Positions 1 to 41,023 of a stretch of DNA of 41,023 nucleotides are shown piece by piece. The stretch lies in IMG/VR virus record IMGVR_UViG_2541047694_000003, positions 1 to 41,023 of that record; one strand, written 5' to 3'. Source of the stretch: a virus (lineage: Duplodnaviria; Heunggongvirae; Uroviricota; Caudoviricetes). A program made the translations under genes and the position numbers. Below the pieces are notes generated by a model. The model made no database searches. It was not told the DNA's origin and saw only the letters and a program-made list of their open reading frames with translations. The stretch's first letter is position 1; the number at the start of each line of letters is the position of its first letter.

Positions 1-155
<155 letters not shown>

Positions 156-1254
156 AACCCTGCCTGGTAAGCACATCTATCATTTTTTGGGGATGAAGAA
201 TGGATTCCTGCTGCTTTACTCCATCCGGAGAAAAGACCTTAACCCCCTGAAACTGGTTAAATCCGGCTGATGCCCCGGTATTAAAATAGCCACCATAAGA
301 ACAGGCAATATAATCGTCTCCCACAGCAATTCCCTGACGTTTTGTGAAGCGTCTTGCATAGCTGTCTGTGCTTTCCGTGATATATCCGGAATCATGCAAC
401 GGTAATGTGAATGTCCCTGTCCGACGAAACTGAAAATCATACACCGCAAATACTGTGCGGGTGATCAGGCCTCCCACTTCCGGCGCTGACTGTTCAACCA
501 CCCAGCGGTTTTTACGATAGCTGAACTGGTTGTAAACACCGACATCATGTTCATCAATTAACGGCAATACTGAACCAGAAATTGCCCCATCAAGCGAAAA
601 CTGTTTCAGTAATCCATTTTCTCCTGACATGAACAAACGTAATCCACCGTAATCCGTTGTCACCACAAGGCCTTCGCTGACAACGCCACGACCTCCATTA
701 TCGACATAATAATATCCCTCATATTCGCCGGATGTTGTGTACTGAACTATAACGTTCCGTGTCTGCTTTGGCTCAACGGTATAACTCAGATAGATTTTTT
801 CTCCTGTCACCACAAATCCCTGTGGATACATATATTCCGCACCAGACTGAGCAGCCAGCACCGTATCGTAGTCTGGGAATAATAACGGCAATTCCATTAA
901 GACACTACGGGAATGGTTAGTGTACAGATTGTTCAATGAACCAGCTTTTACATCCTGTAACCCCAGATTTTCAAGAGCGCGTTCTACCGTGCCATCCGAT
1001 TTGATATCGCCAAACGGATTTTTGCGGCTTAACAGCAGCGCACGAAGCGCGGTAAGCAGCTGGTCGTGCCGCGCCTTCTCCAGACTGGCACCGGAGGCCT
1101 CCACCACGCTGCAAAGTTCTTCCTGCAACATGTCAAAGTAGTCATCATCCAGATCGGTGGCAGGCGTGCCGGTCTGGGGGTTACCACGGGTAAAACCGTT
1201 CTTACCCGCGCCGAACTTATCCTTCTGCGCGGTTTTCGTGTCTATACGATGCAT
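156..1254 (-). CDS. phage tail fibre protein, 3' end interrupted by the IS copy at 1..155
   Basis: ORF 1..1254 (-); last gene of a Mu-type baseplate module, following a gp48-like gene; the last ~50 aa of the tracked ORF are IS read-through (same peptide as ORF 28741..28986). Confidence 0.6.
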
Positions 1255-1257
1255 GGA

Positions 1258-1842
1258 TTACTCCGGATATTTGAAAATTACGTAGGTATGCGAAGGGCAG
1301 AGTTTGTTAAGCACGCACTCGACAACGGTATCGCCCCAGATACGCAGTGCGGAATCACAGGGATCGCCACATGTCATCCAGGTGGTGTTGGTGGCGGCTG
1401 GCATGTTGACCTGCCAGTAATACCGCCATTCCGTCGCATTCACTGCGTCAGTACAGGCCGATGAGCAGGTGAACGTGCTTTTGTCGTATCGCGTGATGGT
1501 GGCGTCTGGTCTGCCCAGGGCAGCAAGCTGTGCAAGGTAAAAATCCTCATTGATGCCGCCCGCCAGATTAACCTTCGCATCCAGCCGTTGCTGACGCTGG
1601 CGAAGGGTCTGCGTTCCCGCCGGAATACATTCATCCGGCAGGCCGCACAGACGCTCCCAGCGGTTTATCAGTTCAGTGGTGGTGCGCGGATCCAGCTCCC
1701 GCATCAGGGCATCCGCACGCTGATGAACGCGGGTTAATGACGGTGCCGCACCGGCAATCGCTGGATCGCTGGATGACCACGCCGGACCGGGGGGCAACAG
1801 TGCCGACAACAGACGGATGTAATCATCGTTTGTCACGTCCAT
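1258..1842 (-). CDS. phage tail protein, YmfQ/Mu gp48-like (DUF2313-type)
   Basis: 194-aa ORF, position between baseplate J-like gene and tail fibre; family resemblance by eye. Confidence 0.55.
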
Positions 1843-2891
1843 GAAATCGTCCCCAGTACCGCCAGTTCATTTTTTGCAATGGAGATATTGTCTGCCGGTG
1901 CAAGCAACTGATGGCTGTATTCCCCGTTCGCACCGGAAATCGCTTCACTGATACGCGACACCTTCAGTTCTCCCTGCGGATAACCATCACGCAGCAGGAA
2001 CGAACGCAACTCGGCGGTGATGGCAGCCCGTATTTCCGGTGTGTCCGGCGTCACGCGGATATGAAAATCCACTTTATGCGCCACCGGCCTGAATACATAT
2101 AAATCAGAGCCTGCCACCGGGGCCAGTGGCCCGATATGTTGTCTTGCCGCCGTTTCCGTTGATTCTTCCGGAATGGGATTAATCAGGTCACTGCTGGCAA
2201 TCATCACACCGACAGTTCCCGTTCCCATCCAGTGACGGTATGTCCATGCGCGGGTAATGCCGGGCACTTCTTTAGCCCAGACGACATAGTCCCCGTCAGC
2301 CCCGCCCTGCGGCGTCCAGTAATACCGCTCAATGACGCGGGCGCGCCACGTTTCCAGATCTTCAGTATCGAATCCGCCAGTCAGGGTATCTGCAACACCG
2401 GAAGACGGCAGACCATTCACCGGCGTGACCAGGATTAATGCCGTACCGTCGTCAGCGTTACCGACCGCGCCTGTAGTTGAGCAAGTGATCGGCGCACGCA
2501 GGACACCACCGGAGCTGGTTGCATCGGCAGTTGCCGTGTACTGAACCAGGTCATCGCGCTGAATCACGCTCCCGGCAGTCACCTTCAGGCCATCGCTGAC
2601 ACCTTCCCAGCGCATATACCCGCTGGCAGCCGTGGCCCCCTTGCGCGGACACCGTTTCATCGCAGCATGTCGTGCCAGCCAGGACTCATCGCACAGGTCA
2701 GGCAGCATATTCATTGCCAGATAATCGATGTACCCATAAACCGTATGCAGCGCCGCCGCATACACCTTTGCCCGCACGTCTTCATCCATGCGCCGGAGCG
2801 TGTCGCTGACGTCCAGCCTGGCGAATAAATCGTTACGGAGCATACTGATATTTTCTGCCAGCGTCGGGCGCTGAAATTCACTGTCCGCCAT
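1833..2891 (-). CDS. baseplate J-like protein (Mu gp47-like)
   Basis: 352-aa ORF overlapping neighbours by a few nt, typical baseplate wedge position. Confidence 0.65.
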
Positions 2892-3306
2892 GCGTTATCG
2901 CACTCCACAGATCATCAAAAGAAATCATTACCGGTCCGTCACGACGCCAGAGAGTGATACTGTTACCCAGTTCATTAATCCCGGTGCGGCGGATATCCAG
3001 ATCAATACGGGACACCACGCCGTCATCAATCATCCATTGCAGGCATTCGCGGATATACCCCCTTACCGTCTGCACCAGCTGATTGGTCAGTTTGCTGCGC
3101 TGAAGCAGCCACAGCCGGGAGCCGTAACGGTCATTCTGTACCGCAGGCCAGGTATCCCCCCACCATCCCATCGGGACGTCGGCGTTGTCATCAGGCTCCG
3201 CCCGCCGCCAGGTAAACAGGGAAATCACCACGGCGCGGGTCAGCGGATCCAGCGGTGCGCTGGCGCAGGTGCGTTTACCGTTCACCGTCAGCCACAGTTC
3301 CATCAT
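2878..3306 (-). CDS. phage GP46-family baseplate protein
   Basis: 142-aa ORF between baseplate J-like and spike genes; overlapping stop/start. Confidence 0.55.
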   Translation of the reverse strand: MMELWLTVNGKRTCASAPLDPLTRAVVISLFTWRRAEPDDNADVPMGWWGDTWPAVQNDRYGSRLWLLQRSKLTNQLVQTVRGYIRECLQWMIDDGVVSRIDLDIRRTGINELGNSITLWRRDGPVMISFDDLWSAITHGGQ

Positions 3307-3851
3307 GCCTCCATCGCTTTATCCGGTTTGTCGGTGTTACTGTCCTGACCGTTCTCTCTGTGACGATGCCCGTTATAGGCAAGCCGCATCGCTGACATGG
3401 TGGTGCCGCCGGAGTCGCACAGGTCTTTCACCTGTCCTGTCACTTCCAGGTCCATTTCAAAACGTGCTTTAGGTGAATTGCGAAACGTGATCGTTTTACC
3501 TGCACCGTCCACCACGATCCCCTCCCGGGTCAGCGTCACGGACTGCCCCTGATCGTCATAGACAGCCACCTCACCCGTCTGCAGTCCTTTCAGGCGGTAG
3601 CGCCGGTCCGACACCGTAACAACCACCGCATGAGAACGGTCGCCATCCGGAAACAACACCACCGCTTCCGCACCGCTGTTTGCCCTTGCGGTAAAACCGT
3701 AGGGTTCAAGATGTTCAACCCCGGCTTTGGGTTCACCGGCAATCAGGGACACATCCACGGTCTGACATTTCGTGGCGGCACTGATGCTTTTCACCACGGC
3801 CCGCCCAATCAGGCCGAGTAGTTGTCGCTGCATGGCTTCAATCGCCCTCAT
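3303..3851 (-). CDS. baseplate assembly protein V / spike (Mu gp45-like)
   Basis: 182-aa ORF, ATGA-type overlap with upstream gene; gene order. Confidence 0.55.
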   Translation of the reverse strand: MRAIEAMQRQLLGLIGRAVVKSISAATKCQTVDVSLIAGEPKAGVEHLEPYGFTARANSGAEAVVLFPDGDRSHAVVVTVSDRRYRLKGLQTGEVAVYDDQGQSVTLTREGIVVDGAGKTITFRNSPKARFEMDLEVTGQVKDLCDSGGTTMSAMRLAYNGHRHRENGQDSNTDKPDKAMEA

Positions 3852-4930
3852 CAGAACGGGTCCTCCTGTACTCTGGCTTTTTTCTTTTTCCGCGCGCCGG
3901 GGTCTTCGGGTTCAGGCAGATAAGCATCAGGCGGGCCGACACGGATTTCCGTCAGGGTGCCGTTCTGGTCCTGAGTAAACGTGACTTCCGAGACAAGCAG
4001 TTCGGTATTGTCAAAACCACAGACCGGATCAAAGACAATCACCCGCTGGTTGGGCTGCCACAGCGTACCGTTACCCTGTCGCCAGCCCTGCACCACATAG
4101 GTGGTTTCATCCGTCCGCGCCGCCCGTTGTCGGGCTTCAAAGTCAGCACGCGCAATACAGCCTGCCCCCGTAGCCTGCCCTGTCTGCCTGATATACATCG
4201 GACGGTAACGGGCAATAAATGCGTCCTCTGTGCGGGCCCGCAGCGCGGTGGTGGTGGCCTCACCGAAATCATCGTCGTTTCCGGCACGCTGCCCCGCCAC
4301 CTGGTAAACAGAAAACCGCTCCCGGATACTCTTCTCCGTATCACAGGAAAGGATATTTTCCCCAAGTACCAGCGCGGTATGTGCCCGCGTTGAGCCAATA
4401 CCGCCAATCACCAGCCTGCCGTGCGGGTCGTCGTAAGCCAGTGCCTGCTGCTGACCGAGTATTTTGTTGATTACCTCAATCACCGTTTCACCGTGATCAG
4501 GCTGAACATCAGGAATAACACCCGATGGCGCACCGCTGTTCACCACCTCAATGCCGAAAGGCGCAGCAAGCGCCTGCGCAATCTGCACCAGCGAGCGTCC
4601 GTTAAACTGTGTCGGTTCGGCTGCACAGTCAATCAGGTCAGCCGTCAGACTACGTCCGGCAATACCGGTGCTGACCGAACGGGCATCGTAATGAACGGGA
4701 GTCGCCTCCACCCAGCCGGTGATCACCAGCTCATCACCAATCAGCACTTCCACTTTTGAACCGTTTTTAATGCGCGGCTGAAGCGTGGTGATACCCTCAT
4801 CACCCGGCCACTGGCGGGTGATCTCCACACTGAAATCCCGCGCCAGCCGTTCAATACCGGCACCGATGCGCACCGATGTCCAGCCATTCCACTCCCGGCC
4901 ATTTACCCGTAGCGTGACATTGTCGTTCAT
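3851..4930 (-). CDS. baseplate hub / late control D-like tail protein (Mu gp44-like)
   Basis: 359-aa ORF following the DNA circulation gene. Confidence 0.55.
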   Translation of the reverse strand: MNDNVTLRVNGREWNGWTSVRIGAGIERLARDFSVEITRQWPGDEGITTLQPRIKNGSKVEVLIGDELVITGWVEATPVHYDARSVSTGIAGRSLTADLIDCAAEPTQFNGRSLVQIAQALAAPFGIEVVNSGAPSGVIPDVQPDHGETVIEVINKILGQQQALAYDDPHGRLVIGGIGSTRAHTALVLGENILSCDTEKSIRERFSVYQVAGQRAGNDDDFGEATTTALRARTEDAFIARYRPMYIRQTGQATGAGCIARADFEARQRAARTDETTYVVQGWRQGNGTLWQPNQRVIVFDPVCGFDNTELLVSEVTFTQDQNGTLTEIRVGPPDAYLPEPEDPGARKKKKARVQEDPF

Positions 4931-6300
4931 TGCACTGGCACCTTCAGAGGGATCACCGGCACAAAGCCGGGATGCGTAATGGCATTACGCCGGATAATGT
5001 CCGCGTCACGCGCCGCGTTATCAAACCAGGTCGCCGCCAGCACCAGCGCGGGTAAAACCTCATCCGGTGTGCGCTGAATGATCCGTGCAGACTGTTCAAG
5101 GCGCGTGTTGATATCCGCATTCAGATCTGCTTTCACCCGGCGCAGCGCCAGAAACAGCGCATCACTGGTTGTACGGGACAACTCCTTATCAATTGCCGTA
5201 TTCAGTGTGTCGCGAATGTCAGTCAGTTCTTCCCACGTCGGCAGGTCAACCGTGTTTTTCACCGCCGGTGCATTGTTCAGTGCCGGATGCGTGACGGCAG
5301 GCCAGCCAGTGCTCTGCGCGGGTGTTGTTGCCTGCCCCACTGCGGAATTCTGCATCACCGCGGAAGTTGTTGGCGCAGGCAATCGCGTGACGGCATACGC
5401 CGCTTCGCTGATTGCGGTCGTACGAAGGGTGCTGGCAACCACGTTACGCTGCTGCGTAGCCGTGGCGGTGGTTTTACTGTCCGTTTTCCAGACGCCGCGC
5501 GGTTGCAGATCGCTGCCGAGGCTGACACCGGAAAGCGTTTTGATCATGGTGACCAGGTCGCTGGCGTTACCATAAAGGCGTTTCCCGGTACGCCACATTT
5601 TCTGCACCTGCTCAACGAAATTTTTGCCTGACGATGGCGGCGGCAGAAGTACCGAGATATCCCCCTGCAACAGCCTGGCGGCATCCGATACGGTAGAATC
5701 CACCACTTTCATCGCATCAGAAACATACCCCAGCATTATGCTGGCATTACCGATAACGTCGTTCTGCACGAAATCCGCCACGCCATCGATACTGAAACCG
5801 CTGAAGCTGTCACTGATGCAGTCATCCAGTGCAGAACAGGATGACATCAGCGTCTGCGCCGTCGCCGCACCTGATGTGGGGTAAGAGAGTTCTCCCGCTT
5901 CGACAAACTTCAGGTCAAAGCGGACAATACGCCCTTCACTTTTCGATGTGCTGACCCGAACTTCCCCGTCAACACAGACTTTCATCTCACCGTATGTCGG
6001 ATGGACAAGCGTGCCGGGACCGGGTTTATTCAGCGCGTCAATCAGGCGATCGCGCTGGTCAAAGCAGTCATCTCCCACCACATAAGCTGTGATGGACGGG
6101 CGGAAAGTGACTTTTCCCAGATCTTCGGTATAAGGCTTGTCGCGGTTCGGGTATTCATGTGTTTCCACACGGCGACCGGTTCCCGCACTTTCTTCTTCAA
6201 CCTTAAACGGCACACCTCGAAATGATGCTTCAAGTAGCTTTTCACGCCAGCCACTTCGAGAATTAGAGGATAGGTACGAAGAAATATGAGAAAAATCCAT
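4927..6300 (-). CDS. DNA circulation protein (Mu gp43/N-like)
   Basis: 457-aa ORF directly downstream of the tape measure region; GAGGTG Shine-Dalgarno before the ATG. Confidence 0.55.
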   Translation of the reverse strand: MDFSHISSYLSSNSRSGWREKLLEASFRGVPFKVEEESAGTGRRVETHEYPNRDKPYTEDLGKVTFRPSITAYVVGDDCFDQRDRLIDALNKPGPGTLVHPTYGEMKVCVDGEVRVSTSKSEGRIVRFDLKFVEAGELSYPTSGAATAQTLMSSCSALDDCISDSFSGFSIDGVADFVQNDVIGNASIMLGYVSDAMKVVDSTVSDAARLLQGDISVLLPPPSSGKNFVEQVQKMWRTGKRLYGNASDLVTMIKTLSGVSLGSDLQPRGVWKTDSKTTATATQQRNVVASTLRTTAISEAAYAVTRLPAPTTSAVMQNSAVGQATTPAQSTGWPAVTHPALNNAPAVKNTVDLPTWEELTDIRDTLNTAIDKELSRTTSDALFLALRRVKADLNADINTRLEQSARIIQRTPDEVLPALVLAATWFDNAARDADIIRRNAITHPGFVPVIPLKVPVQ

Positions 6301-6313
6301 GGTGTCACCTCAA

Positions 6314-6345
6314 ATAAAAACCGCGTGTAAACGCGGTTTTTTATT
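6314..6345. terminator. bidirectional rho-independent terminator-like hairpin
   Basis: AACCGCG-tgtaaa-CGCGGTT stem-loop flanked by an A-run on one side and a T-run on the other. Confidence 0.6.
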
Positions 6346-6356
6346 AGGTAATAAAA

Positions 6357-6845
6357 TTAAAGATCATAATCAACATTATGAGTATCTATTCTACATGATG
6401 AATAAGTAATTCCGCTTTCACCACTAATATTTACGCCAGCCTTTACCTTCCCTGATTTCGTAACATCAACAAAGAATTGCCCTCTTGGCATTTTAAATGC
6501 AAAAGAGAAACCAATAATTTCCGAGTCAAAGTTATTTTCATCCTCACTAATTGGTACAATAAAAGCCAATGGTGCAGATTGTGAGTTATTTTCAAAATCA
6601 AAAACACCAATACCTTTATTAAACTCGTAGGATGCTTTTTTTATTAAAAGAGTTCCACTTGCCGACTTTGCTGGGCATATTACAGACAGTCTATTTATTC
6701 CACCTACATCTAGATCTATATTCTTATCTGCTGAAGTTTTAACGTTATCTATAAAGTATGTAGCAAGCTGCTTTTCCGTTACTGGCTTCGCAAAGGAGTT
6801 TAATGGCAGTCCTGCAGCCAACAACAATATAAACATTTTCTTCAT
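6357..6845 (-). CDS. secreted/periplasmic protein of unknown function (moron inside the tail gene cluster)
   Basis: start chosen at MKKMFILLLAAGLPLNSFA (Sec-type signal peptide, no lipobox Cys) with AGGAGA SD; AT-rich codon usage unlike flanking tail genes; own downstream terminator. Confidence 0.6.
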   Translation of the reverse strand: MKKMFILLLAAGLPLNSFAKPVTEKQLATYFIDNVKTSADKNIDLDVGGINRLSVICPAKSASGTLLIKKASYEFNKGIGVFDFENNSQSAPLAFIVPISEDENNFDSEIIGFSFAFKMPRGQFFVDVTKSGKVKAGVNISGESGITYSSCRIDTHNVDYDL

Positions 6846-6909
6846 ATTCTCTCCTACATTCAGCACAAACTTTACCACTCAATAACCCTACTTGATTAAA
6901 GTAGGGTTA

Positions 6910-8811
6910 TTATCGCCTGAATGGAGAATACCCCACATCGTGCGTGATTTTCATCAGGGGATCGGCTTTGCCCGGTACATCAATTATCTTCATGCCTGGC
7001 GGAGCATTCTCGAACGTGACTTTCAGTTCGCTGTGCTGTGTCATGGAAGAAGATGGATTCAACAGCGGAACATTGGGTTTGTACTGACTCAGGCTGGCCT
7101 GATACTGCTCGTACTCTTTACGATCAAAAAAAGGCGTCCAGTCTGAAGCCAGAAACAGCCCTTTATTATCCAGCCAGTTAACTGTATCTTCAGGAACAAC
7201 ACTTTCCAGAGTATCTTTAACCGGCTCATACATCAGGGTTCCCAGAAAACCATATACCCCGGCCTTCCCGATAAAGCCGCGGCCTTTCCCCATCAATCCC
7301 GTTTCTGCCGACACCTTCCCCAGCGTACGCATCTCTCTGGTCACTGCGGTAATGGATTTGGTAACGTCAGCAACCCATTTGGTTGTCATAAACAGGGCGA
7401 TCGCTTTCAGAACAGTTTCCCATCCCCCCATCGCCTGCGCCGTTTCATCCACCACGCGCCAGACTTTTTTTATGACAGGACCTACGGTTTCCCAGTTATC
7501 AATAATGAGGTAAGCGGCACCGACCAGAAGAGCAATCAGACCCTTAGCAGGCGTCATATTCATCACACCGCCGAGAACTTTCATGATTCTGGACAAAGAG
7601 CCTGCAGCGGCCCCCACTGTCAGTAAAGCCAGACCGATTTTAGCAATGGTCTTAACGAGCTCCGGGTTTTCACGGACAAACGTTCTCACTTCCTCAAGGA
7701 GCGGTTTTACCGCTTCAAGACCATCATTAACCTCAGGAAGAAACGTTTCCCCCAGAGTGGAAGAAATGGCATCAAGTTGATTTTGCAGAAGTAAAAGCTG
7801 GTTTTCCGTCGTCGCTGCCCTCGAAGCATATTCCTTCTGCATCGAACTGCCATACTGCTGGGAATCCGCAACCCGCCTGAAGTTGGTACGCAACAAATCA
7901 AGGTTAGTCAGCAGAGGTGCTATCGCGCCCAGAGACTCTTTCCCGAACAGGGCATTCAGCACAGCTGCCTGTTTTTCTTTAGGCACTTTAGCCATCGCAT
8001 CCAGTACAGACAGCATGGTTCCCCGGGCATCTTTCTGCATATCAGCAGCTAATTTCTTCGGATTGATCCGCAGAAAACGTAATGCCTGTTTCTGCGATTT
8101 TGTCGCTGAATTTCCCGCGGTCAGGGAAAGCATGAAGTTCTTGATCCCTGTGGCGGCAATTTCTGACTCCACGCCCATCCCGGCAATGGTTGCCCCCATT
8201 GCCGCGATTTCGCCGGAAGCCACACCTGCAACACCACCTAAAGGACCAATACGCGTAACAATATCGGAGATTTTCTTCGCATTCGCCGGGCCGGTATTAC
8301 CAAGGTAGTTGATTTTGTCAGCCAGCCCAGCCACTTCATCCTGCGTCATATTAAACGCAGTACGCCACTGGGCCATCATCTGCCCGGACTCTTCAGCCGT
8401 GGTATCAAAGGCCACGCCCATCTTCACCGCATCAGTGGCAAACTGCATCAGTTCATCACGTGCAATCCCGGCCTGACCGCCAGCCGCCACAATTTCCGCG
8501 ATCCCGTCTGCAGACATGGGAAGCTCAGTAGACAAAGCGCGTACCTGCTCCGTCATGGCCTTAAACGCATCCGGCGTATCCAGACCGTCCACCACTTTGC
8601 GGACATCAGCCATCTTCGATTCAAGGGTGATGGCTGATTTTACAGGGAGTGCCAGTGCCCCCATTATTGCAGTACCCGCCCCGGCAGCGCCCAGAGCAAG
8701 GCTGGAGACTTCTTTCTGAAACCCCTTAAGCTGACGCTGCATACCTTTAAGCGGGCCGGACAGCCTGTCAACGGCGGTGATGATGGCTTTCAGCTGAAAA
8801 TTATCAGCCAT
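6910..8811 (-). CDS. tail tape measure protein
   Basis: 633-aa Ala/Gly-rich, helical ORF between tail assembly chaperone and baseplate genes. Confidence 0.8.
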   Translation of the reverse strand: MADNFQLKAIITAVDRLSGPLKGMQRQLKGFQKEVSSLALGAAGAGTAIMGALALPVKSAITLESKMADVRKVVDGLDTPDAFKAMTEQVRALSTELPMSADGIAEIVAAGGQAGIARDELMQFATDAVKMGVAFDTTAEESGQMMAQWRTAFNMTQDEVAGLADKINYLGNTGPANAKKISDIVTRIGPLGGVAGVASGEIAAMGATIAGMGVESEIAATGIKNFMLSLTAGNSATKSQKQALRFLRINPKKLAADMQKDARGTMLSVLDAMAKVPKEKQAAVLNALFGKESLGAIAPLLTNLDLLRTNFRRVADSQQYGSSMQKEYASRAATTENQLLLLQNQLDAISSTLGETFLPEVNDGLEAVKPLLEEVRTFVRENPELVKTIAKIGLALLTVGAAAGSLSRIMKVLGGVMNMTPAKGLIALLVGAAYLIIDNWETVGPVIKKVWRVVDETAQAMGGWETVLKAIALFMTTKWVADVTKSITAVTREMRTLGKVSAETGLMGKGRGFIGKAGVYGFLGTLMYEPVKDTLESVVPEDTVNWLDNKGLFLASDWTPFFDRKEYEQYQASLSQYKPNVPLLNPSSSMTQHSELKVTFENAPPGMKIIDVPGKADPLMKITHDVGYSPFRR

Positions 8812-8895
8812 GCTTCATCTCCTCATTTATACGGACGGCCTCTGCCTCCAGATCAGCAAAGTGGGAAATAGCCGTCCTGCGAAGTTCAAGGGGGT

Positions 8896-9219
8896 TTAAT
8901 TTCCAGAACCACGCGACATTGTAGAATCGCTTCCGGAGGTCTCTTCCGTCTCCAAGCCGGTAAAAAAACGCATTACAATCATGCCTGCCTTGAAAATATC
9001 CAGCTTCGTCATCTGCGCTGCAGACGAGCGCGGGATCCCGGCCAGAAGCGGGATATATTTCAGCGCCACCTGACTGTCCATTTTCATACCACCATCAGGC
9101 GAAACAGAGAAAGGGAACCCCAGCGCCTCAATCTCGTCATACGTAGGCTCACGTATTTCCAGCACATGCAGTGTTTCTTTGTGGGCGATGATCGGTTTTT
9201 TAAGTACAAGCTCAATCAC
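8896..9219 (-). CDS. tail assembly chaperone (Mu gp41-like position)
   Basis: 107-aa ORF between tube and tape measure genes. Confidence 0.5.
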   Translation of the reverse strand: MIELVLKKPIIAHKETLHVLEIREPTYDEIEALGFPFSVSPDGGMKMDSQVALKYIPLLAGIPRSSAAQMTKLDIFKAGMIVMRFFTGLETEETSGSDSTMSRGSGN

Positions 9220-9572
9220 TGGTAATCCCCTTCTTCACCGTGGAACTCAAGATCAACCGTGCCTTCTTCGGCATTATGGTTCGCTTCACCGTGCAGCCAG
9301 GCAGACGACAATACATAGACCTGACCGTTCGCCAGCTCGGCAGTGATGGTCATCTCATCAGACGAGGTGATTTTGCTCACCGGAAAATTCTTCGGCACCT
9401 TGAAGGTCCCTTTGACATAAGGTGCACGGTGAGTTTCCTTGCGGTCCACTGAACCGTCCAGGCCGATGATGTCATCATTTACCGTCCTGTTCATGGGCAC
9501 CTCAATGCCGCCGGTCAGCGATAGCTGCTGACCGTCAATTTTGAAATAACAGGTTCCCCCGATACGGGCCAT
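9216..9572 (-). CDS. contractile tail tube protein
   Basis: 118-aa ORF immediately downstream of the sheath gene, overlapping stop/start. Confidence 0.7.
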   Translation of the reverse strand: MARIGGTCYFKIDGQQLSLTGGIEVPMNRTVNDDIIGLDGSVDRKETHRAPYVKGTFKVPKNFPVSKITSSDEMTITAELANGQVYVLSSAWLHGEANHNAEEGTVDLEFHGEEGDYQ

Positions 9573-11068
9573 TATGCAGACTCCTCTGAATACTGAAGAC
9601 GGAACTGGTTAACCACGGCAAAGACACGCAACTGGTTAACATAGTCAGGCGGGAACAGCGTGTTCAGGCGGTTCGGATCGCTGGCATCACGCTCCACAAC
9701 CAGGTACTGCTTAAACAGTTCGTAGTTTTCCACGATCCCCGCACGCTCAAGCTGACGGTAGGTTGCCAGCAGTTCCCCTTTGATCACCGCCGGGGTGACA
9801 ATCGCCTGACCGGGACCAAAGCGGGTACCGTCGCTGGCAAGCTTGTGACGCCCGTACTTACTGGTAATGACGGATTTCAGTTTGCGCAGCACATACGCGC
9901 TGGTATGCAGCGTCTCGCTGTCGAGGTAGCTGTTATCCGCAACACCGTAAGCGTTTTTCCTGTACGTGGTGACATCACGCTGAATGCGCAGCACCCCGCT
10001 TTCGACATACGCCGTTGCCACGCCATGAGACAGCAGGGTCTGTTGTTCGGTCATCGTGAACCGTTTCCCCTTCGGCGCAGGCAGCATACCCACCAGCTCA
10101 CCGGTCTGCGTGGGACGTGCCGGATCGTTGCGAATAAACACCGCTGCGCGGGCGGTACGGCTTGCCGCCAGCTCGTCGGCAGGCGTCTGGGTCTCTTTTT
10201 CGTACCCCGCCAGGGTAATGTGCTGCTGGTTAAACTGGTCACCTGCGGTCACCAGTTCTGACAGCGTGCCGATCTTTGCCGTATACACATGACCATACAG
10301 CTGACGCGCATAGCTCCAGCGACCGCTGGTATCGTTCATCTCGGTCACCAGCGTGTTAACGGAGGCCGTGTCGTTGAACGGCAGGCCGATATAATCAAAC
10401 GGCTCATCCGCCATTGCAGCCACCGCGCCGGTGAGAACAGGAGCGCCCGTTCCGGCGTTCCCCGTCGCCACGGCAATCTGTACGCCCGCTGGCAGCACTT
10501 CGCCCCCACCAAAGCCGTAGTAATTGAGGCTGACAGGAATTTCATTCCCGCAAAGCCCCTTATGACGCGCGGTCAGTGTGACCACGCCTGCCGAAGATGA
10601 GGCAGTAAACGGCAGGGTCGGAACGGCATTGATGGCATCTTTGATACTGCTGGCAATCGTCGCGACGTTATCGCCGTTGGTCACCGGTGCCTGCACGCGG
10701 GTACGTCCCACATAAACATTCACCGTGCCGGTTTCGGTTGCCTCCCCGGTCACCGTCAGCGTAACCGTTGCCGCCGCGCCTGTGGCTTCCGGAACGGCAA
10801 TCACATACAGCTCGCCAAACGGGTCAGTCTGGCGATAAGCCTCGACCATACGCGCCAGCTGACTTCCCGCACCACAAATCTGGCGTGCATAGTCTGCCGA
10901 CGGCATCAGCACCAGACTGTTGGCAACAATCTCTGCACCGTTATTGGCATGACCAATCAGCAGCGATGCTCCGCTGTCCTGTGCAGTATTCGCCGCCTGG
11001 TTATCCATTTCCGCATAAAACAGCGGAACCAGCGTATTCGACGGAATGGTGTTAAAGCTTATCGTCAT
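9572..11068 (-). CDS. contractile tail sheath protein
   Basis: 498-aa ORF, first gene of the sheath-tube-chaperone-tape measure series. Confidence 0.8.
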   Translation of the reverse strand: MTISFNTIPSNTLVPLFYAEMDNQAANTAQDSGASLLIGHANNGAEIVANSLVLMPSADYARQICGAGSQLARMVEAYRQTDPFGELYVIAVPEATGAAATVTLTVTGEATETGTVNVYVGRTRVQAPVTNGDNVATIASSIKDAINAVPTLPFTASSSAGVVTLTARHKGLCGNEIPVSLNYYGFGGGEVLPAGVQIAVATGNAGTGAPVLTGAVAAMADEPFDYIGLPFNDTASVNTLVTEMNDTSGRWSYARQLYGHVYTAKIGTLSELVTAGDQFNQQHITLAGYEKETQTPADELAASRTARAAVFIRNDPARPTQTGELVGMLPAPKGKRFTMTEQQTLLSHGVATAYVESGVLRIQRDVTTYRKNAYGVADNSYLDSETLHTSAYVLRKLKSVITSKYGRHKLASDGTRFGPGQAIVTPAVIKGELLATYRQLERAGIVENYELFKQYLVVERDASDPNRLNTLFPPDYVNQLRVFAVVNQFRLQYSEESA

Positions 11069-11222
11069 CGGTGTTCACCTTTTTATTCACGCGCCGGATA
11101 TCACCCGCTGCTTCACGGCGCAGCCAGTAGTTGTTCTCGTCAACATTTCGCCCTTCGGCGGGCAAAAGGTCGCCGCGGGCAGGGTCAGGCACTGACCGCC
11201 CTTTAACAGGTTTGACAAACAT
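11052..11222 (-). CDS. small hypothetical protein upstream of the sheath gene (not in the ORF track; below its length cutoff)
   Basis: 56-codon ATG ORF with GAGGA SD 5 nt upstream; stop overlaps the sheath start; translation MFVKPVKGRSVPDPARGDLLPAEGRNVDENNYWLRREAAGDIRRVNKKVNTDDDKL. Confidence 0.4.
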   Translation of the reverse strand: MFVKPVKGRSVPDPARGDLLPAEGRNVDENNYWLRREAAGDIRRVNKKVNTDDDKL

Positions 11223-11230
11223 GAGGATCC

Positions 11231-21923: not shown

Positions 21924-22000
21924 TGGACCGCCATCGAGGACTCGAACCCCGCGCAACCAGCTTCGAAGGCTGGTGCTCTATCCTGATGAGCTAATGGCGG
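21924..22000 (-). tRNA. tRNA-Arg (anticodon UCG)
   Basis: 77-nt cloverleaf: acceptor CCGCCAT/ATGGCGG, anticodon stem CCAGC/GCTGG with loop CTTCGAA, T-loop TTCGAGT, 3' CCA. Confidence 0.75.
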
Positions 22001-22007
22001 TATGTGA

Positions 22008-22083
22008 TGGTGGCCCTTGCTGGATTTGAACCAGCGACCTGGCGATTATGAGTCGCTCGCTCTCACCTCTGAGCTAAAGGGCC
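22008..22083 (-). tRNA. tRNA with anticodon CAU, most likely tRNA-Ile2 (lysidine type, ileZ-like) rather than tRNA-Met
   Basis: 76 nt GGCCCTTTAGCTCAG...CTCATAA anticodon loop...GGTTCAAATCC...CCA; near-identical in body to E. coli minor tRNA-Ile as recalled. Confidence 0.7.
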
Positions 22084-22203
22084 GGGCGCAGGATAATAAC
22101 GTTACGAAATCAATGTTGCAAGCATTCAAAAATCACCTGGTTAAAAATCACCCTTAGCTCCTCCACCAGCGCATTCACCATGTCTATCCGAGATAAGTGG
22201 CAC

Positions 22204-22240
22204 AAAAAAACCCGCTTGTGGGCGGGTTTTGTTTGCTTTT
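22204..22240. terminator. bidirectional terminator just downstream of Q (tR'-like)
   Basis: AAAAAAA-CCCGC-ttgtgg-GCGGG-TTTTGTTTGCTTTT. Confidence 0.55.
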
Positions 22241-22293
22241 GCCATCACGTACAAAATCGGCAAAATATCAGATTTGCATGAAATATATGCCTT

Positions 22294-22989
22294 TCAATCT
22301 ACTTTTGCAACACTTTGCTTTGAAAATGCCGCCTTTTGTTTTGAACGTGTTCTCATTACAAACAATAAAGCCTCACTATCCAGTCGTTGAAAAATGTGTT
22401 TCATTGCAACCCAGTGACGAGTAAATGTTTTGGACCAGTTTTTAGTTGTCACTCCCGCCAGTAATGCCAGCTCCTGGTATTCATAACCTTCCCCACCAAA
22501 AAGTTCTGCTTTTACTGCCTGCGCCGCCAGCCAGATTAATTTTTTCAGGCGTTCCTGCGTTTTCCCTGCAATTTTTCTGGTACCGGATTGAGTATTAAAT
22601 TCATTCCACGCCCACTGTGTTATCGCGATCTGATATTCCCAACAAATACTCTCGCCGTAACACCACAACAACCAGGCTTTATGATGCTCTTCAAGAGACA
22701 GCAAAGCCCGCCGCCATGATGATGTCGAAAACTCAACCGGGCTGACCAGGGCAATTGATGAGCCATTCGCCAGTGATTGTTTTCCCGGGATTGGTGGATT
22801 ATCCCGCGTTATCATTTTTCCAGTCACTTCATCGCGGTACCGGATTTTTTTTCGCCTGTAACGCCCTGTATCGAACATGGCATTCTCCTGCCAGGCTTCA
22901 AGCTGACCTTTTGTTGCCCCACTCAAATCAGCGGTGGCGATAATGAGCTGCTCACGCACAAACTGTAAATACTGGTTATTCATGCGCAC
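22294..22989 (-). CDS. late gene antiterminator Q-like protein
   Basis: 231-aa ORF between rusA and the tRNA/lysis region, canonical Q position. Confidence 0.55.
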   Translation of the reverse strand: MRMNNQYLQFVREQLIIATADLSGATKGQLEAWQENAMFDTGRYRRKKIRYRDEVTGKMITRDNPPIPGKQSLANGSSIALVSPVEFSTSSWRRALLSLEEHHKAWLLWCYGESICWEYQIAITQWAWNEFNTQSGTRKIAGKTQERLKKLIWLAAQAVKAELFGGEGYEYQELALLAGVTTKNWSKTFTRHWVAMKHIFQRLDSEALLFVMRTRSKQKAAFSKQSVAKVD

Positions 22990-23345
22990 TCCAGTTCTGT
23001 GATTTTTATCCCCAGCCGCCCACCAGGAACGAGCTGACCGCGCACAATATTGATTTCATCAAACTGCTCGTCGTCTATAAGTAGTCCGGCATGCGTCAGC
23101 GCATCCAGTGGTGCCTTCAGGATATTGTCCAGGTCACGACGGCGCTTATCCGGTGGCTCTGCAATAATCTTTATCGCCAGCCTTCCGGACAGGTTTAATT
23201 TCAGCCGCTGCTGGCGAACAATTAGCGCCACATCACGGCGATAACGCTTTCCGGCCTCCGAGATGAAATACGTATTGCCATGACGTCGCCAGTAGGTATT
23301 CACCGTCGGCGGGTAAGGCAAAACAAATTCTATGCGTTCAGTCAT
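22980..23345 (-). CDS. rusA: Holliday junction resolvase RusA
   Basis: 121 aa MTERIEFVLPYPPTVNTYWRRHGNTYFISEAGKRYRRD..., RusA family as recalled. Confidence 0.85.
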   Translation of the reverse strand: MTERIEFVLPYPPTVNTYWRRHGNTYFISEAGKRYRRDVALIVRQQRLKLNLSGRLAIKIIAEPPDKRRRDLDNILKAPLDALTHAGLLIDDEQFDEINIVRGQLVPGGRLGIKITELECA

Positions 23346-24401
23346 TCATGCTTTCCACTTCAGGACACCCGAATTTCTCGCGTGCATTAAAAAACGAATC
23401 AGCAACAACAGCTGGCTGCCGTGTTTTTCTTCAAAATCTTTTACCCCGGCGTGCAGTTCGTTATGACATTTACGGCACAGCGGAATAACAAACAAATCAT
23501 CAGCCTTTGTTCCCATCCCTCCCAGTCCATGACCAATGATGTGATGCGGATCATCTGCCTGATTACCGCACGTCATGCATTTCTGCGTTTTTACCCAGCG
23601 CGTGTATACAGGCATCTCTTCCCGTTGTGGTTTCTGGCGCTGGAGATACTGAGCCGGTGACTCCGGATCAACAGCAATGCTGACCACCGTCTTTTCCTGT
23701 GGCGGGTTTTGCTGGTGGGCGTGAGGCAGCGGCGCAAGATTTTTTGTGCGCTGCTTCAGTATGCTGGTGGCGGTCTGCTCTCCCGGTACGATGTCGCTTT
23801 CACGGTACATTGAACGGATTTTTTCCGCACGCAACCCCAGCGAACGACGTAATACCGCTTCCGGTAGCGCGTCCGCCACCTGATTGCGGACCGCCCACCA
23901 GGATAATTCAGCCAGAGATAATTCACGCTCCTGCGTACCGCTTATTGCGTGACCGATGACGTCAATCATCCATGCTGACAGGTTTTGATGAGCAAGTTGC
24001 TCGAGTGATTCGGATGTCTGGTCACGCAGCTGGTTGTCGCAGTGCCAGCACAACACCATTGCGCCGGTACCATAACGGTGAATGACGGTTTCGCTGTGAT
24101 GATAATCGCCGTGTGGCCACTGGCAGGATTTAATATGGCGCAACAGCCAGTCAGACAATGCACCAGCACCACCAGCAGCACGAATCACCCGTGCGTTACT
24201 GAAAAACGGCAGCAATGTTTTGTCTTCCACCAGCGGCTGGCGAGCGGCAGGAACGACCCCGGACGGCAGATTACGCATGCTTTTTGGTTCCGGCTCCACC
24301 AGTATTCTGCCGTTATGGAATGCTGACATTGATTCACGGCCTGGCTTAACGATAACCAGACCGAGTTCCGGTACCAGAACAGGTCGAAGTAATACCCGCA
24401 C
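23346..24401 (-). CDS. DUF968-type (YdfU-like) nin-region protein
   Basis: 351 aa with C-terminal Cys/His cluster ...CMTCGN...DPHHIIGHGLGGMGTKADDLFVIPLCRKCHNELH. Confidence 0.6.
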   Translation of the reverse strand: MRVLLRPVLVPELGLVIVKPGRESMSAFHNGRILVEPEPKSMRNLPSGVVPAARQPLVEDKTLLPFFSNARVIRAAGGAGALSDWLLRHIKSCQWPHGDYHHSETVIHRYGTGAMVLCWHCDNQLRDQTSESLEQLAHQNLSAWMIDVIGHAISGTQERELSLAELSWWAVRNQVADALPEAVLRRSLGLRAEKIRSMYRESDIVPGEQTATSILKQRTKNLAPLPHAHQQNPPQEKTVVSIAVDPESPAQYLQRQKPQREEMPVYTRWVKTQKCMTCGNQADDPHHIIGHGLGGMGTKADDLFVIPLCRKCHNELHAGVKDFEEKHGSQLLLLIRFLMHARNSGVLKWKA

Positions 24402-24402
24402 A

Positions 24403-24681
24403 TTACCTCCAGATCCGTTGCTGGAATGTGCGGGACGGACGCGCTGGCCGTTCGGAGTAAGGGAGCCTGACGGAGATTATCCAGTGACGGTAGTCGAGGC
24501 TAAGGGCTTTTTTAACCTCGCATCCGCGCCTGCGGTAACACTGAATGAGCCATTCGGCCTGTTCTTCAGTGCATGGGGGATGCTGGTACCAGTCAGATTT
24601 GAATGCGTGAAAACACCGTCCGCGCCTGCTGGCAAAGACGGCAGAATCATCAGAATTGTATAATTTGGTATCGTGCGCCAT
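24403..24681 (-). CDS. hypothetical nin-region protein
   Basis: 92-aa ATG ORF immediately upstream of the DUF968 gene. Confidence 0.5.
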   Translation of the reverse strand: MAHDTKLYNSDDSAVFASRRGRCFHAFKSDWYQHPPCTEEQAEWLIQCYRRRGCEVKKALSLDYRHWIISVRLPYSERPARPSRTFQQRIWR

Positions 24682-24751
24682 CGGTTGTCTCTGCTGGCGC
24701 AGCAGGTGCCAGTTGTTCAGGCTGGCCTGTGGATTGTAAACCAGAATACGT

Positions 24752-24776
24752 AAAACAAAAACCCGCCGAGGCGGGT
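24752..24776 (-). terminator. rho-independent terminator after the HTH-peptidase gene
   Basis: minus-strand CCCGCC-tc-GGCGGG hairpin followed by TTTTTGTTTT, 12 nt after the stop at 24788. Confidence 0.65.
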
Positions 24777-24787
24777 ATGAATGAGAA

Positions 24788-25933
24788 TTATTTTTGTTTT
24801 ATGGTAAATGAAATAACATTGTCAGAATGAATCATATCTGATTCTTTAAATCGTGTAATTGCAGATAACTCATTTAAAGGAAGAGCAAAGATATCAGTTA
24901 ACTCAGTTACCTTTATGATTGAATGCTTATCAAGAAGTAAAAGTAACTTATTAAGTAACTCAGGCTCTTCTTTTGGGATTGCATCATCTAACGGCTCCCT
25001 ACGATGGAATGGCGCTAATTGCTTAAATATATAGCTTTTCTGATTATCGCTAATTAACTTAAGGCTATGACTCCTCATGGCAATACTACCGATAGATGTA
25101 ATCCAACGTAGTTTTAATCGTTCTAACGCTGATAAATTTGGACTATAAAATTCACGCCCGAAAGTCGTGGCTGGCATTAAAAAGCTGGAGGCAAAATAAT
25201 CGGCCTGCAACTCCACTAGGTCGAATAATTCTTTATCATTCAGGTAGTCATCCTCCACTGCCCTATGCATAATTAAATGGCCAAGTTCATGAGCAAGACT
25301 AAATCGCATGCGAACAGCCGTCTTCGAGCTATCTAACATAATTAAAGGCCGCCCATTATGCCAGAACGAAAAGGCATCAACTTTCTCACCAGAAGGTAAA
25401 TGAGAAACCACGATTCCTTTATTTTCAACAAGTCTAGTTAAATTGAGTATTGGACCATCACCTAACCCCCAAAAACGCCTTAATTGGGTGGACATATCCT
25501 CAATATCAGATAGAGACAGAACCTCAAAATCAATAATATCGAATTCAGGCAGAACCACATCTGGTAATTGAGCATATTTTAGACATTCATCCAATATTAA
25601 TGCCGCCCAACGCCCACGTGTTTTCCCTGTAACTCGAGCCTTTTTGGTCGCAGTTGAACGACTTCTAAAATGAATCGCCCCCTCCAGAGATGGAGAAGCA
25701 CTGGAGGCTAAGAAAAATCGTTCTGGAAATCCTAACACCTTGGCTATTGCAGAAAGTGTATCAGCAGAGGGAGACTTCAACCCCTTCTCAAATGACGAAA
25801 TAGCTTGTCTTGAAATATTGAGCACTCTGGCAAGTTCAGCCATCGTCAACCCTTTTGCCTCTCTTGCCTCCTCAAGGCGACGAGGATTAAACGATTTATC
25901 AGTAAATGGTGTTTGTGCGATATTCATGCTCAT
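24788..25933 (-). CDS. HTH (XRE family) fused to ImmA/IrrE-type zinc metallopeptidase (COG2856-like)
   Basis: 381 aa; N-terminal ...LTMAELARVLNISRQAISSFEKGLKSPS... helix-turn-helix; central HELGHLIMH (HExxH) motif; ATGA overlap with upstream gene; AT-rich. Confidence 0.75.
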   Translation of the reverse strand: MSMNIAQTPFTDKSFNPRRLEEAREAKGLTMAELARVLNISRQAISSFEKGLKSPSADTLSAIAKVLGFPERFFLASSASPSLEGAIHFRSRSTATKKARVTGKTRGRWAALILDECLKYAQLPDVVLPEFDIIDFEVLSLSDIEDMSTQLRRFWGLGDGPILNLTRLVENKGIVVSHLPSGEKVDAFSFWHNGRPLIMLDSSKTAVRMRFSLAHELGHLIMHRAVEDDYLNDKELFDLVELQADYFASSFLMPATTFGREFYSPNLSALERLKLRWITSIGSIAMRSHSLKLISDNQKSYIFKQLAPFHRREPLDDAIPKEEPELLNKLLLLLDKHSIIKVTELTDIFALPLNELSAITRFKESDMIHSDNVISFTIKQK

Positions 25934-26544
25934 GATTGCTGTGATTTAATTATTTGTTCGGTAAGAATCTTGATTTTATCTTCAATCTCAGAATCCACAT
26001 TTTCTGCTTCAACTTCTACCATCGTCATAATTGGTAAAGACTCAGTATAAAGAATCCCGTAATTATCCGAAGAAGGAACAGTTAAATTCAGTTTGGACAA
26101 GTGCTGATTACTGCCATCATGTAACATATAAACATGTCCACCAGACGCTCTCCCATCCAGGGAGTCGGCATTTTCATCCCCAAAATTCAATTCATAATTT
26201 TGATTAGCGTAAACAGCTCTATACAATGCCTGCTTAGGAAGTGGCGCATTACCCGATAAATGATGTGCCGTCATTTTCCAGTTGTTCGAGTGAATCGCAA
26301 TGTGTTTACAATTTTTAGCAGCATTGCTACCGACTTCAAAATCCAGCCCCACACGCTTAGCCGCATTCTCAAGCAATGCATCGGCATAAAACCAGCGCAA
26401 ATATGACTGTGCTTGAGCCCAAAAAGAACCAAACTCTTTTGCCTTCATATGCGAATGAAGATAAGCCTGTGCTAACGCGATCGAAAGCTCTTTGCGGCAC
26501 TCCTTGTCATATGCTTCTAACAACTGTTGAGATAAATTCTGCAT
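25930..26544 (-). CDS. hypothetical protein, upstream partner of the HTH-peptidase (candidate toxin/effector)
   Basis: 204-aa ATG ORF, AGGA SD, stop overlaps partner start; no recognisable motif by eye. Confidence 0.6.
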   Translation of the reverse strand: MQNLSQQLLEAYDKECRKELSIALAQAYLHSHMKAKEFGSFWAQAQSYLRWFYADALLENAAKRVGLDFEVGSNAAKNCKHIAIHSNNWKMTAHHLSGNAPLPKQALYRAVYANQNYELNFGDENADSLDGRASGGHVYMLHDGSNQHLSKLNLTVPSSDNYGILYTESLPIMTMVEVEAENVDSEIEDKIKILTEQIIKSQQS

Positions 26545-26569
26545 GACCGTAATATCCTTGTTGTTTTGG

Positions 26570-26609
26570 TGTCAACCATATTTCCATTTAACATAGACTT
26601 TGTCAACCA
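26570..26609 (-). promoter_or_regulatory. candidate promoter/operator region of the two-gene module
   Basis: two direct copies of TGGTTGACA (minus sense) 31 bp apart, each containing a TTGACA -35-like hexamer, between the upstream terminator and the 204-aa gene. Confidence 0.4.
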
Positions 26610-26620
26610 GATAGATGCTA

Positions 26621-26640
26621 GAAAAACCCGCCGAAGCGGG
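26621..26640 (-). terminator. rho-independent terminator downstream of hok
   Basis: minus-strand CCCGC-ttcg-GCGGG hairpin followed by TTTTTC. Confidence 0.6.
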
Positions 26641-26710
26641 TTAAGCGCGGGTGCATTGAGGATGCCTGACTCATCAGAGGTGGCGAGGGATTTCTCCCCC
26701 GCCAGGTCTC

Positions 26711-26866
26711 TTACTCCTCAGGTTCGTAAGCTGTGAAGACAGCGACCTCCGTCTGGCCGGTTCGGATTCGTACCTCGCAGAGGTCTTTCCTCGTTACCAG
26801 TGCCGTCACAATGACGGTTAAACAGATGACGATCAGGGCGATTAGCATCGCCTTTTGCTGCTTCAT
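26711..26866 (-). CDS. hokD: Hok/Gef-family small membrane toxin (HokD/RelF-like)
   Basis: 51 aa MKQQKAMLIALIVICLTVIVTALVTRKDLCEVRIRTGQTEVAVFTAYEPEE; no relB/relE ORFs found adjacent. Confidence 0.85.
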   Translation of the reverse strand: MKQQKAMLIALIVICLTVIVTALVTRKDLCEVRIRTGQTEVAVFTAYEPEE

Positions 26867-27143
26867 AGCCTGCTTCTCCTTGCCTTTCGGCGCGTAAGAG
26901 GCTAACCTAGATTTGCCGTTCATAGATTGAGCCTCAGATTAATGTTAAGCGTCTTGCAGGACGCGTAAGGTTAACTGGGGCTTTTCTCTATCTGCCTTTG
27001 GTGTTCATGCCTGAGACAGATAGCCTCAAGCACCCGCAGCCATTCTACTTAACTCCCGTCACCTCGCCAATATGAAATCAATCAGAAAGGCGAACCATAA
27101 GAGCAATAGCAAAACAATAAGGCCCGCATGGTCGTACAAAGAC

Positions 27144-28831
27144 TCAGGCACCGTGACATTTTTTGTACTTTATTCCCGAGCCACAGGGGCATTGTTCATT
27201 CCGGCCGACCGCACCAAAAACTTCAGTTAATTTAGTCTTTGCTGCTTTATGGGCAAGCTGTACGATGTAATTTGATTGATTTTGGATTTCTTGACGCTGT
27301 ACACCTGTGAGGCCTTCGATATAGGGAGCAAGGCGCTGCATTTCGACATCAGCTGCTTTATGCTGACCCGATAGTGCCAATATGACTGCGTACTGGCTTC
27401 GAACCTGAATCAGTCGGTGTACTAGACCTGCCTCATTGACAACCGGCAGGACATGTTGCTCCATGACTTCCTTGGCACCGTCGTAATCCTTTATGGCAAC
27501 AAACTCATCCGCCAGATCTTGGCCCACCCTAACCATGGATTCCGGGGCCATGGCCAGATTGTAGAACTTCATCGAATGAATACGCAGTAATGGTGACAGT
27601 TTTCCCTGCGCATCACGAATTCTGGCCAGCAACTCCAGAGCATCAGCCATATGTTTAAAGTGTTCCTGCATATTTTCGGAATGATTAATAGTTTTCCATA
27701 ATGCGTCGGCGTTTTTTCCTATGACATCAGCAGGTGTGATACCAAATAAAGAATAGTACCCTTGTATAACATTACAGCTTAATGTTTCAGCATCCTTGAG
27801 TTTTTTTAATCTCCAGAGTGCAATGGCATGGTTGTAGTCAAAGATGCGTTTATGTTCTTCATCTGGGAGTTGGGGGCGGACTTCCTGTGCCAGCTTTTGA
27901 ACTTCTCGTGCATCATTGCTTTCTGCCGAAAATAACATTCGTTTCATTGCATAGGCCATCTCTTCTTGATAGCCGAACTTGTGCTCCGCAAGTAAAGCTC
28001 CCATGATGTTTAACCTCTGAGCAATGTGGTCGGATATTCCGTCTTTAAGCTCAACGAAAACAAGGCCATCCAATGCCCAGAATTTATGAACAGGTCCCAA
28101 TAAGTCCGATGTTGCAGCACGCTCCAAGCTTGCAAGAATGTCGACCGTCACGCCCATCTCATAAAACATTTCTTGGCCTGAGAGTTCGATCAACGTCGTG
28201 ACATCATTGAGCTTAATATAAAGTTGAGTCAACAACGATAACCGTTTTGTATTGCGGGTATTATGAAGACTTTCAACTAAAAGGTCTTTCAGCGCTAGTA
28301 GCGCTTTGTTCGATATACCCTGATCCATCAGTTCCAGATGTTGCAGTCCTAGCCCCCTGACAGCATCATGTACCTTCAGGGTCTGGTTTCCATAAATTTC
28401 AATAGTGCCAGTAGCGCGCATTTTCCTAATTAAAGAAGCCGCACTGCTTGGTGAAATGTTCAGCGAATTGATTAGGAGCGTAGAAATCTCTTCGCGACTC
28501 AGCCCTACGTCAGAGAGACTGAACAATGCCAGCGCGCTCTGAAGTAGTGATTCAAATCCCTGAAATACACGTGACAGAATAATTTCTTGGGCGGTTTCCG
28601 CAGTATGGGTTTGTTGCTGGAGTTCAGCACACAGAGCATCGACACTACGCTCATAATCAGAAACGGCGATTTTTGCGGCGCTCTCTACATACAGGGGAAG
28701 ACCACCAGTGTAAGCCCGTAGCTGCTCGTATCCCATAGCGGTGGCAAATCCTCCGATATCGTTTACAACGACAGCTACCGTATCGAGATTCCATCCCTGC
28801 AGGCCCTCGCGCTGTAGCCCCGTCATGACCT
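27144..28831 (-). pseudogene. C-terminal part of a ~934-aa STAND-like NTPase gene split by IS911 (helical repeat region ending in a SEC-C zinc motif)
   Basis: 560 codons ending ...NEQCPCGSGIKYKKCHGA; reading frame continuous with 30082..31195 once the IS and one CCT copy are removed. Confidence 0.7.
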
Positions 28832-28861
28832 TGAAGTGGTCAACAAAAACTGGCCACCGAG

Positions 28862-30009
<1,148 letters not shown>

Positions 30010-30081
30010 TATGGCACCTGTGTTGTTCTGAGGTGAGCATATCACCTCTGTTCAGGTGGCCAAATTCAGTAAACCACTTCA

Positions 30082-31195
30082 CCTCCAGTTCGCGAACGTT
30101 TTCGTGAGGCTGGCACAACAGCACAAAACGAATATGTGTAGTTGCATTCAGAACATCCCGTAGATTTTCCGCAGGTACACGATGGGCGTTATCCAGAACC
30201 AGCACCAAGGTGGTACCCTGCTCTTTCAGGTAGGTATCAAAACTCCTAAGAGCCTCAAAACCACTGGCACCGGGGAGCAAAATCCTGCGCAAACCGTCTT
30301 GGTCACGGGCTGTAAATCTAGCAGCCATCTCGCGCACCAGCGTACTGGCCAGAGCTGGACCGGGAAGATCACCGGTGTCGTAATAAGCACAAAGTGCAGT
30401 GGAGTGTAATGCGGCCTGTGCGGCCCAAGCTGTCTTGCCTGCACCTGAGAGTCCACAAAGGATACGGATCCGCTCACCAGATGTGAGAGAAGGTTCTTCG
30501 TTTTGTGGGCGGTACAGTGCTGGTGGTGCAGGAAAGTCCTGTAGCTGAACGATCAACTGTTCAAATAGTTCAGTAAGTTCCTCCGTGAAAAACGTATGTT
30601 GTCCATTGGTATCGCCTCCGGTGGCGGCAAGCTGAACCAACCCTGCTAACTTCCAAATCAAGGATTCTGGGGACAATAGTGAAAATTTCAGCTTTTCTGC
30701 TTCTGCGATACACCATGTGGCCGCATCAGCCAGAGTACTCCATGCGGGCGGAAGTGCCGGATGACGTCCAGCTGTCGACTGGGGCCAGACAATAAGAACA
30801 TCAGAAGGAAGCTTTTTATCGTCAATCATCTTCTGAAGCAGCGGTCCAGGCGCCTGGTTTACAATAATCACAAAAGAAGCCACCCCTTCGCGGTTTGCCG
30901 AAGTATGCTCATTTCTGAGCTTTACAAATCGCTCCAGAGCCCCCGACACATCGTTGGGCATAATAGGCTTTGAACGGGTTTTAACCTGAATGTAGAGACG
31001 TTCCTGTTTGGATTTCAGCTCAATATCCTCATCAAGCTCGACAGTTACTGAGTCCATAGCAGCCCTCTGCGCCAAAAGTAAGCAGCCTACAGCGTAAAGA
31101 TGCTGGTAAAGGAACCCCCGGTGTACCGCTTCGATACGCACCAACTGCACAGGATCCAGTACGTCCAGATTTTGTTTGTTTTCACTTCCCCACAT
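30082..31195 (-). pseudogene. N-terminal part of the IS-disrupted STAND-like NTPase gene (nuclease-like N-domain plus P-loop)
   Basis: 371 gene-derived codons (the 34 further codons of tracked ORF 29978..31195 are IS read-through); Walker A GLSGAGKT, Walker B-like LVLVLDNAH; N-terminal ...VELDEDIELKSKQERLYIQVK... PD-(D/E)xK-like pattern; AAGGAAT SD. Confidence 0.7.
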
Positions 31196-31417
31196 GACCT
31201 ATTCCTTGAGCTATTTGTTTGACGGACTCACATTATTACTTCAATGTAATCAATTGAACTTGAATTATAATTAAAAGAGGCAAAGAAAAGTCCTCCGTTG
31301 ATTAATACAAACTAACGATACCAACGTTCACCTGGCTCAAAGCTGACAACCAAACTAGGTCTGGGACTGTGCCATCGAAGTGTCAATTAATATCTGAACT
31401 AATGCTCTTTAATTTCG

Positions 31418-31834
31418 TCACTTCAATAAATACCGAACATTTCCCTGATAAAATTCTAGTATACGCTGCATAACTTCGCTCTGACGACACTCGCAACAAA
31501 TTATATTCTGTCGTCTGTTGTAACGGCGTATTTCGCCATCTAGCAATGAATAAATCAGGTCAGGGTCGCTCTTCTTTTTCACTGCCGCTCTCGACATTTT
31601 TTTGCGGGCTTTTCCCCAGTCCTTACGAGCCTGCTCCGAAGGAAATATTCCATGTCCTGAACCATATACTGCGCCACTAACTACCAGCTCTTTCGCCAGA
31701 ACTTCTATTAGGTGTCTCGTCGCCCCGGTTTCATTTTCCAGTTGTTTACGCGTTTTTCGCCCATCTCTGCGTACCAGTTCCACAATGCGCGCCTTCACTT
31801 CTTCCCGCAGTTCGGGAGTAAAAACTTTTGCCAC
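31418..31834 (-). CDS. hypothetical early-region protein
   Basis: 138-aa ATG ORF with strong AGGAGGA SD, between the replication gene and the STAND-like gene. Confidence 0.55.
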   Translation of the reverse strand: MAKVFTPELREEVKARIVELVRRDGRKTRKQLENETGATRHLIEVLAKELVVSGAVYGSGHGIFPSEQARKDWGKARKKMSRAAVKKKSDPDLIYSLLDGEIRRYNRRQNIICCECRQSEVMQRILEFYQGNVRYLLK

Positions 31835-31874
31835 AAGTCCTCCTGAAAATTACCTCATAACCTGAAATACACAC

Positions 31875-41023: not shown

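What the first reader, a model, noticed from the sequence alone, without database searches (positions are those of the whole stretch)
6314..6909. Secreted-protein moron inserted between the tape measure and DNA circulation genes
A 162-aa protein with a Sec signal peptide (MKKMFILLLAAGLPLNSFA, no lipobox Cys) and AT-rich codon usage interrupts an otherwise Mu-type tail operon. It is flanked by a palindrome at 6881..6905 (AACCCTACT-ttaatca-AGTAGGGTT) and a bidirectional terminator at 6314..6345. A periplasmic or secreted product at this site could be a superinfection-exclusion or host-interaction factor rather than a virion component.
Basis: partly seen in the sequence, partly recalled or inferred. 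Interest (0 to 1): 0.5.

Follow-up and report, generated by a model that had tools for sequence, protein, structure and literature searches.

The report
Exported accessory gene in prophage tail operon
A dispensable, AT-rich gene for a small protein exported to the periplasm sits between the tape-measure and DNA-circulation genes of an SfV/SfIV-like E. coli prophage, at a junction that carries other exported-protein genes or nothing in sister phages. It is a moron-type accessory gene of unknown function, not a virion part.

Summary
Window 6357-6845 (minus strand) encodes a 162-aa protein with a signal-peptidase-I type leader. Its GC is 34% against about 52-57% in the flanks. A strong two-way terminator hairpin follows it, and a 13-nt palindrome lies at the tape-measure stop codon.

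SfIV has 99%/95% identical flanking proteins but lacks the gene. SfI, SfII and SfV lack it too. Only 101 of 214 E. coli genomes with this tape-measure end carry it.

It is not a fresh insertion. Homologues at 39-49% identity occupy the same junction in Shigella, E. coli and Erwinia prophages. Each is AT-rich and has its own, different terminator. More distant homologues (23-29%) sit beside partition, toxin-antitoxin and repressor genes of phage-plasmid-like elements. The junction is a cargo hot spot: two unrelated exported-protein genes replace it in sister phages.

The family is tiny (17 cluster representatives among 1.84 billion proteins), with no Pfam, PDB or PADLOC match (phrog_5586, unknown function). 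AlphaFold (pLDDT 89) gives an N-terminal helix plus an eight-stranded barrel, with two conserved cysteines on the first and last strands. No specific structural relative was found.

No promoter beyond chance was detected. Superinfection exclusion is plausible but untested.

The parts
6357..6845 (-). CDS for the 162-aa precursor of a small exported protein (phrog_5586; RefSeq WP_001566765.1). The mature part is 143 aa, about 15.6 kDa, pI about 5.1.
   Evidence: Translation. phrog_5586 full-length match, E 2e-82. RefSeq annotation. AlphaFold model with pLDDT 88.8: helix plus 8 strands. Mass and pI.
6789..6845 (-). Codons 1-19: signal-peptidase-I type signal peptide MKKMFILLLAAGLPLNSFA. The inferred cleavage is A19|K20.
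   Evidence: Sequence. An equivalent leader ending ..A|K or ..A|N occurs in all full-length family members. No lipobox Cys. No predictor was run.
6846..6909 (-). 64-nt spacer between the tape-measure stop codon and the ATG. It holds the Shine-Dalgarno AGGAG at 6851-6855 and one weak promoter-like candidate (TTAATC-N19-TGgTAAAGT).
   Evidence: Sequence. The candidate scores no better than shuffled sequence. The 50 nt before the ATG are nearly invariant in 19 loci.
6881..6911 (.). 13-nt perfect inverted repeat with a 5-nt loop, overlapping the tape-measure stop codon. No T-run follows it.
   Evidence: It is perfect in only 6 of 19 related loci, and one locus has a recombination breakpoint in its loop.
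6313..6345 (.). Intrinsic terminator hairpin (stem CCGCG.., loop 4) with T-runs on both strands, 11 nt after the stop codon and 12 nt before the DNA-circulation gene's start codon.
   Evidence: It is present in the 19 loci carrying this allele (one with a substitution in the stem). Functionally equivalent terminators of different sequence follow every homologue in tail modules.
6253..6922 (.). Approximate extent of the segment that differs from gene-less SfIV. It comprises the last few tape-measure codons, the cassette, and the first ~17 codons of the DNA-circulation gene.
   Evidence: Alignment with SfIV, 720R4 and SfV. N-terminal alignment of the DNA-circulation proteins. No flanking direct repeats.
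6910..8811 (-). Upstream neighbour: tail tape-measure protein, 633 aa.
   Evidence: PF10145, E 2e-42. phrog_28.
4927..6300 (-). Downstream neighbour: Mu N-like DNA-circulation / baseplate-hub protein, 457 aa.
   Evidence: PF07157, E 2.5e-34. phrog_184.
22294..22989 (-). Q antiterminator of the same prophage. It implies that late transcription reads through internal terminators.
   Evidence: PF06323, E 2e-91. Read-through is inferred from the established lambda Q mechanism.

Best explanation
This is a moron-type accessory cassette at a cargo hot spot (the tape-measure | DNA-circulation junction) of SfV/SfIV-like temperate myophages.

Shown:
- The gene is dispensable for the phage and absent from close relatives.
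- It is AT-rich and is followed by an intrinsic terminator.
- It encodes a protein with a cleavable-type export signal.
- Its family occurs only in temperate-phage accessory positions.

Inferred:
- The precursor is exported by Sec and cleaved after Ala19.
- It folds in the periplasm into a roughly 15.6-kDa eight-stranded beta-barrel capped by an N-terminal helix.
- A disulfide between Cys57 (end of the first strand) and Cys151 (last strand) closes the barrel.
- It is made in the lysogen as well as late in infection. The terminator stops non-antiterminated transcripts from running into the baseplate genes, while Q-modified late transcription reads through.

Most likely role (speculative): a periplasmic binding protein that protects the lysogen from incoming phages. 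It would bind a component that crosses the periplasm during DNA delivery, such as the tape-measure or N-like protein, or a host factor those proteins need.
For: Dispensability:
- SfIV has a 99% identical tape-measure protein and a 95% identical DNA-circulation protein but lacks the gene.
- SfI, SfII and SfV lack it.
- 101 of 214 E. coli genomes with this tape-measure end carry it.
- 14 of the 80 closest IMG/VR loci carry it.

Composition and terminator:
- The gene has GC 0.34 against 0.52-0.57 in the flanks.
- The terminator is documented.
- All 34 IMG/VR homologues, plus the Erwinia, L004 and L007 loci, are AT-rich. Each is followed by a terminator, and at least 5 unrelated terminator sequences are used.
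- Q antiterminator.

Not a virion part: the 23-29% identical homologues lie next to ParA, a CI-like repressor, HigB/MazF-type toxin-antitoxin pairs and IncFII RepA.

Hot spot: two unrelated genes occupy the same junction. One has a signal peptide and one has an N-terminal membrane anchor. Each has its own terminator, and one has a strong promoter-like site.

Export and fold:
- Signal peptides and two Cys are conserved across the family.
- The AlphaFold model has pLDDT 88.8 and pTM 0.85.
- It resembles small barrels, including periplasmic inhibitors and immunity proteins.

Exclusion idea:
- The classic precedent is the HK97 gp15 moron next to the tape-measure gene (PMC3594210).
- The family diverges together with the adjacent tape-measure type.
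- dN/dS is elevated, 0.3-0.9, among close alleles, but on very few substitutions.
Against: - No sigma-70 promoter above the shuffled background lies upstream of this gene or of its tail-module homologues. Expression in the lysogen is therefore unproven.
- Terminators also occur at the empty junction of SfV, SfI and SfII, and after the capsid gene. The terminator may belong to the operon rather than to the cassette.
- There is no sequence or specific fold match to any known exclusion or defence protein.
- Co-divergence with the tape-measure gene can be simple linkage.
- The phage-plasmid homologues are not next to a tape-measure gene.
Confidence: 0.4

Rival explanations
1. Late-phase accessory protein. 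The gene has no promoter of its own and is transcribed only with the Q-antiterminated tail operon. The periplasmic product would act during lytic growth, for example by masking receptors or debris so that progeny are not lost, or by tuning lysis timing or envelope integrity.
For: It is on the same strand as the late operon and has a good Shine-Dalgarno sequence. No promoter was detectable. A Q antiterminator is present. The position in the tail operon has been stable over deep divergence.
Against: Distant homologues sit in plasmid-maintenance and immunity regions, which are expressed in the carrier state. The 64-nt spacer and the dedicated terminator are unusual for tightly coupled tail genes. 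Both alternative cargo genes at the junction have promoter-like sites scoring above most shuffles (2% and 8% of shuffles score as high).
Confidence: 0.25
2. Host-fitness (lysogenic conversion) factor rather than a phage-exclusion factor. The barrel would bind a small molecule or a host or environmental protein in the periplasm, for example as an inhibitor of lysozyme-like enzymes, or a binder of bile acids, lipids or vitamins. This would benefit carriers such as ST131.
Confidence: 0.2
3. Tail or virion assembly component specific to the SfIV-type tape-measure lineage.
For: It always lies adjacent to that tape-measure type in tail modules and diverges with it.
Against: It carries an export signal, whereas tails assemble in the cytoplasm. 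SfIV, a described serotype-converting phage with a 99% identical tape-measure protein, lacks it. Homologues occur outside tail modules.
Confidence: 0.03
4. Neutral or decaying passenger DNA with no current function.
For: dN/dS is 0.6-0.9 between some close alleles. In-frame deleted and truncated variants exist.
Against: The reading frame, signal peptide, both Cys and several motifs are conserved down to 23% identity across genera. The gene is intact in 101 complete E. coli genomes. It is also intact in an IS1-disrupted Shigella prophage remnant, whose protein cluster has 389 members.
Confidence: 0.07

Closest known systems
HK97 gp15 moron (Juhala et al. 2000; Cumby et al. 2012; reviewed in PMC3594210)
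   Same: It is extra, compositionally deviant DNA inside a tail operon, directly beside the tape-measure gene. It is dispensable and encodes a small envelope protein. Exclusion by gp15 depends on the tail region of the infecting phage.
   Different: gp15 is an inner-membrane YebO-like protein located upstream of the tape-measure gene, in a siphovirus, and has a documented promoter and prophage expression. The present protein is a soluble-type exported beta-barrel located downstream of the tape-measure gene, in a Mu-type myovirus tail. No promoter or expression was demonstrated, and there is no sequence relation.
Periplasm-facing superinfection-exclusion proteins: T4 Spackle (Sp) and Streptococcus phage TP-J34 Ltp (from my own knowledge)
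   Same: These are small exported phage proteins that act outside the cytoplasm on the injection machinery of incoming phages: the tail lysozyme for Sp and the tape-measure protein for Ltp.
   Different: Sp and the Ltp repeat domains are helical, and Ltp is a lipoprotein. There is no sequence or fold similarity here, and the present protein has no lipobox. The resemblance is only in the proposed mode of action.
PHROG family phrog_5586 (unknown function)
   Same: The window protein, P0007, P0012 and P0021 all match this profile. The window protein matches over its full length with E 2e-82.
   Different: The PHROG carries no annotation, so membership adds no functional information.
PliC/MliC periplasmic lysozyme inhibitors and other small eight-stranded barrels (avidins, calycins, MoaF-like proteins, some T6SS immunity proteins)
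   Different: Sequence identity is 5-15%. There is no Pfam or profile match. Foldseek finds nothing significant. The extra N-terminal helix and the placement of the Cys pair are features of this family.
Lambda-type conversion morons bor, lom and cor (from my own knowledge)
   Same: They are prophage accessory genes for envelope proteins embedded in or near late or tail genes.
   Different: Those are outer-membrane proteins or lipoproteins with known phenotypes. They are unrelated in sequence.

Membership tests
Moron (as defined in PMC3594210, after Juhala et al. 2000) | Extra DNA that is absent from otherwise closely related phage genomes | tested here: met
   SfIV has 99%/95% identical flanking proteins and a 24-nt gap between the two annotated genes instead of the cassette. 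28 of the 80 closest IMG/VR loci are empty. 113 of 214 E. coli genomes with this tape-measure end lack the gene.
Moron (as defined in PMC3594210, after Juhala et al. 2000) | Base composition different from the surrounding genes | tested here: met
   GC is 0.342 (GC3 0.245) against 0.52-0.57 in the flanks. The same holds for all tail-module homologues, at 0.34-0.40.
Moron (as defined in PMC3594210, after Juhala et al. 2000) | Own transcription terminator | tested here: met
   The hairpin is at 6316-6341 with T-runs on both strands. Caveat: empty junctions of SfV, SfI and SfII also carry a terminator.
Moron (as defined in PMC3594210, after Juhala et al. 2000) | Own promoter | tested here: inconclusive
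   The consensus scan found none on the minus strand. The best weight-matrix candidates score no better than shuffles, with 33% of shuffles scoring as high. Weak or non-canonical promoters cannot be excluded.
Moron (as defined in PMC3594210, after Juhala et al. 2000) | Expression from the repressed prophage | not testable with these tools
   This needs RNA-seq, 5'-RACE or reporter fusions in lysogens.
Sec-dependent, signal-peptidase-I cleaved exported protein | Positively charged n-region, hydrophobic h-region of 10-15 residues, small residues at -3 and -1, and no lipobox | tested here: met
   The leader is MKK-MFILLLAAGLPL-NSFA|K. The pattern is conserved across 13 or more diverged members. 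This was checked by inspection only, with no dedicated predictor. P0007 additionally has an LTSC motif that could be a lipobox.
phrog_5586 | Full-length match to the family profile | tested here: met
   E 2.1e-82, residues 1-161 on profile positions 1-161 of 161.
MliC/PliC lysozyme inhibitors (Pfam MliC) | Match to the family profile and its signature motifs | tested here: not met
Structural protein of the Mu/SfV-type tail | Present in all members of the module and located in the cytoplasm for assembly | tested here: not met
   It is absent from SfI, SfII, SfIV and SfV. It carries an export signal. Homologues occur outside tail modules.
Known anti-phage defence systems (PADLOC-DB) | Match to a defence-protein profile | tested here: not met
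   None of the 12 members matched at E <= 1.
Transposon or IS-borne insertion | Flanking target-site duplication or terminal repeats | tested here: not met
   There are no meaningful direct repeats at the boundaries. The boundaries lie inside the flanking genes.

The most novel reading that the evidence does not exclude
The tape-measure | DNA-circulation junction of Mu-type-tail temperate phages would be a dedicated exclusion island. It would carry interchangeable envelope proteins. phrog_5586 would be a new family of periplasmic, disulfide-locked barrel proteins that bind the ejected tape-measure or N-like protein of incoming phages. It would co-evolve with the adjacent tape-measure gene so that the resident phage type is recognised or spared.
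Probability: 0.2. Interest if true: 0.6.

Novelty: new member of a known kind. Interest (0 to 1): 0.38.

Why it matters
If the protein blocks phage entry from the periplasm, it would add a structurally new family to the few known periplasmic exclusion proteins. It would also mark a predictable genomic address for finding more of them: at least three unrelated exported cargo genes are already visible at this junction. The gene is carried by about 2% of complete E. coli genomes, including many ST131 isolates, so it could affect phage-therapy host range. If it instead binds a host or environmental ligand, it would be a new lysogenic-conversion factor. As it stands, it is a well-delimited but ordinary uncharacterised prophage accessory gene.

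Tried and rejected
- AlphaFold with a 3-sequence alignment gave an unusable model (pLDDT 41). Adding nine more family sequences, most of them from the exhaustive HMMER search, fixed this.
- The afdb50 fold library was unavailable.
- Foldseek against BFVD and against the PDB found nothing significant.
- The family profile against PDB sequences gave only noise, E >= 0.57.
- Pfam, NCBIfam and PADLOC gave nothing.
- Rfam gave only sub-threshold hits caused by the terminator hairpin.
- A search for other copies of the palindrome found none, so there is no evidence that it is an operator.
- A transposon-type insertion was rejected.
- Literature searches for the RefSeq accession, and for morons at this site in the SfV-type phages, found nothing on this gene. 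The SfIV paper describes a different moron near Q.
The 5-sequence alignment worked.

Full report
**What is in the sequence**

On the minus strand, window 6357-6845 encodes a 162-aa protein, MKKMFILLLAAGLPLNSFA|KPVTEK.... An AGGAG lies 5 nt before the ATG (read). RefSeq annotates the same frame as hypothetical protein WP_001566765.1 in ST131 genomes.

The leader has the classical parts of a signal peptide. These are a basic n-region, a 12-residue hydrophobic core, and S-F-A before the predicted cut. No cysteine is placed to form a lipobox.

GC drops to 0.33-0.35 across the gene, against 0.50-0.61 on either side. The gene has GC 0.342 and GC3 0.245, and the flanking 2 kb have 0.52 and 0.57.

Eleven nucleotides after the stop codon is an 11-bp perfect hairpin (6316-6326 / 6331-6341). 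It is flanked by an A-run and a T-run, so it looks like an intrinsic terminator on both strands.

At the other end, a 13-bp perfect inverted repeat with a 5-nt loop (6881-6911) overlaps the stop codon of the upstream gene. It folds far better than shuffled sequence.

The neighbours are a tape-measure gene (6910-8811) and a Mu N-like DNA-circulation gene (4927-6300). They lie within a sheath, tube, chaperone, tape-measure, hub and baseplate cluster, all on the minus strand.

**Is it extra DNA?**

Yes. In the phage collection only vB_EcoM-720R4 carries the gene.

- SfIV has a 99% identical tape-measure protein and a 95% identical DNA-circulation protein. The two annotated genes are separated by 24 nt.
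- SfV, SfI and SfII have a different tape-measure type and no gene at the junction.
- In complete E. coli genomes, 214 carry this tape-measure 3' end and 101 of them carry the gene, many from ST131.
- Among the 80 IMG/VR loci closest to the DNA-circulation gene, 14 have the gene and 28 have the empty SfIV-type junction. Five have the SfV-type junction, with no gene but a terminator. Twenty-two carry one of two unrelated genes of similar size.

**It is not a recent, one-off insertion**

Homologues of 47-54% identity occur in Shigella flexneri and E. coli (P0007 and IMG/VR loci L114-L120). Further homologues occur at 43-46% (metagenomic loci L121-L128) and at 39% (L007 and Erwinia sp. S63). All occupy exactly the same junction.

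Their divergence tracks that of the module. The accessory protein is 48% identical where the tape-measure protein is 71% identical. It is 39% identical where the tape-measure protein is 56-60% and the DNA-circulation protein 52% identical.

All of these homologues are AT-rich (0.34-0.40). Each is followed by an intrinsic terminator, and at least five unrelated terminator sequences are used.

There are no flanking direct repeats. The segment that differs from SfIV reaches into the last codons of the tape-measure gene and the first ~17 codons of the DNA-circulation gene, whose N-terminal extension is itself variable. One locus has a breakpoint inside the loop of the palindrome.

I infer that cassettes are swapped or lost by recombination in the conserved flanks. 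The gene-less SfIV form is at least as likely to be a loss as the window form is to be a gain.

**It is not a virion component**

- The product carries an export signal.
- Described, isolated serotype-converting phages lack the gene: SfI, SfII, SfIV and SfV.
- The most distant family members (23-29% identity: P0018, P0020, P0021) are not in tail modules at all.
- Those members lie among IncFII-type RepA, ParA and its partner, HigB/MazF-type toxin-antitoxin pairs and a CI/LexA-like repressor of phage-plasmid-like elements.
- In the 35.3-kb Pantoea element, that region follows the tail-fibre genes.
- Such regions are normally expressed in the carrier state. That statement is established knowledge for plasmid maintenance genes and is an inference here.

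**The junction is a cargo hot spot**

Two alternative occupants were found.

- phrog_8976 is 164 aa with a signal peptide.
- phrog_5485 is 176 aa with an N-terminal membrane anchor.
- Both are AT-rich, have unknown function, and have their own terminator.
- The second has a strong promoter-like TTGTAA-N16-TGaTAGAAT.
- Phage SKA5 also carries a hypothetical gene at this junction.
- So at least three unrelated envelope-directed proteins alternate at one address.

**The protein family**

An exhaustive HMMER scan of 1.84 billion cluster representatives returned only 17 proteins at E < 1e-3. Word-indexed searches returned 10 and 16. One scan of 185,579 species-representative genomes returned three loci.

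Full-length members are 148-176 aa. Shared features are a signal peptide, two conserved cysteines (Cys57 and Cys151 of the window precursor), and three motifs: CP..SASG, F.FKMP.GQFFVDV and AGVN..GESG.

There is no Pfam, NCBIfam, PADLOC or PDB-sequence match. The only family hit is phrog_5586, of unknown function.

With a 12-sequence alignment, AlphaFold gave a confident model (pLDDT 88.8, pTM 0.85). It has an N-terminal helix followed by eight beta-strands. The two cysteines lie at the end of strand 1 and in strand 8. A disulfide would therefore lock barrel closure, which fits a periplasmic protein.

**Regulatory signals**

The prophage encodes a Q antiterminator upstream of the lysis and morphogenesis genes. 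By the lambda paradigm, late transcription should ignore the terminator at 6316-6341. That terminator would then matter only for transcripts that start locally, which is the classical moron logic.

The supporting evidence is incomplete in three ways.

- No promoter better than chance was found upstream of this gene or its tail-module homologues.
- Terminators also occur at the empty SfV, SfI and SfII junction, and after the capsid gene.
- The palindrome is perfect in only 6 of 19 related loci and has no other copy in the window. I assign no function to it.

Rfam gives nothing above threshold.

**Mechanism**

The best-supported reading is a dispensable cargo gene whose product is exported by Sec and folds into a disulfide-locked periplasmic barrel. 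It would act in the cell envelope of the carrier.

I rank phage exclusion at the DNA-delivery step first, with low confidence. The reasons are these.

- The gene sits between the genes for two proteins that leave the tail during infection.
- It diverges with the tape-measure type.
- It has the HK97 gp15 precedent.
- It shares its address with other envelope proteins.
- Close alleles show relatively many amino-acid changes, with dN/dS 0.3-0.9 on fewer than 12 substitutions.

Two rivals remain open. One is a late-expressed periplasmic helper. The other is a ligand-binding or inhibitor-type conversion factor.

**Verdict**

The element is a new, uncharacterised member of a familiar class. Its modest extra interest comes from the conserved address and the interchangeable cargo.

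Noticed in passing
L036 ~3355-3992, L046 ~3350-3986 (IMG/VR loci); L131 2047-2559 (phage SKA5): The same tape-measure | DNA-circulation junction carries two unrelated AT-rich genes in sister phages. phrog_8976 is 164 aa with a signal peptide. phrog_5485 is 176 aa with an N-terminal membrane anchor and a TTGTAA-N16-TGaTAGAAT promoter-like site. Each has its own terminator and both are of unknown function. Both are seen here only with the SfV-type tape-measure protein (about 25% identical to the window's). Which gene SKA5 carries at this junction was not checked.
   Followed up: partly
L003 3472-3516 (SfV); L129 1965-2003 (SfII, annotated terminator); L121 and L126 downstream of the homologue: Gene-less SfV, SfI and SfII junctions keep a terminator, CCCACTCCGGTGGG + T-run. 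It closely resembles the terminator that follows the family member in L121. The SfV-type start region of the DNA-circulation gene resembles that of L126. The 'empty' junction may therefore be a deletion scar, or the terminator may be an ancestral feature of the operon.
   Followed up: partly
L004 5347-5412 (Shigella flexneri contig): In the S. flexneri copy the DNA-circulation gene is cut after 11 codons by what looks like an IS1 end (GGTAATGACTCCAACTTACTGATAGTGT, recognised from memory). The accessory gene and its terminator remain intact. This protein cluster has 389 member sequences.
   Followed up: no
window ~13010-13045, minus strand: A second intrinsic-terminator-like hairpin (GACCGCGCCGACGCGG + T7) lies directly after the major capsid gene, inside the Q-dependent late operon. 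Two more lie just downstream of Q (near 22210 and 21801).
   Followed up: no
L005 ~690-735 and L008 ~2870-2915: Upstream of the two phage-plasmid homologues there is a shared AT-rich near-palindrome, TTAAATAAATATTTAA. It could be a promoter or an operator.
   Followed up: no
window 6521-6594 (direct repeat D1); proteins P0002, P0003, P0005: Metagenome-derived variants carry in-frame internal deletions, for example loss of ENNSQSAPLAFIVPISEDENNF. The deletions lie between short repeated DNA and peptide motifs (FDFENN ... NNFDSE). They are either slippage deletions or assembly artefacts.
   Followed up: no
L090 (plasmid pEND_Eco 18005, NZ_CP126947.1) 4929-5417: One copy of the whole SfV/SfIV-like tail module, including the gene, lies on a 205-kb conjugative IncF plasmid of an avian pathogenic E. 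coli.
   Followed up: no
P0007 residues 10-20: The 48% identical Shigella/E. coli homologue has ...ILTSCCAQA|K. This could be read as a lipobox (L-T-S-C) or as an A-Q-A signal-peptidase-I site. Some family members may therefore be lipoproteins.
   Followed up: no

Follow-up and report, generated by a model that had tools for sequence, protein, structure and literature searches.

A two-gene cassette on the minus strand of the 41,023-nt stretch of phage DNA analysed here (the window) is probably a RosmerTA (RmrT-RmrA) locus, that is, a type II-like toxin-antitoxin or abortive-infection moron of a lambdoid, Rac/DLP12-like E. coli prophage. In the cassette, a single promoter and a single terminator frame two overlapping genes. 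The first gene, rmrT (25930..26544), encodes a putative toxin of 204 aa (WP_001180546.1) and the second, rmrA (24788..25933), an antitoxin/regulator of 381 aa (WP_000062344.1), the rmrT stop and the rmrA start overlapping as ATGA. An alternative rmrA start at an ATG two codons downstream, annotated in some database records, would yield a 379-aa product. The GC content of the cassette is 39.8%, versus 50.2% across the window, in agreement with a preliminary description of the region as an AT-rich, coupled gene pair. A literature search by accession and name for WP_001180546, WP_000062344 and phage Tritos found no publication.

On sequence criteria, the 381-aa protein qualifies as a complete RmrA, composed of an XRE-type helix-turn-helix (HTH), an M78 zinc peptidase and a C-terminal domain. 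Pfam places HTH_3 at residues 20-73 (25715..25876; E = 2.4e-16) and Peptidase_M78 at residues 170-287 (25073..25426; E = 9.7e-19); the HExxH motif reads HELGH (residues 215-219; 25277..25291) and about 90 aa extend beyond the peptidase. The PADLOC RmrA model PDLC03947 matches over its full length (residues 11-380; E = 5.5e-102), and identity to the RmrA of the verified E. coli OLC-716 system is 31% over 354 aa (E = 4e-41). Additional matches are found to PADLOC capP (1.5e-21) and capH (1.7e-10) and, among PDB sequences, to CapP, ImmR, DdrO and IrrE. Membership of the RipAB (spr1629-spr1630) subgroup was considered and rejected, as the NCBIfam spr1629 family NF052239 scores 187 bits, under its 335-bit equivalog cutoff, and the toxin is not homologous to RipA.

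Pfam and PADLOC searches, proposed earlier as a check, both identify rmrA, whereas rmrT matches PADLOC RmrT models and has no Pfam match. The 204-aa protein is recognized by PDLC03933 (E = 7.5e-10) and PDLC03934 (E = 6e-8), the match being partial (residues 47-161). PDLC03933 also matches all 36 aligned members of its family, namely the window protein and 35 relatives, with a best E-value of 3.3e-51, while Pfam and NCBIfam give no match for any of the 36. The family is thus already represented in PADLOC, by PDLC03933/34/37. Accordingly, the preliminary reading of an HTH-ImmA/IrrE (COG2856) antitoxin beside a variable partner is confirmed, and RosmerTA, which had been named as an example of such modules, is the system to which both proteins are assigned. 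On the other hand, the claims that the 204-aa protein has no recognizable motif and is a candidate new toxin went too far: by sequence, it falls within a known class of toxins and is new only as a member of a separate RmrT sequence family.

This family shows no detectable similarity to the verified OLC-716 RmrT (BLASTP E > 2; hhalign probability 2.5%) or to RipA (hhalign probability 0.2%), nor did cluster look-ups link it to the E. coli E101 toxin WP_001179380.1 or to Vmi480. An alignment-based homologue search of a word-indexed protein database added few members, and a genome-contig scan with a narrow alignment one Serratia locus. Because the RmrT class is defined by partnership with RmrA rather than as one homologous family, non-homology to the verified RmrT does not exclude membership. 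With toxin similarity undetectable, functional transfer therefore rests on the shared partner, a similar predicted topology and a motif of five to six residues.

This motif, N-Y-E-L-N-F at RmrT residues 116-121 (26182..26199, minus strand), resembles β-clamp-binding motifs, as judged by alignment, a motif table and pLDDT, and the peptide containing it, ANQNYELNFGDEN, is a candidate DnaN ligand. It is followed by GDENAD and lies in a low-confidence loop (pLDDT 52-68 over residues 101-130); N116 and F121 are nearly invariant in the family alignment. Clamp-binding motifs conform to QLxLF or QLxLxF and occur in loops or tails with acidic flanks, and replacing Q by N has a modest effect in peptides (PMC11139829). 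Position 1 of the window motif is Asn, not Gln, and the same review documents no natural clamp ligand with Asn at this position. The strict pattern N-x-[DSE]-L-F is present in 28 of the 36 family members, the family consensus being N-x-D-L-F, and Firmicute members carry NQISLF. In the family of the verified RmrT, 24 of 25 members have QLxLDL or NLDLF in a disordered loop. RipA of Streptococcus pneumoniae starts with M-L-N-Q-D-L-F, of which N-Q-D-L-F fits the window-family consensus, although this exact motif is N-terminal, unlike the loop position in the window RmrT. When RipA is shuffled, N.[DS]LF arises with a probability of 0.008; looser forms of the motif turn up in 13-20% of shuffled sequences. 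DnaN is bound by RipA, and its hydrophobic pocket is the site of suppressor mutations (PMC12795458); the publications consulted on this binding make no mention of such a motif. No RipA relatives were found in viral contigs.

The three RmrT families carrying the clamp-like motif, represented by the window protein, the verified OLC-716 toxin and pneumococcal RipA, have no detectable mutual sequence similarity. A motif common to families so dissimilar in sequence, in disordered segments, suggests that Rosmer toxins may form one functional class of sliding-clamp poisons, a proposal we make tentatively and rate somewhat below an even chance. The comparison with RosmerTA of E. coli OLC-716, a verified defence system (Millman et al. 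2022), extends beyond the motif. Like the window locus, it is a two-gene operon with the toxin gene first, and its RmrA has the same length and architecture. The RmrT models of both systems show the same order of secondary structure elements and the same weak restriction-endonuclease matches, suggesting a common scaffold of this type, and in both toxins the clamp-like motif sits in a disordered loop between a short helix and the second sheet. They differ in that the OLC-716 RmrT matches PDLC03935 and the window RmrT PDLC03933, with sequence and profile similarity undetectable, and in their upstream regulatory DNA.

The fold itself invites another explanation, in which RmrT is a divergent PD-(D/E)xK-like nuclease that cuts DNA or RNA once freed from RmrA, the loop motif being structural or a tether. 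The confidently predicted model is a globular α/β fold. A profile search of PDB sequences with RmrT gave no match and Foldseek against the PDB returned nothing significant, but the non-significant list is headed by McrC, Hjc, R2 endonuclease and TSEN, so that the predicted fold weakly resembles restriction endonucleases. Moreover, the family alignment contains strongly conserved polar residues (N74, N78, H81, T92, R109, H142 and E181) suggestive of an active or binding site. PD-(D/E)xK nucleases have an alpha-beta-beta-beta-alpha-beta core whose second and third strands bear the acidic residues and Lys of the D...(D/E)xK signature. However, no conserved signature of this kind is visible on the corresponding strands of the first sheet in RmrT (residues 80-86 and 89-95), where N78/H81 and T92-x-H94 are found instead, and a nuclease would leave the clamp-like motif common to three RmrT families unexplained. 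We therefore regard a nuclease as unlikely.

The window RmrT family is rare, being found in 41 of 5,426 complete E. coli genomes, in a single record among 50,697 phage records and on no plasmid. Outside E. coli, rmrT is followed by a gene for an HTH_3 plus M78 protein of 378-382 aa in Serratia, Yersinia, two enterobacterial phages from metagenomes and two Firmicute prophage contigs. In all, nine loci besides the window, from Serratia, Yersinia, enterobacterial phage and Firmicute contigs, show the same pair in the same order, although two of the contigs are short and end within the downstream gene, which then lacks a Pfam assignment. As far as these sequences indicate, the family is always paired with a downstream RmrA. 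In the window, hokD flanks the cassette on one side and the DUF968/RusA/Q genes on the other; the integrase and the annotated LexA-family prophage repressor are both far away, the latter about 8 kb from rmrA. In several phages of unrelated context the cassette is found in variable moron slots, one of them the cI-N interval of a Yersinia phage. Two neighbours in the window are an addiction-type hok/sok locus, which adjoins the cassette, and an IS-disrupted gene encoding a Cap4-nuclease/AAA/SEC-C protein.

The preliminary description rightly regarded the pair as insulated by terminators. Both hairpins do fold, but they are copies of one element. The intrinsic terminator after rmrA (24752..24776, minus strand) was identified by a terminator scan and by folding; its hairpin (24776..24761), followed by a T-run, has a folding energy of -12.1 kcal/mol (z = -3.6). 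The upstream hairpin, which is the hokD terminator (about 26621..26641, minus strand), was recognized by folding and repeat comparison; it folds at 26640..26621 with -11.8 to -13.9 kcal/mol (z = -1.8) and was missed by the consensus terminator scan. Positions 24757-24776 and 26622-26641 form a direct repeat, matching at 19 of 20 positions, which bounds the inserted cassette. The empty site in O157 contains a single hairpin, corresponding to the upstream copy, and is contiguous in 3,384 of the 5,426 E. coli genomes. The insertion is exact, measures 1,865 bp and adjoins the hokD terminator, which is present on both flanks. The two bracketing terminators are thus a single hokD terminator duplicated through insertion of the cassette. 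A GC-rich hairpin followed by a T-run occupies the terminator position in every homologous locus.

The promoter and candidate operator of the cassette (26570..26612, minus strand) were delineated by sequence reading and conserved repeats. A perfect -35 element, TTGACA (26606..26601), is separated from an extended -10 element, AAATAT (26583..26578), by a spacer of 17 nt that includes TGn. Two copies of TGGTTGACA are located upstream of rmrT, at 26609..26601 and 26578..26570; in the extended form AT(C/A)TGGTTGACA, they cover 26612..26601 and 26581..26570 and are spaced 31 bp apart. No further copies of TGGTTGAC were found on either strand of the 41-kb window. Both copies are invariant in seven homologous loci with otherwise unrelated flanks, and the core TGGTTGACAAA...G.AAA..TGGTTGAC is kept unchanged in all seven. 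Judged from these loci, conservation of the repeats exceeds chance expectation; the two direct repeats reported earlier are both real and unique to this part of the window. Since they overlap the -35 and -10/+1 positions, they are operator-like. The second TTGACA does not serve as an additional promoter, as no -10 element follows it in any locus.

Taken together with reports on related systems, these features allow a model to be outlined. In the lysogen, the cassette promoter would drive both genes, and the HTH domain of RmrA may bind both TGGTTGAC repeats over the -35 and -10/+1 regions, making the operon autoregulated. RmrA would neutralize RmrT post-translationally with the aid of ClpX(P) from the host, in line with reports on other Rosmer systems, and RmrT would consequently be scarce and unstable. 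Dependence on ClpX/ClpP has been described in S. pneumoniae, E. coli E101 and three Pectobacteriaceae strains. In homologous architectures, no ΔrmrA mutant could be recovered, and ripB neutralizes in trans in the ripA/ripB pair (PMC12795458). If a phage or stress were to disturb RmrA or ClpXP, RmrT might accumulate, its N-Y-E-L-N-F loop docking in the DnaN cleft and stalling replication of both host and phage in an abortive-infection response; we rate this sequence of events somewhat less likely than not. A phage trigger and a role for the peptidase are steps that we infer for RmrTA. The restriction-endonuclease-like fold of RmrT might add a nucleic-acid activity, although canonical catalytic residues are not apparent.

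A mechanistic template for the window pair is provided by RipAB (Spr1630/Spr1629), a Rosmer-type pair for which ClpX-dependent neutralization and DnaN targeting have been described (PLoS Genet 2025, PMC12795458). Its antitoxin RipB is an RmrA of full length, and the PADLOC RmrT model PDLC03931 recognizes RipA. By contrast, RipA has 243 aa and no profile similarity to the window RmrT family, and RipAB is encoded on the chromosome and was investigated in the context of competence, not defence, whereas the window pair is prophage-borne. In its mode of action only, the proposed mechanism also recalls the type VI system SocAB of Caulobacter crescentus, outlined as a toxin that blocks the β-clamp cleft and is kept down by ClpXP; SocA is a ClpXP adaptor, whereas the window antitoxin is an HTH-metallopeptidase.

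RipAB also lends weight to the idea that the cassette chiefly serves addiction or a stress response and has no anti-phage role, stabilizing the prophage or triggering a replication-stress response much as RipAB does for competence, since that pair was described for competence signalling and not for defence (PMC12795458). In line with this, rmrA is essential in Tn-seq, ClpX dependence arises without phage, and hok/sok, another addiction-type locus, lies next to the cassette. Against it, phage protection is conferred by two Rosmer systems, that of E. coli OLC-716 and that of Gordonia phage Kita, several phages, among them the Yersinia phage, carry the cassette in variable moron slots, and an IS-disrupted neighbour, the Cap4-nuclease/AAA/SEC-C gene, lies beside it. 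A main role in addiction or stress, with none against phages, appears improbable to us.

Defence by toxin release must further be distinguished from a role in prophage induction. HTH repressors are substrates of M78 peptidases such as ImmA, IrrE and CapP, and the window protein is prophage-borne, which would fit a conventional ImmA-like anti-repressor with the 204-aa protein as an accessory regulator. However, the HTH is fused to the peptidase, the prophage repressor is of the LexA family and distant, and the pair is missing from most similar prophages, the site being empty in the 3,384 genomes mentioned above. The pair also travels between unrelated phage backbones as one module that brings along its promoter, operator and terminator. 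An anti-repressor function, raised as an alternative in the preliminary description, is thus very unlikely and was set aside. An ImmR/ImmA-type module, comprising a stand-alone M78 peptidase, a separate HTH repressor and an integrase, was likewise rejected, as the HTH is fused and the cassette is far from both other components.

The HTH and M78 modules of RmrA are nevertheless homologous to those of CapH/CapP, ImmR/ImmA and DdrO/IrrE. By analogy with these repressor-protease pairs, a signal-activated cleavage that relieves HTH repression is suggested. Unlike the pairs, the window RmrA combines both modules in one protein with an extra C-terminal domain and would control a toxin of the same operon.

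The combination of a toxin with an HTH-zinc-peptidase antitoxin recurs in RmrTA of Gordonia phage Kita (Ernits et al. 2023) and in vmi480/vmi470 of Vibrio mimicus (Luo et al. 2015). Toxicity and neutralization were shown for both pairs, which are phage- or island-borne. The Kita toxin is membrane-associated and depolarizing, showing that RmrT activities are not uniform. That the window RmrT acts in the same way as this RmrT-D5 is extremely doubtful: although the Kita protein is the sole RmrT with an imaged cellular effect, which a later paper generalizes to Rosmer toxins, the window RmrT is soluble and acidic (GRAVY -0.47; maximal Kyte-Doolittle 19-residue mean 0.7), lacks a hydrophobic segment and is confidently modelled as a globular protein.

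As PADLOC models already match both proteins, the catalogue of defence systems is unchanged, and the window adds one more RosmerTA locus in prophage moron slots. Its bounds, empty site, promoter and candidate operator are placed to the base, making it ready for cloning and autoregulation tests. The shared clamp-like motif offers a concrete hypothesis, cheap to test, as to how Rosmer toxins from distinct sequence families may kill, and it also bears on the repeatedly observed, unexplained need of Rosmer hosts for ClpX(P). If the clamp-poison reading is true, the host and any clamp-dependent phage would cease to replicate, and Rosmer would be a phage-borne functional analogue of SocAB. The replication clamp would then be the target of a widespread abortive-infection family, and the phages predicted to escape would be those with their own processivity factor.

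The two overlapping minus-strand open reading frames first described from the sequence are both present: rmrT, encoding a 204-aa putative toxin (25930..26544), and rmrA, encoding a 381-aa protein (24788..25933), with the rmrT stop and rmrA start codons sharing ATGA. The pair is AT-rich as proposed, having 39.8% GC (24752..26612) against 50.2% in the window. In RmrA, the claimed fusion of a helix-turn-helix to an ImmA/IrrE peptidase is borne out by Pfam (HTH_3 at residues 20-73, Peptidase_M78 at residues 170-287), with HELGH at residues 215-219. The rmrA start is ambiguous (25927..25933), as the ATG overlapping the rmrT stop yields 381 aa and an ATG two codons later yields 379 aa, which accounts for the 379-aa database versions; public records contain annotations of either form, and a strong Shine-Dalgarno sequence is absent at both ATGs.

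Profile searches, suggested in the preliminary description, assign both proteins to RosmerTA, an anti-phage toxin-antitoxin system composed of RmrT and RmrA. The PADLOC RmrA model matches the 381-aa protein over its entire length (E 5.5e-102), and the RmrT models PDLC03933 (E 7.5e-10) and PDLC03934 (E 6e-8) match the 204-aa protein. Both proteins have PHROGs matches, phrog_35814 (unknown function) and phrog_2439; Pfam and NCBIfam searches of the toxin gave no match. An exhaustive phmmer search of 1.84 billion cluster representatives returned 44 relatives of the 204-aa protein, mostly of ~200 aa. All 36 aligned members of this window family match PDLC03933 (best E 3.3e-51), which, judged by sequence, makes the window protein a divergent member of an already catalogued RmrT family. 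The initial interpretation was largely right: the reading as an HTH-COG2856 toxin-antitoxin pair stands, but the putative toxin, matching catalogued RmrT models, is not of a new kind. Over 354 aa, window RmrA shares 31% identity with the RmrA of the experimentally verified system of E. coli OLC-716, a sequence taken from the supplement of Millman et al. The verified RmrT falls in another family, PDLC03935, and shows no similarity to the window family by BLASTP or profile comparison, in agreement with the literature, where RmrT denotes whichever toxin pairs with RmrA.

The cassette is delimited to the nucleotide. A 19/20 direct repeat, AAAAACCCGCCGARGCGGGT, bounds it at 24757-24776 and 26622-26641, 1,865 bp apart. 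A query representing the empty site, made by synthetically joining the two cassette flanks, was matched in one piece at 97% identity, with coverage of at least 80% in 3,384 of 5,426 E. coli genomes. Alignment with both junctions revealed a single hokD terminator at the O157 empty site and two copies in the window. Both hairpins bracketing the pair are therefore one hokD terminator duplicated by insertion, and the cassette is an exact 1,865-bp insertion. Thus, the bracketing originally noted is real, but not as two separate terminators. The downstream hairpin with its T-run (24776..24761; -12.1 kcal/mol, z -3.6) was detected by the terminator scan. The upstream one (26640..26621; -11.8 to -13.9 kcal/mol), comprising 5-7 GC-rich pairs, a 4-nt loop and a TTTTT run, was missed by the consensus scan, the negatives of which need caution. 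In every homologous locus, rmrA is immediately followed on its 3' side by a GC hairpin and T-run of its own. Recombination between the 20-nt repeats would excise the cassette cleanly.

Of 5,426 complete E. coli genomes, 41 carry the cassette DNA on the chromosome (99.7-100% identity among the matches listed). Escherichia phage Tritos has it too, with the two genes labelled "hypothetical protein" and "ImmA/IrrE metallo-endopeptidase". Beyond Tritos, tblastn detected the toxin in no phage among 50,697 records, nor in plasmids. The window corresponds to a lambdoid prophage that in E. coli AHB10, for instance, sits at tRNA-Ser/mtfA, and its gene order (hokD, cassette, 92-aa ORF, then DUF968, RusA and Q) agrees with the nin-type location assigned earlier. 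Relatives sharing 27-73% identity were found in Serratia, Yersinia, two metagenomic enterobacterial phages and two Firmicute prophage contigs. A 378-382-aa HTH_3 and M78 gene comes after rmrT in all these loci, while their sites differ: between cI and N, after primase, in the nin region, or beside the lysis module.

Regarding the neighbouring genes, the 92-aa ORF (24403..24681, minus strand), without Pfam match, lies between the cassette and a DUF968/HNH-like protein (23346..24401, minus strand). It is also kept beside hokD at empty sites and therefore belongs to the phage backbone rather than the cassette. Directly upstream of the cassette is a hokD/sok type I toxin-antitoxin locus (26621..27035, minus strand; Pfam HOK_GEF 3e-23, Rfam sok 106 bits). 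The hokD 3' end and terminator (26621..26702) also match the Rfam family isrK, a Salmonella prophage sRNA, below threshold (26.1 bits; gathering score 50). A large gene at 27144..31195 (minus strand) is interrupted by an IS3-family element (orfA 29707..30045, orfB 28862..29680). In its N-terminal fragment (29978..31195, 405 aa), a Cap4 dsDNA-nuclease domain is combined with an AAA_22/AAA_16 ATPase, and a SEC-C motif closes the C-terminal fragment (27144..28826, 560 aa); the gene resembles an inactivated STAND/Avs-like single-gene defence candidate. The IS apparently lies elsewhere within the same gene in AHB10, and other genomes carry QueH or an unrelated 444-aa ORF in this slot, which seems to be a variable hotspot adjoining the Rosmer cassette.

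The two direct repeats reported upstream of rmrT, TGGTTGACA, are located at 26609..26601 and 26578..26570, and neither strand of the window contains a further copy of TGGTTGAC. When the 160 bp upstream of rmrT were aligned for seven loci, a ~45-bp core, TGGTTGACAAA-N-...-G-N-AAA-NN-TGGTTGAC, proved invariant between unrelated flanks. It holds a putative promoter with -35 TTGACA (26606..26601), a 17-nt spacer ending in TGn and -10 AAATAT (26583..26578). One repeat covers the -35 and the other the -10/+1 region, spaced by 31 bp and hence on the same helix face. Because the second TTGACA is followed by a -10 in none of the seven loci, the repeats are read as a candidate operator for the RmrA HTH.

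By computation from sequence, RmrT is a soluble protein with an acidic pI of 5.7 and lacks a hydrophobic segment, in contrast to the membrane-depolarising RmrT of Gordonia phage Kita. Structure prediction, likewise proposed at the outset, gave a confident AlphaFold2 model (pLDDT 85.6, pTM 0.80; 36-sequence alignment). The fold opens with a long N-terminal helix, followed by three strands and a short helix; after a low-confidence loop (~101-135) come three further strands and an acidic C-terminal helix. Conserved positions in the window-family alignment are N74, N78, H81, T92, R109, N116, F121, H142, P157 and E181.

RmrA also has a sub-cutoff match (187 bits against 335) to the NCBIfam "spr1629 family repressor/antitoxin" model, which points to the pneumococcal pair RipAB, where Spr1630/RipA is a Rosmer toxin (bioRxiv 10.1101/2025.09.02.673660; PLoS Genet, PMC12795458). 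RipA interacts with the sliding clamp DnaN, its suppressors map to the DnaN hydrophobic cleft, and RipB neutralises it in trans only with intact ClpX (PMC12795458). Furthermore, a Rosmer-type HTH-Zn-peptidase pair makes ClpP or ClpX essential in E. coli E101, and ClpX essentiality coincides with RosmerTA carriage in three Pectobacteriaceae strains.

The near-invariant N116...F121 of the window family, whose likeness to a clamp motif had been noted before the RipA sequence was obtained, forms N-x-[DS]-L-F within the low-confidence loop and resembles the clamp-binding consensus QL[SD]LF. Window RmrT reads N-Y-E-L-N-F, then GDENAD, and the Firmicute relatives N-Q-I-S-L-F; N-x-[DSE]-L-F is present in 28 of 36 members, the remainder having looser variants. 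Natural clamp motifs (Q-phi-x-[LM]-[FL] or Q-phi-x-[LM]-x-[FL]) sit in tails or internal loops with acidic flanks, and Q-to-N causes merely a modest affinity loss (PMC11139829). Using a published primer as search pattern, ripA was recovered from metagenome contigs (pneumococcal ripAB at 6545..8442 of metagenome contig L018). The RmrT model matching RipA is a third one, PDLC03931 (E 1.6e-80), and RipA has no profile similarity to the window family. It begins with M-L-N-Q-D-L-F, a near-consensus β-clamp-binding motif (chance of N.[DS]LF in shuffled RipA, 0.008), placed N-terminally rather than in a loop as in the window family. Verified OLC-716 RmrT contains Q-L-K-L-D-L, an exact QLxLxL hexapeptide clamp motif (residues ~143-148 of family alignment A5), in a loop with pLDDT below 50. 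Enterobacterial members of that family have Q-L-x-L-D-L in this disordered loop and those of Vibrio, Photobacterium and Shewanella have N-L-D-L-F, one or the other being present in 24 of 25 family members. Among shuffled sequences, 13-20% contain loose forms of the motif. The RipAB paper says nothing of a clamp motif in either version.

Promoter, rmrT, rmrA and terminator together form an autonomous Rosmer-type cassette inserted in a prophage. RmrA would repress the promoter through the two repeats and, at the protein level, neutralise RmrT together with ClpX(P). Signal-activated cleavage of the RmrA HTH module is plausible, given the analogy with CapP/CapH and ImmA/ImmR. Phage or stress disturbance would let RmrT accumulate. 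Tentatively, at somewhat less than even odds, RmrT may then use its loop motif to bind the DnaN cleft, halting replication. The main alternative or addition would be a nuclease-type activity on a restriction-endonuclease-like scaffold. The verified family model (pLDDT 79) has an element order identical to that of window RmrT and recovers the same enzymes as weak matches (NaeI 5.6, SfiI 5.0, SwaI, EcoRV, ThaI). RmrT shows no evident canonical D...(D/E)xK residues, and we regard a nuclease-type activity as unlikely. The value of the finding lies in a fully delimited cassette and in the clamp-motif hypothesis which, if true, would unify Rosmer toxins and explain their ClpX dependence.
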